Source: Bacteroidota bacterium | Lineage (GTDB): Bacteria; Bacteroidota; Bacteroidia; UBA8524 | Length of the DNA stretch: 64,000 bases | NCBI GenBank assembly: GCA_036676705.1 | Contig: JAKFCJ010000207.1 | Location: 15 to 64,014 of the forward strand | Direction of reading: 5' to 3' | Shown here: positions 1 to 64,000 of the stretch, in pieces | Layout of the letters: each line of letters starts with the position of its first letter | Numbering within the stretch: the stretch's first letter is position 1 | The notes under the pieces: generated by a model | Databases searched by the model: none | What the model saw: the letters and a program-made list of their open reading frames with translations, nothing else | What the model was told of the DNA's origin: nothing | Program-made: the position numbers and the translations under genes

Positions 1-286
1 GGTAATGGAATTCAAAGGCTTCACCATGGGTAAAATAGACACCCTCCTTCCCATCCTCCAGAATACAATGATGGGCGGTATTCCCGGGCTCATGGAGAAA
101 AACCAGCTTTTTTTCGGATTGAAATACCAGGCTGTCGCGATGGTACTGATCGATCTGTATGATCACTTCTCCGCTTTGCAGGGCAAGTTCTTTTTTCCAG
201 GCGCGCGCCAGAAAAGCCTCTGCATCATCAATTTGAGCCATAAGCGTCAGACTGAACAGTACGAATACAGATGTCAGGTAAACTTT
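1..286 (-). CDS. Partial ORF missed by the track: secreted hypothetical protein with an N-terminal signal peptide (MKVYLTSVFVLFSLTLMAQ...). It runs off the window start
   Basis: Reverse-complement translation from the ATG at 286 is open to position 1. The N-terminus looks like a signal peptide. It sits 12 bp downstream of the 299..1810 gene on the same strand. Confidence 0.4.
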
Positions 287-298
287 CATTTTTGGCGC

Positions 299-1810
299 CT
301 AGTTGGTAATTTTTAGCAAAAGCAGATCCTGCCCAGGGAAATAGAGAGCCGTATCGTGGTAGAACGAGTCGGGAATGGCATTATACCCGTTATATCCGGC
401 GTATTCCCGCTTGTCTGTGTAGATATAATAATAATCAACTTTCGCCATACGAACACTATCCGCATCGCCCTGTATTAGTTCCACCCAGGGATAGTTGTTT
501 GTATTTTTCACATGCCTCATCGAGACGTTAATGATCCAGCTATGGTCGAGATAAAGCGTATCCTGCCTTTGTTGCCCTTCTTTGTTCAGGTAATCCATGA
601 CCTCCTCCGATCTCGCGTCGAAAGGCCAGGAATAGCTATAACTCAGGTTCGCCAAATGTACAAAGTTGACAAGGGCCGCCAGGCTCAGGATAGTCATGCC
701 AGACAAGGCAATTTTTCCATACGGCTTATCCACCGCCAATTCGCAGGCAGCAAGCACCATCCAGACCAGGGGCAGAAGAAATACCAGCGCGGTTCGCTCG
801 ACTAGAAATGGCGTTCTGAAAAGTTGGTTTTGGAGCAGGGATGAAAGGCAGAGCATGACAAAAAGCAACGCGAACATGAAGAAAGGTGTTCCTAAACTTT
901 GTTTGGGCGCCTTTTCCTTCCTCAGGTAAATGAGGCAGCTCAGGACCAGCTGAAGGGCGATGGTCAGCAGGACGAAATGGGCAATGCGATCCGGCGTTTC
1001 GAAACCCATAATTCCGAGAAATAAGGAAGTGAATGTATCATAGACCAGGCCGGTTTGGCCCCCATACCAGAGTTCATCGCCCAGTCTTAACTTGATGATG
1101 GGCTTAATGATAATGGCGAAAAGGATAAGCGTGGGAATTGCAAGGCCTGAGGTTAAGGTTGAGGTTGGGTGCCTGCCGTAACGCAGGGGAAGGAGGGAGG
1201 GTTTTATCCAGGCCAGGTAAACGAGAACGGGAAGGAGGGCCAGATAGAAATTAAGCCAGGTGAAATTGGCGAGGACCGCGAGGGCAGCAAAGGTTAAGGT
1301 TAAGGTTGCGTGCCCGCCGAAACGCATGTGAAGGCGGGAGGTTGAGTGCCCGCGGTATTGGTCCAGGTAATAGAGACTCGCTGTGGTGAATGCGAGGGCC
1401 ATTCCGTAACCCCGGGTGAGGCTGAAAAATTCGAGCAGAAAGGGATTGAAAAAGCAGAGCACAAAAGCCATGACCTGCAGGGAAGTTGAAGACAGCCTGC
1501 GCAGGAGCCGGATACTGAACCAGGCATAAAGTAAAAATGCCAGCACGTTTGGAAGCCGGTAGAGGAAGGGTTCTGACAAGGCGAACAAGGTTTTGTTCTG
1601 CTGAATCAGCCAGACAAAGAGTGAATTCAACAGATGGGAATTCGAGCCAAGGCCCTGGTAGGTGAAGATATCGGTAAATGTGCGGTCAGCAAGGGAATCA
1701 ATCGTCCAGAGTTCGTCGTAAGTGAGCGGAATGACCGTTGCCCGCAGGATGACATAAATGAAACAAAGAAGTGCGGCAAGCTGTGGCCAATAAGGGATCC
1801 ATTTCTTCAT
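299..1810 (-). CDS. Polytopic membrane glycosyltransferase, GT39/GT83-like (ArnT/PMT-type). An N-terminal loop carries a DE motif (PLTYDELW)
   Basis: 503 aa with more than 10 predicted TM helices. The DE motif is in the first periplasmic loop. The protein contains an internal nucleotide-level duplicated segment. Confidence 0.55.
   Translation of the reverse strand: MKKWIPYWPQLAALLCFIYVILRATVIPLTYDELWTIDSLADRTFTDIFTYQGLGSNSHLLNSLFVWLIQQNKTLFALSEPFLYRLPNVLAFLLYAWFSIRLLRRLSSTSLQVMAFVLCFFNPFLLEFFSLTRGYGMALAFTTASLYYLDQYRGHSTSRLHMRFGGHATLTLTFAALAVLANFTWLNFYLALLPVLVYLAWIKPSLLPLRYGRHPTSTLTSGLAIPTLILFAIIIKPIIKLRLGDELWYGGQTGLVYDTFTSLFLGIMGFETPDRIAHFVLLTIALQLVLSCLIYLRKEKAPKQSLGTPFFMFALLFVMLCLSSLLQNQLFRTPFLVERTALVFLLPLVWMVLAACELAVDKPYGKIALSGMTILSLAALVNFVHLANLSYSYSWPFDARSEEVMDYLNKEGQQRQDTLYLDHSWIINVSMRHVKNTNNYPWVELIQGDADSVRMAKVDYYYIYTDKREYAGYNGYNAIPDSFYHDTALYFPGQDLLLLKITN
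1151..1204. repeat. Intragenic copy A of the GGTTRA-hexamer plus GC-hairpin mini-element
   Basis: ggttaaggttgaggttgggtgcctgccgtaacgcaggggaaggagggagg is about 85 percent identical to copy B at 1291..1345. Its hexamer head is shared with the intergenic elements at 47914 and 62872. Confidence 0.5.
1291..1345. repeat. Intragenic copy B of the GGTTRA-hexamer plus GC-hairpin mini-element
   Basis: ggttaaggttaaggttgcgtgcccgccgaaacgcatgtgaaggcgggagg. It has a cccgcc/ggcggg stem. Confidence 0.5.
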
Positions 1811-1873
1811 CCGCCAACAAGTTCGTCAATTTTAGGGAAATAACAATCTGCGACTTATTCCTATCTTTCCGCC

Positions 1874-3727
1874 ATGAAACAGGCGAAATATAGCTTGGGG
1901 GTTTTGTTGCTTTCCATGGCTGTTATCTTCATTATCCGGGTATTGATCGCGGATAGCGCCAACTCACTCACCTGGGATGTATTTGGCTATTACCTCTACC
2001 TCCCCGCCTATTTTATTTATGATGATCCTACCCTCCAAAATATGGATTGGGTCAATCATATCATTGAAACCTACCATTCAACCGGCACCTTGTACCAGGC
2101 TGTTCAGGTTGAGTCGGGCAACTGGGTGATGCGTTACCCCGGCGGACCGGCACTTTTGAACTTACCGGCTTTTTTGCTGGCAGATAATCTTGCCGAACCC
2201 CTGGGTTATGTGCGCGACGGCTTCTCCAAACCCTACCAGTTTGCCTGGGTATTCGGGAGCATGCTTTATGCTTTTGTTGGCCTCATTTTTTCACGAAAAC
2301 TACTGCTGAAATTCTTTTCCGACCAATGGACAGCCGGGATACTGGTTCTTCTCGTCTTTGCCACCAATTACCTTGAGATAGCCACCTACGCCAATCCCCT
2401 TTCGCATAATTTTCTTTTTGCTTTATATGCCATCGCCCTTTATGCAATAAGCAGCTGGTCGGAGAAGATCCCCTTGGGCAGCGCATTAGGGGTTGGCGTG
2501 CTCATCGGACTGATCACCATGTGCCGGCCGAATGAAGGGCTTTTTATCCTGATACCCCTTCTCTGGAAATGTGCTCCATGGAGTTCGTCAGTACCCTATT
2601 CCACTTTTCTAAGAAACAATATCAAGGCTTTTCTCCTCGCAGCCCTGGGTTTGTTTCTGGGAGGATTGCCACAACTTCTTTACTGGAAATATGCAAGTGG
2701 AGAATGGCTCTTCTACTCTTACCAGGATAACGGCGTTGGCTTCGATCTTTTTGCTCCACATACCCGGGAATTCCTTTTCAGCTACCGTAAAGGCTGGTTT
2801 GTCTATACTCCGGTCATGCTTCTCGCAACCCTTGGTTTTATCCGGCTCTATCGGGTAAAAAGGAAGCTTTTTATTCCCTTTTTTGTCTTCTTCCTGCTCA
2901 ATCTCTATATCGTTTCTGCCTGGTCGGTTTGGTGGTATGGAGGAGGCAGCTATAGTTCCAGATCCATGGTTTCTGCTTATTTGATCATGGCTTTTCCCCT
3001 GGGTTATTTATTGATGTGGTTAAAAGAAAAAGGGAAGCTGATCTGGACCGTTACGCTGGCATTATTGGCTATTATGATCGTATTGAACCTCTTTCAATTC
3101 TGGCAGTTTAAAGCCAGGATCATAGATGGAGAGCGAATGACAGGGGCCTACTACTGGCGCATTTTCGGAAAAACATCCATACCTGAAGGTGCTGAAAAAT
3201 TCATGCTGGTTGAACGCCAGGCGGTGGCGCATGAGCAGATGCCCGGGGATACCAGTCATTTAACCCGGGATATACTTTTTGAAGAATGGCTGGGAACAAC
3301 ATCGAACCAGGAAAATCAGGTGAAACTCGACTGGCCGGATGGAAGCAGGGAAGCTGTTTGCCAGCTGGACGAAAGCCATCCTTATACCCGGGCTTTTGAG
3401 ATGGGGTATAAAGAAATCACCTCCAAAGAATACGCCTGGCTAAGGATAAACGCAGAAATTTACATCCCCGATTCGGTGAATGCAGAGCCGCCCATGCTGG
3501 TTACGCATTTTATGTACAAAGAGCGGCCATACAAATACACCACCACCGAATACCTGGGGCCTGCCCTTAAAAAAGGAGAGTGGCAACGTATCAGTATGGA
3601 CTACATGACCCCGGAGGTGAGGACTAAGGCGGATAAGGTAAAAATATTTCTTTGGTACCGGGGAAAAGACCCCATTTATGCGCGGAGTTTGGAGATTATC
3701 AAATACGAGCCTAAAACTGCTCCATAA
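1874..3727 (+). CDS. Polytopic membrane protein, probably a second GT39/ArnT-like glycosyltransferase. It is divergent from the 299..1810 gene
   Basis: 617 aa with a multi-TM N-terminal half and a soluble C-terminal domain, an architecture typical of PMT/ArnT-like enzymes. Confidence 0.45.
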   Translation: MKQAKYSLGVLLLSMAVIFIIRVLIADSANSLTWDVFGYYLYLPAYFIYDDPTLQNMDWVNHIIETYHSTGTLYQAVQVESGNWVMRYPGGPALLNLPAFLLADNLAEPLGYVRDGFSKPYQFAWVFGSMLYAFVGLIFSRKLLLKFFSDQWTAGILVLLVFATNYLEIATYANPLSHNFLFALYAIALYAISSWSEKIPLGSALGVGVLIGLITMCRPNEGLFILIPLLWKCAPWSSSVPYSTFLRNNIKAFLLAALGLFLGGLPQLLYWKYASGEWLFYSYQDNGVGFDLFAPHTREFLFSYRKGWFVYTPVMLLATLGFIRLYRVKRKLFIPFFVFFLLNLYIVSAWSVWWYGGGSYSSRSMVSAYLIMAFPLGYLLMWLKEKGKLIWTVTLALLAIMIVLNLFQFWQFKARIIDGERMTGAYYWRIFGKTSIPEGAEKFMLVERQAVAHEQMPGDTSHLTRDILFEEWLGTTSNQENQVKLDWPDGSREAVCQLDESHPYTRAFEMGYKEITSKEYAWLRINAEIYIPDSVNAEPPMLVTHFMYKERPYKYTTTEYLGPALKKGEWQRISMDYMTPEVRTKADKVKIFLWYRGKDPIYARSLEIIKYEPKTAP

Positions 3728-4121
3728 GATCCGCAACCTGTTTCACAACCGCAATATCGGCAGGCGCCCAATTCATGTGTGGCAGGTCATGGTGGCTTAG
3801 CCAACGAAATTCTTCATGTTCCTGGAGCCGGATCTCTCCTGCAGGCAATTCACAAACGATGGGAATGAGGCGGATGAGTTCCTTGTTATCCTGCCACCAT
3901 ACATGGGTGAGGGTCATAATGGGAATAACCTGGACAGAAAGCTCCTCTTCAATTTCCCGGATGATGGCATTTTTTTGGGTTTCTTCAAATTCCACCTTTC
4001 CTCCCGGAAACTCCCAATGCCCGGCCAAACGCTGCTTTTCCGAACGTTTAACTGCCAATACCTGACTGTTTTTCAGGATGATGGCACAAACAACGTTTAG
4101 ATATGGCTTCTCCATAATCAA
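3711..4121 (-). CDS. NUDIX hydrolase (MutT-like nucleoside triphosphate pyrophosphohydrolase)
   Basis: Nudix box GKVEFEETQKNAIIREIEEELSV (G-x5-E-x7-REuxEEL). Confidence 0.8.
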   Translation of the reverse strand: MIMEKPYLNVVCAIILKNSQVLAVKRSEKQRLAGHWEFPGGKVEFEETQKNAIIREIEEELSVQVIPIMTLTHVWWQDNKELIRLIPIVCELPAGEIRLQEHEEFRWLSHHDLPHMNWAPADIAVVKQVADLMEQF

Positions 4122-5377
4122 GAAAGTATGCGTAAACGAACATCGCCGATCCTGGCATGCTGCAAACTGAGAATGTGGAACTCAAAGCGGTCAATAGCCA
4201 GCGTTTCGCCTTTTTCAGGCAAACTTTCGTAACGGGCTATGATATACCCCCCCAGGGTTTCATACTCTCCTTCCGGGATGTTAAGTTCGTAAGTTTCATT
4301 CAAATAATCAACTTCCAAACGCGCAGAAAGCCGAAATTCTGTGTCACTGATCTTTTCTTCGGTCAGGTTTTCTATATCGTGCTCATCATCGATCTCTCCA
4401 AAGATCTCTTCAAGAATATCTTCGATGGTAACGATACCCGCCGTTCCTCCAAATTCATCAACAACCACCGCTAAACTTTTGCGGTTGGCTGTAAATTTTT
4501 TCAAAAGCTCATTGGCCGGCATGGATTCCGTTGCGATCACAATGGGGATCATACTGGCTTTGATACTTTCCGGTTTATGGAACAGATCAACCTGATGCAC
4601 GTACCCGATAATATTGTCAACCGAATCTTTATACACCAGCACCTTGGAATGGCCGCTTTCTATAAAGGTATCCCAAAGGTCTTCGATGGTATCATTAAGT
4701 TCAACGGCCACTACCTCATTCCTGGGCACCATACATTCGCGCACCTTTACCTGGTCGAAATCCAACGCGTTACGGAAAACTTCCGTATCCAATTCCGACT
4801 CTTCTTCCGTATCCATATTGATACTTTCGGAGATATAATGGTCGAGGTCGACCTTGGTAAAAAGCAGTTCCTTTTGTTCTTTGTCATTTCCGGTGAGGAG
4901 ACGAAGAAAATGTTCGGCCAGCCAGTTAACAGCCCAGACCAAAGGCCATAGCAGGTAATAAATAACCTGGAAAGGGAATATCATGGGCGGAAGCAGGGTA
5001 TCCGCATTGAGGTTAAAAATTACTTTAGGAAGAAACTCAGCCACGACCAGGATCAATAAGGTCGATAGCAGGGTTTGGATCATCAGGTTTAAAAACTCGT
5101 AGGATGCCCAGGGAGCCGTGTCAAACCAGTGAAACAAGACTCCTTCCATAAAAATACCATAAATAACAAGCGCCACATTATTGCCTACAAGCACGGTACT
5201 GATAAAACGAGAAGGTCGTTTTATGTAGTTGGAAAGGATCTTTCCCCATAAAACGCCTTGCTTATTTTTTAACTCGATACGTAGCTTGTTCGACGATAAA
5301 AAGGCGATCTCAATCCCTGAAAAAAAGGCAGAGAGAATAAGCATGAATAAGATAACAAGTCCCGAATGACTATCCAT
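4118..5377 (-). CDS. CNNM/CorC-HlyC family membrane protein with DUF21, two CBS domains and a CorC_HlyC domain. This is the Bacteroidota GldE-like protein
   Basis: 419 aa. It has an N-terminal 4-TM DUF21 domain, then CBS domains, and a C-terminal transporter-associated domain (LNIPEGEYETLGGYI). Confidence 0.8.
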   Translation of the reverse strand: MDSHSGLVILFMLILSAFFSGIEIAFLSSNKLRIELKNKQGVLWGKILSNYIKRPSRFISTVLVGNNVALVIYGIFMEGVLFHWFDTAPWASYEFLNLMIQTLLSTLLILVVAEFLPKVIFNLNADTLLPPMIFPFQVIYYLLWPLVWAVNWLAEHFLRLLTGNDKEQKELLFTKVDLDHYISESINMDTEEESELDTEVFRNALDFDQVKVRECMVPRNEVVAVELNDTIEDLWDTFIESGHSKVLVYKDSVDNIIGYVHQVDLFHKPESIKASMIPIVIATESMPANELLKKFTANRKSLAVVVDEFGGTAGIVTIEDILEEIFGEIDDEHDIENLTEEKISDTEFRLSARLEVDYLNETYELNIPEGEYETLGGYIIARYESLPEKGETLAIDRFEFHILSLQHARIGDVRLRILS

Positions 5378-5398
5378 GGAAGGGTGCAGTACTACAAA

Positions 5399-5611
5399 TT
5401 ACTGCCTTTTTTTTGGCTTTGTGGTTTTTAATGGGGATTTTCTTTTGAGAAAGATCCAGACCCCAAGAAGCAAGGTGAACAGGTAGAATACGTAAAATTT
5501 GGAACGTAAGGGTCCTTCGGCGATCAAAACCCAGGTACCCACCAAAAAGGAAAGTCCTGCAAGCACGATCCAGGCAATCCGATTAATCTTTTTCATTGAC
5601 ACTAATTTCAC
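5399..5611 (-). CDS. Small two-TM membrane protein, hypothetical
   Basis: 70 aa hydrophobic ORF wedged between the LptC-like and GldE-like genes on the same strand. Confidence 0.35.
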   Translation of the reverse strand: MKLVSMKKINRIAWIVLAGLSFLVGTWVLIAEGPLRSKFYVFYLFTLLLGVWIFLKRKSPLKTTKPKKRQ

Positions 5612-6143
5612 CTTTCACCTTAAATATCCGGTATTCCGTAAAGTTCTGATTTGACTCAAACCCTTCGCCGTAGATAATATTTTCAGGCGTTGTAATTTTA
5701 ACAAAAGCATCGGTATAAATTTTTCCGGTGTTCTGGTCCCAGATGAGTTTATCCGTATTCAGCTTTTCATTTTTGTAGTTGTAAAGCTGCACATCGTTCC
5801 TGAGTTCAACGATCTTTTTAAAGTCATAGGAGATGCCATAATTGGCTTTGAGCGAATTCTCAACCGTCCCCTGCGACCCGTAAAAATTTCCCTTCACGCC
5901 CCGGTCAAAGGTGGTAAATGTCTCTTTTCCCGGATGGCGGTCCAGTACGGGTGCTGTAATAATGGCCTTCAGCAAACCCGAATCGCTGAAACGCATTTCT
6001 ACGTTTTCGGCATGTTCGGTAAAAACCGAATCATTCAGGATCTTTTCTACCTTTTCTTTGTCTTTGCTGAGGTCGCAAGAGTTGAAAAAAAAGGCAAAAC
6101 AAAACCCGAAAAGTAAGGCGCTGTATCCTTTTTTAAGGGGCAT
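5583..6143 (-). CDS. Lipoprotein or periplasmic protein, possibly LptC/OstA-like. GldD is the alternative
   Basis: The internal start MPLKKGYSALLFGFCFAFFFNSC gives a lipobox. The predicted protein is about 190 aa and beta-rich. The gene sits upstream of the gldE-like gene rather than downstream. Confidence 0.4.
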   Translation of the reverse strand: MPLKKGYSALLFGFCFAFFFNSCDLSKDKEKVEKILNDSVFTEHAENVEMRFSDSGLLKAIITAPVLDRHPGKETFTTFDRGVKGNFYGSQGTVENSLKANYGISYDFKKIVELRNDVQLYNYKNEKLNTDKLIWDQNTGKIYTDAFVKITTPENIIYGEGFESNQNFTEYRIFKVKGEISVNEKD

Positions 6144-6175
6144 TACTTTTCGGGTTTGAACGGATATCATGCTAT

Positions 6176-7693
6176 TTAGTCGAGGTACCTGGCCGTAGTA
6201 CTGAGGTTCGGGTAACAACCTAGGGTATAGGTATTTCCTTCGTGAATGCTCCGGAAAAACCCATCTGCCTTTTTCGGGAAATAGCGGCTGTATGTGGCAA
6301 TACGCCGGTTAGCAGCTCCTGCTATACCTGAGTCCACATTTTTCGCTTTGATGTACTGATCCACAACGATCCAATAGATCGCTTTGGCATCGAATTCATC
6401 TGAGCATCCGCTTGCAGCCTGCAGGTAAGCATCCCCGATCAGAATATAGGCCTCTCCTTTATTCGGATTGATGGAAAGTGCTTTTTCAGCATAATTTTTT
6501 GCCTGCATATGGTTTCTGTTTGCCAGGGCAATTTTCGCCATGGTGATATAATCATTCACCTTGAGCACGTCATCGCTTTCGCTGTTAACCGCATTTTGAT
6601 AAACCTCCAGGGCTTTGCTGTAATTTTTTCTACCTCTGTAGGCAGAAGCCAGGTTTCTATATCCAACCGCATTCGGATTCAGTTTCAGGTAAGCTTCGGA
6701 AACCTTGAAATACAGGTCGGTATTGGTACATTTGGCATTATTGAGGAAGAGGAGGATCTTATCCATCAACTCAATATTGGTAGGATCTGCGTTAAATTTC
6801 GGAGTATAAATATTCGCCAAAGTCTCACAGTCAAGATAAGGCGCCGCCATTGTATTCAAATTCTCCTGGGCAACCGACCAGGCTTCTTTAACGGCATAAA
6901 CCACGGATCCTTCCGGTTCGGTGATCACCTTGTCAACGGTAATGTCAATACTGTCAATATTCGTGATCCTGTATTGGGGCGAATTATAATTCGGTCTTAA
7001 AGTAATGAGCATCCCCTCTTTAAGGGTTTCTGCTTTATCCGAGGTAAAGGTGTTTTCTACCAGTCCGGCAATGGTCAATTCTGTCGTGTACAATCCGAGT
7101 TTGGTTGTCGCTCCCGGGTGTTTCACATTGTAATCGACGATACGGGTAAGGTCCTCATAAGCCTTGAGGATATCATCCTTGGTCCGGAGTTTCTTTTTCT
7201 CCAGTGCGATCAGGGTCCTGAAATAAGGCACGATCAGGTTATTTTCTACAGCAACACTATCCAAACGCATGGATTCTTCGATCAGGGCAATTCCTGCTTC
7301 CGGATTTTTCTTATCCAGTTCCAACAGGGTGCTTCCCCATTTTCCTTTTACATACCCTTCTCTTCCGAAATATTCGATACGGCGTTTGTAAATAAGGACC
7401 ATGGTATCCAAAAGCTCGAGTTTACGCACCGAGTCTTTGGCCTGGCTGTATCTCCATTCGTAGATCTCAATTCCGTCTACATAAAATTGTTCTTTATGAC
7501 AGGGTGCATTGTGCCAGATATATAACCAGGGTTCGTAGGCCGATTCAAATTGTTTGAATTTGACGTCCTCATGCATCAGGGAATAATTACGAATGGTAAG
7601 GGCGCTATCTTTTCCGTTAGGATCGCAGCCGATTACCTGTGCCTGCGATTTCATGCTCAATAAAACAATACCAAAAAACAGCATTCTTTTCAT
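6176..7693 (-). CDS. Secreted TPR-repeat protein
   Basis: A signal peptide begins at the internal Met (MKRMLFFGIVLLSMKSQAQ). Multiple TPR-like helical repeats follow. Confidence 0.7.
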   Translation of the reverse strand: MKRMLFFGIVLLSMKSQAQVIGCDPNGKDSALTIRNYSLMHEDVKFKQFESAYEPWLYIWHNAPCHKEQFYVDGIEIYEWRYSQAKDSVRKLELLDTMVLIYKRRIEYFGREGYVKGKWGSTLLELDKKNPEAGIALIEESMRLDSVAVENNLIVPYFRTLIALEKKKLRTKDDILKAYEDLTRIVDYNVKHPGATTKLGLYTTELTIAGLVENTFTSDKAETLKEGMLITLRPNYNSPQYRITNIDSIDITVDKVITEPEGSVVYAVKEAWSVAQENLNTMAAPYLDCETLANIYTPKFNADPTNIELMDKILLFLNNAKCTNTDLYFKVSEAYLKLNPNAVGYRNLASAYRGRKNYSKALEVYQNAVNSESDDVLKVNDYITMAKIALANRNHMQAKNYAEKALSINPNKGEAYILIGDAYLQAASGCSDEFDAKAIYWIVVDQYIKAKNVDSGIAGAANRRIATYSRYFPKKADGFFRSIHEGNTYTLGCYPNLSTTARYLD

Positions 7694-7697
7694 GTTC

Positions 7698-9077
7698 TCA
7701 CTCAATTTTACGTTTGTTAAACCATTTGTCGTTGAGAGAAACTCCCACAACAAATCGCCAATAATTTTCTTTGATCAGGTTATTTGTTAATGTTCCTCGT
7801 TGAAGGTATTCAACCGAAATGTCGAGACTCGAAAAAATGTAGTCGTATTTAAACTCTTCATTTACGGTTCTTGTCCTCAATGGTAAGCCTATGCCAAAAC
7901 TGATGCCAAGATCGGTAATATCCGTTTCATTAAAGCGCATAAAGGTCTTGCCATAGCGTGCTCCTAAACGGTATTCTGCCTTTGCCAGATACGGGACTTT
8001 TTCATCATACACCTTTAATGAGGGCTTCCATGCAAAGCCAATTCCACCCTGCCAGGCATCCGTCAGGTTCTGGGTCTCAAAGGGGCTTCGGAACTCCGAC
8101 CAGCGTTGCATTCTGTAATCCAGGGCCAGGCGCCATTGATCATCTTTTCCGGAAAGCATATAACCAAACCCGAAAGAACTGGGCAGGGTCGTTTTCCCTT
8201 TTTGAGAGTCATCCAACAAAACGGTATCCAGCACATACTCGCGGTCTCCGGAGAGCACATAGGTTCTGGCAAAAAAGGTCCGGTCGTTATTGAGCTGGGT
8301 GGAAAGAGAATAGGTCAGGCCAAAGTGGTGTTTGATATAAGCGGAGTCTTTGCGAATGGTCTCTTTTCCGATCGCTGAATCATACCCCCGTTTTTCTTTT
8401 ACAACAAGCTGCCGGGTATAATACTGGGCTCCCGCTTCATACATAAAGCCACGAACAAAGTCGGTTGAACTTTCCCGGTAGTTTTGCTGCGCACTGGTAT
8501 TCGGATATTCGATGGACCGGGTAAGGGAGGTTTGTCCATGTAAAAAGGAGACGTTCGCTCCCACGGAAAAGTGGGTGCCGATGGTTTTGCCGGTACCCAA
8601 AAAGTAGCGGGTGATCCCTCCGTTTCCGCTCAACACATCACGGTAATTCCCCTGGGTACTGTCGTGTTCGAAAACGATGTTATACGACAGGCTGCTATAG
8701 GGAGTTGCCCCAAAAGCAAATCCCCAGTTTTTTTTCTTGTTCACCTGAAAACCGAGCGCGAAGTAGTTTAAAGCAGCACCGTTAGTAGCCAGCTTTTGAT
8801 CTCCCTGGGCGATGGTCCCAAAAAAACTGCGTGCCCCGAATTTAAAATTGGTCCGGGTAAGTGCACTATAGGATGCCGGATTGAGCAGGTACAGGTTCAT
8901 CGGACTGCGCATGGCGGTACCGGTTTGTCCCATCGCCTGCTGGTCGGCAAAACCCTGGAAAAAGGTTTGTCCCATTCCAAAACGGGAGTAGGGCGACTGG
9001 GTCAATATCTGTGCATGCAGGGTCGTTCCCAAAACGAACAAAACAGAAGTGAAAACGAGTAGTGAGGCTTTACGCAT
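7698..9077 (-). CDS. Outer-membrane beta-barrel protein, hypothetical
   Basis: Signal peptide MRKASLLVFTSVLFVLGTTLHAQ. The sequence has alternating aromatic/hydrophilic beta-strand character and a C-terminal aromatic residue pattern. Confidence 0.5.
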   Translation of the reverse strand: MRKASLLVFTSVLFVLGTTLHAQILTQSPYSRFGMGQTFFQGFADQQAMGQTGTAMRSPMNLYLLNPASYSALTRTNFKFGARSFFGTIAQGDQKLATNGAALNYFALGFQVNKKKNWGFAFGATPYSSLSYNIVFEHDSTQGNYRDVLSGNGGITRYFLGTGKTIGTHFSVGANVSFLHGQTSLTRSIEYPNTSAQQNYRESSTDFVRGFMYEAGAQYYTRQLVVKEKRGYDSAIGKETIRKDSAYIKHHFGLTYSLSTQLNNDRTFFARTYVLSGDREYVLDTVLLDDSQKGKTTLPSSFGFGYMLSGKDDQWRLALDYRMQRWSEFRSPFETQNLTDAWQGGIGFAWKPSLKVYDEKVPYLAKAEYRLGARYGKTFMRFNETDITDLGISFGIGLPLRTRTVNEEFKYDYIFSSLDISVEYLQRGTLTNNLIKENYWRFVVGVSLNDKWFNKRKIE

Positions 9078-9801
9078 TGAGCGATTGCTTATATTGACGA
9101 ATAGTGTTCAAACCGATCAGTACCAGATTTGGCGCTGCAAATATGCCCTTTTTAAGGTTCTTCTCAAAGAAGGAGGCATCTCCCCCGGTAATCAGGACTT
9201 TAAGCCCCGGAAATTTTTCTTCGTATTGGCGGATCTGGTGTTGCGTTTCCCCCAAAACACCTTGTTTTACACCCTGGAGCATGCTGGTTCGGGTACTGTC
9301 CCCGATAAACCCCTCCGGCTCTTCCCAACTGAGCAGGGGTAATTTTCCTGTGAAGGTATGCATGGCTTTTAATCGCATTTCTATTCCCGGACTAATACTT
9401 CCTCCAAAATAATTCCCTTTTTCATCCATAATATCAAACGTGATACAGGAGCCCGCGTCGATAACCAGGCAGGCCGAACCAGGGAACAAATACCGTGCGC
9501 CGCAAATAGCTGCAATACGGTCTTTACCCAGGGTAGACGGAGTAGTATACTGAATGGTTACAGGCAGGGTTGAATCCAGGTCCAGTATTTCATAATCAAA
9601 ACCCAGGTCTCCAGGTTCCGGAAGGGTTTGTACGCTCGACATAAACCAAGTGCCGGGTTTGTGGCGGGCATGTGTTTTTTGTATGGATGTCCATTCCCCA
9701 TAAAGCGAATTACCGCTTTCAACGAGTGTTTCCCCATCGAACACCGCCCATTTGACACGTGAATTTCCGATATCAATGATGCCGTTCATAATTCTACCCA
9801 C
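9070..9801 (-). CDS. coaX: Type III pantothenate kinase
   Basis: The N-terminus is IIDIGNSRVKWAVF and the protein is 243 aa. It overlaps birA by 16 bp. Confidence 0.85.
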   Translation of the reverse strand: MGRIMNGIIDIGNSRVKWAVFDGETLVESGNSLYGEWTSIQKTHARHKPGTWFMSSVQTLPEPGDLGFDYEILDLDSTLPVTIQYTTPSTLGKDRIAAICGARYLFPGSACLVIDAGSCITFDIMDEKGNYFGGSISPGIEMRLKAMHTFTGKLPLLSWEEPEGFIGDSTRTSMLQGVKQGVLGETQHQIRQYEEKFPGLKVLITGGDASFFEKNLKKGIFAAPNLVLIGLNTIRQYKQSLNA

Positions 9802-10562
9802 CTGAGTTCCTTAGCCGCAAAAATATGCTGTACTTCATTTTCTTCTACCCGGAGCCTTCCCCATTCATCTACTCCCATTACCTTACCCTTAAACAAACGC
9901 CCATTTTTTTCAAAGGTTGTGAGCATTCCGAAAAAGAGCAGGTTTTCGTGGTATTCTTTCGAAATGCGCCATTCCTCCTGAAGGGAAGCGAGCTGCCATT
10001 CGAGTTGCGCTGTGAGTATGGGATAAACCTCATCCGGAAAAATGTCTTTGCCGCTCAGCGTCGACAAAGATGCAGCTCTTGTCAGACTTCCAAAAGATTT
10101 TTGATTGACATTCAACCCGATACCGATCACTGTGGAGGTCAGGAATTGTCCCTGGATGCTGTTTTCAACCAAAATACCGGCAATTTTTTGGCGATCGATG
10201 AGAATATCATTCGGCCATTTAATTTTTGCATCCGGCAAATAGGTTTTAATGCATTGAAGTACAGCCAGCGAAACGGCCATGTTCAATAAAAACTGTTTTT
10301 CGACCGGAATTTGCAGTTCGAGCACCAGGCTCATATAAATATTTTCTCCTTCATTGCCCGACCAGGTATTTCCCATTTGCCCCCTGCCTTTTTCCTGGAA
10401 GTCGGCGCGAATGGCAGTTCCATGACCGATCTTGCCCGATTCGAACAAGAGACGGCAAAGGTCGTTACTGGAAGAAATACGCGGATAATGGAGCGTTTGA
10501 ATACGAAAGCTTCGGATATAGGTAAGGGAGTTGGTCAAAAAATTGCCGTAATTTGCACACAA
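9786..10562 (-). CDS. birA: Biotin--[acetyl-CoA-carboxylase] ligase, group I (no DNA-binding domain)
   Basis: GRGQMGNTWSGNEG motif (GRGRxGxxWxS). Confidence 0.8.
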   Translation of the reverse strand: MCANYGNFLTNSLTYIRSFRIQTLHYPRISSSNDLCRLLFESGKIGHGTAIRADFQEKGRGQMGNTWSGNEGENIYMSLVLELQIPVEKQFLLNMAVSLAVLQCIKTYLPDAKIKWPNDILIDRQKIAGILVENSIQGQFLTSTVIGIGLNVNQKSFGSLTRAASLSTLSGKDIFPDEVYPILTAQLEWQLASLQEEWRISKEYHENLLFFGMLTTFEKNGRLFKGKVMGVDEWGRLRVEENEVQHIFAAKELRWVEL

Positions 10563-10577
10563 AAATAAGGCTTCTTA

Positions 10578-10946
10578 GTGATGGCGAAAAAAAACAGTAT
10601 AGATTCGGGGCGATTTCTGGCCGATGTGATCGTAAAAGGGATGGAAGAAAAGAAGGCCAAAGACATTGTGGTGATGGATTTGCGTGAAGTAAAAGGCTCG
10701 GTTACCGATTTTTTCGTGATCTGCGAAGGTGAAAGCGACAAACAGGTCCAGGCCATAGCCCGCTCGGTTGAAGAGTTTGTCGACAAAGAAGTGCATGAAG
10801 ACCCCAGCCACCGCGAAGGTTTTGAAAACAGCGAGTGGATCCTGCTCGATTATTTTAATGTCGTAGTCCATATTTTTATTCCCGAAAAAAGGGAATTTTT
10901 TGCCCTCGAAGAGCTTTGGGGCGATGGAGAGATTACACGGTATTAG
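10578..10946 (+). CDS. rsfS: Ribosome silencing factor RsfS (Iojap)
   Basis: 122 aa with a DIVVMDLREVKGSVTDFFVICEGESDKQVQAI signature. Confidence 0.85.
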   Translation: MMAKKNSIDSGRFLADVIVKGMEEKKAKDIVVMDLREVKGSVTDFFVICEGESDKQVQAIARSVEEFVDKEVHEDPSHREGFENSEWILLDYFNVVVHIFIPEKREFFALEELWGDGEITRY

Positions 10947-10958
10947 CCAATAATAATT

Positions 10959-11585
10959 TTATTTCTTTCCTTTCAAAGGAAGTGTAAAACCCAGTCCGAA
11001 ATTTACAAAAGGCCCGTGGGTTATTTCTTCAAAACTGCGACGTCCCAGGCGATAATATCTCAAGTGAACAAGTCCATAGGCTGCGGAAAGATTCACAAAG
11101 CCATACTTAAAAAAGCGGTGCTGGTAGCCCAGACCAACTGTAGTGACAGGATATGGGAATCCCCAGTAATCCGTCGAGTACAAGATGATTTTTTCGGGTG
11201 CTAAAAAGGAAACGGAACTGACAAATTGGGCGTAAAACCCATCAAGTGGGCTGTATTTCCATTTTAGGTTTTTATTCCGTTTGTGACCCGGATACCAGCG
11301 TATTTCGGCCATCAGGTAGGGGATAAAAAAAGTGCTTTTTTTTGGAGTTGCATTCTCCATACCCCAGAAGTAGCGTATACCCGATGAAGCGTGTATGCGC
11401 ATTGCAAACCGTTTTCCCAGCTGCTGCTGGTAATTAATTCCGAGATTAACCAAATCAAATTCTAGTTGCCTGGCAGGCTTTTGTTTGGTCCATTCGGCAT
11501 CCTGGGCATGGCAGGCTGACGAAAAAATGAGGGAAGCCAGCAAAGCAAAGACGGAAAGGATAGTGCAATTATTTTTCGATTGCAT
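10959..11585 (-). CDS. Small outer-membrane beta-barrel protein, possibly a PagL-like lipid A deacylase
   Basis: Signal peptide plus a roughly 180 aa beta-rich body. The family assignment is tentative. Confidence 0.35.
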   Translation of the reverse strand: MQSKNNCTILSVFALLASLIFSSACHAQDAEWTKQKPARQLEFDLVNLGINYQQQLGKRFAMRIHASSGIRYFWGMENATPKKSTFFIPYLMAEIRWYPGHKRNKNLKWKYSPLDGFYAQFVSSVSFLAPEKIILYSTDYWGFPYPVTTVGLGYQHRFFKYGFVNLSAAYGLVHLRYYRLGRRSFEEITHGPFVNFGLGFTLPLKGKK

Positions 11586-11624
11586 AGAGGATTAACTTTT
11601 GGGAAGCCGGTTTATAATGCGCAA

Positions 11625-13091
11625 CTAGGTTGATTCGCGGGTATTGGCTTGACGCCCGATCCCTGTAATCCATAAGCCTAAACAGGTTATCAACCCATTC
11701 ACCAGCAAAATTTCATAGCTAAAGGTATAGTCAAACCAGTCCGGACTTTTAAACGCGATCCAGAAAGACAGCAGCGGTGCGATAATGCAGATAAACGGTG
11801 TAAGCACATCATTGACCTGCCGTTTAGAGAACATCCCAAAAGCGAATAAACCAAGCAAGGGCCCATAGGTGTAAGAGGCTACCTTAAAGATGGTTTTGAT
11901 CAGGCTTTCATCATGAAATTCCCGGGCAACGATCATCACGATCATGGTAAGTATAGAAAAGCCCACATGCACCTGTTTGCGTATGGATTCCTGTTTGCTG
12001 AGCTCCTTCTTTTCAATGCCTAAAATATCGATACAAAAAGCAGTAGTAAGTGCTGTTAATGCCGAATCGGCGCTGGAATAAGCTGCTGCTACCAGGCCTA
12101 AAACAAAAAACACCCCGACTATGGCCGGAAGGGTATCTCCGGTAGCAATAAATCCATAGAGGTCGTCTCCTTTAACGGGAATGGCCATGCCCATTTTGTC
12201 GGCATAGGCATAAAGCAATACCCCCAGGCTTAAAAAAAGGAGGTTCACAAACATGAGCACAACCGTGAAACTCACCATGTTCTTTTGTGCCTCGCCAATG
12301 TTTTTACAGGTCAGGTTTTTTTGCATCATGTCCTGGTCCAGGCCCGTCATAACCAAAGCGATCAGGGCGCCTGATAAAAACTGTTTATAGAAGAACTTTG
12401 CATTTCCGGCATCGTCGAAGAAAAAGGTCCTGGAATGTTCTGACTCACTTATATGCCGGATCATCTCTCCCAATCCCCAACCCATTTCATCACCGATCAG
12501 GTAGATCGTAGAACCCAATGCCAGCAACATAAAGGCAGTTTGCAGGGTGTCGGTCCATACAATGGTTTTCATTCCCGCCCGGAAGGTATACAGCCAAACC
12601 AGCAGAATACTGATGATAACAGTAAGCCAGAAGGGCAAGCCTAAACTGTCGAAAAGGATAAGCTGGAGTACATTGACGGTCAGGTACATCCGAAGGGCTG
12701 AACCCATAAGCCGGGATAACAGAAAAAAGGACGAACCCGTTTTATGGGAAACGGTTCCGAAACGCTGTGCCAGGTAGGTATAGATGGTCGTGAGGTTCAG
12801 CCGATAGTAGAGCGGCATCAATACAAAGGCGATCAACATGTAGCCCGGGATATACCCCAGCACCATCTGCATATAAGAAAACTGATCCCTGGCCACCATT
12901 CCCGGCACGGATATAAATGTTACCCCCGATAAGGAGGCGCCGATCATGCCAAAAGCGACAAGGCGCCATGAAGAACTTCGATTCGCCGTGAAATAGGCGT
13001 CATTATTGGCCCCTTTAGAGGTAATATGGGAAATAATAAAGAGCAGGCCAAAATATCCGGCCAGACAAATAAGAATGAGTGTTGTATCCAT
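11625..13091 (-). CDS. Sodium:solute symporter family transporter
   Basis: 488 aa with about 13 TM helices and SSF-like topology. Confidence 0.7.
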   Translation of the reverse strand: MDTTLILICLAGYFGLLFIISHITSKGANNDAYFTANRSSSWRLVAFGMIGASLSGVTFISVPGMVARDQFSYMQMVLGYIPGYMLIAFVLMPLYYRLNLTTIYTYLAQRFGTVSHKTGSSFFLLSRLMGSALRMYLTVNVLQLILFDSLGLPFWLTVIISILLVWLYTFRAGMKTIVWTDTLQTAFMLLALGSTIYLIGDEMGWGLGEMIRHISESEHSRTFFFDDAGNAKFFYKQFLSGALIALVMTGLDQDMMQKNLTCKNIGEAQKNMVSFTVVLMFVNLLFLSLGVLLYAYADKMGMAIPVKGDDLYGFIATGDTLPAIVGVFFVLGLVAAAYSSADSALTALTTAFCIDILGIEKKELSKQESIRKQVHVGFSILTMIVMIVAREFHDESLIKTIFKVASYTYGPLLGLFAFGMFSKRQVNDVLTPFICIIAPLLSFWIAFKSPDWFDYTFSYEILLVNGLITCLGLWITGIGRQANTREST

Positions 13092-13169
13092 TCATCATGC
13101 AAATAAGGCAAAAGCAAGCCAAGGCCAAAATCTGTTTGAGCAAAATCACGTTATCCCGCCCAGATTTCA

Positions 13170-13177
13170 TAGTTTTG
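13170..13177 (+). promoter_or_regulatory. Candidate Bacteroidota -7 box (TAGTTTTG, exact TAnnTTTG) upstream of pepA
   Basis: Exact consensus match 20 nt upstream of the pepA ATG. Confidence 0.3.
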
Positions 13178-13196
13178 AAAGCCCTAAAGCAAAAGC

Positions 13197-14642
13197 ATGT
13201 CAGTTAAAATTCATCATACAGATAAAGCACAGCCCGTTACTTCCGAAGCCCGGATGCATTTGGTAAGCAAAGACCACAAATGGGCAGACCTGGGCCTGGG
13301 AAAAGAAGAGATCGATTATGTCAAAGCACAGATCAAAAAAGAAAAAGGACTGATACAACTTGGCTCCCTCGATGTGGTGAATATGATCTGTGTGGATCTG
13401 GGTGAAAAAGATGCGGTAAAAAGAAGAGAGACCCTACGTAAGTCGGGTGCTACATTTTGTGGTGCGGTGAACGGAGCCGGTGCGAAAGCGGCCCGGATTA
13501 TCGATCATACCGATTCGGCCCATGACTGGTTCGATGCTGCCGAGGGACTTGCCCTGGCGAATTACCAGTTTCTAAAATACCGGAAGGATTCAGGCAAAGA
13601 ACAAAACAGCCTCGATACCCTGGCCATCCAGGCCAAACATGCCAGCGATGAGAAACTTCATCGTTTGAATTGCCTCGTTGCTTCCGTGTTTTGGGCCAGG
13701 GACCTGGTGAACGAACCGGTAAATACCCTCGATGCCATTCGTTTGGCCGATGAGGCGGAATTGCGCGGAAAACAGGCGGGTATCAAAGTGGAGGTATTGA
13801 ATAAATCCAAACTGGAGGCATTGAAATTCGGCGGGCTTCTCGCTGTAAACCTGGGAAGCCAGACGCCTCCTACCTTTACCATCATGGAATACAAACCCAA
13901 AAAGGCGGTCAATAAAAAACCGATCGTTCTGGTAGGAAAAGGAGTGGTGTATGATACCGGAGGACTAAGCCTTAAGCCAACCGCCGGCATGGATACCATG
14001 AAATGCGATATGGCCGGCGCGGCAGCCGTAATGGCAGCGATCTATGGTGCCGCAAGTATGGAATTACCGGTTCATGTCATAGCCCTGATCCCGGCAACGG
14101 ATAATCGTCCGGGTGAAATGGCTTATACCAACGGCGACGTGATTACCATGTACAATGGTATGACGGTAGAGGTATTAAATACCGATGCAGAAGGCCGCAT
14201 GATCCTGGCTGACGCACTGGCCTATGCGGGAAAATATGACCCGGAAGTGGTCCTTGACTTTGCAACCCTGACAGGGGCAGCCGCTGCAGCCATTGGTCAG
14301 TATGGCATTGTTTGTATGGGAACTGCCGATGAAAAGGCGAAAAAAGAATTGAAAGCGGCAGGTGATGAAGTGTACGAGCGCCTGGTAGAATTTCCCCTAT
14401 GGGAGGAATACAAGGAACTTCTAAAAAGCGATATCGCCGACCTCAAGAATATAGGCGGACCTGTTGGGGGTGCTATTACTGCGGGCAAGTTCCTGGAGCA
14501 GTTTGTAAGCTACCCCTGGATGCACTTTGATATTGCCGGACCGGCCTTTATAAAAAGCCCGGACAGTTACCGCGGTAAAAACGGTACCGGCTCGGCCGTG
14601 CGGTTTATATTGAATTATTTGGAAAACAGAGCGAAAAAATGA
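13197..14642 (+). CDS. pepA: Leucyl aminopeptidase (M17)
   Basis: NTDAEGRMILADAL signature, 481 aa. Confidence 0.9.
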   Translation: MSVKIHHTDKAQPVTSEARMHLVSKDHKWADLGLGKEEIDYVKAQIKKEKGLIQLGSLDVVNMICVDLGEKDAVKRRETLRKSGATFCGAVNGAGAKAARIIDHTDSAHDWFDAAEGLALANYQFLKYRKDSGKEQNSLDTLAIQAKHASDEKLHRLNCLVASVFWARDLVNEPVNTLDAIRLADEAELRGKQAGIKVEVLNKSKLEALKFGGLLAVNLGSQTPPTFTIMEYKPKKAVNKKPIVLVGKGVVYDTGGLSLKPTAGMDTMKCDMAGAAAVMAAIYGAASMELPVHVIALIPATDNRPGEMAYTNGDVITMYNGMTVEVLNTDAEGRMILADALAYAGKYDPEVVLDFATLTGAAAAAIGQYGIVCMGTADEKAKKELKAAGDEVYERLVEFPLWEEYKELLKSDIADLKNIGGPVGGAITAGKFLEQFVSYPWMHFDIAGPAFIKSPDSYRGKNGTGSAVRFILNYLENRAKK

Positions 14643-15709
14643 GCAAAGAATCGATACGGGTTGCCATCAGCATGGGCGATTTTAATGGTATTGGCGTTGA
14701 GGTGGTGTTAAAAGCCCTGAGCAACCCCAAAATTACAGAGATCTGTACGCCCTGTATTTACGGGTCATCCAAGGTCATCTCCTTCTATAAAAAGATGCTC
14801 AACCTAAACGAAATGCATCTGAATATCGTGAAGAGCGCCTCCCAGATCCATACCCGGAAATTAAACCTGATCGCCTGCTGGGAAGAAGAAACCCCGATAA
14901 ATCCCGGAACACCTTCGGTAGAGGCTGGGGCTTATGCGTTTAAGGCCCTGGAAGCAGCCGTTCGTGATGTGAAAAATGGGGAAATGGACGTTTTGGTGAC
15001 GGCCCCGCTCGATAAATCAACGGTGAACAAAAATGACCGCCCTTTTAACGGTCATACTGAATACCTGGCAGAAAGCGACGGGGCGGCCCGTCATATGATG
15101 CTGCTGGTATGTGATGAAATGCGTGTTGGTTTGGTAACGGGACATGTTCCTTTAAAGGAGGTCGCTTCGAAAATTAACAAGGAAGTGATCATGGATGCCA
15201 TTGCCATGTTACATGATACCCTGAAATCGGATTTTGGCCTTACCAAACCGCGTATTGCGGTATTGGGATTGAACCCCCATGCCGGAGACCAGGGCTTGTT
15301 GGGTGATGAGGAGACAAAATACATTTTGCCGGCTGTGAAAGACGCTATGGGTGCAGGAATTTACGCCTTTGGACCCTATCCGGCTGACGGATTTTTTGGC
15401 TCGGAGGAGTTCAAAAAATTTGATGCGGTATTGGCCATGTACCATGACCAGGGTTTGGTACCTTTTAAGCTCCTTGGGTTTGAAGATGGTGTAAATTATA
15501 CGGCAGGACTTTCCTTCGTACGTACCTCTCCTGACCATGGAACGGCGTACGCAATTGCGGGGCAGGGGATAGCCATAGAAGCCAGCCTGAGAAATGCCAT
15601 TTACCTGGCCATTGACCTCCACCGCAGAAGGAAGCAAATTGCCGAAAACAGTGAAAAACCTTTGCGTTTCAGTGCAATGCGCAGAGAGCGCTTCCGTATG
15701 GATTTTTAG
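14639..15709 (+). CDS. pdxA: 4-hydroxythreonine-4-phosphate dehydrogenase
   Basis: GLNPHAGDQGLLGDEE and HTEYLA motifs. It overlaps the pepA stop by 4 bp. Confidence 0.9.
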   Translation: MSKESIRVAISMGDFNGIGVEVVLKALSNPKITEICTPCIYGSSKVISFYKKMLNLNEMHLNIVKSASQIHTRKLNLIACWEEETPINPGTPSVEAGAYAFKALEAAVRDVKNGEMDVLVTAPLDKSTVNKNDRPFNGHTEYLAESDGAARHMMLLVCDEMRVGLVTGHVPLKEVASKINKEVIMDAIAMLHDTLKSDFGLTKPRIAVLGLNPHAGDQGLLGDEETKYILPAVKDAMGAGIYAFGPYPADGFFGSEEFKKFDAVLAMYHDQGLVPFKLLGFEDGVNYTAGLSFVRTSPDHGTAYAIAGQGIAIEASLRNAIYLAIDLHRRRKQIAENSEKPLRFSAMRRERFRMDF

Positions 15710-15817
15710 TTGGCGGAATCCCCGCTTAAATACCCTGAGATACCAAAAGGGGGTCAAATACCCCCGTTCACAAAAGAGTACTATTAATTCGTCAGACTAT
15801 CATGGTATTTTGTAGCT

Positions 15818-16624
15818 GTGTTGCAAATGAAGATGCAGAAGGAAAGTACCCAGCAATCCGCTCAGCTAAAGGTGCTGATCGTTGATGATTCAAGATTGAT
15901 ACGCAGTTTAATGCGTGTTGTTCTGGAGCAGAATTATGAAGTAATTGAGGCGGATAACGGAGCCACCGGGCTAACCAGGGCCCTCGAGGTTATTCCTGAT
16001 CTGATCATCACGGACCTCATTATGCCCGATCTCGATGGTTATGAAATGATTCAGGCCTTACGCAGGATAGAACGGGTCGCCCATATTCCGGTGATCATGC
16101 TCACTTCGGTTGATACAGAATACAATGAACTTGAAGGTTATCGGGTAGGTGTGGACGCCTATCTGCTTAAACCCTTTACCAAAGACCAACTTTTAGTACG
16201 GGTCGAAGGGCTTATCCGCAACAGGTTATTGGCATACAAAGCATCGGGCATCCACAGGCATAATGGTGAGTACGCCCAACGAGGAATTGATGTGGAGCTT
16301 TCGTTCGGAGACCGGCTTAACCGCCATGTTGAACGGGAACTCAGTAATACAGAGTTAAAAGTAAAACATCTGGCTGATGCCATGGCAATGAGCGTTTCTA
16401 CCTTCGAAAGAAGGGTAAAGGAGCATTTTAATACTTCGCCCAAATTGTTTATTCGTGATTACCGCCTGGATAATGCCATGCGTTTATTGAAAGCCAGGAA
16501 AAGCAATGTCAGCGGCGTAGCGCGTGAGTGTGGCTTTGATAATATTTCTTATTTTTCGCTTTGTTTTCGTGAAAAGTTCGGCTTCAGTCCGTCTGAGGTA
16601 CTGAATGTGCCGCTTAGCATGTAA
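15818..16624 (+). CDS. Orphan response regulator with a receiver domain fused to an AraC-type HTH output
   Basis: LIVDDSRLIRSL...ITDLIMPDLDGYE is the receiver. The C-terminal HTH_AraC is FIRDYRLDNAMRLL. Confidence 0.8.
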   Translation: MLQMKMQKESTQQSAQLKVLIVDDSRLIRSLMRVVLEQNYEVIEADNGATGLTRALEVIPDLIITDLIMPDLDGYEMIQALRRIERVAHIPVIMLTSVDTEYNELEGYRVGVDAYLLKPFTKDQLLVRVEGLIRNRLLAYKASGIHRHNGEYAQRGIDVELSFGDRLNRHVERELSNTELKVKHLADAMAMSVSTFERRVKEHFNTSPKLFIRDYRLDNAMRLLKARKSNVSGVARECGFDNISYFSLCFREKFGFSPSEVLNVPLSM

Positions 16625-16707
16625 TTCCTGCTTTTTTTTCAGGGATCGATTCGGGGCACACTAAATGCAGAACAGAAGGGCGACCTTTCAATAACGAGGT
16701 TGAAGGG

Positions 16708-17175
16708 TTGATGCTGTGGGATATTTTTCAAACTTTTTTATTGAGTATTTCCCCTCTCGGCGAAGGCAGAGTGGGAATTCCATTCGGGATGGTCAAAGGA
16801 TTGCATCCGCTGCTTGCCTATGGAATAGGTACAGGGGCTAATTTGCTTGTATTTCCCTTGTTTAATTACCTCCTCAATACCTTCGACAAGCGTTTGTGGA
16901 AATTTCGACTTTACAGGTCGAGGAGCGTCATGATGATCCGCAACGCACGGAACGGGGTAGGTGCAAAAATTCACAAGTATGGATATTGGGGATTGATGAT
17001 CTTCGTGATGATCCCCTTGCCCTTTACCGGGGCCTATATGGGGGTCGTTGCCGGACGGGTGCTGAATGTGGAAACCCGCAGCGCCTTGAAAGCGATAAGC
17101 ATCGGGGTGATCATTTCATCGACCCTCATCGCCATTGCTACCTATTTTAGCATGAGGGGGATCCAATTATTATAG
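16708..17175 (+). CDS. COG2426-type small membrane protein (putative small multidrug-export protein)
   Basis: 155 aa with 4 TM helices. Confidence 0.5.
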   Translation: MMLWDIFQTFLLSISPLGEGRVGIPFGMVKGLHPLLAYGIGTGANLLVFPLFNYLLNTFDKRLWKFRLYRSRSVMMIRNARNGVGAKIHKYGYWGLMIFVMIPLPFTGAYMGVVAGRVLNVETRSALKAISIGVIISSTLIAIATYFSMRGIQLL

Positions 17176-17210
17176 GGTATAAAAAGGCCGGATCCTATGA
17201 AATCCGGCCT
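17176..17210 (-). terminator. Rho-independent terminator for the minus-strand T9SS cargo gene
   Basis: A 9-bp stem aggccggat/atccggcct (17185..17210) is followed on the minus strand by TTTTTATAC. Confidence 0.5.
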
Positions 17211-17235
17211 TGTAAATCTGGAAAATTGCTTAGGA

Positions 17236-19853
17236 TCAGCGTATGGTTTTCAGATGTTGGCTTTCCGTTCCGGATCGGGCACTGACGATATAAACTCCAC
17301 GGGTATTGAACGGCAGAAGTTCTAAGCTTTGAATGCCGTTGCGGTCAATGGTCTGTTCGAAAAGCAGTTTACTACCAAGATCATAAACAGTAATTAACAC
17401 GGGCTCCCCCTCAAATCCGGCATCGATCTTTACCGATTCATGATCCTGAAAGAGACGGAATCCCGAGGTGGTGGCTACAGGCATAACTGCTGTTGCTCCG
17501 TTTTTATAAATATGGATAATGAAGCGGAAGTCGGAATTGGACGAATGGTTGAACAGGTAATCTCCGGCGTTGAAATTATGGCGTTTGCCGGTGAGCTTAT
17601 CTTCGAGTTCGATGGTCCAGGCCGGGTCCATTTCTGACAGGTCCAGCGTGAATCGGGCACTGCCTGTTTTACCGCTTTTAAAACTTACAGGAACGGAGTA
17701 TGAGGATTCACCGGTAGGCAATGCATTGATCGCAGCCCGGGTTTCTCCGATCAGCGTTGAAAGGGAGGGTGCACCATTCATTCCGTCGAGTTTGTAAGCA
17801 TCCCCGTCATTATCAAAACCGTAAGTGGCGTTGTCTTTCAGGTAGATCACGCATTGGTCCCGTTTGCCACCGGCATCAATCGTATTCAGCCGGATGAGGT
17901 CAAAAGGTTTTTTGAGCAGGGTAGCTACATTCGTCATGCTGGTGGTGCGGTCGGCGTCAGTGAGCGTTAAGGAAAGAGTTGCTTCGGATTTGACCCAGAA
18001 GCCCACATAAGGACTGATATTCAGAATAACCCCTGCGGTATCCGTGTTATTATAATTGACCACGTTAACACCGCTGCTGCTGTACACCTGGTACTGGTCG
18101 TCTACATAATTATAAACATGAACGGATTTGTAAGCAGGTGTAAAAGATCCGCTGGCCAAAAGTGTTGATATGCTTATATTACTTGGATAGGGGTTCGGAA
18201 CGAAGTTCCAGCCTGTCGCATCTGAGCCGGTATCGGCCGGATCCACATACGATTCGAGCGAAAAAACCTGGTTTCCGGTTTTGTTCGTCCCTGTTGCGCT
18301 AAAGGTTCCGGTAAAATCGTGGAGGCCATCGGCATTGTTGGCGTATACGAGATAAGCCCGAGAGGAGTTGTCGGTGGAGGTTGCCGCGGTCCAGCCGACA
18401 TTATTTCCTGATGTCCCATCCTGGGTAGCGTCCCAATAATATATGTTACGTTCAATAGCCACTCCATGGTTACTGAAATATTTATTGATACCGCTCAGGT
18501 CGCCAATTGTGGTATTGAGGGGAATTCCAATGGGTCTCCATCCCGGATTTATATTGCTTGAACCCATCATCATTGTGATATTCCCGGAGATCGTTCCGCT
18601 TCCCGGAGCAATCTGGCCGTATTGGGTCGGGCTGGATGACAGAAGTTTAAGGAAGCCTCCCGTAGTCAGGGTTCCGTCTGTCGGTGTAATCACACCGAGA
18701 ATTTTTACGGAGTCGCCAAAGGAGAGGGTCCCGCTCGTGGTTCTATTTATGGTAAGGTTGTTAAGTACATTGGTAGAATCGTTCGTGCTTTGGTCCAGAA
18801 TCAGCGTTCCGAATGCTCCGGATCCGCCAATGGTAATATTGGCACTTGAGTCTCCCCTCAGGGTCCCGTCCGTACTGCTTAGTGTGCCGTTTAGGGTCAA
18901 GGTATTGGCTCCGATAGCCAGGGCACCTTCAGTAAGAGTAAGTGTTCCGGTAATGGTTTTGGAGGCTCCGAGATTTACGGAAGGTGATCCTGATCCACTC
19001 AGGTTAACGATTACATTGGTTGGACCGTTGGTACCGGGCCATTCGTCGCCGGTGGGAGTGGAAAATGCGCTTGTGGTGTCATTATATTCCAGCGTGGCAC
19101 CATTTACATAATTGACTGTGCCGCTTAGGGTAGCCGTGCCTCTTTTCATCAATTTACCGGACCCATTGATCACAAGTACCCCGTTCAAGGTTTTCACGCC
19201 GGCTCCACCGATGGTATAGGTATCAAAGCTTCCTCCGGGGATGGTCTGGTTCCCGGTTCCGGTATAGTTAACCGTTGAGGTTCCGGTTTGGATGGTTGGT
19301 GTTCCAACAATGTTCCCTCCCAGCGAGAAAGTCCCCGCTCCATTAAAAAGAATTTCATTCTGGATATTGTTCGCGCCATTCAGGACGATATCGCCACTCA
19401 CTTCAAAAGTTCCCGTTGAAAAGGTGATCCGGTTTTGCCGGTTATTATTTCCCTGAACCGACATCACAATTCCCCCACAGCGCATGGTTCCTGTCCCAAT
19501 ATCCATAAGTTGGTAGCCGTTAGCGGTTACTTCAGAAAAGGTGATCAGGTTTGTTACGGTCAGGGAGTTAGTTCCTGAGATCGTCACGGTAAAATCCTTG
19601 TTTGACGTGGTATAAAAAACACTCCGACAGGAGTCATGGGCACTTATGGTACAACTTGTGGCAGCACTGCCAAATACGGTAAAAACGACACTGTCAAGTG
19701 TTCCGGGCACGCCATTCGGAGACCAGTTCGTGCTTGTCCCCCAATCGCCGATTGAACATTCCAGGTATAAGTTTGCTGAGCCTGTGTAAGTTGATTGGAA
19801 AAGAGAAGAATAAATAATGATAAAAGAAGGGAAAATGGGAATTGTTTTGTCAT
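17236..19853 (-). CDS. T9SS (type A C-terminal sorting domain) secreted beta-helix/adhesin-like repeat protein. Its reading frame is broken at a C5 tract (19738..19742). The signal peptide lies in frame 19853..19644 and the body in 19710..17236
   Basis: Signal peptide MTKQFPFSLLLSLFILLFSNQLTQAQ is in one frame. The T/G/S/N-rich body plus C-terminal CTD (GVYIVSARSGTESQHLKTIR) is in the adjacent frame. Both frames are open across 19700..19860. Confidence 0.55.
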
Positions 19854-20121
19854 GGCAATTGAGATAACTAGATAATTAAGGAAGGCCTGTATAGGCACCA
19901 GTATCCATTGCGATCCGGGTGCCGTTTAGGATGGAAGACCGTATATTTATCTGGATGGGGCAATTTCTTATTGGAAAGACCTTTCCTTGCCAGGGACATC
20001 GTCAGTAAATAGCAATTTTGATTCAGAGGCAATACCCATATTCCCAAAATTAGACTAACAGTCGTTAGTTGGGACAATTCTCGCCTTTCTAATAATAGTT
20101 TTCAAATTCAATTCTTTACCC

Positions 20122-20129
20122 TAACTTTG
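20122..20129 (+). promoter_or_regulatory. Candidate Bacteroidota -7 box (TAACTTTG) for the yceD-rpmF-plsX-fabH operon
   Basis: Exact TAnnTTTG about 20 nt upstream of the yceD ATG at 20150. Confidence 0.35.
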
Positions 20130-20149
20130 CGCCCTTGTTCAAAAAAGCC

Positions 20150-20683
20150 ATGACGAAGGCATTTGCGGAGGATGGGATTGAAATAGGAAAACTTACAGAC
20201 GGAGTTCATACCCTGAACTGGCGTTTGGATGCCTCTTTTTTCAAAGCTTTTGAGGGCAGCTTGATAGAGAATGGAAATTTTGAAGCTACCTTACGCCTGG
20301 AAAGGCTGGAAGGAGTTTTCAGGGCAAATCTCAGGTTGAAAGGATCCGTTCAGACACCCTGCGACAATTGCCTGGAAGAAATAGCCATTCCGCTAAAAAG
20401 TGAACTTGATTTTGTGATCAAACTGACGGGGGTACCTCAGGAAGACGATAGTGATAATGAAGTGTTCTATATCTTAGACAGCGATCCTCGCTTCTTTGTA
20501 TCGCAACATATTTATGACCTCGTTTACCTTGGATTACCTATCCGGAAAACCTGTGAAGATCCGGGTAATACCCCAAAGTGTAACCCGGAGGTTCTCAAAC
20601 GTTTGAACACAGACGAACAAATTAATGACGCTGAGGAAGGCAACGACCCGCGTTGGGACAAACTAAAAGACTTGTTTAATTAA
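20150..20683 (+). CDS. yceD: YceD/DUF177 family protein (large-subunit rRNA accumulation protein)
   Basis: Immediately upstream of rpmF. CxxC motifs are present (CDNC at about residue 80). Confidence 0.75.
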   Translation: MTKAFAEDGIEIGKLTDGVHTLNWRLDASFFKAFEGSLIENGNFEATLRLERLEGVFRANLRLKGSVQTPCDNCLEEIAIPLKSELDFVIKLTGVPQEDDSDNEVFYILDSDPRFFVSQHIYDLVYLGLPIRKTCEDPGNTPKCNPEVLKRLNTDEQINDAEEGNDPRWDKLKDLFN

Positions 20684-20689
20684 TAAAAA

Positions 20690-20875
20690 ATGGCACATCC
20701 TAAACGAAAAATCTCGAAAACGAGAAGAGACAAGAGACGGACGCACCACAAATTGGGTGAAAAAGCATTATTCGTTGATCCGAATACCGGCGATATTTCT
20801 CAATACCACAGGGTGAATCTTGAAACCGGCATGTACAAAGGGATCAAGGTAATGAAAGGCACCAACGAAGAATAA
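20690..20875 (+). CDS. rpmF: 50S ribosomal protein L32
   Basis: MAHPKRKISKTRRDKRRTHHKL. Confidence 0.9.
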   Translation: MAHPKRKISKTRRDKRRTHHKLGEKALFVDPNTGDISQYHRVNLETGMYKGIKVMKGTNEE

Positions 20876-20884
20876 ACCTACCGG

Positions 20885-21817
20885 ATGCGGTTAGGATTAG
20901 ATATCATGGGTGGGGATTTTGCCCCCCTGGAAGCACTGAGAGGTTCCGTAAATGCGCTAAAGCATATTAACGGGATCGATTTGGTGTTGTTTGGTGACAA
21001 ATCAATAGTTGAGCCTATTGCGAAAGCAGAGGGGATAGACCTGTCGGAATTTGAATTCGTTCATTGTCCGGAGGTTATTTCCATGGGTGAACACCCCACT
21101 AAAGCCCTGACTCAAAAAAAGGAGTCAAGCATTGCCGTGGGTTTTCAACAACTCAAGGAAAAGAAGATTGACGCCTTTATCAGCGCCGGCAATACCGGTG
21201 CGATGATGGTTGGTGCCATGTTTAGTGTAAAGGTGGTAGAGGGTGTATTTCGCCCGGCTATTTCATCCATATTACCCAAAAACACGGGAGGCATCGGGCT
21301 CCTGCTCGATGTAGGGGCGAATGCCGATTGCAAACCCGATGTGCTTTATCAATTTGCCATCCTGGGATCTTTGTATTGTAAACATGTTTACAAGATCGAT
21401 AATCCGCGTGTTGGCCTTTTGAATATTGGCGAAGAAAAAGAAAAAGGGAACCTGGTAACCCAGGCGGCCCATAATCTGATGGCTGAAACAACCGAATTTA
21501 ATTTCATCGGTAATGTGGAAGGCCGGGACCTGTTTATCGACAAGGTGGATGTCGTGGTATGCGATGGTTTTACGGGAAATATTGTTTTAAAAGCCTGTGA
21601 ATCCATGTATTACCTGCTTAAAAAGCGCGATATCAAAGATGAGTTTTTGGACATGTTCAACTACGAACCCCATGGCGGAAGTCCTATTTTAGGCATAAAC
21701 GCTCCGGTGATCATCGGTCATGGGATCTCTAAAGCAGTGAGTTTTGAAAACATGATCCGACTGGCCAAAGAAACGGTCGAATCAGGTTTAATTGATAAAA
21801 TTAAATCATCCTTCTAA
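20885..21817 (+). CDS. plsX: Phosphate acyltransferase PlsX
   Basis: MRLGLDIMGGDFAP N-terminus, 310 aa. Confidence 0.9.
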   Translation: MRLGLDIMGGDFAPLEALRGSVNALKHINGIDLVLFGDKSIVEPIAKAEGIDLSEFEFVHCPEVISMGEHPTKALTQKKESSIAVGFQQLKEKKIDAFISAGNTGAMMVGAMFSVKVVEGVFRPAISSILPKNTGGIGLLLDVGANADCKPDVLYQFAILGSLYCKHVYKIDNPRVGLLNIGEEKEKGNLVTQAAHNLMAETTEFNFIGNVEGRDLFIDKVDVVVCDGFTGNIVLKACESMYYLLKKRDIKDEFLDMFNYEPHGGSPILGINAPVIIGHGISKAVSFENMIRLAKETVESGLIDKIKSSF

Positions 21818-21836
21818 ATTGGCCGAAAACAATTCC

Positions 21837-22835
21837 ATGAATAAAATTCGCGCAGCCATTACCGCAGTGGGCGGGTATGTACCACCCGATGTACTTACCA
21901 ACGCAGATCTGGAAAAGATGGTTGATACCAGCGACGAGTGGATCATGTCGCGTACCGGTATTAAGGAGCGTCATATCCTCAAAGGAGAAGGCAAGGGCGT
22001 ATCTGAAATGATGTTCCATGCTGTTACCAACATGCTGGAAAAGAATAATATTGATCCGCTGGAAATCGATTTTATCCTCTGTTCCACGATCACCGGAGAC
22101 ATGATCTTCCCGGCCACGGCAAATATTCTCGGCGACCTTATCGGCGCAAAAAATGCCTGGGGCTTCGACCTGGGTGCCGCCTGTTCCGGTTTTTTGTATG
22201 GAATGGAAGTAGCCTCGAAAATGGTTGAATCCGGCAAATACAAAAAAGTTCTTCTGGTGGGTGCCGATAAAATGTCGTCTATTATCGACTATACCGACCG
22301 CAATACCTGCATCATTTTTGGTGATGGGGCAGGCTGTGTGCTGCTCGAACCGGATACCGAAGGGTATGGTGTCCAGGATTCCATCTTAAAAAGTGACGGG
22401 GCCGGCAGGCTCTACCTGCATCAAAAAGCAGGAGGATCGGCCAAACCACCAACCCATGAAACGGTTGAGGCCCGGGAACATTATGTGTACCAGGAAGGCA
22501 AAACGGTATTCAAATTTGCCGTGACCAACATGGCTGAAGTAACCCATGATGTACTTTCGAGAAACAACATGACAGGAAATGACGTGGACTGGCTTCTTGC
22601 TCACCAGGCTAACCTGCGTATCATTGATGCCACGGCTCAGCGTATCAACCTGGCTGAAGAAAAAGTATTGGTGAACATCAATCGCTATGGAAATACAACC
22701 AACGGAACGCTCCCTCTTTTGATGGCCGATTTTGAATCAAAATTTAAGAAGGGAGATAACCTCATCTTGTCTACCTTCGGAGGCGGTTTTACATGGGGAT
22801 CCATGTGGCTCCGCTGGGCATATGACCCAAAGTAA
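21837..22835 (+). CDS. fabH: 3-oxoacyl-ACP synthase III
   Basis: Active-site AACSGF plus the C-terminal ANLRI and GN motifs. The start is set to the Met just after the plsX stop. Confidence 0.9.
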   Translation: MNKIRAAITAVGGYVPPDVLTNADLEKMVDTSDEWIMSRTGIKERHILKGEGKGVSEMMFHAVTNMLEKNNIDPLEIDFILCSTITGDMIFPATANILGDLIGAKNAWGFDLGAACSGFLYGMEVASKMVESGKYKKVLLVGADKMSSIIDYTDRNTCIIFGDGAGCVLLEPDTEGYGVQDSILKSDGAGRLYLHQKAGGSAKPPTHETVEAREHYVYQEGKTVFKFAVTNMAEVTHDVLSRNNMTGNDVDWLLAHQANLRIIDATAQRINLAEEKVLVNINRYGNTTNGTLPLLMADFESKFKKGDNLILSTFGGGFTWGSMWLRWAYDPK

Positions 22836-22904
22836 ATCAGAATAGATTTTCCCAAAGAAATTTTACCTTTGATTTGAACCCTGTTTCCAAAACCTTGAAA
22901 AATT

Positions 22905-23375
22905 ATGGACTTAAAGGAAATACAAACATTGATCAAGTTCGTCTCCGAATCCGGTGTTGACGAAGTGGATATTGAAAAAAAGGATTTTAAAATATCCATC
23001 CGCAAGGCTGCACCTGTTGTTCAGGCTGCTCCTCAACAAATCGTTCATGCCAGCCTTCCTGCACCGGCTCCGGCAGCACATACGGTTGCCAAAGCACCTG
23101 AAGCACCGGCCCCTGCTCCTGTGGTTGCCGACAAACTGGTGACCATCAATTCGCCTATGATCGGTACATTCTACCGCTCTTCTTCACCGGATAAACCGGC
23201 GTTTGTGAACATCGGCGACGAGGTGAAAGCAGGTTCCGTTGTGTGCATCGTTGAAGCCATGAAACTGTTCAATGAGATCGAGTCTGAAATTTCAGGCAGG
23301 ATCGTGAAAATCCTGGTCGACAATGCCACCCCGGTTGAATACGACCAACCTCTGTTCCTGGTGGAACCCAACTAG
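22905..23375 (+). CDS. accB: Biotin carboxyl carrier protein of acetyl-CoA carboxylase
   Basis: [12 protein letters not shown] biotinyl-lysine motif and an Ala/Pro-rich linker. Confidence 0.9.
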
Positions 23376-23412
23376 TGGGCCTTCGGGCTTTTTCAGGACC
23401 TAATCGAGAACA

Positions 23413-24753
23413 ATGTTTAAGAAAATTTTAATTGCCAACCGTGGCGAGATAGCCCTGCGTATTATCCGTACCTGCAAAGAGATGGGTATCAAAACCGTGG
23501 CCGTTTACTCTACTGCGGATAAAGAAAGTTTGCACGTACGTTTTGCCGACGAAGCCGTTTGTATCGGCCCTCCTCCAAGCCCTTTGTCTTACCTGAGCAT
23601 GGCCAACATCATCGCTGCGGCAGAAATTACCAATGCGGATGCGATCCATCCGGGTTACGGCTTTTTATCGGAGAACGCCAAGTTCTCAAAAGTTTGCCGC
23701 GACCACGGTATCAAATTTATCGGAGCGTCACCGGAGATGATCAATTCCATGGGTGATAAATCCAATGCAAAGGATACCATGATCAAAGCGGGAGTTCCCT
23801 GTATTCCGGGCTCTGAGGGTCTTTTAAAGGATGCCAACGAAGGCAAACGGCTGGCTAAAGATATCGGTTATCCGGTTATCATCAAGGCTACAGCCGGTGG
23901 TGGTGGACGCGGGATGCGGATCATCTGGAAAGATGAAGAATTTGAAGGAGCCTGGGATTCTGCCCGTCAGGAAGCAGCAGCTGCCTTTGGGAACGATGGT
24001 ATTTATATGGAGAAATACATCGAAGACCCTCGTCATATTGAGATACAAATTGCCGGGGATCAATACGGTAAAGTCGTTCACCTGAGTGAACGTGATTGCT
24101 CCATACAACGCCGTCATCAAAAACTATTGGAAGAAGCTCCTTCACCTTTTGTTACCGACGAACTTCGTGAAAAAATGGGGAATGCCGCGGTTTCAGCGGG
24201 AGAATCTATCGGATACGAAGGCGTGGGTACCGTGGAGTTTCTGGTTGATAAACACCGGAACTTCTATTTTATGGAAATGAATACCCGTATCCAGGTAGAA
24301 CACCCGGTTACCGAAGAGATCATTTTCCATGACCTGGTCAAAGAACAAATATTGATTGCGGCAGGTGTACCCATTTCCGGAAAAAATTATTTCCCTCAGC
24401 GTCATGCGATGGAATGCCGGATCAATGCCGAAGATCCATACAAAAATTTTGCTCCAAGCCCGGGAAAAATTACCGTTCTCCACAAACCAGGCGGATTGGG
24501 CGTAAGGGTTGATTCCCATATTTATGCCGGGTATACCATCCCGCCGAATTACGACTCCATGATCGCCAAGCTCATCGTAGCCGCAGCAACCCGGGAAGAG
24601 TGTATTGTAAAAATGGAAAGGGCCCTGAGCGAATTTGTGATCGAAGGGGTAAAAACCACCATTCCCCTGCACCTCAAACTCATGGCTAATGCCGATTTCC
24701 GTGCCGGGAATTTTACCACGGCGTTTATGAATGATTTTGATATCAATGCGTAG
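23413..24753 (+). CDS. accC: Biotin carboxylase
   Basis: 446 aa with ATP-grasp motifs and a [27 protein letters not shown]-terminus. Confidence 0.95.
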
Positions 24754-24974
24754 CTGATGGTGAGAGGGTGAGACGGAGGATGGTGAGACTTTTGGGTTAG
24801 TCATTCTTTTAGTAACCGTCACTTCGAGCTTGTCGAGAAGGGACTGGGACGAAAGCTTTGGGTCTGCCTGGCTCTCGACTCGCCATGGGGCCTCTGCACG
24901 TCCGGTAAATACGTTTGGCGGCTCGAGCTGACTGATCATGTAGCTCTCAGAATCCAGAAACCCTTTATAAAAAA

Positions 24975-25010
24975 ATCCCCATTCTACCAGAGAACGGGGA
25001 TCCTTAAAAT
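24975..25010 (-). terminator. Weak hairpin plus T-run downstream of the 25023..25883 OMP gene
   Basis: ATCCCC/GGGGAT 6-bp stem with a 17-nt loop, followed by TTTTTTTA on the minus strand. Confidence 0.3.
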
Positions 25011-25022
25011 CATTCGAATGGC

Positions 25023-25883
25023 TTAGAACCTGCGTTTTTTCACACGCGGGTGGTTCCAGTAGCGGCGTTTGGTAAAGGTGGTGCTTATTCCAAGTGTGAT
25101 AGCCAGATTGCCGGAATTTTTAAGCGTAGGGTAGCTGATCAGGTCTTTGCCGTCTTTCTGGTAGTCGTTCCTCAAGGCCGACTTATTGATATTCATAAAA
25201 TTTAATGAATACCGGGCATCGAGATAAATAAAGGTCTTTTTACTCAATTTATATTTGAAGTTACCTCCTAATGCAAGACTGAAATCCAGTTTTTTCAGTC
25301 CACCCTGTGTGGCGTCTTTGTAAACCGTTTTTGTTTCAGATTCTGGTTCTGATTGTCCAGCAGGAGTGTAAGTCACCGTTTGGGAATAATTGGAGCGGGG
25401 TATGGCCAGAAAGTTAATTACAGGTCCCAGATAAAACTCAAAGAATAGCGGTTTGCCGGATCCTTCATTTGGATAGATGGGTTTTGGATTGGTTAGCTGC
25501 CAGCGAACTTTCATTAACAAAGGCAACTGTACATAGTGAAGGTCAAGGTTATTCACCGTTTTATAGGTAGTTGAACCGGCACCGAAAATATCGGCATAGC
25601 CTGAATCTAAATAGATTATACCGCCTTTATTTGTCCAGGCTAATTCCGGTTGGAAAAAGATATATCTGGAAAGGGGCAATTCGCAGGTTAGTCCGAAGGT
25701 TAAACGACGAATACTTTTTAAGGTTGGTTTCGGATCCATGGGGTCCGTATTGGTTTTCCATTCATCAAGCGTGAGTCCGGCGGTATTCATACCCCCGTAA
25801 ACACCGAAAAATGCCTGGGCATTTGCCTGGTAAGTGAAGAAGAGTCCCATCCCGAGGATGGCAAGTTTAAAGAGTGATTTCAT
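25023..25883 (-). CDS. Outer-membrane beta-barrel protein, hypothetical
   Basis: Signal peptide MKSLFKLAILGMGLFFTYQANAQ. The body is beta-rich and the C-terminal residue is aromatic. Confidence 0.5.
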   Translation of the reverse strand: MKSLFKLAILGMGLFFTYQANAQAFFGVYGGMNTAGLTLDEWKTNTDPMDPKPTLKSIRRLTFGLTCELPLSRYIFFQPELAWTNKGGIIYLDSGYADIFGAGSTTYKTVNNLDLHYVQLPLLMKVRWQLTNPKPIYPNEGSGKPLFFEFYLGPVINFLAIPRSNYSQTVTYTPAGQSEPESETKTVYKDATQGGLKKLDFSLALGGNFKYKLSKKTFIYLDARYSLNFMNINKSALRNDYQKDGKDLISYPTLKNSGNLAITLGISTTFTKRRYWNHPRVKKRRF

Positions 25884-25996
25884 CTGGCTCTTGTGAGTTT
25901 AGTAAAAACAAATCTAAAGGAATTTAGCGAAAACAATGAAACACACCGCATAATTCTCTACGAGTGAAAGGCTTTTGTGCAAAAAAGATAATTTAA

Positions 25997-26332
25997 TCAC
26001 TTCAATTTCGGATTATCCCTGTGCCGCGTCGAATCCCGGTTCGTCTTTTTTTCCATATTTTTTACAAAAGCCTGTTCCAGGTCCACTCCGGTCTGGTTCG
26101 CCAGACAGATGAGGATCCACAGCACATCGGCCATTTCATCGCTCAGGTCTACCTCCTCTTCCTTATCTTTAAAACTCTGGTCGCCATACTTTCTGGCCAT
26201 GAGACGGGCAAGTTCACCAACTTCCTCCATTAAGATGGCGGTATTGGTTAATTCGGAGAAATAACGGACGCCGAGGGTGTTGATCCAGGTATCGACTTGC
26301 TCCTGTGCATTTTTCAGGCTGATGCTTTCCAT
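25997..26332 (-). CDS. MazG-like nucleotide pyrophosphohydrolase (YpjD type)
   Basis: EEVGELARLMARKYG...DEMADVLWILICLANQTGVDLE. The start is set to the internal Met to avoid overlap with pyrF. Confidence 0.6.
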   Translation of the reverse strand: MESISLKNAQEQVDTWINTLGVRYFSELTNTAILMEEVGELARLMARKYGDQSFKDKEEEVDLSDEMADVLWILICLANQTGVDLEQAFVKNMEKKTNRDSTRHRDNPKLK

Positions 26333-26368
26333 GTCATTGTCTATTTTTGCCTTACAAATCACGGAATT

Positions 26369-27169
26369 TTGAACAGAACAAGCCTCATACAGCAAATTCA
26401 TAGCAAAAAAAGTTTTCTCTGCGTTGGTCTCGACAGCGATGTACGGAAAATGCCGGTGGGGATCAGCCAGGATACGGCCGGACTTGTTGAGTTTAACAAA
26501 CAGATCATTGAAGCCACGGCCGAATTTGCGGTGTGTTATAAGATCAATACCGCCTTTTATGAGTGTTTTGGCGCAGCGGGCTGGGAGGCAATGAAAGAAA
26601 CACTGGAGGCCATTCCGGAAAACATCCTCACCATTGCCGATGCAAAACGCGGGGATATTGGAAACACTTCGGCCATGTATGCGCAGGCATTTTTTGAAGC
26701 CCTGCCCTTCGACGCGATCACAATCAACCCCTATATGGGCAAAGATTCGGTGAGCCCCTTCCTGGAGTTTAAAGACAAATGGAGCATTTTACTGGCTCTG
26801 ACCTCCAACCCCGGATCCCAGGATTTCCAGACCCTGCCAACCGGTTCCGGACAGGTATTCGAAGAGGTGCTCCGGAAAAGTTCGACCTGGGGGGATGAAT
26901 CGAATATGATGTATGTGGTAGGGGCTACCCGGGCGGAAGAATTGTCACGTGTGCGTCAAATAATTCCTAAGCACTTCCTTTTGGTTCCCGGTGTGGGAGC
27001 CCAGGGAGGAAGCCTGGTTGATGTGGTCAGACATGGCGCCAATAAAGACATTGGGCTGCTTGTCAATGCCTCAAGGAGCATCATTTATGCCTCACCCGAA
27101 TCCGATTTTGCCGAAGCCGCCCGTTCCGAAGCCAAAAAAATGCAACAGCAGATGAGTATCTTCTGTTGA
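26369..27169 (+). CDS. pyrF: Orotidine 5'-phosphate decarboxylase, long type 2, with a probable TTG start
   Basis: The N-terminus (L/M)NRTSLIQQIHSKKSFLCVGLDSD matches type-2 PyrF. DAKRGDIGNT is also present. Confidence 0.8.
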   Translation: MNRTSLIQQIHSKKSFLCVGLDSDVRKMPVGISQDTAGLVEFNKQIIEATAEFAVCYKINTAFYECFGAAGWEAMKETLEAIPENILTIADAKRGDIGNTSAMYAQAFFEALPFDAITINPYMGKDSVSPFLEFKDKWSILLALTSNPGSQDFQTLPTGSGQVFEEVLRKSSTWGDESNMMYVVGATRAEELSRVRQIIPKHFLLVPGVGAQGGSLVDVVRHGANKDIGLLVNASRSIIYASPESDFAEAARSEAKKMQQQMSIFC

Positions 27170-28476
27170 TGAACGAAGAATTACTCAGCTACTACTGGAA
27201 ATTGCAGCGTTTTCGGAAGGAAAATCTCTGCACCAACGATGGAGAACCCGTACAGGTCATCTATCCCGGACTCCTTAACAAAGACGCCGGCCCCGATTTT
27301 TTACATGCCCGCGTTCGTATTGGTGATACCCTATGGGTGGGGAATGTTGAACTGCATAGCAAAAGTTCGGAATGGATCAAACACGGTCATCAGCACGATC
27401 CGGCCTATGCCAACGTAATCCTGCATGTTGTGTATGAATCGGACGAACTTCTGGATGTTCCGTTTCCTGAACTCGCCTTGCAGCATTTTATCGATCCTTT
27501 GAGTGCGGAGTTGATGGAAACCTGGCGGGCGAGTATGGATCCGATCCCTTGTCATGCCCTGCTTAAAGAAAATCCGGAAACACTCACCACCCTTTGGATG
27601 GATCGCCTTATGGTGGAGCGGCTGGAAGACAAATCCCAAAAAATCGAAAGCCTGTTGAGGGAAGTCAATACCAATTGGGAAGCGGCCTTTTTCCTATGGC
27701 TGGCCCATTATTTCGGATTGCGCGTGAACGTACTTCCCTTTGAAATGCTGGCCCGGAGCATACCCTGGAAGCTGGTGAAAAAATACCGGAACAAAAGGGA
27801 TGAACTGGAGGCGCTCTTCCAGGGTCAGGCCGGTTTGTTGCAAACAACGGTACGCGACGGGTTTCATCGATCCCTGATCGAAAGGCACAGGCTCCAGCGA
27901 AGTCTCCACCTAATTGAACCCTTGGATCCGTCGCAATGGAAGTTCCTGCGTATGCGGCCCGCTAATTTTCCATCCATTCGTATTTCCCAATTCGCTGACC
28001 TGTTCTTTCGTCATGAAAGCCCTCTGGATCGTTTTTTACAGGGCAACTACCTGGAAGAACTGGAAGGGTTACTCGCCACGGAAGCACATGAGTATTGGGG
28101 AACACACAGCCGCTTTGGACAAACGAACAAAGGACTCTCCCTGACATTGGGAAAGGACACCCGACAGTTATTGTTGGGTAACGCCGTCTTGCCCTTTCTT
28201 TTTTGTTATGCCGAAAACTGGTCGCTGGCCGATAAACGGGAATGGGTTTTGGATGCCTTCAATCGTTTAAAACCCGAGAATAACGGCCTCATTCGCCGCT
28301 GGAATTCCCTGGGTATTGAGGCCAACTCCTTAGCTGATTCACAATCATTGATCACCCTTTCCCGTGGTTATTGCGAAAAAAAACGCTGTTTATCCTGCGA
28401 AGTGGGGAATCAGTTGACCCGAAACCCCCACCCGAATAATACCAGCCCGGAAATAATTTTGCCTCTTGACAAGTAA
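27166..28476 (+). CDS. DUF2851 family protein
   Basis: 436 aa. The N-terminal pattern ...NDGEPVQVIYPGLLNKDAGPDF...GNVELHSKSSEWIKHGH is recalled as DUF2851. It is 4-bp overlapped with pyrF. Confidence 0.5.
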   Translation: MMNEELLSYYWKLQRFRKENLCTNDGEPVQVIYPGLLNKDAGPDFLHARVRIGDTLWVGNVELHSKSSEWIKHGHQHDPAYANVILHVVYESDELLDVPFPELALQHFIDPLSAELMETWRASMDPIPCHALLKENPETLTTLWMDRLMVERLEDKSQKIESLLREVNTNWEAAFFLWLAHYFGLRVNVLPFEMLARSIPWKLVKKYRNKRDELEALFQGQAGLLQTTVRDGFHRSLIERHRLQRSLHLIEPLDPSQWKFLRMRPANFPSIRISQFADLFFRHESPLDRFLQGNYLEELEGLLATEAHEYWGTHSRFGQTNKGLSLTLGKDTRQLLLGNAVLPFLFCYAENWSLADKREWVLDAFNRLKPENNGLIRRWNSLGIEANSLADSQSLITLSRGYCEKKRCLSCEVGNQLTRNPHPNNTSPEIILPLDK

Positions 28477-28500
28477 ACAGCGCTATACTAACTTCGTGGG

Positions 28501-28719
28501 ATGAACTCGATAAAATATGTGATGGAAAAGCGCTTATACGGTGTTTGTGCCTACATCGGAGATAAGATCGGAGTTTCTTCCGAGCGTATCCGCCTCTATT
28601 TTATTTATGCCTCCTGCCTCACGCTGGGCTCGCCCTTCCTGTTTTACCTGGTTGTGGCTTTTTGGATGAATATCCGCTCGTATATCAAGGAGAAGAGAAG
28701 TTCTGTCTGGGACCTGTAA
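28501..28719 (+). CDS. PspC-domain small membrane protein
   Basis: MEKRLYGVCAYIGDKIGVSSERIRLYFI followed by a TM helix. Confidence 0.65.
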   Translation: MNSIKYVMEKRLYGVCAYIGDKIGVSSERIRLYFIYASCLTLGSPFLFYLVVAFWMNIRSYIKEKRSSVWDL

Positions 28720-28727
28720 GGAAGTCG

Positions 28728-28800
28728 ACGGTCAACAGACTACAGTCAACAGAATTATTCCAGGTTACTAAAAGCGCAAAAAACTGTTGACCGTTGTCTG
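28728..28800. terminator. Inverted-repeat structure between convergent genes, a candidate bidirectional terminator
   Basis: cgacggtcaacag ... ctgttgaccgttg inverted pair, with four gtcaacag/ctgttgac copies. Confidence 0.35.
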
Positions 28801-28811
28801 TCGACCGTTGA

Positions 28812-30737
28812 CTACAAATCCTCCGTCACCCCTTCATACAACTCCTCTATTTCCATCGCGTATTTGGACTCAATGATCCTTCGTTTGGATTTGAGGGTTG
28901 GTGTGAGTTCCCCTTCTTCTACACTAAAGGGTTTTCTTTTGAGAACAAAGTTTTTAATGCGTTCAAATTTCGCCAGTTCGTTGGATAGTTTGCGAATGTC
29001 TTCGTTCATCCACAGGATCATTTCTTCATTGCGGATAAATGGGTCCGTTTCTTCAAAGAAGGCATCGTTTACCCCGAACTTTTCTTTGAGCTCCTCTTTG
29101 GCAGGCACAATGATGGCCGTAATAAATTCGCGCCGGTCGCCGATCAAAAAGAGCTGTTCGATCTTCGAACTTTTCATATAGATGTTCTCAACCGGTGTCG
29201 GATAGATATTTTTTCCATATGCATTCACCAACATGTTTTTGATGCGGTCAGTGATTTTCAGGTAACCGTGGTGGAATTTGCCCACGTCGCCGGTATGGAA
29301 CCAGCCGTCCTTATCGATCACGGCTGCGGTGTCTTCGGGTTTGTTCCAGTAGCCCATCATCACGGAAGGTCCTTTTACAACAATTTCGCCTTCTTCGCAG
29401 GTGAATTTCGGATCGAAGGTCTCCCGGGTTTGGATGGTATAAAATTCTCCATTGTCTTTGTTGATAATGCCAACCTGCAACTCAGGTACGATGGCTCCTA
29501 CCGTTCCGTAAACCTGTTTTTCTTCTAAATTGATAGAAATGAGGGGAGAAGTTTCAGTGAGTCCGTACCCTTCCAGTGCAGTAATACCCAGATTGCCAAA
29601 AAATTCACCGACATGCTGGGGAAGCGCTGCCCCACCGGAAACAAGAAGACGCATTTTTCCGCCCAAACGGGCTTTCACTTTTTTAAAGACCAGGATGGAG
29701 GCGAGTTTGTGTTGCGCCGCGAGAAGCGGACTGACCCATTTCCCATGTTCCTTCTTTACCCTTACTGTTTCCCCAATACCAACCGCCCAGTAGAATATTT
29801 TTTTGCTCAGGCCGCCTTTGGTCTCGGCGCTTTTGATCACCCGTTCTTTGACCCTTTCCAAAAGGCGGGGCACCGTGGTCATAACCGTAGGCTGAACTTC
29901 CGTCATGTTGGCGGAAAGGGATTCTATACTCTGGGCAAAGGCGATCTCGGCACCTACATAAATACCAAGATAGTAGGTTGCGAGGCGTTCATACACGTGG
30001 CAAAGCGGTAAAAAGGAGAGGTAACGGTCGTCTTTGCTGATGGAAGGCACGGTGGTTTTGGCCATCCATACATTGCTCATAAAATTTTCATGGCTCAGCA
30101 TTACACCTTTGGGAACACCTGTAGTACCCGAGGTATAAATAAGGGAAGCCAGGTCCTTGGGGCCTATCGACTGAAATAAGGCTTCGATTTCCTCCCTGTT
30201 TTTCGCATAAAGGTCTTTCCCCATGGCAAACAGGTCGACCAGAGAAACCAGGCGCGGGTCGTCCGATTTGGCATTGGCCTTCGGGAAGTTCAGGAATATG
30301 GCCTTTACATCGGGACAATTTTGGACAGCCTTCAGTACTTTTTTTAAGAGGAAAGGATTACCGACCAAAACACCTTTGGAACCTGAATCTTTGATGATGT
30401 ATTCAATTTCAGATTCGGGAAGGGTAGGATAAATGGAGGCGTTTACACAACCTATTTGGAGTAGTGCCTGATCGAAAATGAGAAATTCCGGACAGTTTTC
30501 AAGAATGATCGCCAGGCGGTCGCCTTTGGTAAAGCCATGTTCGACCAAATAGGCACTTACACTGTTTATCCGGTCAAGGATCTCCCCATAAGAAAAAGAG
30601 ACATAAGTCCCTTCGATTTTCTGCATCAAAAAGGTGTCCTGTGCTTTTTTCGTGTACTGAATCGTGTCACGAAGCATTTGGTGCAGGGAATTGGGTAGAT
30701 TCATGGCAGTCTGGTTAGAGGTTTGTGCAAAATACAA
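28812..30737 (-). CDS. Long-chain fatty acid--CoA ligase (AMP-binding family)
   Basis: TSGTTGVPKGVMLSHENF AMP-binding motif, 641 aa. Confidence 0.85.
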   Translation of the reverse strand: MYFAQTSNQTAMNLPNSLHQMLRDTIQYTKKAQDTFLMQKIEGTYVSFSYGEILDRINSVSAYLVEHGFTKGDRLAIILENCPEFLIFDQALLQIGCVNASIYPTLPESEIEYIIKDSGSKGVLVGNPFLLKKVLKAVQNCPDVKAIFLNFPKANAKSDDPRLVSLVDLFAMGKDLYAKNREEIEALFQSIGPKDLASLIYTSGTTGVPKGVMLSHENFMSNVWMAKTTVPSISKDDRYLSFLPLCHVYERLATYYLGIYVGAEIAFAQSIESLSANMTEVQPTVMTTVPRLLERVKERVIKSAETKGGLSKKIFYWAVGIGETVRVKKEHGKWVSPLLAAQHKLASILVFKKVKARLGGKMRLLVSGGAALPQHVGEFFGNLGITALEGYGLTETSPLISINLEEKQVYGTVGAIVPELQVGIINKDNGEFYTIQTRETFDPKFTCEEGEIVVKGPSVMMGYWNKPEDTAAVIDKDGWFHTGDVGKFHHGYLKITDRIKNMLVNAYGKNIYPTPVENIYMKSSKIEQLFLIGDRREFITAIIVPAKEELKEKFGVNDAFFEETDPFIRNEEMILWMNEDIRKLSNELAKFERIKNFVLKRKPFSVEEGELTPTLKSKRRIIESKYAMEIEELYEGVTEDL

Positions 30738-30770
30738 TGAATTGCCAATACATGGAACTGCTTTTCTGAT

Positions 30771-31421
30771 TTACTCCATGATGGTGCGAAAGGTCAGGTT
30801 AACCCGGGGACCCATCTTTCGCCTGGTTGGAGGCAAACGGTGTAACCAGTGCGTTTGGGTTGTTCCTTTCATGACAAGCAGGCTGCCATGTTCCAGTATG
30901 AGTGAAACGGTTTGTTTGGTGTTTTTGTGTTTCAAGGAAAATTTCCGTTCGGCTCCAAAACTGAGGGATGCAATTGCTCCGTCTTTTTTCAGGTCTTTCT
31001 CCCCATCGCTGTGCCAGGCCATTCCTTCTTCTCCGGAGTGGTAAAGGTTGAGCAGGCAGGAATTAAAGGTTTCGCCGCTTAGCTTTTCAACAAGCAGTTT
31101 TAATGCGAACAATTCGCGGGTCCAGGGAAGTGCCCGCTTGGTTCGGTTCGAATAGGTATATTCAAACGGTTTTTCGGCATACCAGGCTACCTTCCTTTGG
31201 GTGAGGATGTGTTTGCCGAAGAGGTAGGCTTCGTCATTTTTCCAGGCTATGGTCGTCATTAAAATTTCCAGGTACTGATCGGCCTCCACCTTGCCGAATA
31301 CCTTGCCGTAATAATAGACGCTTCCCTCCAGGGGAAGAAGGTTATGCTTTTTATCCGGCTGCGTGCTGAACAGGTCCATCAGATTATCATTCGGGGTTGA
31401 TCTTTGCTGCTTCCCAACCAA
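30771..31421 (-). CDS. alkB: Alpha-ketoglutarate/Fe(II)-dependent dioxygenase AlkB (DNA and RNA alkylation repair)
   Basis: WHSDGE (HxD) and a downstream His, with a 2OG-FeII oxygenase fold pattern. Confidence 0.8.
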   Translation of the reverse strand: MVGKQQRSTPNDNLMDLFSTQPDKKHNLLPLEGSVYYYGKVFGKVEADQYLEILMTTIAWKNDEAYLFGKHILTQRKVAWYAEKPFEYTYSNRTKRALPWTRELFALKLLVEKLSGETFNSCLLNLYHSGEEGMAWHSDGEKDLKKDGAIASLSFGAERKFSLKHKNTKQTVSLILEHGSLLVMKGTTQTHWLHRLPPTRRKMGPRVNLTFRTIME

Positions 31422-32235
31422 TGATAGCCGCTTTTCGGGTATTGCCCCACATATAGCCCCCGAGTGCCCCCGAGGCCTGAATGACCCGGTGACAGGGAAT
31501 CAAAAAGGCGACCGGATTCCTTCCAATGGCCGTCCCAACTGCCCTTGAAGCCTTTGGACTCCCTATTTTTTCAGCGATCCCGGCATAACTGCTTAAACGT
31601 CCCATTGGGATGCTCAGCAGGGTTTCCCAAACTTTCAGCTGAAATTCGCTTCCCCGGAGATGCAGTTTTAGCTGATCGAGATTACTCCAATCTCCTTTAA
31701 AAACAGATAAGGCCTTTTGATGGATACCGGTGGGCTGATGCTCAAAGGTGGCATTCGGAAATCGGCGTTTCAGTTCCGTGACCGCTAAGTCTGCCTCCTC
31801 CGCAAAGACCATGTGGCAGAGACCTTTTTCCGTTGAGGCCACCAGGATCGGCCCAAAGGGACTTTCCCCAAAACTGAAGTGAATGTGCAGGTTTTTTCCT
31901 CCATGTTTGTACTCGGCCGGCGTCATGCCTTCTATAGAGATAAAGAGATCATGTAAACGGCTGGTTCCCGATAACCCTGTTTCCAATGCAGCGTCAAACA
32001 GGCGCATTTGTCCGTTGTTTTCGAGCAGGGTTTTGGCGTATTGCAGGCTGATATAATGGAGGAATTTTTTCGGACTTGTTCCGGCCCATTCCGTAAACAG
32101 ACGCTGAAAACGGGAAGGACTCAGGTGTACCCGCTCCGCGATCGTTTCCAGACCGGGTTGTTCCCGGAAGTGGTGATGGATAAAGCGGATCGCCTCGCTG
32201 ATGCGGGAATAGTTAAGGGTGTCCTGGTTTTGCAT
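31387..32235 (-). CDS. ada: Ada-like fusion of an AraC-type HTH regulator to O6-methylguanine-DNA methyltransferase
   Basis: C-terminal PCHRVI active site. The N-terminal AraC HTH carries no Cys4 zinc site. It overlaps alkB by 35 bp. Confidence 0.8.
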   Translation of the reverse strand: MQNQDTLNYSRISEAIRFIHHHFREQPGLETIAERVHLSPSRFQRLFTEWAGTSPKKFLHYISLQYAKTLLENNGQMRLFDAALETGLSGTSRLHDLFISIEGMTPAEYKHGGKNLHIHFSFGESPFGPILVASTEKGLCHMVFAEEADLAVTELKRRFPNATFEHQPTGIHQKALSVFKGDWSNLDQLKLHLRGSEFQLKVWETLLSIPMGRLSSYAGIAEKIGSPKASRAVGTAIGRNPVAFLIPCHRVIQASGALGGYMWGNTRKAAIIGWEAAKINPE

Positions 32236-32361
32236 GGGCTGTATCTTCGCTTACAAATATCGGCAGAAGGCGGTTCCCTAAAAATCCGGATCGTGCTAAA
32301 TTAGGGAATTTCGCGACTTGCCCGTACATTTGGTGAAGAACCCCGATAGTAAGCGAATACG

Positions 32362-33150
32362 ATGAATAAACTTGCAGCCCTGATCGATTTTACTCCCACC
32401 TGTGAGGTGGCCCTTTCTTATTTGAATATGTTGACAATAACGCTCGGGACAGAAGCAGTTTTGGTGAATATTGAAGAAAACCAGGAAAAAAAAGAGCTTA
32501 TCGAAGCCAGGCTGGAGCTGTATGCAAAAAAGATACGTAAAGGTTCACTGGCATGCGCTACCCATGTTGAGATCGGCGATTTTGATTCCATCATAGATAC
32601 CACATTACAGCTACTCAATGCCGAACTCGTCATTACCGGAACCCATGGCGTTAAAGGCTTAAAACAAACCCTTTTCGGCGCCCATATTCTTAAACTGGCC
32701 CAGAATATTTCTATACCCTTGCTGGTGGTCCAGGACGAAAGCAAAGTGAACCCGAACGGGATCGAGAAAATTCTCTTTTCCATGGGTCCGCATGAAAATT
32801 TTGAAGGAACGATCGACTTTATTGCCAGCCTGGCCAAAGACCTGAATAGTACGGTGGTGATCTATACCATCATCAAATCGGCACAGGATCTTTCCGATGA
32901 ACTGGTGCACAATAACAACTACGCAAAAAGGGTATTCGAGGCCGTTGGAGTTCCTTTCGAGCATGTGGTGGAGGAGAGCCAGGATTTTTCTCTTGGATTT
33001 AGTCGCCAAACCATCCATTATATGGAAAAAAACCCTTTCGACATGGTGGTGATGCCTGCCGATGCTTCTGAAATGTACCGGGCTTTCAGTAAGACGGACA
33101 AAGAAAACCTTGTCCTGAATACTCTGGCTGTTCCGGTGCTTTGTGTTTAG
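32362..33150 (+). CDS. Universal stress protein with tandem UspA domains
   Basis: Two USP-like halves, with VITGTHG...IPLLVV in the first. Confidence 0.65.
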   Translation: MNKLAALIDFTPTCEVALSYLNMLTITLGTEAVLVNIEENQEKKELIEARLELYAKKIRKGSLACATHVEIGDFDSIIDTTLQLLNAELVITGTHGVKGLKQTLFGAHILKLAQNISIPLLVVQDESKVNPNGIEKILFSMGPHENFEGTIDFIASLAKDLNSTVVIYTIIKSAQDLSDELVHNNNYAKRVFEAVGVPFEHVVEESQDFSLGFSRQTIHYMEKNPFDMVVMPADASEMYRAFSKTDKENLVLNTLAVPVLCV

Positions 33151-33294
33151 CGTTTACTTACCAAGGTTAGAGTCGCTCAGTCAAATCGTTTCCATACCAG
33201 ATTTTCGTGTTCTTTTTTGCTTGTCCAAAAAAGAACCAAAAAAGGATACCCCGCCGCACCTTTCGCGGAATAGGAACTCAAAAATAATCGACCG

Positions 33295-33957
33295 CTACCA
33301 GGCTTGTTTTAAAAAGTCATTGACCTTTTTTCCAACGAGGTAGTACTCCATTATTTTTTCGGGAAGTTCTTCGGAAACGATATCGGCCGGTTTCAACTCA
33401 GCTGAAAAATAAAACTGCTTGTTGGCGATCAGGGGTTCTTTTGCATGGGCTTCCTGAAAGGCCGGAGGGATACGTTTGTGCTGTTCACCTTGAATGGTAC
33501 CGAATTTTTCTTTGAAATCTTTATCGGAATAAAGTGCCGAAAATTCTTTGAGGTGGGTGGCAATATGCGTTCTGAGTTTTTCGAGCTTGTCATTTTCGAT
33601 CATATAAGCCCCTCCATAAATGGCGAGTCCCTCAGGAGAAAGTTGAAAATAGAGGCCGGGGTACGATTTATCCTTTTTTCCGGTTTTTGATATGATGGCC
33701 GCCACATGGGTATTGTAAGGAGTTTTGTCTTTGGAAAAGCGGATGTCCTTGTTGATGCGCATGATGGCGTCTGAAGCTTTGATCTTCACTTCGGGCTCGT
33801 GCTGCTGGATGCGGTGTATCATGTCCTCCACAAACTCGGCAAAGGGTTTTTTCACTTCCTTTTCGTAGGTTTTGCGGTTGGCGTTGAACCAGTCGGTCGT
33901 GTTATTTTTTGCGAGATCTTTAAAAAAACTCAGGAAGGCGGGGCTAAAATGGGGCAT
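33295..33957 (-). CDS. DUF2461/TIGR02453 family protein
   Basis: N-terminal FLSFFKDLAKNNTTDWFNANRKTYE pattern. Confidence 0.55.
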   Translation of the reverse strand: MPHFSPAFLSFFKDLAKNNTTDWFNANRKTYEKEVKKPFAEFVEDMIHRIQQHEPEVKIKASDAIMRINKDIRFSKDKTPYNTHVAAIISKTGKKDKSYPGLYFQLSPEGLAIYGGAYMIENDKLEKLRTHIATHLKEFSALYSDKDFKEKFGTIQGEQHKRIPPAFQEAHAKEPLIANKQFYFSAELKPADIVSEELPEKIMEYYLVGKKVNDFLKQAW

Positions 33958-34097
33958 AATGGACGGTTCTTTTTCGATGAAAAGGTAGGAATTTTATAGA
34001 TAGAGAGGAGGGGCGTTGGTCGAAATGCGAAAAAACCGGGATTAAAGCATGAGTTGTCCGTAGTCATTTAATAACTAAATTGAATTAGCATAGGCGA

Positions 34098-34811
34098 ATG
34101 ACTCACCATATCCACCTTAAAAAACTCCTCCTATTCAGTCTTGCTTTCGGGCTATTCACTATAGTAGGAACTATTAGCCACGAATATGGCCATATAGCCG
34201 CAGCCAGAATGTGCGGCTATGAAACGGTACTGCATTATGGAAGCATGCACAGGAAACAATCCGCTTTGGATAAGGAAATTGTTGCTATTTATGATCAGAA
34301 CAAAACGGCAATAGAAAACGGAACGGACTTCAAAGAAAAAACCTACTACGAAGACAGAATTAAGAAACGAAACCGTCATGGCCTGCTAATTAGAATGGGG
34401 GGTCCTTTACAAACGATGTTAACCGGACTGATTGGATTGTCCCTACTCTTTTGGCGGCGAAAAATGATCAGAGAAGCGGGATTAAAATTCCTAGACTGGT
34501 TGGCTGTTTTTTTAGCCTTGTTTTGGCTTAGGGAAGTTTTTAACCCTGTAACAGCAGCAGCGAAAGTCCTCCTATTTCCGGGGCGTCATGGTTTTGGAGG
34601 AGATGAATTTGTAATATCTCGCGTGTTGGGTATACCGGAATGGACTTTTCCAATCCTTTTCGGAGCAATCGGCCTCGCGATTTGCTCCTTCGTCGTTTTT
34701 CGTGTAATACCAATTAACCTGCACCTTACCTTTATATTGAGCGGCCTGGTTGGTGGTATTAGCGGGTTTTATTTATGGATGAATGTACTCGGGCCGCAGT
34801 TATTACCTTGA
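34098..34811 (+). CDS. Membrane protein with an HExxH motif (HEYGH), a putative zinc metalloprotease
   Basis: 237 aa and multi-TM. HEYGH sits near the first TM. Confidence 0.4.
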   Translation: MTHHIHLKKLLLFSLAFGLFTIVGTISHEYGHIAAARMCGYETVLHYGSMHRKQSALDKEIVAIYDQNKTAIENGTDFKEKTYYEDRIKKRNRHGLLIRMGGPLQTMLTGLIGLSLLFWRRKMIREAGLKFLDWLAVFLALFWLREVFNPVTAAAKVLLFPGRHGFGGDEFVISRVLGIPEWTFPILFGAIGLAICSFVVFRVIPINLHLTFILSGLVGGISGFYLWMNVLGPQLLP

Positions 34812-34828
34812 CCAAAATTTGAAAGCCT

Positions 34829-35188
34829 ATGGCCACTACAAAACAAAACACCATTCCCCCCGACAAACTCGAGGCCTATAAAAAGCTTATTGCCACTAAA
34901 CCGGAGATCGAATTAAAAGGCGCCTCGATGCCCTATACCTCCGTAAACGGACATATGTTTTCGTTTTTGGATAAGGATGGAAACCTTGGACTCAGGCTGT
35001 CTGCTCCGGAAAGAAATGGCTTTATCGAACAGTACAAAACACGCCTTTGTGAGGCACATGGCACTATCCTGAAGGAATATGTTTTTGTGCCTGAAGATCT
35101 GTTTAAGAAGACGAATGAACTCAAAACCTGGTTTGAAAAGAGCTTCGTTTATGTAGGCGGTTTAAAACCGAAACCGACAAAAAAATAA
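34829..35188 (+). CDS. Hypothetical protein
   Basis: 119 aa ORF with good coding character. No family recognised. Confidence 0.4.
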   Translation: MATTKQNTIPPDKLEAYKKLIATKPEIELKGASMPYTSVNGHMFSFLDKDGNLGLRLSAPERNGFIEQYKTRLCEAHGTILKEYVFVPEDLFKKTNELKTWFEKSFVYVGGLKPKPTKK

Positions 35189-35216
35189 CAAAACGGGTTT
35201 CAAAATTTGTTCCTGT

Positions 35217-35783
35217 CTATTCACAAACCCCACATTCCCCGTCGCCGGCCTTTTTCATCCGGGCATCCAACACATTGCCGCGTTTGTCGAGTTCGATGAC
35301 ACAGCAGTTCACGAACATTTTTTTCAAACGTTCCCGGCCTCTTTGTACCCGTGAACGAAGGGAAGGATAGGCCATATTGTATTTCAGGGCGAGTTCCTTT
35401 TGCCGGATATTTTTGAGTTCACTGTCGATGATGATATCCCGGTATTCTTCGGGGAGTTTTTCGATAAAACTTTCCAGACAGGTTTCCAGTCCTTTGGTGG
35501 CATCCGGGTCGTTTTCATGTGCGATATCCTCAGAATGGGTATCAGTATAACCCAGGTTTTGTTTGCCGGAGCTTTTGCGGTAATAGTCGATAACGGCATT
35601 CCGGGCGATGGTAAAGATCCAGTTCTGGATTTTCTCCTGGTTGCTGATGGAATCCTTTTTCAGGGAAATTTTGATAAAAACCTCCTGCAGGATATCTTCT
35701 GCATCTTCCTTTTTCCCAACCTTGCTCAGGATATAACGCTGTAGAGAATCGTGAAACTGCTGGTGAATATTAGTTATTTCCAT
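35217..35783 (-). CDS. ECF-type RNA polymerase sigma-70 factor with a C-terminal Cys-rich extension
   Basis: Region 2 is ILQEVFIKI...ARNAVIDYYRK and region 4 is ELALKYNMAYPSLRSRVQRGRERL. The tail NCCVIELDKRGNVLDARMKKAGDGECGVCE has four Cys. Confidence 0.8.
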   Translation of the reverse strand: MEITNIHQQFHDSLQRYILSKVGKKEDAEDILQEVFIKISLKKDSISNQEKIQNWIFTIARNAVIDYYRKSSGKQNLGYTDTHSEDIAHENDPDATKGLETCLESFIEKLPEEYRDIIIDSELKNIRQKELALKYNMAYPSLRSRVQRGRERLKKMFVNCCVIELDKRGNVLDARMKKAGDGECGVCE

Positions 35784-36921
35784 ACCTTAAAACGGGACGA
35801 TTGATGGATCGATAATAAAAAAGCAAAGCCAGGGCCAAAACAAAGGTAGCAATTAGAAAGAAGGACTGTAACGCATCTGAACCCGGCAAAAATCCCCCTG
35901 TCAGTGCCCCAAATGCTGCTCCCAGATCACGCCAGGTAACGTTGACAGCCAGTTCATGGAGCCGGCTTTTGGTATCACCGCTTAAAGTTCCGGGAGCCAG
36001 TGCAGAACTGACACTATTCGCGAGGAAGCAGCCCATGATCCCTGCGGAAACAAAACCCGATCCGATCAATAAAAGCGAAAGGATGCCCAGCATCATGGCC
36101 CATATAAATACCCTGTTCAGTCCCATTTTATCTGCCAAATACCCGCCGGCAGGAGAAATAACAAGGATGGATATCCTGCGAAAAGCGAGATAAAAAGCGA
36201 TGAGGGTCAAGGCTTTGGAAGGGGTTAAAAATTCGGCTATAAAGAGTTTTCCTAGTACCACCACAAGCATTCCTTCTATAAAAAATGCGGAAAGAAAAAC
36301 GATAAAATTAAATGAGCCCGGGACAATCGAAAACGCCGGTTTGGCAACTGAAAAACTATGCGAAAGTGGCTTTAAACCACGGGCAAACAAAAGGGAAATG
36401 GCGGAAATAGCCCCCAGCCAGAGGAAAGCAGTTTGCGGCTTTCCATCCATCCATAAAACAGGACCAAAGACCAGCGCAATTAAGGGTCCGACTTCCTGTA
36501 AACCTTTGCTGATACCGAGACTGATCCCTTTTTGCCGGTTTTCGAGCGAATAAGTCAGGCTGCCCAAACGTAGAATGGTATAGGAAAATGCCCAGAGCAA
36601 ACGGGCGATGATCCATAAAATGAGATGGGCCGAGACACCATACAACAAGGTGGAAATTACTGCGGTAGCTGAAGCAAAGAGGGTCATTTTGTGGAAGCCA
36701 AAACGGTTGAAAAGCGGCAAAATCCAGCGGTTAGCCGCGATACGAATAAACCGGTTTATAGACAGCAGAAAACCCACCCAGAGCTCTGGCACATGCAGGG
36801 AAGCAAACTGGATGGGCAATACCGCATAGAGGTAAGTATCGCCCATCAAAGCGAAACTCAGGGTCAAAGAGGAAAACAGGGTGGATCTCAAGCCAGGATA
36901 CTTAAGCACAACAGGCTGCAC
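35770..36921 (-). CDS. MFS transporter
   Basis: 383 aa with 12 TM helices. It overlaps the sigma gene by 14 bp. Confidence 0.7.
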   Translation of the reverse strand: MQPVVLKYPGLRSTLFSSLTLSFALMGDTYLYAVLPIQFASLHVPELWVGFLLSINRFIRIAANRWILPLFNRFGFHKMTLFASATAVISTLLYGVSAHLILWIIARLLWAFSYTILRLGSLTYSLENRQKGISLGISKGLQEVGPLIALVFGPVLWMDGKPQTAFLWLGAISAISLLFARGLKPLSHSFSVAKPAFSIVPGSFNFIVFLSAFFIEGMLVVVLGKLFIAEFLTPSKALTLIAFYLAFRRISILVISPAGGYLADKMGLNRVFIWAMMLGILSLLLIGSGFVSAGIMGCFLANSVSSALAPGTLSGDTKSRLHELAVNVTWRDLGAAFGALTGGFLPGSDALQSFFLIATFVLALALLFYYRSINRPVLRYGNN

Positions 36922-38221
36922 CCTCTTCAGTCACCCCAACTCCGCAAACGCCCGTTTGTGGCAGGTCGAGTTCAACTTTGGCCGCCGATTCAAAATCCCC
37001 GGCCAGGGCGGCGGTGATGGAGCGCACCTGTTCATACCCGGTGGCCATCAAAAAGGTAGGTGCCCTCCCGTAACTTTTCATCCCGACTACATAGAAGTCT
37101 TTTTCCTTTTGACGGAGTTCTCTTTCGCCATGCGGTCGAACCGTGCCACAACTATGGATATTGGGATCGATCAGGTCGGCAATGGCAGGGACACTTTCTA
37201 CAGTGGAGTCGAATTCTACGCGAACTTCACGTAAAAAGGACATATCCGGCCGGGTGCCGGTATTGCTGATGATCTCATCAATTCCTTCCAGGGCTTTAAG
37301 CTCGCCAAATTGATCCCCGATAATGGTAAGACGGCCATTTTCTTCAACAAGTTCCTGAATTTGAAAGGGGGTATAAACATTCAGCTTGTCCTCATTCACG
37401 AGCCGTTCGATTCTTATTCCCAATGTTCCTCTTGCAGGCAGGGCATCGTCAGCCTGTCCGCCATAGGTTTCCTGAACCCGTTTTTTTCTCAATACCCAAT
37501 GGATGCGGGTTTGCGGGAAATCAGCCAAAAGTTTTTCGAGTTCGAGTAGGCTGTTAATAGCGGAGTGCCCGCCACCCACCACCAGCACATCCTTGTTGGC
37601 GTAACGTTGTTGATGGATACCGGAGACATCGGGAATACCATAAAAAATACGGTCACTATTTTCTATTTCTCCAAAAGCAAACATACCTCCGGAGCCAATG
37701 GGATTGCTGTTTTGCCAGGTTCCTGATGCATCGATCACCGCCCGTGCTTCGAAGAATTTATTTTCACCATTTTGATCAACTTGCAACACAAAAGGCTGTT
37801 TTTCTCTATTTGCCGACTTCATCTTATCCATCCCTTTTCTTCCAACAGCAAGCACTTTGCTGGAAAAATAAATGGGAGAATAGGTAGCCAGCTGCTCGGA
37901 AAGTGGCTGGAGATAAGAGTCGATCATCTCTTGTCCGCTTGGCAGGGCCTCTTCATCGGGTTTGGTCCACGCAGTTGATTCCAGGATCACCTCGGCGGCT
38001 TTGTCGATATTATAACGCCAGGGAGAAAAGACCCGTACATGGCTCCAGGTTTTCATATTGGCAGCTACCCGGGATCCGGATTCAAAAAGTAAAAAAGGAA
38101 TGCCGCGCAGGGTTAAATGGGCTGCTGCAGCAAGGCCAACGGGGCCGCCACCAATAATGGCAACGGGTAATGAGGAATTTTCCATAAAATGCGATCTTGA
38201 ATGCATGTGTTGTTTATGCAT
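36902..38221 (-). CDS. FAD/NAD(P)-binding oxidoreductase (flavin monooxygenase / pyridine nucleotide-disulfide-like)
   Basis: Two Rossmann motifs, AIIGGGPVGLAAAAHL and LVVGGGHSAINSL. There are C-terminal Cys pairs. It overlaps the MFS gene by 20 bp. Confidence 0.6.
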   Translation of the reverse strand: MHKQHMHSRSHFMENSSLPVAIIGGGPVGLAAAAHLTLRGIPFLLFESGSRVAANMKTWSHVRVFSPWRYNIDKAAEVILESTAWTKPDEEALPSGQEMIDSYLQPLSEQLATYSPIYFSSKVLAVGRKGMDKMKSANREKQPFVLQVDQNGENKFFEARAVIDASGTWQNSNPIGSGGMFAFGEIENSDRIFYGIPDVSGIHQQRYANKDVLVVGGGHSAINSLLELEKLLADFPQTRIHWVLRKKRVQETYGGQADDALPARGTLGIRIERLVNEDKLNVYTPFQIQELVEENGRLTIIGDQFGELKALEGIDEIISNTGTRPDMSFLREVRVEFDSTVESVPAIADLIDPNIHSCGTVRPHGERELRQKEKDFYVVGMKSYGRAPTFLMATGYEQVRSITAALAGDFESAAKVELDLPQTGVCGVGVTEEGAACCA

Positions 38222-38257
38222 GGAAAGACGACGACATGGAAAAATGATGCAATTGAT

Positions 38258-38683
38258 TTAAAAACGTTTCTGCTCGAGTTTTTCGATCAGGCGGATGAGG
38301 TCGCCCGGAAACGGAACCTTTATGTTTTCGTTAAAATCAAACATCACCATCACATCCCGGGCTTCAGCAGCAACTTCACCCTGCTCATTGAGAATTTGAT
38401 GACAGATGCTGAAACTCGTGTTTTTAATGTAATCTACTCTGGATTGAATGGTTATCTGGCCGGGGTAAAATAGGGGCTTTTTAAAATCGCAGTGACAGGA
38501 TGCCAGCATAGGTCCGATATTCGTTTCCCTGTGTGACCGGGTCAGTCCGATCTGGTCCCAATAATTCACCCGGGCAGCCTGGATGTATTTAAAGAAGGAG
38601 ACATTATTGACATGCCCGAAATAGTCGAGTTCGCTCCAGTCGATGCGCAGCGGAAGTTTTACAGGAAAAAATGTATCGGCCAT
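38258..38683 (-). CDS. Hotdog-fold acyl-CoA thioesterase (4HBT/YbgC-like)
   Basis: 141 aa with FGHVNNVSFFKYIQAAR. Confidence 0.7.
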   Translation of the reverse strand: MADTFFPVKLPLRIDWSELDYFGHVNNVSFFKYIQAARVNYWDQIGLTRSHRETNIGPMLASCHCDFKKPLFYPGQITIQSRVDYIKNTSFSICHQILNEQGEVAAEARDVMVMFDFNENIKVPFPGDLIRLIEKLEQKRF

Positions 38684-38794
38684 AATTCGTTGCTAATCAA
38701 AGATCATAAAAAAACCGACCCCGGCTCATTTGCAAGATACAGTGCAAACTTACCGGGGCCGATTCAAATATAAGGAGGAGGCTTGTAAATCGGG

Positions 38795-39745
38795 TTAAGG
38801 CAGACCGTTTATGACGGCATCCAGATTTGCTGAGGTTGTTGCAGTCATTGAAACCGGATAGGTAATGCCTACTGCCGGCGTGATGTCGGCTATTCCATAA
38901 TATAATTGTCCTTCTACTACCGAGATCACCACCAAATTCATCGGCACATCAGCCAGGTGGGTTTCAGAGATCAGGTTACCGGTGATGCTACCCCAGCCCT
39001 GGGTTCCTACAGGCCAAACGGTATTTTGGTTTTTAAAAACAGCAAAAGCGGTAGTATTGGTGCCATCAAGTCCGGCGACTCCGGTTAGGTTAAAGGCACA
39101 ATTGAAATAGTTTACTTGCATAAAGGCGTCAATATTGCCCCAACGCATGGAGTCGAGGGTAATGTCGTATGTGTTGTCAGCGCTGTTGAAAGAGAAAGCT
39201 CCTCCAATTGCCCCGCCACCGCCCGCAGCGGAATCTTGCCGTCTCCAGTTTACATCTTTAGGGTCTTCCGCATTGTCACCCCAGAAAAGTTCCATGTTTT
39301 GGTCCTCAGCCTGGGCGGGAATAACGACATCAAGCATAACTCCGTTATCCAGGTGGAGTTCGGAACCATCTTTTGAGGCGGAGAGAAAAAATTCACCTCC
39401 CGAATTCAACATCAGGTTACCACTAACCGGAAAAATACCGGAGAAGATGATATCACTGGTGCTAAAGACCTCTTTAAAGCGAAGGGTAACTGTTCCGCTT
39501 ACGGCTTGTCCGTTTTGATCAACAAAGGCATTGGCAGGTATCGTGAGCTTGGAGCCCTTGGTTGTGGTGAAGGTGCCTCCTGTTTCGGCTGTGACCAAAA
39601 AGGTTGTGGCCTTGGGTGCCCGTGTATCGAAAAAAGATTGAACGGAGGTAAAGGTTTCCGGGCTGTTCGGCTGATCCGGGTCTTCCTGGCAGGAACTGAT
39701 CGCCAAAACGACAAACAGGGCGGCAATGAATCGTGTAGTTTTCAT
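38795..39745 (-). CDS. Lipoprotein, hypothetical
   Basis: MKTTRFIAALFVVLAISSC lipobox. Confidence 0.5.
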   Translation of the reverse strand: MKTTRFIAALFVVLAISSCQEDPDQPNSPETFTSVQSFFDTRAPKATTFLVTAETGGTFTTTKGSKLTIPANAFVDQNGQAVSGTVTLRFKEVFSTSDIIFSGIFPVSGNLMLNSGGEFFLSASKDGSELHLDNGVMLDVVIPAQAEDQNMELFWGDNAEDPKDVNWRRQDSAAGGGGAIGGAFSFNSADNTYDITLDSMRWGNIDAFMQVNYFNCAFNLTGVAGLDGTNTTAFAVFKNQNTVWPVGTQGWGSITGNLISETHLADVPMNLVVISVVEGQLYYGIADITPAVGITYPVSMTATTSANLDAVINGLP

Positions 39746-39884
39746 AACTCTGGATAATTAAGTGGGTAATTAATTTTAAGTTATGAAGAACGAAGAGTTG
39801 GAAAAGTTGCTTTAGGTACCGGCATAAAAAAACCCTAAAGAAGGCTGCGCCTCTTTAGGGTTTTAGAAAAGGTTGTATTAAGAA

Positions 39885-40142
39885 CTATTTTTTGATGATG
39901 ACCTCAGTCTCGTCTTCGTTGACTTTGATCTCCGTTTCCGTTTCACCGTCTTTGGTTTTCACTTCTCCACCATCGGTACCTACTCTGATCTCAGTTGAGT
40001 TTTCAGGAGTAGCTTCAGGATTAGCTGCCGGAGTTTCTGTAGCGGCAGGAGTAGTTGTAGATTTATCTTCTACTTTCGTTTCGCTACAGGAAGCCAACAT
40101 GAATGTGAATGCTGCTCCAAATAATAAGGTACTTATTTTCAT
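39885..40142 (-). CDS. Small T/E/A-rich low-complexity lipoprotein
   Basis: MKISTLLFGAAFTFMLASC lipobox, 85 aa. Confidence 0.4.
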   Translation of the reverse strand: MKISTLLFGAAFTFMLASCSETKVEDKSTTTPAATETPAANPEATPENSTEIRVGTDGGEVKTKDGETETEIKVNEDETEVIIKK

Positions 40143-40309
40143 CTGATAATTTATTTAATACCCGAAGGTAGGCAATTCTGTTCGCTTAGAGGCGAGAGTG
40201 TGAAGAATGTAAGTCTTGCCCATTATTATGTAAGCCACCCACCCGGGCAATAGCACAACTTTGTACTACGAAGTTCTGGCAATACCTGCCTGAATGAATC
40301 GATGAAACT

Positions 40310-40897
40310 ATGAAATCATTTTTTTTAGGAATTTTTGCCGCAGTTCTTTTTGCCGGCACAGTAAACGCCCAACATGTTAATTTTGGCATCAAGGGTGGAT
40401 TGAATGCTTATACATTCAACGACGCGAATAAAACAAATTATGGAGCAAGGATCGGGTTTCATGCCGGGGCATTGGCCCATATCCATTTGGCTGACCAGTT
40501 TGGTTTACAACCTGAAGTTGTTTTTTCTACCCAGGGGGCCAAATACGACGGAACGAGCAACTCTACGAATTTTAGCCTGAATTATGTGAACGTACCGGTA
40601 TTGTTCCAGTACATGTTTAAAATGGGATTTCGTATCCAGGCGGGTCCACAGCTGGGGGTTTTGCTTAGCGCCAAATCCGAAACCGGCGGGATCAAATCCG
40701 ACATCAAAAACAATTTTAAACCCATCGATTTTGGGGTTACAGTCGGAGCCAGCTACGTGCATGTGCCGAGTGGTTTTGGAGTTGATGCCCGTGTCAACCT
40801 GGGATTGACCCAGATCAGTGACATCAGTACCAGTCCGAATACCTGGAACCAGGGTCTTCAGGTAGGCGTGTTTTACCTGTTCGGTCATAAATCTTAA
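40310..40897 (+). CDS. Small outer-membrane beta-barrel protein (porin family, OMP_b-brl type)
   Basis: Signal peptide MKSFFLGIFAAVLFAGTVNAQ, 195 aa, ending ...VGVFYLFGHKS. Confidence 0.6.
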   Translation: MKSFFLGIFAAVLFAGTVNAQHVNFGIKGGLNAYTFNDANKTNYGARIGFHAGALAHIHLADQFGLQPEVVFSTQGAKYDGTSNSTNFSLNYVNVPVLFQYMFKMGFRIQAGPQLGVLLSAKSETGGIKSDIKNNFKPIDFGVTVGASYVHVPSGFGVDARVNLGLTQISDISTSPNTWNQGLQVGVFYLFGHKS

Positions 40898-40911
40898 AGA
40901 GTAATGTATGT

Positions 40912-41877
40912 TTAACCGGCATGTGTGATAAGCACATTGCCGGTTTTAAACCCCTTTTCAACGTAGCGGTATGCCTCAACAATGTTTTCGAGGGAGAAGC
41001 TACGGTCGATAAGGGGTTTAAATCGTTTTGTCTCCACCAATTCCTTCAAAAAAAGCACATCTTCCCGGGAGATCGTCGGGATTGGAAAAAGCAGTTTTTT
41101 TCCTCCAAAAAGGGGAGTGACCAGGGCTAAAAAAGGGTTTTGGGACATATAGCCCAATTCGGTAGACATGTAGATCCCTTTACGTTTGAGCAGGGGTTTA
41201 CATTTTGAAAATGAGCTCTTTCCGACCGCATCAAAGACGATATCAAATTCTTTTTGTAGTTGGGTAAAGTCTTCCCGGGTATAATCAATGACGATGTCGG
41301 CACCCAGCCTTTTTATTTGATCTAAATGTTGGGTTGCGCATACTGCTGTGACCTCCGCACCGAAGTATTTGGCAAGCTGCACGGCAGCAGAACCTATAGC
41401 CCCTGTCGCCCCGTTTATCAGGATTTTTTGTCCGGCCCGGAGTTTGGCTGCTCTCAGGTCGCATAAGGCATAGTGCGCTCCTTCTGTGATCGGAGCCGCT
41501 TCTTCATAAGATAGGCCCTCAGGGAGCAGTGCCATCGGACCAGTGTCATCCATAAGCAGATATTCACCATGGCCCCCGAAGTTCACATCGTTGTATCCGA
41601 AGACCCGCTCACCTGATCGAAAGTTCTTCACCTTGTTTCCAACGGCAATGACCTCCCCGGCAAACTCACAGCCCAGGATGTGCACACGGGGTCGCAGCAT
41701 ACCGCTCCAGAAGCGAACAATAAAATAGTTCGCGCTCCGGAATCCACAGTCGGTACGGTTTACAGTCGACGCATGTACCTTGATCAGAACCTCGCTTTCT
41801 TTCGGGACCGGTTGATCGACTTCCAGAATTTTAACGATCTCGGGAGGTCCGTATTGGGTATAGACGGCAGCTTTCAT
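40912..41877 (-). CDS. Medium-chain dehydrogenase/reductase (NADPH:quinone oxidoreductase-like)
   Basis: MKAAVYTQYGPPEIVK N-terminus and a GATGAIGSAAVQLAK Rossmann motif. Confidence 0.8.
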   Translation of the reverse strand: MKAAVYTQYGPPEIVKILEVDQPVPKESEVLIKVHASTVNRTDCGFRSANYFIVRFWSGMLRPRVHILGCEFAGEVIAVGNKVKNFRSGERVFGYNDVNFGGHGEYLLMDDTGPMALLPEGLSYEEAAPITEGAHYALCDLRAAKLRAGQKILINGATGAIGSAAVQLAKYFGAEVTAVCATQHLDQIKRLGADIVIDYTREDFTQLQKEFDIVFDAVGKSSFSKCKPLLKRKGIYMSTELGYMSQNPFLALVTPLFGGKKLLFPIPTISREDVLFLKELVETKRFKPLIDRSFSLENIVEAYRYVEKGFKTGNVLITHAG

Positions 41878-41981
41878 AATTGGCAATAATGGGATGTTGC
41901 TAATTAACAACAAGTCAACTACCCATTTACCCGGGCTTCGACGAGTGTTCACTTATGGATGGCCGAAAACCGGGAAGGTAC

Positions 41982-42875
41982 CTATAGCGTGTAATAACGC
42001 GGATTCGAGGACAAGGGCGAAGGAGAAGAAAGGAGCGGATAGCCGGTAATCGCTATACTCGGATTGGGATTAGGAGACAGATCAGCTACCTGAACAGTAC
42101 CAATTGCTGCTACCGGATTAGTGGCCGGTCCCGGGTCGATGGTTGCGACATAATTCGGTATTCCGGCGTTGATCGTAAATTTATTTCTTAGGCCACTATT
42201 AGCAGTATTTAAACAGGCCATCAGCCAATAAGGAAATCCGGATTGGTCAGTTAAGCTCTTAAACACCAGTAATATCGGCGTCCCCTGTGTACCTCCATTC
42301 CTTGAATTTACAGGCAAATTGATAATGGGTGGTCTTCTGGTGTTCGGGTCACCCTGCAGAGCAGTAGAACTTCCTGAGCAGGTAACGGCCACGTTCATGA
42401 TCGGACCCATAGTAGAATTATAACCGGCTGTGGTCGTAAAAAGAGGCAGCTTGTAACTCACTACTGTTGCGCCGTCATCCGGAACTGGCCATCCATTATC
42501 GTAGTCTTCATAGGAATAATTCAACTGATAGGCGTTAGCACCACAGGCCTGCCAACAAGCAGGATCAAAGGGACCGGCCGGACTTGGTGTATCCGCAATG
42601 CAGGTATAAAAACCTATGTTTTCAGGTCCTGGATTATACACCACCTGGGCATTTACAGCGAGATATTGAAGACCAGGATTGTAATTATACTGTCCGGTAT
42701 TAGTAATGGCTGTAATGCCTGTAAAAGTAAATTGAACTTCTTCCTGAAATTCATATGCTGACGGGAAGTCTATCAAACAAAAATAGTATGGGTAGGAAGA
42801 CCCTCCGACATTGTTAAATGTAATGGATGCGCCACGGATATTGAAGTTCCATGGGTTTGTAGTTGGATCACTCAT
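41982..42875 (-). CDS. Hypothetical N/G/T/P-rich protein with no recognisable signal peptide or domain
   Basis: 297 aa ORF lying between the cyclase and the MDR gene on the same strand. Confidence 0.4.
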   Translation of the reverse strand: MSDPTTNPWNFNIRGASITFNNVGGSSYPYYFCLIDFPSAYEFQEEVQFTFTGITAITNTGQYNYNPGLQYLAVNAQVVYNPGPENIGFYTCIADTPSPAGPFDPACWQACGANAYQLNYSYEDYDNGWPVPDDGATVVSYKLPLFTTTAGYNSTMGPIMNVAVTCSGSSTALQGDPNTRRPPIINLPVNSRNGGTQGTPILLVFKSLTDQSGFPYWLMACLNTANSGLRNKFTINAGIPNYVATIDPGPATNPVAAIGTVQVADLSPNPNPSIAITGYPLLSSPSPLSSNPRYYTL

Positions 42876-42948
42876 AGGATACAGGGTTAAAAGATGTTTT
42901 CTTTAACGAAACTAACTGAAAATAGGATACTTCCAAGAAAATGATCTT

Positions 42949-43491
42949 TCAAATAGCGTCAATGGAACTATCAATAAAGTACATTTCAATAAACTTATTG
43001 TGTTTAATTTCCACTTGTCCTCGGGAAGTACAAATAAAATTATTTTTTATCCTTGCGTAGGTTGCTGCACTTATATTCACTTTTCCTGCTTCGCCACTAT
43101 GTTCAATTCGGCTTGCTGTATTTACGGTTTCTCCCCAGATATCATAGGCAAACTTCTTTGCCCCTACAATTCCTGCCACTACAGGACCGGTATGTATGCC
43201 CAGGCGCATTTCTACAGGGACTTTTCCCTCTTTTATACGTTGGCACTTATGTTCCCTCATAAACTCCTGAATTTCAATCCCTGCACACACGATATCCCGG
43301 GCATGGGAGGTATTGGTAGTGGGTAGTCCCCCGGCGCACAAATAGCTATCCCCAATGGTTTTTATTTTTTCAAGTTTGTATTTGCTTATGATCGTATCGA
43401 AAGCCTTGAAACAGGTGTCCAGAAGCTCGACCAATTCCCGGGGATTGTGTTTTTCGGTAACTCCCGTGAAGTCAACAATATCTGTAAACAT
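42949..43491 (-). CDS. Class III adenylate/guanylate cyclase catalytic domain. This is the 3' half of a gene interrupted by an in-frame TAG
   Basis: FTDIVDFTGVTEK and KIKTIGDSYLCAGGLP cyclase motifs. It is in the same frame as the 43513..44946 ORF. Confidence 0.75.
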   Translation of the reverse strand: MFTDIVDFTGVTEKHNPRELVELLDTCFKAFDTIISKYKLEKIKTIGDSYLCAGGLPTTNTSHARDIVCAGIEIQEFMREHKCQRIKEGKVPVEMRLGIHTGPVVAGIVGAKKFAYDIWGETVNTASRIEHSGEAGKVNISAATYARIKNNFICTSRGQVEIKHNKFIEMYFIDSSIDAI

Positions 43492-43512
43492 GATCGTTAC
43501 TTCATCAAAAAA

Positions 43513-44946
43513 CTAGGCATCGGCGCTTCCTTTTTGTTTCAGTTCATTGGCCACTTCACGTGGCAGAATATTCAAGAGGAGTGATTCTGAAATTTGACGT
43601 TGTTTTTTCGTTCGGAGCAAACCAATAAAGATAGCTATGACCAGGGATAAGAGGAGCAGGGAGCTGAGAATGAGAATATTTCTCTGGGCCGATTTTGTCT
43701 TGTTTTGCGCATCAAGCAGCACAATTTGTTGCTCTTTTTTCTCTGTTTCGTAGCGGGTTTGCATTTCCGCAATTTGCTTCACTTTTTCAGTGTTTATTAT
43801 GGAATCACTCAGTTGGGAGTACAACTGTTGAAATGCATAGGCCTCGATAAAATTCCTTTTGTTTGCATGCGCTTCTGCAAGAAGATGGTAACTCCGTGCG
43901 AGCCGAACAATGTCATTGGACAGCCTGGCATAGGAGATGGCACTATCGAGGTGGATAATGGCACTATCGAGGTCGGCTTTGTTGCTGTCAACTTTGTAGA
44001 GTTCCAAATGAATACTCCCAATATTATAATAACCCAATGCAACATTACCCAGCATATTGAGTTTTAAACAAGCCTGAAGGGCAAGATTATAATTGTCTTT
44101 AGCAATGCGAAAATGTTTTAATAACTCGTGACACAATGCAATATTGGTCAGATTCTGTGCTATTGTATAATTATCCCCCGATTTTTTGGAGGCACTATCG
44201 ACTTTTAAAAAATAGCTCAATCCTGTTTGGTAGTCATGCAATTTTATACAGTAATGTCCTAATCCATCCCAGGCTGAGATCATATTTTCTGTATATTTAT
44301 GCCTTTCTGAAATGGCTGCGGCGAGCGAGTAATTTTGAAATGCCAGTTTTGGATCGCCATAATCAAGATAAAGATTACCCAACTGGACATAATTTTGTGC
44401 CAAAGCGAAGGAGTCATGGGTATGCTGATTCCACTTCATCGCAGCGAAAACCGCCGCAAAGGCTGAATCTTTCATTCCCAGATCGATATAAATATAACTC
44501 AGGTACAAGCATGCAACACCCGCCCCATGCGAATTTCCGTTTGCACTATATGTTTGAAGGGCATTGCTAATGAGAAGGCGTGACGTATCTACTTTTCCAT
44601 TAGCATATAAAATGGAACCAATGAATAGTTGAGCATTAGCAATGCCATTTTCATAATGGATTTCCTTTGAAAGGGTATAAGCTTCTGTGGCGAAGCGTAA
44701 GGAGGCATCCTGATCGGTTCGCTGAAATTCTTTCGATCTTTCAAGCAACGCATTTATCCGCGTCGTATCGGCAGCAAGGGCGGCTAAAGACCCCAAGACG
44801 AAGAGAAGTACCATGCTGAAAATCTTTTTCATCCGGATTGAAACCAGAACATGCAGCATAAATAAGGCTTCCTTTTGAATGGATCGGGTGCAGGCCATAA
44901 AAGACAAAAAGCGGGAACAGATCAAACTTAGGCTTTTTTCGGCCAA
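43513..44946 (-). CDS. Signal peptide, TPR repeats, a TM helix and the start of a cyclase domain (..NILPREVANELKQKGSADA). This is the 5' half of the interrupted TPR-cyclase gene
   Basis: Multiple TPR repeats and a C-terminal TM helix (ILILSSLLLLSLVIAIFIGLL). The ORF ends at TAG 43513..43515, exactly 7 codons before the cyclase ATG and in the same frame. Confidence 0.7.
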   Translation of the reverse strand: MAEKSLSLICSRFLSFMACTRSIQKEALFMLHVLVSIRMKKIFSMVLLFVLGSLAALAADTTRINALLERSKEFQRTDQDASLRFATEAYTLSKEIHYENGIANAQLFIGSILYANGKVDTSRLLISNALQTYSANGNSHGAGVACLYLSYIYIDLGMKDSAFAAVFAAMKWNQHTHDSFALAQNYVQLGNLYLDYGDPKLAFQNYSLAAAISERHKYTENMISAWDGLGHYCIKLHDYQTGLSYFLKVDSASKKSGDNYTIAQNLTNIALCHELLKHFRIAKDNYNLALQACLKLNMLGNVALGYYNIGSIHLELYKVDSNKADLDSAIIHLDSAISYARLSNDIVRLARSYHLLAEAHANKRNFIEAYAFQQLYSQLSDSIINTEKVKQIAEMQTRYETEKKEQQIVLLDAQNKTKSAQRNILILSSLLLLSLVIAIFIGLLRTKKQRQISESLLLNILPREVANELKQKGSADA

Positions 44947-45566
44947 AAGTCTTTTACGCTTTTTGTCATTGGAAGATTGCCGCCAAATTTTGGGTCGGCG
45001 ATCGGCTCAAGGGCTTGTAGCCCGAGAGGAATATGTCCAGACCACACTTCATTTTCCTGGTTTTCATCTCCGGCCGGGCCACCGCTGCGGATCTTTGCCG
45101 AAGCACGTTCAGTTTTAAAGGCTACCACCATGGTTGCTTTTAATTCACTTTCTGAACCTACAGGTACTTCTTCCCAGCGACCCGGAATGATATTATCGGT
45201 GATGATCTTTAGTGCTTCCAGCCGTTCTCCTTCCTTTTCAACCAGGCTGGCCTTTCCGAACAAAACAACCGAACGGTAATTGGCCGAAGTGTCGAACAAG
45301 GTACGGGCCAGGACCACGCCGTCGAGATGGGTTACACTGATACAAATGGTTTTTTGCTGTATGATCTGGTTCAGCATAAAATTTTTCGCCGAGCCGTGGA
45401 GGTAAAGAATATCCCCTTTTCTTCCGTATGCCGTAGGGATGATCATGGGAACATCTTCATGCATAAAGGCCACATGGCATAAAAAACCAACATCGAGGAT
45501 AGCGTAAATGCTATCCTCGTTGTTGGCAGCCCGGTTGGCACCCCGGGTAATTTTATTGAATTTCAA
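44928..45566 (-). CDS. Pyridoxamine 5'-phosphate oxidase-like FMN-binding protein
   Basis: 212 aa with split-barrel pattern AILDVGFLCHVAFMHEDVPMIIPTAYGRKGDILYLHGS. Confidence 0.55.
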   Translation of the reverse strand: MKFNKITRGANRAANNEDSIYAILDVGFLCHVAFMHEDVPMIIPTAYGRKGDILYLHGSAKNFMLNQIIQQKTICISVTHLDGVVLARTLFDTSANYRSVVLFGKASLVEKEGERLEALKIITDNIIPGRWEEVPVGSESELKATMVVAFKTERASAKIRSGGPAGDENQENEVWSGHIPLGLQALEPIADPKFGGNLPMTKSVKDFWPKKA

Positions 45567-45569
45567 GTA

Positions 45570-45875
45570 TTAAGCTTCTGCGGGTACTTCCTTCGGGTTT
45601 GGCCCGTATTCATTCTCACCGGGCTTGCTGTCGGTTACCAAAAGGACCAACAACCAGATCGCCCCAACAATAGGAATTAATGCAACCAATAACATCCAAC
45701 CGCTTTTTCCGACGTCGTGTAAACGTCTTACCGCAGCTGCCAAACCCGGGATCAGTACAACAAGCCCGTAGATCATATAAAGCGGTCCGTAACCAAATTC
45801 TCCAAAGGCTATTCCCAGCACATTGTCGAGGACCATGGCGACAATCGAAAAAATGATATTGAACAAAATGAACAT
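45570..45875 (-). CDS. DUF805 family inner-membrane protein
   Basis: RRLHDVGKSGWMLL motif, 101 aa with 3 TM helices. Confidence 0.6.
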   Translation of the reverse strand: MFILFNIIFSIVAMVLDNVLGIAFGEFGYGPLYMIYGLVVLIPGLAAAVRRLHDVGKSGWMLLVALIPIVGAIWLLVLLVTDSKPGENEYGPNPKEVPAEA

Positions 45876-46046
45876 CCAATACTCCTGTCACCGGGCTCTA
45901 CCGTTGAAGTCAGTGTACTGTCTCATTACTTTTAAATACCAATTCATAATTTTTTGTTTTCTTTAGGTTCTCCTACTCGTTTGGCTTTTCGGTTCCGCCT
46001 CGTTTTTTCTTCAACGAAGGTTCAATTTATATTTTTCTTTTGATTT

Positions 46047-47270
46047 TTATTCAGATGCCACACGACGGAACTCGACAGTAATCGCTTTTTTCTCGCCGGG
46101 TGGGGTGAAAACGATGTTAAGTGAATTTTTTGTGTCGTAAGAATCGTCATAATAATAATAGTCCCACCAGTATTGGGCTACTTCTTCCTTTTTATTCCAG
46201 CTGAGCACCAGGGTTTGGGATCTTTCCTTCAAGGTCCAGGTGCCTTTGGTTTTTTTCCTGCCTTTGTTGTAATAAACGGTACCATCCGGGTAAAAGATCA
46301 GGTAGGTTCCTGACTCCAGACTAACAAATTCTCCGTTGTCTACTGTGGCGTATGCCTGCCAGGAGTCGCAGAGCATTTCTGACTGCGTTTTTTCTGGGGA
46401 ATATTCAACTGTCTCATAATCATCCGGCAGCGAATCAACCACCATCTGGTCCGTCATTTCTTCCTCATACATGGGTGGTGCTTCGGCCACTGCTTCTGTC
46501 ATGTATTCGTCATCTTCATCGAAGTTGGCAAAGGGTGATCTGTACAGGGTAAAAGTGGTATCCCATGTCCCCGCTAGTCCCTTCAGGCGAACGGTTGAAG
46601 CAAGGTAACCTTCTATGGAAAAGTGATACAGTTTTTGCCGACCCTGCAATTGAATTTCCATTTTTTTGGCATCAAGCGACCAGGTACCTGTATCCAGGGT
46701 TCCAAAATTACAGATCATGGTACCATCATCCGACAAACGCATATGTGTAGTACCGGCAAGATGTAACCGATCTCCATTTCTGTCGAAGCCGGAAACATAC
46801 ATATACTCTTCCAGCAGATAATTGCCGGGAAAATGAGCCTGAAGGCTGTCGGCCAGGGAATAGCCTGCTTTGGAAAGGTGAAACTTTCCTCCATCCGAAT
46901 TCGCGATTTTAGGAAATTCGAAGCCCAAAACGAGGGCGTTTTCTTTTGCCTCGAGTATTCGTACATAAAGAAGGAAGACTCCCGAAAAATTGAGGTAAGT
47001 TCCTTTGCTGCCCTTGCTCAGATCATAATTCACCAGCACGATCTGATCGTCGAGGAGGATCAACGCACGCGAATTATCCAAAAAGGTGATATTCAGGGTA
47101 CCAAGCTCTTTACGGAGTTTATCGGTTGTGGGATTTGAAGCACCTAAACCACTAATGCTGTCTACCTTCCAGGTTTGTTTTGCCAGATTGACAGGTGGGG
47201 TAGTTTTGTTTTGAGCGCTCGCCGGTAGGGATAAAAATAAGGCGAGCAGGGTAATAAGAGCAGGTTTCAT
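46047..47270 (-). CDS. Secreted hypothetical protein
   Basis: The signal peptide MKPALITLLALFLSLPASAQ starts at an internal Met. Confidence 0.45.
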   Translation of the reverse strand: MKPALITLLALFLSLPASAQNKTTPPVNLAKQTWKVDSISGLGASNPTTDKLRKELGTLNITFLDNSRALILLDDQIVLVNYDLSKGSKGTYLNFSGVFLLYVRILEAKENALVLGFEFPKIANSDGGKFHLSKAGYSLADSLQAHFPGNYLLEEYMYVSGFDRNGDRLHLAGTTHMRLSDDGTMICNFGTLDTGTWSLDAKKMEIQLQGRQKLYHFSIEGYLASTVRLKGLAGTWDTTFTLYRSPFANFDEDDEYMTEAVAEAPPMYEEEMTDQMVVDSLPDDYETVEYSPEKTQSEMLCDSWQAYATVDNGEFVSLESGTYLIFYPDGTVYYNKGRKKTKGTWTLKERSQTLVLSWNKKEEVAQYWWDYYYYDDSYDTKNSLNIVFTPPGEKKAITVEFRRVASE

Positions 47271-47316
47271 ACGCAATAATGAGGGGTTCAAAAAATTCGA
47301 ACCGAATGTACGAAGT

Positions 47317-47919
47317 TTGAGCATGAATTTGGATTTTTTTAAAAAGGATAAGGTATTTTATGATGCGATAAAACACATAACATTACCTGACTACACTCCT
47401 TCTGATAACTATTTTCATTACCTGCTGAGGGCCATCGCGTTCCAACAACTTTCCGGCAAAGCCGGAGCCACCATTCATGGCCGTTTTCTACAGCTTTTTC
47501 CCGATCAGAATCCGGAACCGGGTTTTTTACTTGAACTGGAACATGACGCATTGCGCGGCGCAGGACTATCAGGACAAAAAGCTGCCTACATGAAAAATAT
47601 AGCCGATTTCTGGCTGAAAGAAAGCCTGACAAATGCAAAGATCGATCGCCTTGGCGATGAGGATATCCTGGATTATCTTACCCAGATCAAGGGCGTAGGC
47701 AAATGGACGGTTGAGATTTTCCTTATGTTCGGCATGGGCAGGCCTGATCTGTTTCCGCTCGACGATCTGGGTTTGCAGCAGGGTGTTGCCGGTATTTATG
47801 GCTTGAATCACCTGCCCTTAAAAGAACTCAAAAAGGAAATGGTTCGTATATCGGATGGATGGAGGCCACATCGGACCAAAGCGGCGCTTTATGTTTGGAG
47901 ATGGAAAGATGGAGGTTAA
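47317..47919 (+). CDS. HhH-GPD DNA glycosylase (AlkA-like DNA-3-methyladenine glycosylase II)
   Basis: GVGKWTVEIFLMFGMGRPDLFPLDDLGL (HhH-GPD with a catalytic Asp). Confidence 0.75.
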   Translation: MSMNLDFFKKDKVFYDAIKHITLPDYTPSDNYFHYLLRAIAFQQLSGKAGATIHGRFLQLFPDQNPEPGFLLELEHDALRGAGLSGQKAAYMKNIADFWLKESLTNAKIDRLGDEDILDYLTQIKGVGKWTVEIFLMFGMGRPDLFPLDDLGLQQGVAGIYGLNHLPLKELKKEMVRISDGWRPHRTKAALYVWRWKDGG

Positions 47920-47981
47920 GGTTAAGGTTGAGGTTGAGGTTGAGGTTGAGGTTGAGTGTCGGGGCAGAAAATCTTCTGCCC
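47914..47981. repeat. (GGTTAA)2(GGTTGA)5 hexamer array plus the GGGCAGAA/TTCTGCCC hairpin. It acts as a bidirectional terminator element between convergent genes
   Basis: Seven perfect tandem hexamers. The first one contains the alkA-like stop codon. An 8-bp stem hairpin lies at 47962..47981. Confidence 0.7.
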
Positions 47982-47995
47982 TTGATGCGGGGGAG

Positions 47996-48901
47996 TTATA
48001 AATTCAGTAAAGTGTAGTACACCCCGTCGATCACCTTACCCATTCTGTATATATCAAGGGTTTCCAGGGTATCTGTTTTTCTGTGATAATTTTTATTTCG
48101 ATAGAAGGAAGTATCAGTGAGCATGAGGGCACTAAAACCGAATTTCCAATAGTTCCTATGGTCGGAATAGTCGATCCCGGGAACGAGTTTGGGAGCGGTG
48201 AATTTTTTTGTTCTTACTGATTTTGTGGAGACATAACGTCTTGAAAATTTACGCGCAAATTTTCCGGATCCGAATTTTTTTACCAGGGTAATGTAATTTC
48301 CTTTTTTGCCATAAAACCATGAAAGCAGGCCTATTGGATAGGCTTGTGAACCCGGCTCGTCCTTAAAGCAGGCGATCATCTCCAGAGAGACCATTCCATA
48401 TACAGGAATCTCAGCATCAGCAAGGGACTTTGCATGGACATAGCTGCCCATATTTTCGGTCCTGAAATAAGGGGGTTCTTCAAGGGTATATGCCACAAGA
48501 TCGATACGATGGTTCAATGCCTTTCCTTTTAACAGCCTTGCCAGCTCCAACAAACCCACAACTCCACTGGCATTATCGTCAGCTCCTTCCTGATTGCCGC
48601 AAACATCGTAATGGGCACCAACGATGATCCTTTTCATGTGTTCAGTTCCGAATGAACAGATCACATTTTTGTAGACGAATCCGTTGACCGTATATTCCTG
48701 AAAAAAAACACTGTCGGTATATAGGAGGAAAACAGCTCTTATATAATCGGCTGTTTTGTTGAGCTGAGTGATGTTTTGATAGGTTCGCGGAGTATCCGTT
48801 TTTGTAATGGCAACCAGGTGAGTCCGGATAATGGCAGTGTCGGAACCTGTGCCAAAAACCAATAAAGGAGCAAGAAGCAGAATTAAAAGAAGGGCCCTCA
48901 T
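47996..48901 (-). CDS. M28 family zinc aminopeptidase, secreted
   Basis: HYDVCGNQEGADDNASGVVGLLELAR with a signal peptide. Confidence 0.8.
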   Translation of the reverse strand: MRALLLILLLAPLLVFGTGSDTAIIRTHLVAITKTDTPRTYQNITQLNKTADYIRAVFLLYTDSVFFQEYTVNGFVYKNVICSFGTEHMKRIIVGAHYDVCGNQEGADDNASGVVGLLELARLLKGKALNHRIDLVAYTLEEPPYFRTENMGSYVHAKSLADAEIPVYGMVSLEMIACFKDEPGSQAYPIGLLSWFYGKKGNYITLVKKFGSGKFARKFSRRYVSTKSVRTKKFTAPKLVPGIDYSDHRNYWKFGFSALMLTDTSFYRNKNYHRKTDTLETLDIYRMGKVIDGVYYTLLNL

Positions 48902-48910
48902 TTTCAGGGC

Positions 48911-49336
48911 CTAATTTTCTGTATACTTCTTAAAATTATCGAGGATGGCCTGCCAACCGCTGCGTTGCATGTCGATAGAATTTTCATTTTCTGCATCGAA
49001 GGTACTGATCACTTTGGTTTGATCTCCGTCTTTGATAAAGGTGGTTTCAACCGTGCGGCCATCGCTCATGGTGTAGGCGATCTTTTCATGGAGGATCACC
49101 TGGTCGTAAACGCCTTCAAAATCGAACCCGAAGCTCCCGTCTTTGGCTTCCATACGCGAAAGGAATTTACCACCCACACGCAGGTCATTTTCTGCATGCG
49201 GGGTATGCCAATCGTCGGAGGCTGTATTCCATTTGATAATATGTTCGGGCGAGGTCCAGTATTTCCATACTTTTTCTATTGGAGCATTTACGGTGTTCCG
49301 AATAGTTACCTTGGTGAATGGGTTGGCTGAATTCAT
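48911..49336 (-). CDS. SRPBCC (AHSA1/START-like) domain protein
   Basis: 141 aa with VNAPIEKVWKYWTSPEHIIKW. Confidence 0.65.
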   Translation of the reverse strand: MNSANPFTKVTIRNTVNAPIEKVWKYWTSPEHIIKWNTASDDWHTPHAENDLRVGGKFLSRMEAKDGSFGFDFEGVYDQVILHEKIAYTMSDGRTVETTFIKDGDQTKVISTFDAENENSIDMQRSGWQAILDNFKKYTEN

Positions 49337-49515
49337 GGTTTTATTTGTTCGTTATTATTTTGAAGTACAACCAAATTAAAGCATTCTAACGAGTTTTGAA
49401 AATTTCCATCCCAAGGCAAAGTGGGAAGGATGTAATTTTTTCTGCGAATTGTATAAATATTCCCTTTGCCTCTCTTCCTAGGTTTGTAAGTATTCTGAAT
49501 CAGGGAATGAGAATA

Positions 49516-50379
49516 ATGGAAACCAGGGAAAAAGGCTACGATCTTGTCGTCAGGGCAAATAATTTTGATCTCTCCTATAATGATATTGGAGAAGGGAATA
49601 TCCCGATCATTTTTTTGCACGGCTTTCCGTTCGACAAATCCATGTGGCAGATACAGATCGATTTTCTGCGCGCAACCCAGCGCTTAATTGCCTGTGATAT
49701 TAGGGGTTTTGGAAAATCTTACGACGAAAGCTCAACTTTAAGCATGGATTTGTTTGGCGATGACCTGATCGCTTTTATGGATGCCTTATACATTGATAGC
49801 GCGATCATCTGCGGGATGTCGATGGGTGGTTTCATCGCCTTTAATGCACAGAAAAGATTTCCGGATCGTTTTGAAGCGATGATCCTGTGTGATACCCAGT
49901 GTATTGCCGACACGGAGGAAATGAAGGAAAAGCGTTTCGAGACCATGGATGAAATTGCCCTTTATGGTCCCGCGGCCTTTAACGAAAGATTTATAAAAAA
50001 GGCACTGCATAAAGAATCTTTCTTTACCAGAAGGAGCATGGTTGCAAATTTAAGAGGCCTTGTCTTTGCCAATTCTGACCGGATAATCATCCAGGGATTA
50101 TTAGCCCTGGCCGGACGTTCGGAAACCTGCTCGACCCTGCACGACATTCAGGTACCGACCCTGATCATTTGCGGAAGGGAAGATGAGGTAACTCCCCTGC
50201 AGGAATCGGAGTTTATGCATGAAAATATTAAAGGGTCCTTACTCCGGATCATTGATGATGCCGGACATGTATCGAACCTCGAAGAACCCTGGGAATTCAA
50301 CAAAATTTTACTTGAATTTTTAGGAACTTTAAAACAGGAGCACCCTGAAAATATTAGCGGGTATCAGTGGAGTTTTTAG
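49516..50379 (+). CDS. Alpha/beta hydrolase
   Basis: HGFPFDKSMW and GMSMGG (GxSxG). The start is set to METREKG. Confidence 0.75.
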   Translation: METREKGYDLVVRANNFDLSYNDIGEGNIPIIFLHGFPFDKSMWQIQIDFLRATQRLIACDIRGFGKSYDESSTLSMDLFGDDLIAFMDALYIDSAIICGMSMGGFIAFNAQKRFPDRFEAMILCDTQCIADTEEMKEKRFETMDEIALYGPAAFNERFIKKALHKESFFTRRSMVANLRGLVFANSDRIIIQGLLALAGRSETCSTLHDIQVPTLIICGREDEVTPLQESEFMHENIKGSLLRIIDDAGHVSNLEEPWEFNKILLEFLGTLKQEHPENISGYQWSF

Positions 50380-50403
50380 GTGGGACTGTGGGAAGAGCAA
50401 TCT

Positions 50404-51300
50404 CTATTTTTTCTTTTGCTCCTTAAAAATTCCTTCCAGTGTTTTTTTGTATTCGGTGTATTTGTACAGGTTGTTCTCTTTTAAAATGGAACCGAACAAA
50501 AGGTCATTCTTTTCCTTTTCTGAACCATTTTCCTTGTTGAGGCAGATCAAATGGAAAATAAGTGTTTCATAATACTTGTTCAGGTAATAGCTCTTATAGC
50601 TTTGAATCCCTTTCGATTTATCAATAACCATTTCAAAATCAGCAAAGTAAAAGTCGCTATAGTGATAATAGGGACTGCCATTGATTTTCGGAAATTTTTT
50701 AATGAGCGTATAGGCCATTTCCGTGTTCGGCGGCTTAGGGATATTCATATACCCCCAAATATTGGTTCCACACAAGCTAATCGCACGAAGGACCAGAATT
50801 CCCTTTTCTGTGTCGTCTTTCAGGTTGTAGTCTTTTAATTTTAAATCGACCCTGGCCATATTGAAAGGTTTATTTTTGTTTCCAACCGCGGTAAATAACA
50901 TACCATAGTAATTATTAACCAATTCGTAAGTCTGGATTTGGTTGGATAGTAAACTGTCGATCAATTTAGTGTTGCTGATCTGGTTCTCTTCCCGAAGATT
51001 TTCGCTGATAGCCCGGATAATAAAGAGCTGTTTTAAAATGGTATCGTTTGGACGGGCAAGATAGGTTTGGTCCAGAAGTTTATTCTTCGTTGTGATTGTC
51101 TGGGAGATAAATTCAGTTGCTGTTTCCATGCCTTTAGGAACATCATCTTCCAGTTCTTTGATCACTTCCTTGCCTGGCTCCTTGCCAAACATATAATCCT
51201 TGTAACTTTTACCAAGTTCGATCAACTTTTCATATTCGGTGCTTTGTCCGAAGCTGTGCATGGATAAACAAAGTGCAACAAGGGTAAATCTTATTTTCAT
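50404..51300 (-). CDS. Secreted K/N/Y-rich hypothetical protein in an AT-rich segment
   Basis: The signal peptide MKIRFTLVALCLSMHSFGQ starts at an internal Met. GC is markedly lower than in the flanking DNA. Confidence 0.45.
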   Translation of the reverse strand: MKIRFTLVALCLSMHSFGQSTEYEKLIELGKSYKDYMFGKEPGKEVIKELEDDVPKGMETATEFISQTITTKNKLLDQTYLARPNDTILKQLFIIRAISENLREENQISNTKLIDSLLSNQIQTYELVNNYYGMLFTAVGNKNKPFNMARVDLKLKDYNLKDDTEKGILVLRAISLCGTNIWGYMNIPKPPNTEMAYTLIKKFPKINGSPYYHYSDFYFADFEMVIDKSKGIQSYKSYYLNKYYETLIFHLICLNKENGSEKEKNDLLFGSILKENNLYKYTEYKKTLEGIFKEQKKK

Positions 51301-51610
51301 ATTCGGGAGGTGTTTTCTATTCATGAGAACCACTGATAGGGGTTCAATATAGGTGAGCGAGGGTGAAATTTCCAATTTTTGGGTTGGTTAGGTTGTTATT
51401 TTTCAAACAACCGAATGGCATATCATAATGAATGGAAGGGATCCAATAGTCTCCTATCGATTTGACCGGTAGCTTTTGCGGATATGATGAGAACTGAAAT
51501 GGTACCGGCAACTACCTCGAAGAAACGGAGCGATAAAGACGAGGGTAATTTCATGGTTGATCGTTAATACCGAAACCTTGAATTAGTCAACACAGATAAT
51601 GGGTTTTTTT

Positions 51611-52023
51611 GATCCGACTCAAACATTCTTTTTTGCGGGTAGGTGTCCCACCGACCCGCACTCAAGCGGGAGAAGGGACTGCAGGAATTTCCTTCTCATT
51701 CGAGGAAAAGAAATGTGAAAGTTTTTAGTGGTTCCGGACGAAATTGTTGATCCGACCGTCAAGTTGATCCGCAGAGTAGAAGCGATTCGGTGGGACACCG
51801 AACCGCTAAAGGTTTTTTTTGATCCGACTCAAACCGGCCTTTTGCGGGTAGGTGTCCCACCGACCCGCACTCACCAGCGGGAGAAGCGACTGTAGGAATT
51901 TCCTTCTCATTCCAGTAAAAGAAATGTGAAAGTGTTTAGTGGTTCCGGACGAAATTGTTGATCCGACCGTCAAGTTGATCCGCAGAGTAGAAGCGATTCG
52001 GTGGGACACCGAACCGCTAATGG
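51611..52023. repeat. Two tandem copies of a ~205 bp structured repeat, each bounded by ~25 bp inverted repeats (gcgggtaggtgtcccaccgacccgc ... gcgattcggtgggacaccgaaccgc)
   Basis: Units 51611..51812 and 51821..52023 are more than 90 percent identical. Each has internal hairpins such as gagaag...cttctc. Confidence 0.8.
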
Positions 52024-52102
52024 ATTTTGATTTACGAAGTGATATTTTGACATTCTCACGACATAGTTGGCTGAAAAATGACCGTGAACTAACATTCCAA
52101 TC

Positions 52103-52609
52103 GTGAACTTAGTGTTTATGATTGAAACCAAATTTTTCACGGCCGTTGTAGAAAAAAGGAAGCCAATATTTGATGTGGATGGAGCGGATTTTATTAAAGT
52201 AATTGAAGGCTCTCTTGGCTATTTTTCAGCTAAAGCGCAATTTCAACTACATGCCTATGCTATAATGCCGAACCATGTTCATTTTTTGTATAGTGAGCCG
52301 AAGGACGGTGATTTATTTAGAGTTCCATTCATAAGGTTTACTGCGCATGAAATATTGAGATTAAACATTGGCCGGCCAATGAACAAAAGAGTTGATTTTG
52401 TAGTAAATAAGTCGGATAGAGTCGAGCAAGTTTGGCGTAGAAAATCAAAGACCATTCTGGTCAAAGATGAAAGGGTATATTTTGCCGTTCTCAACTATAT
52501 CCGGAAAAACACAGAGTCTGTTTTTTGGAAAGAAAGTATTAATCGACTAGCATTGGAACCCAGAGTACCATGCGTATCACGCGATTGGAAAAGTAATTTA
52601 CCAAACTAA
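52103..52609 (+). CDS. IS200/IS605-family HuH-Y1 transposase, RAYT-like (REP-associated tyrosine transposase)
   Basis: HuH motif MPNHVHFL and a downstream Tyr in NYIRKN at about +75 aa. 168 aa. It is flanked on both sides by the structured repeats. Confidence 0.6.
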   Translation: MNLVFMIETKFFTAVVEKRKPIFDVDGADFIKVIEGSLGYFSAKAQFQLHAYAIMPNHVHFLYSEPKDGDLFRVPFIRFTAHEILRLNIGRPMNKRVDFVVNKSDRVEQVWRRKSKTILVKDERVYFAVLNYIRKNTESVFWKESINRLALEPRVPCVSRDWKSNLPN

Positions 52610-52905
52610 GATCCCTTTTTTGCGGGTAGGTGTCCCACCGACCCGCACTCACCACCGGGAGAAGCGATTGCAGGAATTTCCTTCTCATTCGAGTAAAAGA
52701 AATGTGAAAGTGTTTAGTGATTCCGTACAAAATTGTTCATCCGACCGTCAAGTTGTTCCGGAGCGTAGAAGCAATTCGGTGGGATACCGAACCGCTAATT
52801 ATTTTTTTGATCTGACTCAAACATTCTTTTTTGCGGGTAGGTGTCCCACCGACCCGCACTCACCCGGGGGAGAAGCGATTACAGGAATTCCATTCTATAT
52901 CCAAG
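52610..52905. repeat. A further 1.5 copies of the same ~200 bp structured repeat, immediately downstream of the transposase
   Basis: Unit 52610..52800 is 5'-truncated. The partial unit 52809..52905 restarts with gatctgactcaaacattc. Confidence 0.8.
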
Positions 52906-52960
52906 ATTTTGAGATTATCCTGGTCTAAGTCTGGGGCACGTCAACCGTAGATAGGGTCGC

Positions 52961-54076
52961 TTACAGCGACAATTGAAAATAAGCAATAAATCCCAGCGGT
53001 ATAACAAAACTTAAAATCCAGATCAAAATAATGAGTATCCTTCTTCCCGTGCCCAGGTCATTGATCGATTTTTTTTGGAGGATGGCTTTTACCTGTTCGA
53101 TCAACTTTTGCTCATTTTTATCGGGACGATAAACCCCCGGGGTAATAAATCGCCTGTAGTATTTGACGTGGTTGCCGATCTCTTCCCGAATAAGCCAATA
53201 TTCCTTATCACTTAATTCAGCGAAAGACTTGTCAGTATCTATAGCCTTCAACTTAAGCGCATCAGTTGTTCTTTTCACGTATTCCAGATTACCGAGTTGC
53301 ATGAAGAGAAAGAAGGGAATGATTAAGAGTACGTACGACTCGGTGCTGATGGAATAATAGCTCATTACAGCGATTGATATCCCGATGAATACCTTGTTTA
53401 TCAAGGTATTGTTTTCGAAAAACAGCACGTTAATGATACGACCTCCGTCAAGAGGCAAAAGGGGTAACAGGTTAAACAGATTCAGAAAAATAAAAATATC
53501 GGCAGTCTTCAACAGGAACTCACTGTCCAGTTGAATAGCGAAATAATAGAAGACCAGTCCGATGATTACCCCGGGGAGTGGTCCCGCGAACAGGATGATC
53601 GCACTTTGTTTTTGAGAAATGGTTTCTTTGGTTCCCGATGCGAATGCACCCACCAAAGGCACAAAAAATATCCCAAGATCCGAATACTTGTATGCCCGCA
53701 TGGCCAGGAAGTGCCCGAGTTCGTGAATGAGAAGCACCCCCGCCAGCACCAGGATATACTCAAGTTCCCATTTGAAAACGAGATAAAAGGTCAGGATAAA
53801 AAACCCCATACTCAGCAAGGAACGGTTGATCGATTGTTCCTTTATTTTTTCTTCCGGTTTAGGGGGAAAAGTGATCGGCTCCATCACAGCAGGTTCATTT
53901 TCTACGCTTGCTCTTCTTACAATAGCGGGTAATTTAGAGCGGTCGCCTGTAAAATCTTCACAGTCTTCTTCGAAGAGGGCTACATCCCCGGTCAGGTTGC
54001 AGATAATTCCTTTATCCCGGCTAAACCCCCTGTTTTCGCAGTTCTGACAAAATTCCAGCTGATATTTTCTATCCAT
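52961..54076 (-). CDS. Site-2 protease (peptidase M50) with an N-terminal cytoplasmic Cys-rich zinc-ribbon-like segment
   Basis: LLIHELGHFLAMRA (HExxH within a TM helix) and LPLLPLDGGRI (LDG motif). N-terminal CQNCENRG...C...C. Confidence 0.75.
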   Translation of the reverse strand: MDRKYQLEFCQNCENRGFSRDKGIICNLTGDVALFEEDCEDFTGDRSKLPAIVRRASVENEPAVMEPITFPPKPEEKIKEQSINRSLLSMGFFILTFYLVFKWELEYILVLAGVLLIHELGHFLAMRAYKYSDLGIFFVPLVGAFASGTKETISQKQSAIILFAGPLPGVIIGLVFYYFAIQLDSEFLLKTADIFIFLNLFNLLPLLPLDGGRIINVLFFENNTLINKVFIGISIAVMSYYSISTESYVLLIIPFFLFMQLGNLEYVKRTTDALKLKAIDTDKSFAELSDKEYWLIREEIGNHVKYYRRFITPGVYRPDKNEQKLIEQVKAILQKKSINDLGTGRRILIILIWILSFVIPLGFIAYFQLSL

Positions 54077-54148
54077 GATAAAATTTAGTGGTTCAATATA
54101 TCCCTTTGAACTTCACTTTTCCATCACTTTCTACATTTCCTTCGGACA

Positions 54149-54583
54149 TTAAGCGCCCGATTTCTTGTCCTGGACAAGCGAAACCGTCAACTCCTGAGAA
54201 CCTTCCTTCCATATACGATTACCCAATTCGCTCAATTTCTGTTTGTCGCTATCTATCACCCTGGCAAAAATATTACATGCATCCAGACCCTTTCCTTCAC
54301 CATAGTAAATACCAAAACAGTTTGCTGTTTTTGTCCGGGAAGGTTTCGACGGGCCAAAGACAACTTCACCCGGTTCTGTGAACACAGAAGCGTTTTCCTG
54401 GATGATATCAAGTGGAGGAACATTGTCGATCCATATTTCCTGCCCGGAAAGCCGCGCATGATAAAAGGTACGGGTAAAGGGCAAAATACCGGCAAAAGCT
54501 TTTGATGTTACAGGTGCTGCATCCTCATATAATTCAAACAGAATTTCCTCCTTGTCACGTGTTGTGATCTTAAATTTTCTCAT
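54149..54583 (-). CDS. Cyclophilin-like (DUF3830-type) small protein
   Basis: 144 aa. The pattern ...AAPVTSKAFAGILPF...SGQEIW...FGIYYGEG is recalled as cyclophilin-like. Tentative. Confidence 0.35.
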   Translation of the reverse strand: MRKFKITTRDKEEILFELYEDAAPVTSKAFAGILPFTRTFYHARLSGQEIWIDNVPPLDIIQENASVFTEPGEVVFGPSKPSRTKTANCFGIYYGEGKGLDACNIFARVIDSDKQKLSELGNRIWKEGSQELTVSLVQDKKSGA

Positions 54584-54681
54584 AAAACGCCAAAATACTT
54601 ATTTTCCTAATCTGTCGTGGCGGCGTGGATCGATATTAGACGAAGAAGCAAAAATTCCCCAATAACCCTTTACTTTGAAAC

Positions 54682-56004
54682 ATGGACGTGTGGATGTATT
54701 TGCTGATCGGGTTGGCTGCCGGAGGAATGGCCGGGTATTTTTTTGCCATAGCCCGAAAACTTAAGGAAGGCGAATCCCTTCAATCCATACAAATTGAAAA
54801 AGCACGGGTCGAACAAAACCTGCAGGCTGCCGAAAACAGAAGAGCGGAGTTGGAACGCCGGCTTCTGGAACTCGAATCCTTTAACCAAACACTGTTGCAT
54901 GAAAACGCAGTGTTGAAAACCGAAGGACTCGGATTGCAGCAACGCATGGCCGAACAAAAAGAGGAGCTGGAAAAACTGAACGAACGTATGTCGCTGCAAT
55001 TCAAGAATCTGGCGAACGAGATCCTCGAAGAAAAAAGCAAAAAATTCACCGACCAGAACAAGATCAATATCGGGGAACTGCTTAACCCGCTCAAAGAGAA
55101 AATCGGCGAGTTTGAAAAGAAGGTAGACGAAAGCAACAAGGAAAATGTACGCATGAACAGTTCCCTTGGTGAACAACTCAAGAACCTGAAAGAACTCAAT
55201 CAACAAATTACCAAAGAAGCGGAGAACCTCACCCGGGCGCTGAAAGGCGATACCAAAACACAGGGAAACTGGGGGGAATTTATCCTTGAAAAAATTCTCG
55301 AACGAAGCGGACTGGTCAAAGGACAAGAATTTATCGTTCAGGAAAGTACCACTATGGAAGGCGGCCGGTTGCGACCCGATGTGGTCATCAAACTGCCCGA
55401 TAACAAGAATATTGTCGTTGACTCCAAGGTGTCACTGACAGCCTATGAACAGGCCATGAATGCAGGGGATGATGTTGAACGGGCCATGCATATGAAAATG
55501 CACGTTCAATCCATCAAAAATCATATCCGGCAACTCTCTTCCAAAGATTATCAGAAACTTTACGGTGTAGAAGGATTGGATTTTGTGCTTCTTTTCATTC
55601 CCATCGAACCGGCTTTCAGCTCAGCCCTGCAGGCAGAATCCGACCTCTTCAACCAGGCTTATGAAAAGCAGATCGTGTTGGTAAGTCCGAGTACGTTGCT
55701 GGCTACCCTGCGTACCGTGGCAAATATCTGGCGTTACGAATACCAGAACCGAAACGTGCTCGAAATAGCGCGTCAGGCCGGGGATATGTACGATAAGTTC
55801 GTCAATTTTTCGGAAGACCTGATCAAGTTGGGTGTTCAGATGGATACCTCAAAAAAGACCTATTCCGACGCCATGAACAAGCTCGTTGATGGGTCCGGAA
55901 ACCTGATCCGCCGCGCAGAAAAACTCAAGGAGTTGGGGGCTAAGACGTCGAAGCAGATGAATGATAAATTGTTGGACAGGAGTGAGAGTGGAAGTGAAAA
56001 GTGA
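54682..56004 (+). CDS. rmuC: DNA recombination protein RmuC
   Basis: N-terminal TM helix, long coiled coil, and the C-terminal RmuC domain LVSPSTLLATLRTVANIWRYEYQNRN. Confidence 0.85.
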   Translation: MDVWMYLLIGLAAGGMAGYFFAIARKLKEGESLQSIQIEKARVEQNLQAAENRRAELERRLLELESFNQTLLHENAVLKTEGLGLQQRMAEQKEELEKLNERMSLQFKNLANEILEEKSKKFTDQNKINIGELLNPLKEKIGEFEKKVDESNKENVRMNSSLGEQLKNLKELNQQITKEAENLTRALKGDTKTQGNWGEFILEKILERSGLVKGQEFIVQESTTMEGGRLRPDVVIKLPDNKNIVVDSKVSLTAYEQAMNAGDDVERAMHMKMHVQSIKNHIRQLSSKDYQKLYGVEGLDFVLLFIPIEPAFSSALQAESDLFNQAYEKQIVLVSPSTLLATLRTVANIWRYEYQNRNVLEIARQAGDMYDKFVNFSEDLIKLGVQMDTSKKTYSDAMNKLVDGSGNLIRRAEKLKELGAKTSKQMNDKLLDRSESGSEK

Positions 56005-56063
56005 AAAGTGAAAGGCAGCTATTGCTTAAAGCCTGCAGCCTATAGCCTATAGCCTATAGCCAT
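55994..56063. repeat. Tandem heptamers (GTGAAAA)x3 then (AGCCTAT)x3, spanning the rmuC stop codon
   Basis: Direct inspection. The rmuC TGA stop lies inside the second GTGAAAA. Confidence 0.6.
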
Positions 56064-56085
56064 TATTTATTACCTTCGCAGTTCC

Positions 56086-57249
56086 ATGGATAAATACGCC
56101 AAAAGAGGAGTATCCTCCCAAAAAGAAGATGTACATAAAGCCATCAGCAAGCTCGACAAAGGCTTGTTCCCAAATGCTTTTTGCAAGGTGATCCCGGATT
56201 ATCTGGGTGGCGATCCGGATTGGTGTAACGTGATGCACGCCGATGGGGCCGGAACCAAATCCTCGCTGGCCTATCTGTATTGGAAAGAAACCGGCGATCT
56301 GTCGGTATGGAAAGGCATAGCCCAGGATGCCATCGTTATGAATACCGACGACCTGCTTTGTGTAGGGATCACCGAAAACATGTTGCTTTCTTCTACCATC
56401 GGAAGAAATAAAAACCGCATACCGGGAGAAGTGATCGCAGCCATCATCGAAGGCACCGAAGAATTCCTCCAAACCATGCGCGATATGGGGATCGACATGG
56501 TCCTTACCGGCGGAGAAACGGCGGATGTTGGTGACCTCGTTCGAACCATCATTGTAGACTCCACAGTAACGGCCCGGGTTCAGCGAAATTCCATCATCGA
56601 AGCGAAAATTCGTCCGGGGCAAGTGATCGTGGGCTTTGCTTCTTACGGGAAGGCAAGTTATGAGAAGGAATACAATGGGGGCATGGGTAGCAACGGACTT
56701 ACTTCTGCCCGGCACGATGTTTTTTCAAAACAGTATGCATCCTCTTATCCCGAAAGTTTTGACCCGGCTTTGGATGCCGAAGTCGTCTATACGGGTTCGC
56801 TTAAACTTACTGATTCATGGAAAGAGGCTCCACTCAATGCAGGGAAATTGGTGCTTTCTCCAACAAGGACCTATCTGCCATTGGCTCGTGAAATTTTAAA
56901 GGAGATCCCGCAAAATGAGATTGGTGCCATTATCCATTGCAGCGGAGGAGCTCAAACAAAAGTGAAACATTTTATGGATGAGCCGGTAAAGGTGATCAAA
57001 AACAACATGTTTCCACTACCTCCTTTGTTTGATATGATCCATACCCAATCGCATACCGATTGGAAAGAAATGTATCAGGTATTTAATATGGGTCATCGTT
57101 TAGAGATCTATACCGGGGAAAAACATGCTTTATCCCTGATACACATGGCTGCGGCATTCGGGATTGATGCCCGAATTGTGGGTCAGGTAGAAGCAGCACC
57201 TGGCAGAGTCGTTCACATTTCGTCCCCTTATGGGGTTTTTGAGTACTAG
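56086..57249 (+). CDS. PurM-like (AIR synthase-related) superfamily protein
   Basis: 387 aa with MHADGAGTKS N-domain motif. The family-level call is tentative. Confidence 0.5.
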   Translation: MDKYAKRGVSSQKEDVHKAISKLDKGLFPNAFCKVIPDYLGGDPDWCNVMHADGAGTKSSLAYLYWKETGDLSVWKGIAQDAIVMNTDDLLCVGITENMLLSSTIGRNKNRIPGEVIAAIIEGTEEFLQTMRDMGIDMVLTGGETADVGDLVRTIIVDSTVTARVQRNSIIEAKIRPGQVIVGFASYGKASYEKEYNGGMGSNGLTSARHDVFSKQYASSYPESFDPALDAEVVYTGSLKLTDSWKEAPLNAGKLVLSPTRTYLPLAREILKEIPQNEIGAIIHCSGGAQTKVKHFMDEPVKVIKNNMFPLPPLFDMIHTQSHTDWKEMYQVFNMGHRLEIYTGEKHALSLIHMAAAFGIDARIVGQVEAAPGRVVHISSPYGVFEY

Positions 57250-57323
57250 AAAGCAAGCAACATTTTAGATCAGGATGACGTTAAAATTCTAAAATACCTA
57301 ATTATATCCAATATTTATTTACG

Positions 57324-58517
57324 ATGTTTGTAGGAATGCGTTACGTGTTTCCTGTTATTATTTTGTTTTGTTTACCGCTCAGAGGGATTTCTCAAAATAT
57401 CCGTTTGGAGCTGGCTGACCCCTGTTTTAGCAGTGTTGGCACGGGCAAAGACCTGGAAAGCAGCGACCTGATCACCCAAAATGGAGATATACTCGAATGG
57501 ACCGGTTCCGAATGGGAAGGTGCAAACTGGAAGGCGGGAGTGGACCTGATACCGGAGATGCCTCCATTTTGCAACCGACCCGTTAAAGCAGCCTGGCTGG
57601 GAAGCGGATTATATTGGAACCTTAATGGAGAAGGGGTTGCCTTTCGCCTGAATCAAACACTGATAACGGGTAAGAAATATGTGATCTATTTTAGTTATGC
57701 CAGCCATGGCAATTCTTCCGACGGGAGTTTTTCTCCCTATGTGGCAACTAGTCTGGAAGGTAAGGATCTTGGTTTCCCTGTAGGGCGCCTTAATCCGGCA
57801 GGTAACAGCTGGCGCCAGGATTCTATCGTATTTACTGCCGACTTCAAACAGGCCGGCGACGAATGGATCATTCTCCATACCCGCACGGATGTGAGCTCAG
57901 GGATCATCCAGGCACAGTGTCCACAGGAGAATTTTTCAATTATTGCCGATAAAAGTTTTTGTGCCGGCGAAGAAGTGAAACTCAGCGCGAACTTTTCACT
58001 TTTAAATTATAATTGGAATGATGGAAGTGACGAAAAAGAGTTGAAGATCACCGAAGACGGGATCTATTGGCTGGAGTCCAACTCGCCTTGCGGGGTACAT
58101 CGCGATACGATCGATGTTAAGTTCCAGGATTGCGGCATTGGTGTAGGAGTTGGCGGCAGTGGAGGAGGAAAGAAAAAAGGCGGAGGTATCAACTGGTCGT
58201 TGAATTTTCAATTTTGCTGGTTTGGAAGTTGCGACGATGATGATGTACCAACCGGACCACCGAGTCCGCCGATAAAAGTATACAACGTATTAACCATTGA
58301 CAACGACGGACTCAATGAGATCTTTTATGTCGATAATGTAGAAAATGGCCGATGGAAATTGCGCGTCTATAACCGCCACGGCCAGCTTATGTTCGAAGAC
58401 CTTGAATATAAAAACGACTGGACACCTACCGAACTCGTGGCTGGCGTGTATTATGTCATCCTCAAGGACCGGAATTCGGCCTACAAGTATACCGGTACCC
58501 TGACCATAATCCGATAA
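57324..58517 (+). CDS. Secreted protein with a T9SS type B C-terminal sorting domain (gliding-motility-associated CTD)
   Basis: C-terminus LTIDNDGLNEIFYVDNVENGRWKLRVYNRHGQLMFEDLEYKNDWTPTELVAGVYYVILKDRN...GTLTIIR, with an N-terminal signal peptide. Confidence 0.65.
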   Translation: MFVGMRYVFPVIILFCLPLRGISQNIRLELADPCFSSVGTGKDLESSDLITQNGDILEWTGSEWEGANWKAGVDLIPEMPPFCNRPVKAAWLGSGLYWNLNGEGVAFRLNQTLITGKKYVIYFSYASHGNSSDGSFSPYVATSLEGKDLGFPVGRLNPAGNSWRQDSIVFTADFKQAGDEWIILHTRTDVSSGIIQAQCPQENFSIIADKSFCAGEEVKLSANFSLLNYNWNDGSDEKELKITEDGIYWLESNSPCGVHRDTIDVKFQDCGIGVGVGGSGGGKKKGGGINWSLNFQFCWFGSCDDDDVPTGPPSPPIKVYNVLTIDNDGLNEIFYVDNVENGRWKLRVYNRHGQLMFEDLEYKNDWTPTELVAGVYYVILKDRNSAYKYTGTLTIIR

Positions 58518-58541
58518 GCTGCACTTCTGTATATTCGTGGC

Positions 58542-61500
58542 ATGCGTTTTCTGTTAACTGGTTTAATTTCAGCCATGGTGCTGAATCTAACTGCCCAAAA
58601 ATGGGATGTAAACAATCCTCCCGGGGAATTTAAAAATGTGTCATTCACCGTTACCGAAGGCACCTGGATGAATCTGGATATGAGTCCGGATGGAAGTACC
58701 ATCGTCTTCGATATGCTTGGCGATATCTACTCAGTCCCGGCAAAGGGCGGAGATGCCAAACTCCTTCGTGGTGGCCTTGCTTTTGAAGTTCAGCCGAGAT
58801 TTAGTCCCGATGGAAGTAAAATTCTGTTCACCAGCGACGCAGGTGGAGGCGACAATATCTGGTACATGAAAGCCGATGGTTCCGATGCTAAACAAATTAC
58901 CATGGAAAAATTTCGTCTGCTCAATAATGCAGTCTGGGCACCCGGAGGAGAATATATCGTTGCGCGAAAGCACTTCACCTCAGGCCGCTCACTTGGCGCA
59001 GGAGAGATGTGGATGTACCATATTTCCGGGGGCGAAGGAGTTCAACTCACGAAAAGAAAAAATGACCAACAGGATGTGAACGAACCCTGTTTTGATCCTG
59101 AAGGGCGTTACGTCTATTTTTCGGAAGATGTATACCCGGGAGGGTATTTTCAATACAATAAAGACCCGAACAGCCAGATTTATGTGATCAAACGGTATGA
59201 CCTGCATAATGGTGAGATAGAAACCATTATATCCGGAGGCGGTGGTGCTGTGCGTCCGCAAGCTTCTCCCGACGGGAAATACATCTCTTTTGTACGCCGC
59301 GTTAGGGAGAAAAGTGTCTTGTTCCTTCATGATATAGAAAGCGGGATACAATGGCCTTTGTATGATTCCCTGAGTAAAGACCAACAGGAAGCCTGGGCCA
59401 TATTTGGGGTCTATACCGGATATAGCTGGACACCCGATTCCAAAGAAATTGTGATCTGGTCGCATGGTAAAATTTTACGTATAGATGTGGCTTCGCAAAA
59501 GGTCAGTGAAATACCCTTTAGTGCCACGGTTAATCAGCGTATTCGTGAGGCATTGCGCTTTCCGCAGGAAGTCGCTCCGGAGGAATTTATCTCAAAAATG
59601 ATCCGTCATGCGGTGACTTCGCCCGACGGAAAAACCCTGGTATTCAGTGCAGCAGGCTATCTATACAAAAAGGAATTACCCAACGGGGTGCCGGAAAGGT
59701 TAAGCAAACAAACCGAATATTTTGAATTTGAACCCTCCTTTGCACCTGACGGAAAATCGCTGTTGTTTGTTTCCTGGTCGGATAAAGAAAGTGGAGGGCT
59801 CCATAGCATTTTATTGAATGGAGGTTCAGCCAGAAAACTGAGCAAAACAAAGGGGATCTTCAGAAATCCATCCTATTCTGCAGACGGAAAACACGTGCTC
59901 TACTGGAAGGAAAGGGGCAATGACCATCAGGGATTTGCCTGGACAGAAGATGCCGGTATTTATAGGATGAATACGGATGGAAGTGACATAAATAAAGTAG
60001 GCGACGAAGTGGCTGCTCCATTTTTCTCGAATGACGGAGCCTGGATCTATTATGAAAGAGGCAACGGGCTTTACAAAATGACCCTGCAGGGATATGAGGT
60101 GCAGCAGGTGATCAAGTCGACCTATGCGCAGGATTATTGCCTGAGTCCGGATAATAAGTGGGTAGCCTTTACCGACTTGCATAAAGTTTATGTGGCTGCT
60201 TTTCCGGGTACCGGTAAATCTCTTGATCTTGGAGCGGGCAGTACAAGTTTACCGGTGGCTCAATTTGCAAAAGATGCGGGAATTAGTCTGCATTGGAGCA
60301 AAGACAGTAAAACACTCCACTGGACACTGGGAGATGAATATTTTAGCAAGGCCCTGAATGAACGTTTTCTCTATTTACCGGAAGCCAAAGATTCATTGGA
60401 AAATCTTCCTCTTCATGGACAGGCGATCGGATTAAGGTTAAAGACGGATATACCTCTGGCTACCTATGTCCTCGATGCTGCCAGGATCATTACCGTAGAC
60501 CGGGGAAACCGGGTGATCGAAAAAGGGTATATCGTGGTAAAGGAAAATAAAATAGCTGAAATAGGGGAAGGTTCCTATGATCCGGATGCAGCCCGGAACA
60601 AAGGGATCAAAGATGTTCGCGACTGTGCGGGCAAAACCATTATGCCCGGACTCGTTGATGTGCATGCCCATTTATGGACGTTCCGGGAGGGAATACACCC
60701 GCAGAACTACTGGCCTTATGTGGCTAACCTGGCTTATGGAGTCACCACGACCCACGACCCAAGTTCTAATTCTGAGATGGTATTCACTCAAAGTGAAATG
60801 GTCAAAACCGGAAGTATGCTTGGGCCACGGATATATTCTACCGGCACTATCCTTTATGGAGCCGATGGAGGTTTTAAAGCCGTGGTCAATAATTATGATG
60901 ATGCCCGTTCGGCGGTACATCGTACCAAAGCTTTTGGAGCCTTTTCAGTGAAAAGTTACAATCAGCCACGAAGAGAACAGAGGCAGCAGGTCATAACGGC
61001 TTCTGACAGCCTGGGAGTGATGGTGTACCCGGAAGGTGGTTCATTCTTTTATCATAATATGAGCATGATCCTTGACGGACATAGCGGGATCGAGCACAAT
61101 ATCCCCGTAGCTCCATTATATGATGATGTTATTAAGTTGTGGGCCGCTTCAAACACAGGCTATACACCAACCCTGATCGTTTGTTATGGAGCAGCCAGCG
61201 GAGAAAATTACTGGTACCAGCACAGCAACGTCTGGGAAAAAAGTCATTTGTTGGCATTTACCCCCAGAAGTGTGGTTGACTCCCGTTCTCGTCATCGCAC
61301 CATGATACCGGAAAGGGAATATGCCAATGGCCATATCCTGGTGAGTCAGTCGTGCAAGAAACTGCTGGATGCCGGTGTCAAGGTAAATATGGGTTCACAT
61401 GGTCAACTGGAAGGATTGGGGGCACATTGGGAACTATGGATGCTGGCCCAGGGAGGAATGACACCCCTGGAGGTAATTCGTTGCGGGACCATGAACGGTG

Positions 61501-61784
61501 CCGAATATATCGGCATGGGGGATCAGCTCGGTTCCATTGAAGAGGGAAAACTGGCAGATATGATCGTTTTGGATGAAAATCCGATCGAGGATATTTACAA
61601 TACGGAATCTATCCATTACGTAATAATGAATGGGAGGATGTATGAAGCCGATAAAATGAGTGAATACGGGAAGGACAATGCCCCCCATTTCTGGTTTGAA
61701 AATGAAAAATATGGTGAACAATACCCATGGCATGAAAACGGGAACCTGTTAATGCAACCTAAGTGTGAATGCGGTCGTCATTAA
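58542..61784 (+). CDS. Large secreted fusion of TolB-like PD40 beta-propellers (N-terminal) to a metal-dependent amidohydrolase (C-terminal)
   Basis: Repeated SPDG(S/K) PD40 motifs, and MPGLVDVHAHL amidohydrolase metal-binding motif. 1080 aa. Confidence 0.75.
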   Translation: MRFLLTGLISAMVLNLTAQKWDVNNPPGEFKNVSFTVTEGTWMNLDMSPDGSTIVFDMLGDIYSVPAKGGDAKLLRGGLAFEVQPRFSPDGSKILFTSDAGGGDNIWYMKADGSDAKQITMEKFRLLNNAVWAPGGEYIVARKHFTSGRSLGAGEMWMYHISGGEGVQLTKRKNDQQDVNEPCFDPEGRYVYFSEDVYPGGYFQYNKDPNSQIYVIKRYDLHNGEIETIISGGGGAVRPQASPDGKYISFVRRVREKSVLFLHDIESGIQWPLYDSLSKDQQEAWAIFGVYTGYSWTPDSKEIVIWSHGKILRIDVASQKVSEIPFSATVNQRIREALRFPQEVAPEEFISKMIRHAVTSPDGKTLVFSAAGYLYKKELPNGVPERLSKQTEYFEFEPSFAPDGKSLLFVSWSDKESGGLHSILLNGGSARKLSKTKGIFRNPSYSADGKHVLYWKERGNDHQGFAWTEDAGIYRMNTDGSDINKVGDEVAAPFFSNDGAWIYYERGNGLYKMTLQGYEVQQVIKSTYAQDYCLSPDNKWVAFTDLHKVYVAAFPGTGKSLDLGAGSTSLPVAQFAKDAGISLHWSKDSKTLHWTLGDEYFSKALNERFLYLPEAKDSLENLPLHGQAIGLRLKTDIPLATYVLDAARIITVDRGNRVIEKGYIVVKENKIAEIGEGSYDPDAARNKGIKDVRDCAGKTIMPGLVDVHAHLWTFREGIHPQNYWPYVANLAYGVTTTHDPSSNSEMVFTQSEMVKTGSMLGPRIYSTGTILYGADGGFKAVVNNYDDARSAVHRTKAFGAFSVKSYNQPRREQRQQVITASDSLGVMVYPEGGSFFYHNMSMILDGHSGIEHNIPVAPLYDDVIKLWAASNTGYTPTLIVCYGAASGENYWYQHSNVWEKSHLLAFTPRSVVDSRSRHRTMIPEREYANGHILVSQSCKKLLDAGVKVNMGSHGQLEGLGAHWELWMLAQGGMTPLEVIRCGTMNGAEYIGMGDQLGSIEEGKLADMIVLDENPIEDIYNTESIHYVIMNGRMYEADKMSEYGKDNAPHFWFENEKYGEQYPWHENGNLLMQPKCECGRH

Positions 61785-61956
61785 TACGTCAGCTAAAAGG
61801 TTGATTTACAGTAAAAAGTAAAAAATTTATAATTTTTTTACGTTCCGGGCAACATTTGGCAAAATAAGTGCATCATCTTTGTACCGGAGTTAACCACTCT
61901 GTTCGTTCTTTTTAAAATCTCTTCATAGAGTTTTGGTTTGGTTTGGTTTTACAAAG

Positions 61957-61981
61957 GCGCTCTTCGGAGCGCTTTTTTTTT
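61957..61981 (+). terminator. Rho-independent terminator
   Basis: GCGCTC-ttcg-GAGCGC stem followed by T9. Confidence 0.6.
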
Positions 61982-61993
61982 ATCTTGCGCCCT

Positions 61994-62869
61994 ATGCGAT
62001 CTGGCCTGTTTATACTAATTGTAAGTACCCTTATTTCTTGTTCCACGCCTAAAGTCATGAACCAATCGGGTCGGGTAACACCAAAGGGAACAGTTGTCGG
62101 GGGAATTACCTATATGGCCAATGTTTCGCAGGAAAGCTCTGTACGGATGAGCGATGTCTTAAAAAATCAGATCAAAAATTTTAGCAGCGGCGATACCGTT
62201 CAATACGACCAGTTCCTTAGTGATGCCAATGCGGCCATTGTGGCATATGCCGTCGACCCGATCGCTTTTGGTCCACAGTTTTATTTGAGAGTAGGGGTTT
62301 GGGATCGCCTGGAATTGGGGTACACCCGCGCAAAGGGAACCAACATGTTCAGTGCACAAGGTCAGTTCATGGGATTTGAAAAGGAAAGAATTGAGGAGAG
62401 TAAAAAGCGCTGGTTTGGAAGTGGCGGCGTACAATACTCCTGGAATTCATACAACCTCCCCAATTTTTTCGGCAAAATGCAAGACAGATTTGGTTTTGAA
62501 TACAAACGCCGTGATTTTCTGCTTCCTTTTACTTTTTCCTATTCACTTGGTCCGAACGAAACCTATGGGGCGATAGGATTTGGTGCTGTTGTCGGCTTTC
62601 ATCGTATCGACTATTCCTTCCTTCCCGACAGGATCGTCAACGACAAAGGTGTTGTGCTAAAGCCTGGGAATCACACCAATAAATTCAGTTCCATAGGATT
62701 TTTTGTGAATGTGAAGGCAGGTTATAAGTTTGTCTATATCATTCCTTCCATTGCCGTCTATTACCAGCAGTATGGAACCTATCCGTTACTGGACCGGTCT
62801 TCCTTGTTTTTGGAGGGTTTCACCTTCGTTCCGGGGATCAGCTTGCAATTGAATACGATGCGGAAATAG
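61994..62869 (+). CDS. Lipoprotein, hypothetical (beta-rich)
   Basis: The internal start MRSGLFILIVSTLISC gives a lipobox. The upstream Met would overlap the terminator. Confidence 0.45.
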   Translation: MRSGLFILIVSTLISCSTPKVMNQSGRVTPKGTVVGGITYMANVSQESSVRMSDVLKNQIKNFSSGDTVQYDQFLSDANAAIVAYAVDPIAFGPQFYLRVGVWDRLELGYTRAKGTNMFSAQGQFMGFEKERIEESKKRWFGSGGVQYSWNSYNLPNFFGKMQDRFGFEYKRRDFLLPFTFSYSLGPNETYGAIGFGAVVGFHRIDYSFLPDRIVNDKGVVLKPGNHTNKFSSIGFFVNVKAGYKFVYIIPSIAVYYQQYGTYPLLDRSSLFLEGFTFVPGISLQLNTMRK

Positions 62870-62871
62870 GT

Positions 62872-62934
62872 GGTGTAGGTTGTAGGTTGTAGGGGCAGAA
62901 GATTTTCTGCCCCTACAACCTACAACCTACAACC
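62872..62934. repeat. About 30-bp perfect palindrome built from (GGTTGTA)x3 plus GGGGCAGAA/TTCTGCCCC. It is a bidirectional terminator overlapping the uvrB stop
   Basis: tggtgtaggttgtaggttgtaggggcagaa gatt ttctgcccctacaacctacaacctacaacc. The uvrB TAG lies inside the right arm. Confidence 0.75.
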
Positions 62935-64000
62935 CTGTTTCGCCGGCCAACTTCTCCTTCAAGCCCATCAACTCATCCCGCAGCCGGGCGGCGCTCATAA
63001 AATCCAACTCTTTGGCGGATTTTAACATGGCTTTTTCCGTTTCGCTGATCGCCTTTTTCAGTTTGTCACCGGTCAGGTATTTCATGATCGGGTCGGCTGC
63101 GACAGAATTTGTTTCCTCGGGCTCGACGTATATTTTCGCGATCGCTCCTTTATAGTCGACAACAGAGGTTTGTTTCATAATGGCTTCTCTCGACTTGAAA
63201 ACCGTTGTCGGGGTGATGCCATGTTCGGTATTGTAGGCGATTTGTTTTTCGCGACGGCGGTTGTTCTCTTCAATGGTTTTGGCCATGCTGTCGGTCATCC
63301 GGTCGGCATACATGATCACTTTACCACGCTGGTTCCTGGCAGCCCGGCCTATGGTTTGCGTGAGCGAACGGGCACTGCGTAAGAAGCCTTCTTTGTCGGC
63401 ATCCATAATGGCAACAAAGGAAACTTCAGGCAAATCAAGTCCTTCCCGCAGCAGGTTAACCCCAACCAAAACATCAAATTCGCCCAAACGCAAGCCGCGT
63501 AAAATTTCAACACGTTCGAGGGTTTTTACTTCGGAGTGGATGTATTGGCAACGAATCCCGAGGCGCGACATGTATTTGGTCAGTTCTTCGGCCATTCTTT
63601 TGGTGAGGGTTGTTACAAGGATACGGTCGCCCATTTTGATGCGGTCGTCGATCTCTTCCAAAAGATCATCGACCTGGTTCAGCGAGGGACGAACCTCAAT
63701 GACCGGATCAAGCAGGCCCGTGGGGCGAATGATCTGCTCCACCACCACGCCATCTGACTCTGCCACTTCAAAATCAGCGGGAGTAGCTGAAACATAAATA
63801 ACCTGTTTGATGATGGAATAAAACTCATCAAAGGTTAAAGGGCGGTTATCCATTGCCGCAGGAAGCCGGAATCCATAATCGACCAGATTGATCTTGCGCG
63901 AACGGTCTCCTCCATACATGGCCCTTACCTGAGGGATGGAAACATGGCTTTCATCCACCACCAGTAAAAAATCATCCGGAAAATAATCCATCAAACAAAA
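62927..64000 (-). CDS. uvrB: Excinuclease ABC subunit B, C-terminal part. The gene continues past the window end
   Basis: Helicase C-terminal motifs TIGRAARN and UVR domain [15 protein letters not shown]. Confidence 0.9.

Follow-up and report, generated by a model that had tools for sequence, protein, structure and literature searches.

A short in-frame repeat in two loops of a predicted GT-C-fold membrane protein: probable local expansion and intragenic copying

The minus-strand open reading frame at 299..1810 of the window (the whole 64 kb stretch of DNA that was analysed) carries two similar segments that lie close together and are translated in the same frame. A preliminary description had read them as two copies of a mini-element, composed of a hexamer array and a GC hairpin, that is tolerated within the gene of a "GT39-like" membrane glycosyltransferase. 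The question raised by the locus is where such a repeat came from: from an inserted element, from an old repeat of the protein, or from the recent evolution of the gene itself.

The repeat search located a pair of direct repeats at 1150-1200 and 1291-1341, 51 nt each, which are 86% identical and separated by 141 nt from start to start; comparison of the same two segments by blastn agreed, with 7 mismatches in 51. For the core pattern GGTTGNGTGCCYGCCGWAACGCA two matches were observed, against 0.00 expected by chance. Since the spacing equals 47 codons, both copies are read in one frame, that of the ORF 299..1810 on the minus strand. Copy 2 (1291..1341, minus strand) encodes SRLHMRFGGHATLTLT (aa 158-173) in a loop designated loop 1, and copy 1 (1150..1200, minus strand) encodes SLLPLRYGRHPTSTLT (aa 205-220) in loop 2; for reasons given below, copy 2 is taken as the older copy and the donor, and copy 1 as the younger one, located at the recipient site. 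Each copy opens with three GGTTRA units, as detected by TRF and by pattern search. The array in copy 1 (GGTTRA x3.3, 1148..1167, period 6) reads T-S-T-L-T-S on the coding strand, and that in copy 2 (GGTTAA x3, 1290..1307, period 6) reads T-L-T-L-T. The cores occupy 32 nt each (1169-1200 and 1310-1341). A partial third copy, unit a (about 1337..1357, minus strand; YRGHSTS, aa 152-158), adjoins copy 2 and belongs to a 20-nt sub-family, family D2, with 80-85% identity; its sequence GCGGGCACTCAACCT is identical to GCGGGCACGCAACCT of copy 2 in 14 of 15 positions, a score reached by 0/2000 shuffles. All copies fall in a single 210-nt stretch of one gene and share their orientation and frame.

Comparison of the 16 codons shared by copies 1 and 2 gave 85% identity for the DNA and 9/16 (56%) for the protein. 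The mismatches fall on codon positions 2, 2, 1, 2, 1, 1 and 2; third positions are free of them (0/7), and all seven differences are non-synonymous, with no synonymous ones. Where the two copies encode the same residue, they use the same codon in 9 of 9 cases. In these respects, that is, a DNA-level repeat, duplicated peptides in frame on the minus strand, and mismatches that do not accumulate at third positions, the preliminary description was borne out.

The host gene (299..1810, minus strand) encodes a polytopic membrane protein of 503 aa, for which a GT-C glycosyltransferase fold is predicted. The protein matched no Pfam family at E <= 0.1 and no NCBIfam family, and a PDB profile search with a 12-homolog profile retrieved no solved glycosyltransferase by sequence. 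An AlphaFold2 model was built on the 12-homolog alignment (mean pLDDT 78.9, pTM 0.83) and was compared with known structures using Foldseek. The best matches were ALG12 (9s6t_A, E 2e-5) and ArnT (5ezm, 2.4e-5), together with ALG9, STT3, AftB, Pmt4 and PglB; the probability was 1.00 for all seven, with TM-scores of about 0.5. In the first loop, D32 and E33 are invariant across the 12 homologs. Thus two features of GT-C membership were found, the fold similarity to solved enzymes and the acidic motif in the first extracytoplasmic loop, and they support the assignment of the host, at the level of the predicted fold, as a membrane glycosyltransferase with predicted activity. Like the GT-C enzymes ArnT (GT83), ALG9 and ALG12 (GT22), PMT (GT39) and STT3/PglB, the host protein is polytopic and matches them in its predicted fold; its first loop contains the invariant D-E pair, and its C-terminal domain is mixed alpha/beta. 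In contrast to them, it has no detectable membership in their sequence families. It would therefore be placed, on the model, among poorly characterised GT-C-fold membrane proteins. Of the label GT39-like the GT-C fold was retained, and GT39 (PMT) was dropped, as neither PMT nor PMT_2 was matched as a sequence family. In the model three segments have pLDDT values below 50 (156-158, 205-213 and 391-395), the first two of which coincide with the repeat copies; the segments are thus situated in those two loops that the model predicts with the least confidence, in agreement with the predicted loop/TM region named originally.

Sixteen relatives of the host were found in the protein database, and five of them (L001, L002, L005, L006 and L007) were taken together with their DNA. 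The five assemblies have conserved synteny, consisting of a NUDIX gene, a divergently transcribed gene for a 617-aa membrane protein, the host gene and a PcrB-like gene. Protein identity to the host in the window is 76% for L001, 69% for L002, 66% for L005 and about 56% for L006 and L007. The relatives of the window are Bacteroidota-like. The codon alignment comprised six syntenic orthologs, and distant homologs (23-34% identity) were added in the protein alignment. In both alignments about 15 extra residues (…SRLHMR[FY]GGHA…) are present in loop 1 of the window and of L001 only, and they are absent from L002, L005, L006, L007 and the distant homologs. The copy 2 insert is thus common to the window and its 76%-identical relative alone, and its core is identical to that of L001 in 40 of 41 positions. 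Copy 1 was seen, again in both alignments, in the window only. Loop 2 is short in every ortholog and contains a conserved R/S/Q-F-W; in the window, copy 1 stands at the R-F-W site of the orthologs, and the loop reads …LPLRYGRHPTSTLTSG… there. L001 has a separate and different extension in loop 2, HSPSPSTSTFPF, which contains TCAACCTCAACC. Loop 2 of L001 and loop 2 of the window have CAACCTCAACCTT in common, which suggests that the array predated the copying, i.e. that the recipient loop may have carried it beforehand. Relative to the syntenic orthologs, both segments are lineage-specific insertions, as the preliminary description had expected; the pattern that it named as the mark of an old internal duplication, the same peptides in distant orthologs with divergence at synonymous sites, was not observed in the homologs aligned.

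The codon alignment also bears on the nature of the hexamer head. The 3' end of copy 2 in the coding sense, TTAACCTTAACC, corresponds to the ancestral T-L-T-L that opens the next helix, and the head has its orthologous counterparts in TTAACATTAACC of L002 and CCAACCTTAACCTTAATC of L005, two relatives that are devoid of the core. The codons at this site are TTA ACA TTA ACC TGG in L002 and CCA ACC TTA ACC TTA ATC TGG in L005, and in both they encode T-L-T-L ahead of the conserved W/F-A-A-L-A-V helix. At the same site T-L is found in L006 and L007 too, encoded by other codons. With orthologous arrays found at the copy 2 site in L001, L002 and L005, the hexamer head of copy 2 is ancestral coding sequence located outside the insertion.

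In global alignment with L005, the copy 2 site displays a clean in-frame insertion within the array, 30 nt long in L001 and 24 nt long in the window, and the flanks of the insertion align well with L005. The sequence GCGGGCAC.CAACCT repeats neighbouring loop codons, with 14/15 identities in the window and a score that 0/2000 shuffles reach, and CCGCCTTCA occurs twice in L001 (9/9; 68/2000 shuffles reach the score, p ~0.03). Serial local duplication of a Y-R-L-H unit appears to be the most likely source of copy 2 and is moderately supported by these matches. Where the 24-30 nt inserted in loop 1 came from can be traced only weakly.

The direction of the copying can be read from local alignments of the loop DNA. 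Within the window, loop 1 aligned to loop 2 with a score of 37 (z 17), and loop 2 of the window aligned with loop 1 of L001 with a score of 39 (z 18), whereas its alignment with the orthologous loop 2 of L001 scored 14 (z 3.4), which corresponds to an 18-nt match between the arrays. No similarity was detected between loops 1 and 2 in L002, L005, L006 and L007 (z -0.7 to 0.3). These scores indicate that loop 2 of the window was copied from loop 1, of which it is a paralogous copy, and that the gene contains no ancient internal repeat. In blastn comparisons copy 1 matched copy 2 of L001 in 45 of 51 positions and the window's own copy 2 in 44 of 51, which fits with the descent of copy 1 from an ancestral copy 2. 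A three-way reading showed that copy 1 and copy 2 of L001 share two states, and therefore five changes are assigned to copy 1 and two to copy 2 of the window. Concerning the age of the event, codons for the same residue are identical in 56% of cases between the window and L001 genes; against this background the chance of obtaining 9/9 identical codons is 0.56^9, or about 0.005. This comparison dates the copying after the split between the window and L001 lineages, and such an age, estimated from codon identity, fits with the absence of copy 1 from L001. The repeat thus shows the properties of a recent duplication: similarity between the paralogs exceeds that between the recipient site and its ortholog, and synonymous sites place the paralogs after the split.

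Taking these observations together, we consider it probable, with a chance of roughly three in four, that the repeat arose in two steps: loop 1 first expanded locally and in frame, and a 51-nt tract was then copied ectopically within the gene into loop 2. The process would have started from the short (TYAACC)n array in which loop 1 ends in the clade of the window, L001, L002 and L005, and which encodes S/L-T dipeptides where the next helix starts. The ancestor shared by the window and L001 would then have gained 24-30 nt in frame within this array; the insertion itself is visible in the alignment, and its source may have been serial duplication of the neighbouring Y-R-L-H codons, giving ...SRLHMR(Y/F)GGHAT(S/L)TLT. 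In the window lineage only, the 51-nt tract would have been copied 141 nt downstream into loop 2, where it displaced the ancestral ...R-F-W segment. Judged from the end product, in which the copied tract is evident, the mechanism could have been ectopic intragenic gene conversion or template switching during replication, and the copying may have been seeded by the short (TYAACC)n arrays in both loops. Since then the copies have accumulated the seven non-synonymous and no synonymous differences described above (five in copy 1, two in copy 2), and they would have drifted, presumably neutrally, under weak constraint in poorly ordered loops. The segments would be tolerated because they lengthen two loops between helices. 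We infer no function for them at the level of DNA or RNA, and the repeat looks like the product of an ordinary kind of event in local gene evolution.

A different view of the same segments is that R-[YF]-G-x-H-x-T-[SL]-T-L-T constitutes a functional motif, for example a His/Arg site near the membrane surface, which was duplicated and then retained by selection. The DNA similarity would in that case be a by-product of recent duplication and protein constraint, and the mutational origin could be the same as the one proposed above. Copies 1 and 2 do retain the residues R, G, H and T-x-T-L-T, some of which also persist in unit a, the copy 2 core is conserved between the window and L001 (40/41 nt), and the exclusively non-synonymous differences between the copies could represent adaptation to a new position. 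We regard selection for such a motif as unlikely, however. None of the other orthologs has it, not even those at 66-69% identity, and it is therefore not needed for the function of the family, and the segments are the parts of the protein that were modelled with the least confidence. Seven non-synonymous and no synonymous differences in 16 codons fit neutral drift, with P ~0.13 if about a quarter of random changes are estimated to be synonymous. Within the insert, the window and L001 agree in 8 of 9 codons, against the 56% background (p ~0.04), a value that we do not regard as significant. Horizontal spread, considered as the cause of this extra conservation of the insert, was not convincing.

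According to the preliminary description the two copies resemble elements in intergenic regions of the window. An alternative is that a dispersed small mobile element, comparable to an RPE or a MITE, inserted in frame twice and independently; it would be made up of a GGTTRA array and a GC hairpin and be related to the elements at 47914 and 62872. A GGTTRA array with the same unit as the intragenic arrays is in fact present between genes at 47912-47956 and is followed by a hairpin. In some other genomes several loci have a GGTTGA array with a GC palindrome behind it (L014, L064 and L068 carry GTGCGGCTGCGCCGCAC), and in the urocanase of L078, from other Bacteroidota, a GGTTRA array is accommodated in frame in a conserved gene. 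On the other hand, the head of copy 2 was found to be ancestral coding sequence, and the kinship with the intergenic elements is limited. The hexamer head is shared with the element at 47914, but not with that at 62872, which is built of 7-nt units, GGTTGTA (TRF period 7, 62874-62893 and 62912-62934), and gave no match to the GGTTRA array pattern. When the cores were aligned locally with the two intergenic elements, 141-891 of 1000 shuffles scored as well. The two intergenic elements share GGGCAGAARATYTTCTGCCC with each other, and the tie between them and the repeat consists of the hexamer array alone.

The structural features of an element were also not found at the repeat. The repeat search detected 0 inverted repeats in 1000-1500, and hence no terminal inverted repeats, and direct reading of the flanks (...GGCCTG / GTTTTA... 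for copy 1 and ...GCAGCAA / TTGAGT... for copy 2) revealed no visible target-site duplication. The GC hairpin that had been ascribed to both copies could be drawn for one: a 6-bp stem (CCCGCC/GGCGGG) is possible in copy 2, whereas copy 1 folds differently, and neither of the two differences between the copies at stem positions (C to T and C to A) is compensatory. Folding was no better than that of shuffled sequences (z -1.2 and -0.75 on the plus strand, +0.36 and -0.34 for the mRNA, minus strand). An Rfam search of 1050-1450 by E-value yielded nothing meaningful in the way of a known RNA family.

Copies were sought in the window, in its relatives and in two public collections. When up to 7 mismatches were allowed, the 32-nt core was found at the two sites in the window and at the orthologous site in L001, and nowhere else in the window, in L001-L007 or in the roughly 100 kb of sequence from relatives; blastn-short over 1.07 Mb added only chance matches of 11-12 nt inside the window. 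Of the source genome these searches covered the 64 kb of the window, and the core may therefore have other copies elsewhere in it. A scan of the collection genome_contigs, which does not include the source genome, for GGTTRAGGTTRAGGTTGNGTG returned 91 array stretches, 0 of which continued into the core, and a scan of metagenome_contigs, which does not include the source organism, for the core pattern returned 47 stretches, 0 with a hexamer head. The 47 metagenome matches fell into four groups: copies of group II introns, chance matches in GC-rich coding sequence (e.g. L116), a repeated GC-rich intergenic family without an Rfam match, and isolated hairpins. The core was considered as a structured module of group II introns, eight intron copies having been matched, and this was rejected: the motif is unpaired and rich in inserts in the Rfam alignment, and was therefore treated as a chance match amplified by the copy number of the introns. 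A candidate hairpin-loop sequence, G[AT]AACGCA[ATC]GTGAA, had a few intergenic metagenome matches (L099, L144/L105 and the L113/L142 group) with differing stems; the match in L116 is coding, and the set has no Rfam match and no hexamer head.

Insertion of a mobile element at both sites is, in view of these results, very unlikely. Besides the ancestral head, the unrelated cores and the hairpin that is neither common to the copies nor significant, the copies are confined to 210 nt of one gene in one orientation and frame, no further copy exists elsewhere in the 64 kb window or the relatives, and the insert is not wholly foreign, parts of its core repeating adjacent codons. The description of the segments as mini-elements is not supported by these data. 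As a counterpoint it may be mentioned that GGTTRA arrays do occur outside the host gene, between genes at 47912-47956 and in frame in the L078 urocanase, and an array-associated insertion process at the root of the clade is possible.

The idea that the segments go back to an old duplication, inside the protein, of a loop-plus-helix unit, which would accommodate the 47-codon spacing (about one helix plus one loop) and the weak W-A-x-L-A similarity past both loops in close orthologs, is hardly credible and, on the sequences compared, already refuted by the orthologs: loops 1 and 2 are unrelated in the four that have no inserts, the distant homologs have neither segment, and the copies combine 85% DNA identity with 56% protein identity and no synonymous differences.

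Local expansion and intragenic copying has its closest parallel in lineage-specific loop indels and short segmental duplications, as produced by slippage, template switching or ectopic gene conversion. The present repeat resembles these in keeping the frame and affecting only loops between helices, in having short tandem arrays at the junctions, in that the paralog resembles its donor more than it does the orthologous position, and in its young age by synonymous sites. It differs from them in that the copy is not in tandem, but 141 nt distant, on the far side of a conserved helix region, in that the conserved R-F-W was replaced rather than residues being simply added, and in that the mechanism is deduced from the end product.

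The GGTTRA arrays could also be imagined as a proliferating class of repeats in Bacteroidota, which enter or expand in genes and then seed in-frame remodelling of loops. Such a scenario is distinctly unlikely, but if it were true, it would represent a route of protein evolution similar to that of the Rickettsia palindromic elements (RPEs) outside Rickettsia, with the GT-C gene and the insert in the L078 urocanase as hot spots. RPEs are about 150 bp long and form ten families; R. conorii has 44 integrations of them, in unrelated genes (reviewed in PMC10969869). In common with RPEs and other intragenic MITEs (PMC10969869), the repeat described here is a short repeated DNA translated in frame at a position tolerated by the fold. 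In contrast to RPEs, the segment is 51 nt long and has no significant palindrome, its copies are located in one gene, and its sequence is traceable to neighbouring codons. The locus can serve as a worked example that an intragenic DNA repeat resembling a mobile mini-element may instead have arisen by recent local duplication, its head being ordinary coding sequence, and it shows how short coding hexamer arrays may promote in-frame remodelling of loops in GT-C-fold membrane proteins. It would bear on the wider question only if the array-seeded process proves to be general.

Some observations on the arrays themselves can be added. A literature search for the sequence of the hexamer array retrieved nothing relevant. 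Two suggestions concerning the arrays were discarded: a GTG following the array as the terminus of an element was present in only 1 of the 13 arrays that had not been chosen by the search pattern, and only 9 of 95 arrays fitted the idea that they are arrays of in-frame stop codons (GGT TRA) at gene ends. The intergenic elements have no T tract and therefore no canonical intrinsic terminator. Heterocystous cyanobacteria carry short tandemly repeated repetitive (STRR) arrays of heptamers, and the window is similar to them in having several tandem arrays with units of 6-7 nt at gene ends and in intergenic spacers. The arrays in the window differ in taxon, which is here Bacteroidota-like, and in their units, and the intragenic ones consist of three units and are orthologous coding sequence. 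Tandem arrays of 6-7 nt at gene ends and in spacers were found at 47912, 55981-56061, 62874/62912 and 28723.

Of the two intergenic elements to which the preliminary description had tied the intragenic repeat copies, the one at 62872-62936 is a long, near-perfect hairpin (-39.7 kcal/mol, z -14.7). Its arms consist of GGTTGTA heptamers with GGGGCAGAAGATTTTCTGCCCC between them, and it is sited between the convergent genes 61943..62869(+) and 62927..63994(-). This is probably a bidirectional terminator-like element. Its 20-nt core hairpin is also present at 47962, suggesting that this genome carries a small family of dispersed hairpins to which the two cores belong. In the second element, at 47912-47995, a GGTTRA array of 7.5 units precedes the hairpin GGGCAGAAAATCTTCTGCCC, whose fold has a z of -3.1; array and hairpin fill the 76-nt spacer between the convergent genes 47317..47919(+) and 47996..48901(-), and the stop codon of the upstream gene is in frame with the start of the array (..GGA GGT TAA). 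A simple terminator scan made no call at this element because it contains no T tract.

Short-period arrays were also found at gene ends or in spacers at 55981-56061, where three AAGTGAA units adjoin six CTATAGC units, and at 28723-28752 (AGTCAAC, four units). Taken with those at 47912 and 62874, these arrays point to an abundance of tandem repeats with 6-7-nt units in the genome, which recalls the STRRs of cyanobacteria. A longer tandem repeat, with a 211-nt unit present in 2.1 copies of 92% identity, occupies the intergenic positions 51597-52028 between genes 50404..51375(-) and 52103..52609(+).

Scanning of genome_contigs for GGTTRA arrays yielded 91 stretches (L008-L098), a raw count and not a measure of enrichment. 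The arrays had 3-14 units with GGTTGA and GGTTAA intermixed, and in some MAGs several loci were found per genome. Many of the hosts were Bacteroidota and Nitrospirota, and Geomonas, Syntrophorhabdus, Omnitrophota and cyanobacteria were also represented. In at least 15 of the 91 stretches an inverted array lies just 3' of the GGTTRA array, creating a long hairpin, and 26 of the 91 lie within long open frames. In L078, one of the 91 stretches, the array (3458-3478) is part of an in-frame insert in a urocanase ORF (2402-4138) of a Chitinophagaceae MAG. The insert (..DKMKNEKGKMQNAGIHSTSTLTFKLGR..) sits directly before FDFPGFVPAYIRPLFC and includes a repeat of the AAAATG type as well as the array; the Pfam Rossmann-like domain of this urocanase has 233 residues, compared with 209 positions in the profile.

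At several loci of one Chryseobacterium MAG and one Flavobacteriales MAG, a (GGTTGA)n array is followed by the palindrome GTGCGGCTGCGCCGCAC (L014, 37-57; L064, 775-795; L068, 5809-5829). Those two MAGs thus do possess a true 'array plus GC hairpin' element in dispersed copies, whose sequence is unrelated to the intragenic core of the window. Among the metagenome_contigs matches to the core pattern, eight contigs (L113, L142, L139, L106, L102, L145, L103 and L123) share a repeated GC-rich intergenic sequence containing GCGGCGTTTCGGCCTGYYTGCCGAAGCGCCTGCCAGCCGTAACGCATGTGAAGGCTGGGCAGCGCAGGCAGGCACGCAGGCG. It had no match in an Rfam search; in L102 it is located approximately 160 nt upstream of a tRNA.

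The glycosyltransferase-like host gene is transcribed divergently from a gene (1874-3727) encoding a 617-aa membrane protein, for which Pfam and NCBIfam searches returned no match. In each of the five syntenic relatives this neighbor likewise adjoins the host gene and is 617 aa long; it may be a functional partner of the host protein or a second GT-C-like enzyme.

Follow-up and report, generated by a model that had tools for sequence, protein, structure and literature searches.

The window (the whole stretch of 64 kb analysed here, from an uncultured member of the Bacteroidota) carries on its minus strand an operon that encodes, one behind the other, a FAD/NAD(P)-dependent flavoprotein, an MFS transporter and a SigZ-like ECF sigma factor. 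The sigma factor ends in a conserved Cys-rich tail, the operon is preceded by a conserved promoter, and relatives of its genes lie in arsenic resistance (ars) islands. Our favoured reading, to which we give slightly better than even credence, is that the operon detoxifies thiophilic metalloids (trivalent As or Sb, including organoarsenicals) as a self-contained unit under positive autoregulation. The sigma factor probably senses As- or Sb-like toxicants through its conserved cysteines, and we infer that it does so directly. The features are, in the order of transcription:

38223 to 38253, minus strand: SigZ-type (ECF) promoter, recognized by motif conservation and PWM score
36902 to 38185, minus strand: FAD/NAD(P)-dependent flavoprotein, 427 amino acids (Pfam Pyr_redox_3, E 3.9e-16, and Pyr_redox_2)
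about 36905 to 36961, minus strand: Cys-rich C-terminal tail of the flavoprotein
35770 to 36921, minus strand: MFS transporter, 383 amino acids, GTG start (PF07690 MFS_1, 35.5 bits, cut-off 33.4)
35217 to 35783, minus strand: SigZ-type ECF sigma factor, 188 amino acids (NF007215 SigZ, E 1.6e-54, 184.6 bits; TIGR02937 ECF, 64.3 bits, cut-off 42.9)
35478 to 35480, minus strand: codon of sigma residue C102, located where the first helix of region 4 begins and identical in each of 120 close homologues
35220 to 35306, minus strand: Cys-rich C-terminal extension of the sigma factor, residues 160-188 (from the translation and its conservation in 80 relatives)

The three open reading frames (36902..38221, 439 amino acids; 35770..36921; 35217..35783) overlap by 20 bp at 36902-36921 (flavoprotein/MFS) and by 14 bp at 35770-35783 (MFS/sigma), exactly as described in a first-pass annotation of this DNA. 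Its gene calls, an FAD/NAD(P) oxidoreductase, an MFS transporter and an ECF sigma factor, are all backed by Pfam and NCBIfam. The start of the flavoprotein, which it had placed at 38221, is most likely the ATG at 38185, because the promoter -10 element (38230-38226) is only 5 nt upstream of the ATG at 38221 and because homologues begin about 5-8 residues before the LPVAIIGGGP motif. The NCBI protein P0121 has 427 amino acids and the same start. A thioesterase gene (38258..38683) precedes the operon at a distance of 36 nt from the ATG at 38221 (36-72 nt from the operon), and a lipoprotein gene (38795..39745) is also located upstream. Both were rejected as parts of the module, since they are syntenic only in locus L001 and lie upstream of the promoter. 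Scans for tRNAs and Rfam families found nothing.

In agreement with the earlier claim that an anti-sigma gene is lacking, Pfam and NCBIfam detected no FecR or zf-HC2 reading frame among the neighbours. Two convergent genes were rejected as partners: 34829..35188, on the opposite strand with a weak TfoX_N match (23.4 bits, cut-off 30.1), and 34098..34811, likewise on the opposite strand and encoding an HEYGH membrane protein with a weak M50B match. Both are missing beside the sigma gene in L001, where the sigma factor is 95% identical, and in all other loci. An anti-sigma gene was not found immediately outside the operon either, nor was any anti-sigma-like neighbour conserved in 80 loci. No other regulator belongs to the module in the 64-kb window or in most Cytophagales loci.

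The sigma factor is an ECF (group IV) member of the sigma-70 family, consisting of regions 2 and 4 only and scoring above the family cut-offs (PF04542 Sigma70_r2, 43.6 bits against 24; PF08281 Sigma70_r4_2, 28.9 against 25.7). Its predicted fold is that of ordinary sigma2 and sigma4 domains and resembles SigH, SigL, SigW and SigE. In NCBIfam it matches the two SigZ models best (NF007215; TIGR02959, E 2.2e-48), with alignments spanning model positions 1-176 of 181 and including the tail. As its scores fall slightly below both curated SigZ cut-offs (184.6 versus 212 for NF007215, 164.3 versus 168.65 for TIGR02959), we call it SigZ-like. Two close homologues (P0023 and P0100) carry the NCBI name SigZ. 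Judged by these matches, the protein is of the known SigZ/ECF238 kind, its place in ECF238 resting on the published assignment of SigZ to subgroup 9 of that group (PMC7826278). According to the same source, ECF238 factors have a Cys-rich extension of about 20 amino acids and no anti-sigma factor. Our sigma factor has such a short extension with a conserved motif, and an anti-sigma gene is absent both from its own neighbourhood and from the 80 loci.

The C-terminal end reads NCCVIELDKRGNVLDARMKKAGDGECGVCE. It is made up of the vicinal pair C160-C161, a predicted beta-hairpin (161-165 and 171-176) and C184-x-x-C187. The motif CC-x-I-E-x-D-x-x-G-N…C-x-x-C is kept in all 120 of the closest homologues inspected, and the tail is found in 78-79 of 80 more distant relatives (C161 in 79, C160 in 78, G169 in 76, D166 in 75, distal Cys in 73). 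The number and spacing of the distal Cys vary among the 80 relatives, whereas CC and C102 stay fixed. C102 itself is kept in 74 of the 80, and in 4 of the 6 exceptions it is replaced by Ser together with an extra Cys in the tail. The tail with four Cys proposed in the first-pass annotation is thus real and retained in close orthologues, but the protein has five Cys, all at conserved positions, the fifth being C102. Assignment to a C-terminally extended ECF group with a Cys-rich tail is supported by the SigZ/ECF238 match, which includes the tail. PDB searches by sequence and by fold gave no solved structure covering the tail.

Within the large group ECF238, understanding is confined to CorE and CorE2, and SigZ is described as having received very little functional study (PMC7826278). 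Metals switch CorE and CorE2 on by way of the Cys-rich extension (PMC7826278, PMC8999054). Like these Myxococcus xanthus proteins (former ECF44), the sigma factor described here has no anti-sigma partner, and as our working model we assume that it is likewise regulated by a thiophilic ion binding directly to its Cys-rich extension. Unlike them, it has a single C102 (in GLExCL) plus the vicinal CC pair and no CxC, which places it outside the CorE-like proteins as delimited in PMC8999054, and its predicted target genes are of the arsenic type, not copper or cadmium genes.

The first-pass annotation had suggested looking for an ECF promoter motif ahead of the operon, and this search was positive: a new bipartite ECF-type promoter, TGC(A/G)TC-N15/16-CGTC, is located at 38253-38223. 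It consists of a -35 element TGCATC at 38251-38246, a T-rich spacer and the -10 element CGTCT at 38230-38226, so that transcription would start near 38220. The site scored 29.4 in a PWM search with a threshold of 12, at which shuffles give 0-7 matches. The runner-up in the window reached 17.3 with atypical spacing, and no second promoter site was found by this search in the 64 kb. TGCATC-N15/16-CGTC occurs once in the 64 kb versus 0.17 times expected by chance.

The motif tracks the sigma factor, not the enzyme. In all 26 sigma-linked loci, which span Bacteroidota, a Spirochaetia MAG, Binatia and Ornithinibacillus, it (core GC(A/G)TC) precedes the flavoprotein gene by 33-100 nt. Among the flavoprotein metagenome loci without a same-strand sigma gene, 26 of 28 are without the motif (best scores at most 3.9). 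The sigma factor presumably reads the promoter at 38253-38223. Elsewhere the motif precedes the sigma gene itself (16 loci) and, in about 45 loci, genes whose peptide products contain four CC pairs; in the window no reading frame with CC pairs was detected. Further genes behind the same motif are arsM (338.9 and 360.4 bits, cut-off 263), arsI/cadI (146.4 bits, cut-off 116), DUF2703 genes (140.7 bits, cut-off 23.6), an arsR/smtB gene and a MerT-like gene.

Homologues of the flavoprotein with 43-57% identity sit in ars islands of many phyla. Genes of this family adjoin arsR or marR and a transporter gene (MFS or arsK), often with arsN1, acr3 or arsB close by. Examples of ars islands with a homologue are those of Ensifer adhaerens (arsR-oxred-arsK, beside aioAB), Nitrobacter (arsR-oxred-MFS, beside aioAB, arsH and arsC) and Paenibacillus (marR-oxred-arsN1…arsB-arsC, with marR directly upstream of the flavoprotein homologue); further ars-island homologues were detected in Rhodococcus pREL1, Cytobacillus and B. 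cereus. In metagenome loci the neighbours of the flavoprotein were ArsR (30), MFS (25), ArsN1 (14), ArsB (7), ArsM (4) and Acr3 (3). CC pairs are present in the ArsR, MarR and PadR proteins whose genes adjoin that of the flavoprotein. The flavoprotein family shares with ArsV the location in ars islands or operons, the copy in the window being without an ars neighbour; tblastn with 11 reference proteins gave no further ars genes in the 64 kb. Around the sigma gene, the 80 genome loci contained the flavoprotein (28), Acr3 (22), ArsR (19) and ArsM (8), and in Acetobacterium the gene order is arsA-arsD-sigma-arsM.

The neighbourhoods also contain genes that would suit a broader soft-metal sensor of the CorE2 type, in which Cd(II), Zn(II), Hg(II) or Cu would be the ligand of the Cys cluster, and the operon and the Cys-rich peptides would buffer and export cations and not metalloids. 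MerTP (289.5 bits, cut-off 180) is encoded near the sigma gene in 15 loci, a flavoprotein homologue adjoins merR-merA on a Staphylococcus arlettae plasmid, metallothionein-like CxC peptides follow the same promoter in three loci (L060, L062, L077), and ECF238 includes CorE (Cu) and CorE2 (Cd/Zn), both activated via the Cys-rich extension. However, genes for a P-type ATPase, CDF or MerA are all lacking behind the promoter, regulon and neighbourhood have arsM, arsI, acr3, arsA/arsD, arsN1 and arsK as their specific markers, and the CxC linker motif that defines CorE-like proteins is missing from the sigma factor. We regard a cation sensor of this kind as unlikely. Because of the MerTP genes and the metallothionein-like targets, the specificity of the metalloid sensor that we favour may nevertheless extend to soft metals.

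The flavoprotein contains only four Cys, C346 (HSCG), C414 (ETGVC) and C425-C426, all of them conserved in its family. Along its entire length it shares 48% identity with the Ensifer adhaerens protein of arsR-oxred-arsK, the only flavoprotein in that arsR-x-arsK cluster; the Ensifer protein's 90% cluster and its 120 best homologues bear generic names only. The family probably corresponds to ArsV. For ArsV, which has been characterised from Ensifer adhaerens ST2, Paracoccus sp. SY and Achromobacter As-55, oxidation of methylarsenite, trivalent roxarsone and antimonite is reported, and the chemistry of the flavoprotein may be of this type. Other assignments were rejected. The match to ArsO (NF040505) covers the N-terminal half only with 45.3 bits against a cut-off of 425, and true ArsO-like proteins (275.7 bits) are encoded by separate genes in the same islands. 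With MerA the flavoprotein shares the C-terminal CC pair, but it lacks the redox-active CxxxxC pair of the FAD domain, and there was no NCBIfam MerA match.

The AF2 model of the flavoprotein (pTM 0.75) resembles Bdr/YpdA and TrxR-like FNR folds, and Bdr is its best structural neighbour (Foldseek E 4e-20; TM 0.38-0.49; 19% identity). Together with the Cys-based redox switches known in ECF systems (PMC7826278), this might suggest a thiol or redox sensor, whose Cys form disulfides or become alkylated while the flavoprotein acts as a Bdr/YpdA-type disulfide reductase and the MFS transporter exports a xenobiotic. But the YpdA score (TIGR04018) is 47.2 bits against a cut-off of 339.9, so that Bdr/YpdA was rejected as the identity of the enzyme, and TrxR membership failed despite the TrxR-like fold. 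Typical oxidative-stress genes are absent from the regulon members and neighbours, where ars genes dominate, and the same flavoprotein stands under ArsR or MarR_ars-like regulators elsewhere, all of which makes this reading rather improbable to us. The redox or xenobiotic stress module proposed in the first-pass annotation can be specified further: the comparative context points to detoxification of As/Sb-type metalloids and not to general redox stress.

In 26 of the 80 genome loci the MFS gene follows the flavoprotein gene. The transporter is homologous to the MFS protein of a Cytobacillus MarR-oxred-MFS-ArsN1 cluster (33% over 144 amino acids, E 6e-20); ArsK (NF033733) and ArsJ gave no match at E <=0.01, and BLASTP detected no match to the Ensifer ArsK. 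By sequence similarity it is of a lineage other than ArsK, shared with the Cytobacillus ars cluster. We presume that it exports detoxified or bound metalloid species.

For the metalloid reading we propose the following mechanism. A single transcript from the SigZ-type promoter at 38253-38223 would encode the flavoprotein, the MFS exporter and the sigma factor, which in turn would recognise the promoter of its own operon. The ligand, which we infer to be a metalloid held directly by thiolates, may occupy a site formed by C102 and the C160-C161 pair, located at the start and the end of region 4, respectively, together with the distal C184/C187. Binding would bring the sigma factor into its active conformation, as metals do for CorE2, and the active form would lead to more enzyme, exporter and sigma factor. 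In this lineage the sigma factor would thereby fill the position that ArsR or MarR_ars takes beside the same flavoprotein elsewhere, with the Cys cluster as sensor instead of ArsR. As ArsR genes adjoin the sigma gene in 19 loci, it is perhaps not the sole sensor.

The tail could hold structural zinc instead, but a mere zinc knuckle on a sigma factor that is no sensor, its activity set by its amount through other regulators or read-through from the thioesterase gene, is very unlikely: CC…CxxC around a beta-hairpin does resemble a zinc knuckle, ArsR genes occur near the sigma gene in those 19 loci and the upstream gene is only 36-72 nt away, yet the module has no other regulator here or in most Cytophagales loci, positive autoregulation without control of activity would be unstable, and distal Cys that vary beside an unchanging CC and C102 speak more for a ligand-binding site than for a fixed Zn(Cys)4.

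The metalloid-responsive operon that we favour can be set against three known systems besides CorE. With B. subtilis SigZ and ECF238 (the merged ECF24 and ECF44; Casas-Pastor et al. 2021, PMC7826278) it shares a two-domain ECF factor that has a short Cys-rich extension and a Cys close to the linker and is not accompanied by an anti-sigma gene. SigZ, however, is without known signal or regulon, whereas the comparison made here defines a regulon with its promoter motif and a setting in ars islands. As in the ArsV and ArsW or arsR-arsV-arsK modules (Zhang et al. 2022; Chen et al. 2021), a flavin enzyme and an efflux permease are combined in one operon, and the marR gene directly upstream of the Paenibacillus homologue corresponds to what is reported for arsV. 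The differences are an ECF sigma factor acting as activator in place of the ArsR or MarR_ars repressor, and an MFS transporter that is not of the ArsK lineage. With the ArsR and MarR_ars sensors the sigma factor shares the proposed sensing by a few Cys including a vicinal pair. In MarR_ars the As(III)/Sb(III) site consists of a vicinal CC pair and one further Cys (Cys36, Cys37, Cys157), and ArsR proteins use Cys triads (bioRxiv 10.1101/2021.08.12.456183). The fold is unrelated, and derepression in those sensors contrasts with sigma activation and positive feedback here.

To our knowledge, the known arsenic sensors are either repressors (ArsR, MarR_ars, NemR) or two-component systems. A sigma factor reading a metalloid with its own Cys would, if true, represent a different regulatory logic, based on activation and positive feedback. 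Among the papers covered by our full-text search for ECF sigma or SigZ in combination with arsenic, none connects the two, and arsenic, oxidoreductases and MFS transporters are not mentioned in the main text of PMC7826278.

We tentatively extend the proposal to the SigZ family, as a possibility to which we give clearly less weight than to the reading of the operon itself: its sigma factors might be one-component As/Sb sensors, in which As(III), Sb(III) or methylarsenite bound by the three thiolates of C160-C161 and C102 links the two ends of region 4 and thereby activates the protein. The regulon transcribed from TGC(A/G)TC-N15/16-CGTC promoters would then comprise ArsV-like oxidases, exporters, ArsM, ArsI, DUF2703 proteins and the four-CC-pair peptides, the latter as arsenic-binding buffers or chaperones. 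If this holds, no arsenic-sensing sigma factor would have been known before, and B. subtilis SigZ would gain a function. The comparison yields a promoter consensus, a predicted regulon, residues to mutate and candidate inducers. It also places a very widespread flavoprotein family with at least 8000 relatives in metalloid resistance, and the peptides with four CC pairs constitute an uncharacterised, previously undescribed family.

The minus-strand operon proposed in the first-pass annotation is borne out by three ORFs, their overlaps (20 bp between flavoprotein and MFS, 14 bp between MFS and sigma) and their Pfam/NCBIfam domains, which all agree. The search for an ECF promoter upstream of it was successful, too.

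35217-35783, minus strand: sigma factor, 188 aa (Sigma70_r2 and Sigma70_r4_2)
35770-36921, minus strand: MFS transporter, 383 aa, GTG start (MFS_1)
36902-38221, minus strand: flavoprotein as first annotated, 439 aa (Pyr_redox_3 and Pyr_redox_2)
38253-38223, minus strand: SigZ-type promoter, -35 TGCATC at 38251-38246, -10 CGTCT at 38230-38226

The MAG UBA8524 exhibits the identical gene order with a 95% identical sigma factor.

In a profile search the best family models for the sigma factor were the two SigZ models NF007215 (E 1.6e-54; 184.6 bits, below the cut-off of 212) and TIGR02959 (164.3 bits, below the cut-off of 168.65). In the translation the sigma factor ends with NCCVIELDKRGNVLDARMKKAGDGECGVCE. 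Its Cys-rich tail is part of the SigZ family because the alignments reach the model ends. SigZ has been placed in ECF238, into which ECF24 and ECF44 were merged (PMC7826278). Members of this group carry a Cys-rich extension roughly 20 aa long, in some cases a linker Cys, and have no anti-sigma factor; CorE2 is the understood one (PMC7826278; PMC8999054). The sigma type and its tail are already described. As claimed in the first-pass annotation, an anti-sigma gene is lacking: across 80 genome loci, no conserved neighbour family up to 4 kb away from the sigma gene is anti-sigma-like. The tail is present in all 120 closest homologues, among which C102, C160, C161, D166 and G169 are invariant. In a wider set of 80 relatives with identities down to 35%, C161 is kept in 79, C160 in 78, C102 in 74 and the distal Cys (C184 column) in 73. 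Four of the six exceptions at position 102 carry Ser; these are Chloroflexi-type sigmas with additional tail Cys. The protein contains exactly five Cys, each at a conserved position. In the AF2 model (mean pLDDT 71) its sigma2/sigma4 fold is ordinary; the final helix stops at residue 160, and a beta-hairpin (161-176) comes next. A PDB search found no solved structure covering the tail.

Regions upstream of the flavoprotein gene from 26 loci share no similarity besides the motif, with the consensus nCTGC(A/G)TC(T/A)TTTT, 6-7 nt, ccCGTCTTTA in all 26, located 33-100 nt in front of the start codon. The site at 38253-38223 has a PWM score of 29.4 compared to 17.3 for the runner-up in the window, and TGCATC-N15/16-CGTC occurs once versus a chance expectation of 0.17. 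The -35/-10 geometry places the predicted start of transcription at about 38220, downstream of the ATG at 38221, which therefore cannot be the start codon as first annotated. Most likely this is ATG 38185, in agreement with the 427-aa NCBI protein and the N-termini of homologues. The motif is also found in Bacillota, Chloroflexota, Cyanobacteria and Binatia, and was absent (best scores ≤3.9) from 26 of 28 metagenome loci with a flavoprotein gene but without a same-strand sigma gene. The motif thus tracks the sigma factor, not the enzyme. We infer that this promoter is recognised by the sigma factor, which would place the operon under positive autoregulation.

Motif sites upstream of genes in the 80 genome loci point to a wider putative regulon.

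Genes behind the motif
Flavoprotein: 24 of 80 loci
Sigma gene itself: 16 loci
CC-pair peptide: about 45 loci, immediately behind the sigma gene; 57-72 aa, four vicinal CC pairs
CxC metallothionein-like peptides: 3 loci (L060 ~2917-3100; L062 ~285-450; L077 ~7736-7900)
ArsM, arsenite methyltransferase: 338.9 and 360.4 bits (cut-off 263)
ArsI/CadI enzyme: 146.4 bits (cut-off 116)
DUF2703 proteins: 140.7 bits (cut-off 23.6)
ArsR/SmtB regulator
MerT-like protein

The CC-pair peptides are unannotated and without Pfam or NCBIfam match (e.g. …SSCCAPKNNASVCCTPSEKAEDNDGACCAQPEDGSSCCDK, related locus L016, 8588-8850, plus strand). Their genes, which follow closely on the sigma gene in about 45 loci (among L002-L045), each have their own SigZ-type promoter; the Flavobacterium peptide has a signal peptide. 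The CxC-repeat peptides (34-37 aa, e.g. MSEENTVKCECQCENCSCGECRCECKCENSSCCG) belong to Vicingaceae, Dadabacteria and Thermodesulfobacteriota MAGs. None of these additional regulon genes was detected in the 64-kb window, whose operon represents the module in its minimal form.

At a distance of up to 4 kb from the sigma gene, the 80 loci contained flavoprotein (28 loci), MFS (26), ACR3 (22; 428.6, cut-off 282.8), LMW-phosphatase/ArsC-like (22), ArsR/SmtB (19), MerTP (15; 289.5, cut-off 180), DUF6428 (15), ArsN-like (12), DUF2703 (10) and ArsM (8; 359, cut-off 263) genes. The order in Acetobacterium is arsA-arsD-sigma-[promoter]-arsM.

The solved structures related in sequence to the flavoprotein are all distant ones; the fold of its AF2 model (pTM 0.75) comes nearest to Bdr/YpdA and TrxR-like ferredoxin reductases. 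Assignment to ArsO, YpdA or TrxR was rejected, all three cut-offs being missed by wide margins. All four Cys are family-invariant, namely C346 (N-x-H-S-C-G), C414 (E-T-G-V-C) and C425-C426, and further CC pairs extend the C-terminal tail in most homologues. Outside the sigma context, members of this very large family sit in arsenic islands.

Flavoprotein (oxred) genes in plasmid-borne arsenic islands
Ensifer adhaerens: arsR-oxred-arsK adjoining aioAB (48% identity, full length)
Nitrobacter hamburgensis: aioAB, arsH, arsC, aquaporin, then arsR-oxred-MFS
Rhodococcus erythropolis pREL1: arsR-oxred-MFS-ArsO-like
Paenibacillus urinalis: marR-oxred-arsN1-trxB-arsR-arsR-arsB-arsC
Cytobacillus: marR…oxred-small ORF-MFS-arsN1
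Bacillus cereus: arsR-oxred-small ORF-ArsO-like-arsN1

Neighbours in the metagenome loci were ArsR (30), MFS (25), ArsN1 (14) and Cys-bearing MarR (10), more rarely ArsB (7), ArsM (4) and Acr3 (3); ArsN1b, ArsB, Acr3 and ArsR exceeded curated cut-offs. Regulators adjoining the gene elsewhere (ArsR, MarR, PadR) possess CC pairs. The Cytobacillus ars-cluster MFS is homologous to the MFS of the window (E 6e-20); by the same comparison ArsK is not related. A published study (bioRxiv 10.1101/2021.08.12.456183) places marR_ars directly upstream of arsV in Paenibacillus, and ArsV is described as acting together with the efflux protein ArsW. Judged by published descriptions, the flavoprotein probably belongs to the ArsV family.

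Computation supports one promoter, three co-oriented overlapping genes and a conserved tail, together with a regulon and gene context of arsenic type. The sigma factor itself is presumably the sensor, which by analogy with CorE2 would become active upon ligand binding. The Cys tail of the flavoprotein might capture trivalent species, the enzyme would then convert them, by oxidation or in another way, and the MFS transporter may export the product. Alternatively, the sigma factor might be a broader soft-metal sensor instead of an arsenic-type one; the adjacency to merR1-merA described below hints at an additional role of the flavoprotein family in resistance to mercury or to soft metals in general. 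Further rivals to the arsenic-type reading are a sensor of thiol or redox state and a purely structural zinc site in the sigma factor. Ars modules of flavoprotein and permease are already known. Among the papers searched on ECF sigma/SigZ and arsenic we found none linking SigZ-type sigmas to ars islands, giving their promoter consensus, predicting a regulon with CC-pair peptides or describing a sigma factor in place of ArsR or MarR. The function of the SigZ family is now directly testable.

The 64-kb window (1-64000) contains neither tRNA or tmRNA genes nor Rfam families at gathering score. Convergent with the operon and near to it lies a gene for a 237-aa multi-pass membrane protein (34098-34811, plus strand) with a HEYGH metalloprotease-like motif; its Peptidase_M50B-like match is weak. 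The protein was judged unrelated, being encoded beside the sigma gene in none of the related loci. No link to the operon was found for two genes 3-4 kb downstream, read by eye from their translations: an Ada-like fusion of AraC-type regulator and methylated-DNA-protein-cysteine methyltransferase (31387-32235, minus strand) and a tandem universal-stress-protein-like gene (32362-33150, plus strand).

On Bacillota plasmids a conserved protein of 67-69 aa (MxINHAGTLKKxYFxSY…; at most one Cys, no family match) follows the flavoprotein gene (L162 7370-7573; L163 7365-7574; L161 7341-7544 and 5680-5886), in Staphylococcus arlettae both preceding and following it. On the S. arlettae multiresistance plasmid pSA-01 (L161; 57812-61700 in the record), which also carries erm(B), the flavoprotein homologue immediately precedes merR1-merA. 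A second, more distant SigZ-like paralogue (about 30-38% identity, tail …DGYGNV…C) occurs in L010, L011, L015, L016, L019, L030, L041 (8922-9455, minus strand), L055 and L075, located 1-3 kb from the first, convergent or divergent, and often with its own motif site.

Follow-up and report, generated by a model that had tools for sequence, protein, structure and literature searches.

A gene for a TPR-coupled class III adenylate cyclase, located on the minus strand at 42949..44832 of the window (the whole stretch of DNA analysed here, 64 kb), is interrupted by a single in-frame TAG at 43513..43515 (CTA on the plus strand), in a position where orthologs carry a glutamine codon (CAA/CAG). The explanation that we favour, with a probability of roughly 0.72, is an ordinary single-nucleotide nonsense mutation (CAG to TAG) through which an uncultured Bacteroidia bacterium recently lost the function of one such cyclase. 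A C-to-T transition would have turned a conserved CAG codon into TAG where the transducer element meets strand beta-1 of the catalytic domain in a predicted periplasmic-TPR, single-pass membrane, class IIIa-type adenylate cyclase. Translation would then stop after residue 439, and the product would be a membrane-anchored TPR sensor with a cytoplasmic stub of about 30 residues and without an output domain. Presumably, the reads support the TAG, the cells make no full-length protein, and translation of the 180-aa remainder is too low to be useful. One sensor-to-cAMP pathway would be lost in the sequenced population, in which the gene would be a young pseudogene, fixed or at high frequency.

Most likely, this nonsense-mutation pseudogene in a metagenome-assembled genome (MAG) is a known type of event in a known protein family and involves no new mechanism. 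If the stop is real, an ordinary event has deprived the lineage of one TPR-coupled cAMP input, of which there are usually many. For annotation, the NCBI-derived 448-aa and 180-aa entries should be treated as one pseudogene, or, should the reads show CAG, as one gene. The locus illustrates cleanly how a nonsense mutation can be told apart from recoding.

Structure of the interrupted gene

Translation of the minus strand yields a single frame, 44946..42949, of 666 codons with exactly one internal stop; the strand needed correcting in the earlier note. The TTG at 44946 only opens the mechanical ORF, and the NCBI gene call (P0005, 448 aa) begins at the ATG at 44859, but the alignment of the homologs with the window protein begins at MKKIF, at 44832, and this ATG (MKKIFSMVLL...) is the likely true start. 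Counted from it, the gene comprises 628 codons (626 sense codons, the internal TAG and a terminal TGA). Because the homologs align from this position, the restored protein has about 626 aa, instead of the approximately 665 aa and the start at 44946 that had been proposed.

The upstream ORF ends with ...NILPREVANELKQKGSADA, and then TAG (another excerpt of its tail reads ...LLLNILPREVANELKQKGSADA, then TAG). Seven sense codons, FFDEVTI (43492..43512, minus strand), separate the TAG from the next ATG in the same frame, at 43491, 21 nt past the stop, as originally described. The FFDEVT motif is conserved in orthologs, and, because the Pfam Guanylate_cyc match begins at residue 442 of the fused protein, the FFDEVTI stretch opens the catalytic domain (beta-1) and does not serve as a spacer. 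The downstream ORF (42949..43491, minus strand) opens at this ATG with MFTDIVDFTGVTEK..., encodes 180 aa of catalytic core (Pfam E=1.3e-52, positions 12-182 of 183 of the profile) and closes at the TGA at 42951..42949. The disrupted gene aligns end to end with the intact orthologs P0001-P0004, and because these uninterrupted syntenic orthologs align gap-free across the stop, the two halves do not adjoin by chance. With a continuous frame and intact syntenic orthologs spanning the stop, the original claim that a single in-frame TAG splits one polypeptide holds.

A possible native promoter of the cyclase gene, TAAGTTTG (44923..44930, minus strand), lies 98 nt upstream of the ATG at 44832. It was picked up in a regex scan as a match to TAnnTTTG, the Bacteroidetes-type -7 promoter motif, the consensus of which derives from Bacteroides promoters.

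Orthologs and the ancestral codon

A homolog search of 5.8 billion proteins returned 760 matches, the best 120 of which were examined. Nearly all proteins listed among these 120 are single polypeptides of ~580-750 aa that combine TPR with PF00211; the entry that clearly has TPR alone is the 448-aa fragment of the window itself, P0005 (100% identity), and no split arrangement was seen in any relative in this set. The four closest syntenic orthologs are uninterrupted, with lengths of 619-676 aa and 75-86% identity: P0001 (86%, 619 aa), P0002 (77%), P0003 (77%, 627 aa; MHB1277357.1, 'MAG: adenylate/guanylate cyclase domain-containing protein [Bacteroidia bacterium]') and P0004 (75%). The window and the four orthologs share a common neighbourhood (Pyridox_ox_2/DUF805 - cyclase - 295-297-aa protein - ADH - OMP), where the 295-297-aa protein directly downstream of the cyclase has no Pfam match and is followed by a zinc-type ADH and a beta-barrel OMP. 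The possibility that the orthologs are naturally two separate genes with a spacer, which the earlier note had considered, is refuted by these four single genes.

In the orthologous loci, the codon at the TAG position is CAA (L002 and L003) or CAG (L004 and L005), so all four closest syntenic orthologs have a sense codon, for Gln, at the site where one had been suspected. The flanking codons in the orthologs are nearly identical to those of the window, and the site reads GCx CAA/CAG TTT/TAT TTT GAY GAR. Across 15 homologs, the alignment column at the TAG contains Q in 10, R in 3 and K in 2, within the conserved segment ...LPxEVAxELKxKGSAxA-(Q/R/K)-FFDEVT(V/I)(M/L)FTD. Given the Gln in the syntenic orthologs, one C-to-T transition (G to A at 43515 on the plus strand) explains the stop. 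Among the three explanations initially put forward (a recent nonsense mutation, a sequencing error, and a readthrough or reinitiation arrangement), the first is the best fit to the intact, Gln-bearing orthologs. No paralogs of either half were detected within the window using phmmer, and a literature search found nothing on the TPR-cyclase architecture in Bacteroidota or on the run SRR17380414.

Domain architecture and catalytic site

In the encoded protein, a signal peptide precedes about 7 TPR pairs and a long stalk/TM helix, after which come a cyclase transducer element (CTE) and a class III cyclase domain. The overall order initially described, that is, signal peptide, TPRs and TM helix upstream of a class III cyclase domain, is thus supported by sequence, Pfam and AlphaFold, and the estimate of about 9 TPRs was slightly high. 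The signal peptide MKKIFSMVLLFVLGSLAALA (44773..44832, minus strand), read from the sequence, is followed by an invariant DT (D22 and T23 in a 16-sequence alignment) and appears as an N-terminal helix in the AlphaFold model, which covers the upstream ORF only (22 aligned sequences; pLDDT 87). The TPR-like region, residues ~41-324 (43861..44712, minus strand), is predicted to be periplasmic; it includes Pfam matches to TPR_8 (145-176) and TPR_12 (185-255), and the model contains 14 helices of ~17 residues each, from H41-57 through H308-324, that make up about 7 TPR-like pairs. The transmembrane segment ILILSSLLLLSLVIAIFIGLL (residues ~386-406; 43615..43677, minus strand), identified from the sequence and the model and followed by RTKKQRQ, sits in one continuous 95-residue helix (328-422).

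The last part of the upstream ORF, ISESLLLNILPREVANELKQKGSADA (43516..43593, minus strand), resembles a CTE. In the model, the linker helix ends here and, after a kink at LP, a short helix (425-438) follows; in the 16-sequence alignment, L418, L419, N421, I422, L423, P424, E426, A428, E430, L431, K432, G435 and A439 are invariant. A long linker helix, a turn and a short helix directly before the core constitute the cyclase transducer element (PMC5995499).

The fused protein matches Guanylate_cyc (PF00211) with E=3.7e-55 and 186.8 bits, against a cut-off of 21.9, over residues 442-621. This match covers positions 6-182 of 183 of the profile, and the downstream ORF alone starts at position 12; therefore, the stop cuts the N-terminal edge of the domain. 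The catalytic residues D451, K491, D495, D564, N571 and R575, in the motifs FTD(451), K(491)TIGD(495), YD(564)IWG and VN(571)TASR(575), are all present and invariant in the 16-sequence alignment. Judging by the spacing in Rv1625c (K-4 from D, D-7 from N and R+4 from N), two Asp presumably bind metal, a Lys/Asp pair specifies adenine, and Asn/Arg are the transition-state residues. The restored protein is predicted to be a class IIIa-type adenylate cyclase because its best relatives with solved structures are mammalian membrane ACs and the mycobacterial Cya/Rv1625c. On the domain boundaries predicted here, the TAG would sit precisely at the border of the transducer element and strand beta-1 in a cyclase that is perfect in all other respects.

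Age of the lesion and selection

In a codon alignment of the window gene with L002-L005, pairwise dN/dS is 0.05-0.12 throughout. A strict count of private changes gives 29 nonsynonymous to 16 synonymous in the window versus 12:23 in its sister L002 (Fisher p=0.013); two neighbour genes show no such nonsynonymous excess in the same strict private-site count. Under inclusive polarisation (any outgroup match, limited to the region where the window and L002 are sisters), the ratios are 22:25 on the window branch and 16:27 in L002 (p=0.40). The two counts conflict in significance, and relaxed constraint on the window copy is therefore unproven; on either count, purifying selection dominated the window branch. 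Only two replacements hit otherwise invariant columns, and both are conservative, V>I in VT(V)MF and M>I in ASR(M)E. Given the intact catalytic residues and the purifying selection, the stop would be young compared with the separation from the nearest relative. A young pseudogene, a segregating allele and an error would each fit these data. Because the history of the gene is mosaic, tests of constraint are harder to interpret in its downstream half.

A second assembly and the reality of the stop

The strongest competitor of a fixed or frequent nonsense mutation, unlikely but well ahead of the others, is that TAG is not the true or dominant base, but a consensus or sequencing error or a minority allele from a mixture of strains that the assemblers chanced to choose, so that most cells would have an intact gene with CAG. 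The sequence comes from a metagenome-assembled contig (the NCBI contig encodes P0005 and P0121), and the gene shows no decay besides the stop, with the catalytic residues kept and a branch ratio of 22:25. In addition, relatedness to L002 shifts abruptly ~90 nt upstream of the TAG and the contig of a second assembly ends at 43664, either of which could reflect co-occurring strains or a chimeric consensus.

Against an error, two different assemblies agree on the base. The Logan assembly of the run SRR17380414 includes a 2503-nt contig that encodes the same 180-aa protein and corresponds to 43664..41162 of the window, without a mismatch over 2489 nt and with 3 mismatches in the last 14 nt; it carries the same TAG (...GATGCCTAGTTTTTT...). 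An assembler artefact, one of the options in the earlier note, is thus unlikely. The Logan contig probably comes from the same sample as the window, so that the agreement excludes an assembler artefact, not a systematic read error or a mixed population. Furthermore, the change is a single substitution beside, not within, a T run, which is atypical of a homopolymer error, and one pseudogene among ~55 genes is an unremarkable rate for bacteria. Pattern scans of metagenome contigs revealed neither the wild-type nor the mutant allele elsewhere, and a search for contigs encoding P0005 returned none. The sole pattern match in genome contigs is unrelated: it lies on the opposite strand of an Akkermansiaceae MAG, in the Tat-signal region of another gene. 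Hence, the genome of the window is absent from the species representatives.

Could the two halves function separately?

It is also conceivable, although improbable, that the split is tolerated and functional, either through reinitiation at the ATG at 43491, which would produce a free, unregulated core along with a decoy TPR sensor, or through low-level UAG readthrough. The ATG is near the stop, reinitiation 21 nt past a stop is possible in principle, the downstream ORF retains the catalytic D, K, D, D, N and R, and stand-alone minimal class III cyclases of ~170-210 aa exist, such as Ma1120 (4wp8/4wp3). Several observations speak against such an arrangement. The internal Met is present in all close intact orthologs (VTVMFTD, with VT(V)MFTD in the alignment) and is replaced by Leu in more distant ones, so that it is ancestral rather than a newly evolved start. 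The downstream ORF begins at position 12 of the Pfam profile, and a free 180-aa domain would be devoid of the transducer element and the first residues of beta-1. The 500 nt upstream of the internal ATG contain no TAnnTTTG in the regex scan, and sigma-70-like promoters and terminators do not exceed shuffled expectation. The start-context score of the ATG at 43491 is unremarkable, at the 66th percentile of all ATGs, under a crude PWM by which the native start also scores poorly. Finally, the arrangement is absent from relatives among the best 120 of the 760 homologs.

Thus, the downstream ATG pointed out in the earlier note is indeed present, but with an ancestral Met and no Bacteroidetes-type promoter motif upstream, expression of a free catalytic domain from it is speculative. 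The readthrough or reinitiation option likewise loses ground, given that TAG is a normal stop in the window, that the Met is ancestral and that the promoter motif is missing. Still less probable is the maintenance of a TAG that uncouples the sensor from the enzyme, leaving a constitutive soluble core and a TPR decoy or, with readthrough, a very low dose of the full-length protein.

TAG as a stop or sense codon

That TAG is read as an amino acid, via an alternative code or a suppressor tRNA (for example, TAG=Gln), is the least credible of the alternatives and close to refuted. The orthologs do have Gln exactly at the TAG, as in known cases of TAG-to-Gln recoding, but a Gln codon becomes a stop most simply by the single step from CAG to TAG, so that this agreement is to be expected; Gln in the orthologs is a prediction of the CAG-to-TAG change and not evidence of a TAG=Gln code. 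Read with the standard bacterial code, the window is densely filled with long ORFs; of the 50 stop-to-stop ORFs with 200 codons or more, 15 end in TAG. No other conserved gene split by an in-frame TAG and no tRNA genes were found in the 64 kb. Recoding is therefore not supported, and an alternative genetic code is rejected on account of the ordinary use of TAG as a terminator in the window and the lack of another split gene there. The only other pair of long same-frame ORFs separated by a TAG (47996..49351) consists of two unrelated genes, for an SRPBCC/Aha1-like protein and an M28-type peptidase; the latter starts three codons past the TAG with its own signal peptide, which also argues against TAG as a sense codon.

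Comparison with known cyclases

The closest characterised counterparts of the restored enzyme are class IIIa ACs with a CTE, namely, the mycobacterial Rv1625c/Cya (PDB 5o5k, 4p2f, 1yk9) and the catalytic domains of mammalian AC5/8/9. The CTE-plus-catalytic segment (residues 1-205) matches mycobacterial Cya/Rv1625c with E=2e-43 (5o5k) to 4e-36 and mammalian membrane ACs with E down to 9e-54, and the transducer segment of the window aligns to Mycobacterium intracellulare Cya (5o5k) from 5o5k residue 44. The window cyclase shares with class IIIa enzymes the metal Asp pair, the Lys/Asp substrate pair and the Asn/Arg transition-state pair, and with CTE enzymes the succession of a long helix, a kink and a short helix before the core (AlphaFold; PMC5995499). 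It differs in the sensor, a periplasmic TPR array with one TM helix in place of the 6-TM bundle of its class IIIa relatives, and, unlike in these relatives, its ORF is broken between the CTE and the core.

The same architecture and neighbourhood are found in an uncharacterised Bacteroidota family annotated as 'adenylate/guanylate cyclase domain-containing protein' or 'tetratricopeptide repeat protein' (for example, P0003, 77% identity), the members of which are intact, whereas the window copy contains the TAG. Ma1120 (PDB 4wp3/4wp8) is about the size of the 180-aa downstream ORF, but is only distantly related to the window cyclase (E about 1e-6) and has a complete beta-1: it aligns from query residue 30 and has 7 residues upstream, whereas the window ORF starts at 34. 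In all the features compared (one substitution, intact orthologs at the locus, no other lesion), nothing distinguishes the window gene from ordinary nonsense pseudogenes.

Mosaic relatedness along the locus

The relationship between the window and its nearest relatives changes along the locus. From 44900 to ~43615, the window clearly pairs with L002 as its sister (87-90% identical nucleotides), and among the sites informative for the window, L002 and L003, the pattern that unites the window with L002 prevails ~4:1 over each alternative. From ~43600 to 42450, the three are roughly equidistant, with L002 nearest to L003. The switch occurs ~90 nt before the TAG, within the strongly conserved stretch of stalk, TM segment and transducer element; the Logan contig ends ~50 nt away. 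The switch does not create the stop, because the TAG is well inside the downstream block in both assemblies. The mosaic points to homologous recombination between related lineages, or perhaps to a consensus that is a chimera of strains. At 42400-42200, the sister signal between the window and L002 is back.

Relatedness and gene content around the cyclase gene

Between positions 44900 and 42200 of the window, relatedness to L002 and L003, two syntenic loci with an uninterrupted cyclase gene, is mosaic, with breakpoints near 43615-43590 and at about 42450. Upstream of about 43615, L002 is the sister of the window (87-90% nucleotide identity), and the sister relation returns at 42400-42200; between the breakpoints, L002, L003 and the window are roughly equidistant, and L003 is the nearest to L002. 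This pattern of sequence similarity suggests recombination inside the cyclase gene and the adjacent gene, or else an assembly that is chimeric between strains. The Logan contig L001 (run SRR17380414), which carries the same TAG, starts at 43664, near a relatedness breakpoint.

Directly 3' of the cyclase gene, on the same strand and after a spacer of 55-85 nt, all five loci encode a protein of 295-297 aa (window 41982..42875, minus strand; L002 3044..3937; L003 4958..5851; and, in the other two uninterrupted loci, L004 4959..5846 and L005 2326..3213), for which no Pfam hit was obtained in any of the five. This gene is possibly co-transcribed with the cyclase gene, and the premature stop upstream might affect it.

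Gene content varies among the otherwise syntenic window, L002 and L003. L002 lacks both the Pyridox_ox_2 gene (window 44928..45566) and the zinc-ADH gene (window 40912..41952). In L003, a reverse transcriptase of the group II intron type (RVT_1 and GIIM; 5962..7374) lies between the gene for the 297-aa protein and that for the OMP.

Annotation of the interrupted gene and partial matches

The two fragments are entered from NCBI as separate, unnamed proteins of 448 aa (window 43513..44859) and 180 aa (42949..43491); annotation as a single pseudogene would be preferable. A TAG also lies between two long same-frame ORFs at 47996..49351 (minus strand), but these are distinct genes and not another case of a split one: the first ORF encodes an SRPBCC/Aha1-like protein and the second a peptidase that has a signal peptide of its own, labelled M28 by eye and from synteny with L004.

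The window sequence around the cyclase TAG has an identical 26-nt match in an Akkermansiaceae MAG (L006, JBPOGF010000003.1, 5555..5580). The match lies on the opposite strand, in the part of an unrelated gene (648-aa product) that encodes the Tat-signal region (RRDLIKKLGIGALF), and is no homolog of the cyclase.

The TPR-stalk-TM part of the cyclase protein, 61% of the query, is 50% identical to the JGI protein P0043, a 'signal transduction histidine kinase' of 661 aa that has HisKA_3/HATPase output domains in place of the cyclase. The same periplasmic sensor module is coupled to differing outputs.

Follow-up and report, generated by a model that had tools for sequence, protein, structure and literature searches.

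Two intergenic hairpins in a Bacteroidota contig are probably REP elements of a double-foot family, one of them adjoining a hexamer microsatellite

Among the REP elements described so far, those of TnpA_REP subclass 2.4 come closest to the hairpins reported here. This subclass is the same as RAYT group 4 in Bertels et al. 2017. Its members abound in Bacteroidetes and Cyanobacteria and are found here and there among the remaining phyla, and in-frame REP insertions between HuH and Y are unique to it (Quentin et al. 2018, PMC6006769). According to the same authors, its REPs have a “double foot”, with 5′ GT[AG]G and 3′ C[TC]AC, and their table includes GTAGGGGCGAAAAATTTTTCGCCCCTAC from Caldilinea (28 nt, loop AATT) and GTAGGGGCAGAATAATATTCTGCCC from Cyanobacterium aponinum. 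GTAG REPs in general were found mainly between convergent and unidirectional ORFs, where they often touch stop codons (Di Nocera et al. 2013, PMC3733652). In the 64-kb stretch of DNA analysed here, referred to below as the window, a hairpin core occurs at two sites, and at one of them it is preceded by an array of perfect hexamers. We propose that the hairpin is probably a REP of the subclass 2.4 type, the cognate repeat of a clade of RAYT proteins, and that the hexamer array is a slippage microsatellite in its flank. The features of the two sites, designated site 1 (47958–47985) and site 2 (62889–62916), and of their surroundings are as follows.

47317–47919, plus strand: HhH-GPD base-excision glycosylase gene (Pfam, E 5.8e-9)
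47914–47955, plus strand: hexamer microsatellite (GGTTAA)2(GGTTGA)5 (from sequence, TRF and the ORF end at 47919)
47958–47985, plus strand: putative decayed REP copy, GTcGGGGCAGAA-AATC-TTCTGCCCttga, agreeing with the consensus at 20 of 24 specified positions
47996–48901, minus strand: M28 peptidase gene in convergent orientation to the glycosylase gene (ORF end at 47996)
61943–62869, plus strand: 308-aa ORF without family match, with a TAG stop codon 4 nt ahead of the long hairpin
62874–62931, no strand assigned: extended hairpin with 27-nt arms, 100% complementary (from repeat search, TRF and fold)
62889–62916, minus strand: intact 28-bp double-foot REP, GTAGGGGCAGAA-GATT-TTCTGCCCCTAC, agreeing with the consensus at 24 of 24 specified positions
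62927–63994, minus strand: 3′ part of uvrB, cut by the window end (NCBIfam UvrB, E 1.3e-155)

At site 1, the first-pass annotation had described seven perfect GGTTRA hexamers that run into an 8-bp-stem hairpin between convergent genes, with the first hexamer supplying the stop codon of an alkA-like gene, and all of this was confirmed. Two GGTTAA units (47914–47925) are followed by five GGTTGA units (47926–47955), TRF places its top-scoring short-period array there (47912–47956, period 6, 7.5 copies, score 76), and the ORF of the gene, which codes for the HhH-GPD glycosylase, ends with the TAA at 47917–47919, within the first hexamer. The array leads through the spacer GTGTC into GGGGCAGAA-AATC-TTCTGCCC at 47961–47981, a hairpin with an intact 8-bp core stem in which a ninth pair, G·T, is also kept. 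Its feet read GTCG on the left, in place of GTAG, and TTGA on the right, where CTAC has been lost, and no GT[AG]G foot is present in 47958–47985. The minus-strand RNA folds at −13.4 kcal/mol (z = −4.25), and the M28 stop codon lies 14 nt past the last core base (47981) and 10 nt past the 28-mer (47985). The same M28 protein is carried together with the hairpin by Logan contig L001 (1.3 kb; 100% identity over 1345 nt), which breaks off within the hexamer array and constitutes the sole other record of this protein. No record of the glycosylase, or of the 308-aa ORF of site 2, was present in the databases searched, and a locus-specific pattern with 4–9 hexamers yielded no match in the metagenome collection.

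The hairpin core had also been reported to recur at 62892–62913, flanked by GGTTGTA heptamers, and this proved correct, with the addition of mirrored TACAACC repeats that had not been noticed earlier. The core of site 2 is GGGGCAGAA-GATT-TTCTGCCCC, its loop being AATC when read on the minus strand, and the REP to which it belongs (62889–62916) has both the 5′ GTAG, in agreement with the GT[AG]G foot of GTAG REPs, and the 3′ CTAC. This REP forms the tip of the 62874–62931 hairpin, which has a left arm of GGTTGTA heptamers (TRF 62874–62893, 2.9 copies) and a right arm of TACAACC (62912–62934, 3.3 copies), and folds at −64.7 kcal/mol (z = −14). Site 2, too, sits between convergent genes, 61943–62869 (+) and uvrB 62927–63994 (−), and the uvrB stop codon (62927–62929, minus strand) falls in the right arm of the long hairpin. 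The nearest database UvrB is only 75–78% identical to the product of the window's uvrB. UvrB matches at about 70% identity bear Sphingobacteriales-like names.

The two cores are one sequence placed in opposite orientations (loop AATC versus GATT). They have an identical 21-mer; counting the ninth pair as well, 21 of 22 bases agree. Both copies have stems of 8–12 bp and a 4-nt loop, as expected of the short palindromes of GTAG REPs, and both occupy an extragenic location, as GTAG REPs do. When the window was searched for GGGCAGAA-N4-TTCTGCCC with up to two mismatches, 2 matches were obtained against 0.06 expected, and no further REP copies, intact or degenerate, could be found in the 64 kb over the shuffle background. 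A search for GGTTRAGGTTRA returned 13 matches (1.14 expected), six of which are the hexamer array itself, while four are located at 1151–1168 and 1292–1309, inside a minus-strand ORF. The GGTTRA runs at 1148–1167 and 1290–1307 are coding (TLTLT in a 503-aa ORF without a Pfam match) and were set aside as unrelated. Rfam at gathering thresholds gave no match in the whole window.

We sought the family in 185,579 species-representative bacterial and archaeal genomes with the pattern GGGGCAGAARATYTTCTGCCC, for which about one match is expected in 1.2e12 positions, and obtained, among the matches listed, at least 115 loci that come from about 60 assemblies. The earlier suggestion of a dispersed REP-type family is borne out across other genomes, with 2 copies within the window itself. 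The hosts, among the matches listed, are mostly Bacteroidota (Chitinophagaceae, Saprospiraceae and Flavobacteriales, with the isolates Flavipsychrobacter and Parasediminibacterium), and further ones include Ignavibacteria, Kapaibacterium, Methylococcaceae, Sphingomonadales, Cyanobacteria, PVC, Caldilineaceae and others; up to 25 copies per genome are present in other genomes among these matches. The taxonomic breadth leans heavily on metagenome bins, which may be contaminated; some REP copies are found on contigs 0.4–1.6 Mb long, which speaks against binning error as its sole cause. Phages were also considered as a vector and rejected, the 28-mer being present on 1 viral contig only.

The boundaries of the repeat were determined from 141 copies of the 20-mer core in other genomes, in which the feet could be counted independently of the search pattern, from which they are absent. 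GTAG is found directly 5′ of the core in 82 of the 141 copies, CTAC directly 3′ in 75, and both feet in 45; the foot bases are each about 77% conserved, background level is reached beyond position −5, and the flanks are unrelated from copy to copy. The stem base of the family is GGGG/CCCC. Since the feet are conserved and conservation ends right outside them, we take the family unit to be the 28-bp palindrome GTAGGGGCAGAA-(A/G)AT(T/C)-TTCTGCCCCTAC. Judged by its sequence, site 2 is a well-supported member of this double-foot family, and site 1 is best read as an older, decayed copy that has lost its feet, because its 21-nt core is identical to that of site 2. The window would then hold one intact REP (62889–62916) and one decayed copy (47958–47985).

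The gene context of the copies could be classified at 80 sites, with 25 between convergent, 44 between tandem and 11 between divergent genes. Convergent arrangements are thus enriched (25/80 versus 66/394 background gaps), which is the same bias as described for GTAG REPs (Di Nocera et al. 2013, PMC3733652). The BIME-like organisation that had been proposed along with the REP assignment did not materialise: each window site is a single REP, and there is no cluster of alternating orientation. REP arrays in Loclat_bin-03441 are head-to-tail direct repeats with a period of 47–53 bp, again without alternation of orientation; a CRISPR-like reading of these arrays was ruled out, as the “spacers” are themselves repeated. 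Five loci with conserved sequence beside the REP were compared with Rfam and gave one tRNA and nothing else.

To find a cognate enzyme, ORFs around the copies were clustered and then searched by tblastn over 115 blocks of at most 8 kb. Twelve of the 115 listed blocks encode one Y1/HUH protein clade, compared with about 0.2 expected for a single-copy gene. The proteins are about 175–230 aa long, with the HUH motif MPNHVHGIIEL and the Tyr motif WQRNYYEHIIRNE; they match NCBIfam REP_Tyr_transpos (REP-associated tyrosine transposase) with E 6.8e-16 and 58.5 bits, below the cut-off of 80, and Pfam Y1_Tnp with 22.3 bits, below the cut-off of 23. The palindrome is located inside the called ORF in 8 of the 12 blocks, or in 9 if L115 is included on the basis of tblastn coordinates. 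There it is in frame and reads VGAENFLPL; being a palindrome, it encodes this peptide on both strands. It lies between both motifs where both exist, as between NHVHGIIEL and FQKMIPRS...WQRNYYEH in L011, L042, L062, L083, L100, P0122, P0124, P0135 and others. In L102, L041 and L035, the palindrome falls a short way outside the region of the gene that was matched. The contig end cuts two of these three genes, and in L102, which has the only complete one, the REP precedes an insert-free gene by about 60 nt.

Relatives of the clade number at least 7,994 at E ≤ 1e-10, and many were named “RayT” by JGI. They have a hypervariable insert at the same place (VGAENFLPL, VGVENFQPL, VGVQNFEPL, and VGANQHLP in Capnocytophaga), often with several inserts per protein, and tandem-repeat peptides are often found beside the inserts. 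As far as sequence can tell, the clade bears the hallmarks of TnpA_REP subclass 2.4 (RAYT group 4); we assign it there because of the in-gene REP, regarded by Quentin et al. as unique to the subclass, and because of the similarity of the REPs. In the 64-kb window, tblastn found no member of this clade. The one RAYT-like gene that the window does contain (52103–52609) is unlikely to encode the cognate enzyme, with about 23% identity to the VGAENFLPL clade; it is flanked by a REP of a different sequence, which is found only around that gene.

The function initially ascribed to the hairpins was that of bidirectional terminators. In the canonical intrinsic sense it found no support: the stems of sites 1 and 2 are followed by no T-run on either strand (site 1 has the tails TTGATGCG and CGACACTC, site 2 has ACCCTGTT and CACCACCT), and the terminator scan calls neither hairpin. 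We therefore consider it very improbable that the two are locally evolved bidirectional intrinsic terminators of convergent genes that became alike by convergence, even though both fold stably and lie between convergent genes a few bases from the stop codons. Local convergence is, moreover, untenable because the same 21- to 28-mer, with its GTAG/CTAC feet, is present in about 60 unrelated genomes and in a transposase gene. A secondary role in the formation of transcript 3′ ends is possible for both hairpins; once transcribed, they would probably serve, as 3′-end structures, to stabilise RNA or to attenuate transcription, and not act as canonical terminators.

We next consider the tandem repeats, taking as a short tandem repeat any array with a period of 4–21 and at least 2.5 copies within 40 nt of a REP copy. 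Such arrays accompany 26 of the 141 copies (18.4%), and what looks like a 5-fold excess over all positions (3.7%) is gone when random intergenic positions from the same loci are used as the control (16.7%); a REP-specific association was thus rejected. Intergenic microsatellites, often heptamers, are common in these genomes, and the window has two arrays of its own, at 28723–28813 and 55981–56061, that are not connected to any REP. Because the family-wide unit ends at the 28-mer, we place the hexamer array in the flank, outside the unit. The (GGTTRA)7 array is most likely a microsatellite within a lineage-specific head, and would have arisen by replication slippage. The opposite view, in which the array is functional in itself, as a G-rich (GG-N4)n structure, a protein-binding array or a series of back-up stops, and the hairpin is merely adjacent, is barely credible. 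It could appeal to the perfection of the seven units and to the in-frame TAA or TGA that each of them places downstream of the HhH-GPD gene (GGT TAA / GGT TGA), but such stops follow automatically from the GGTTRA unit, on the plus strand the array does not fold better than shuffled sequence (z = −0.56), and unrelated heptamer arrays exist both at the two REP-less positions in the window and in other genomes.

It is also conceivable, though in our judgement unlikely, that in this lineage array and hairpin form a composite unit that is mobile or renews itself, namely a REP-tipped hairpin with GGTTGTA/GGTTGA arms of variable number. Both window copies have these near-identical GGTTG(T)A repeats directly 5′ of the AATC-oriented core, and in the Kiruna, Alinen and KR lake bins a low-complexity head of about 110 nt, rich in heptamers and octamers, is conserved beside the REP at no fewer than six loci. 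Partial tandem duplications of the REP occur in L009 (a 16-nt half-REP repeated 7.6 times), L025 (GGCAGAA heptamers), L108 and P0132 (VGAENVGAENVGAENFLPL), and a perfect extension of at least 4 bp past the 28-mer was observed in 5 of 45 copies, as opposed to 0.18 expected. However, conservation across the family stops at the 28-mer, tandem repeats are found beside REPs at the intergenic background rate, the junction between heptamer head and REP, GGTTGTAGGTTGTAGGGGCAGAA, has no match in the metagenome collection, and the comparison involves two copies, with the array of site 1 being one-sided. The variable short-repeat head envisaged in the first-pass annotation thus survives in part: a GGTTG(T)A head is present on the same side of both copies and has a counterpart of about 110 nt in another lineage, but it is neither included in the conserved unit nor enriched over other intergenic DNA. 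That the REP tips a composite hairpin, with GGTTG(T)A arms which either travel along or grow at the hairpin through slippage or through template switching, strikes us as decidedly unlikely.

If the hairpins are, as we favour, subclass-2.4-type REPs with a microsatellite in the flank of one copy, the GTAGGGGCAGAA-N4-TTCTGCCCCTAC palindrome would fold as single-stranded DNA, and the RAYT is thought to cut and rejoin the folded palindrome at its GTAG foot. We infer that the REP is mobilised by RAYT in this manner, and would in this way reach further positions at gene 3′ ends, most of them extragenic. The copy at 62889–62916 would represent an intact one, which caps a longer perfect hairpin, and that at 47958–47985 an older one from which the feet have gone. 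The (GGTTRA)7 array is related to the GGTTGTA repeats of the other copy, which suggests that copying of the REP in this lineage also took in a GGTTG(T)A head.

The immediate outcome is a corrected annotation, in which the two intergenic hairpins are putative REP elements and not terminators. In addition, a 28-bp REP variant is documented together with its transposase, with an identical core in about 60 assemblies listed, which belong to at least 8 phyla by label and are mostly metagenome bins, and it illustrates how a REP lodged in its own RAYT gene can pass from one lineage to another as a single package. Outside Proteobacteria, REP families have been little studied, and the sequence is therefore a useful marker. 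Both the kind of element and its in-gene arrangement have already been published, so that the conceptual gain is small, and the exact sequence is a new variant. Should the composite reading turn out to be true, the window would display REP-tipped microsatellite hairpins of variable length at the 3′ ends of genes, and REPs would be linked mechanistically to intergenic heptamer arrays of the STRR type.

Cyanobacterial STRR are reportedly tandem heptanucleotide arrays in intergenic DNA. The intergenic heptamer arrays of the window (GGTTGTA, AGTCAAC, AAGTGAA and CTATAGC) resemble them, and the STRR host phylum, Cyanobacteria, also carries subclass 2.4 RAYTs; STRR differ in unit sequence and hosts and are not known to be linked to REPs, and the resemblance serves as a lead only. 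The long hairpin of site 2 recalls the REPINs of Pseudomonas in being made from REP sequence (Bertels and Rainey 2011, PMC3116915). REPINs are non-autonomous elements dependent on a single-copy RAYT, and consist of two inverted REPs with a spacer, which together form one hairpin; site 2, in contrast, has one REP at the tip and microsatellite arms. E. coli REP/BIME elements are likewise extragenic, GTAG-footed hairpins at the 3′ ends of genes, but they have a single foot and imperfect, bulged stems, and their several hundred copies are clustered in BIMEs with defined linkers, whereas the present palindromes are perfect, have two feet and stand singly. The transposase clade and E. coli TnpA_REP belong to the same Y1/HUH superfamily, with only remote similarity between them (best PDB match 4ER8, E 0.076).

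Closest of all are the subclass 2.4 elements of Quentin et al. (PMC6006769), from which the window departs in that one of its copies is footless and the other is embedded in tandem-heptamer arms, and in having no cognate transposase gene within its 64 kb. The exact GGGGCAGAA-arm sequence is absent from their table and from the searchable literature, where only unrelated primer matches were found; the two table entries quoted at the outset deviate from the present REP by a single mirrored pair or by their loop. Several features are shared: the REP is a 28-nt palindrome with a 12-bp stem that includes the 5′ GTAG and 3′ CTAC, it has G-C pairs at the stem base and a 4-nt A/T-rich loop, and it occurs chiefly in Bacteroidetes and Cyanobacteria, with a scattering of other phyla. 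The double foot of the subclass is carried by site 2, and its in-gene insertion is found in related genomes.

The window holds a second RAYT-like gene, which is accompanied by a REP of its own. Its product shares ~23% identity with the VGAENFLPL clade (Y1/HUH RAYT transposases, in most of which an in-frame REP is read as VGAENFLPL), and repeat units of ~211 bp lie on both sides of it, the entire region occupying positions 51597-52900:

52103-52609, plus strand: RAYT-like gene, 168 aa (NCBIfam REP_Tyr_transpos, E 2.6e-11)
51597-52028: ~211-bp repeat units on one flank, 2.1 copies
52615-52900: further copies of the ~211-bp units on the other flank

Each unit includes a GTAG-footed hairpin, GTAGA-AGCGATTCGGTG-GGA-CACCGAACCGCT, together with an inverted partner, and within the window this REP is confined to the surroundings of the gene, which may belong to subclass 2.6 (RAYT group 5).

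The main-family REP, a 28-bp GTAG palindrome, was followed in other genomes in blocks of up to 8 kb around its copies (L-numbers below). In the MAG Loclat_bin-03441, 2-4 copies of it follow one another head to tail in tandem arrays whose period is 47-53 bp. The linkers are C-rich and themselves repeated, e.g. TATCACGTTCCAACCAACCACCCC, and a CRISPR reading of these arrays was rejected because the would-be “spacers” are repeats. Elsewhere, parts of the REP itself are tandemly duplicated, once within a RAYT protein, which suggests slippage at or within the palindrome.

L050 2095-2260, L039 6583-6720, L038 5912-6035, also L031, L076 and L105: tandem REP arrays of Loclat_bin-03441
L009 1445-1565: 16-nt right half of the REP, 7.6 repeats
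L025 1667-1710: GGCAGAA heptamers from part of the REP
L108 5546-5577: CTTCTGCCC, part of the REP, 3 repeats
P0132 (VGAENFLPL-clade homologue): VGAENVGAENVGAENFLPL, part of the REP, within a RAYT

In a Sphingomonadales MAG, two different contigs (L003 1844-2004 and L070 7466-7813) end in reading frames homologous to RAYT genes, possibly two halves of one gene, and the REP is located within these frames. Long arrays with a 15-bp unit, in 8.5 to nearly 12 copies, flank it there; the units differ between the sides and translate into DDGDV… and IRTHG… repeats.

At at least six loci from three boreal-lake bins, a ~110-nt head composed of CACAAAG/CACTAAG and AACAATAG repeats is retained on one side of the REP (alignment A1); together, head and REP look like a larger non-autonomous element with the REP at its end. 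At several other loci, the REP is directly followed by a ~100-nt conserved sequence (…CATGGCATGGGAATTATGGGGAGGATACATGGAAATGTTGATTAAAAGTCC…TTGGCACGCGCGCAAGGGATTGGAGAGGAAAGCCCACAGCGCC) with no match in Rfam; the L020 copy of this sequence sits within a gap of 1.2 kb, upstream of an ORF labeled by eye, from its translation, as aldehyde:ferredoxin oxidoreductase-like.

L018, L029, L057 (two copies), L079, L114: ~110-nt head
L020 2612-2720; L085, L092, L107, L109; reverse strand in L098 and L103: ~100-nt post-REP sequence

Short GGTTRA runs at window positions 1148-1167 and 1290-1307 were considered as kin of the intergenic (GGTTAA)2(GGTTGA)5 array at 47914-47955, and rejected as coding and unrelated: they lie within a 503-aa minus-strand ORF without a Pfam match, and translate to TLTLT/TSTLT in two similar hydrophobic segments.

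Two more intergenic regions of the window contain tandem heptamers without a REP. In one (28723-28813), between convergent genes, AGTCAAC-type units build the 30-nt arms of an imperfect hairpin; the other (55981-56061), between genes on the same strand, contains (AAGTGAA)3 followed by (CTATAGC)~6. Both are reminiscent of the STRR repeats of cyanobacteria.
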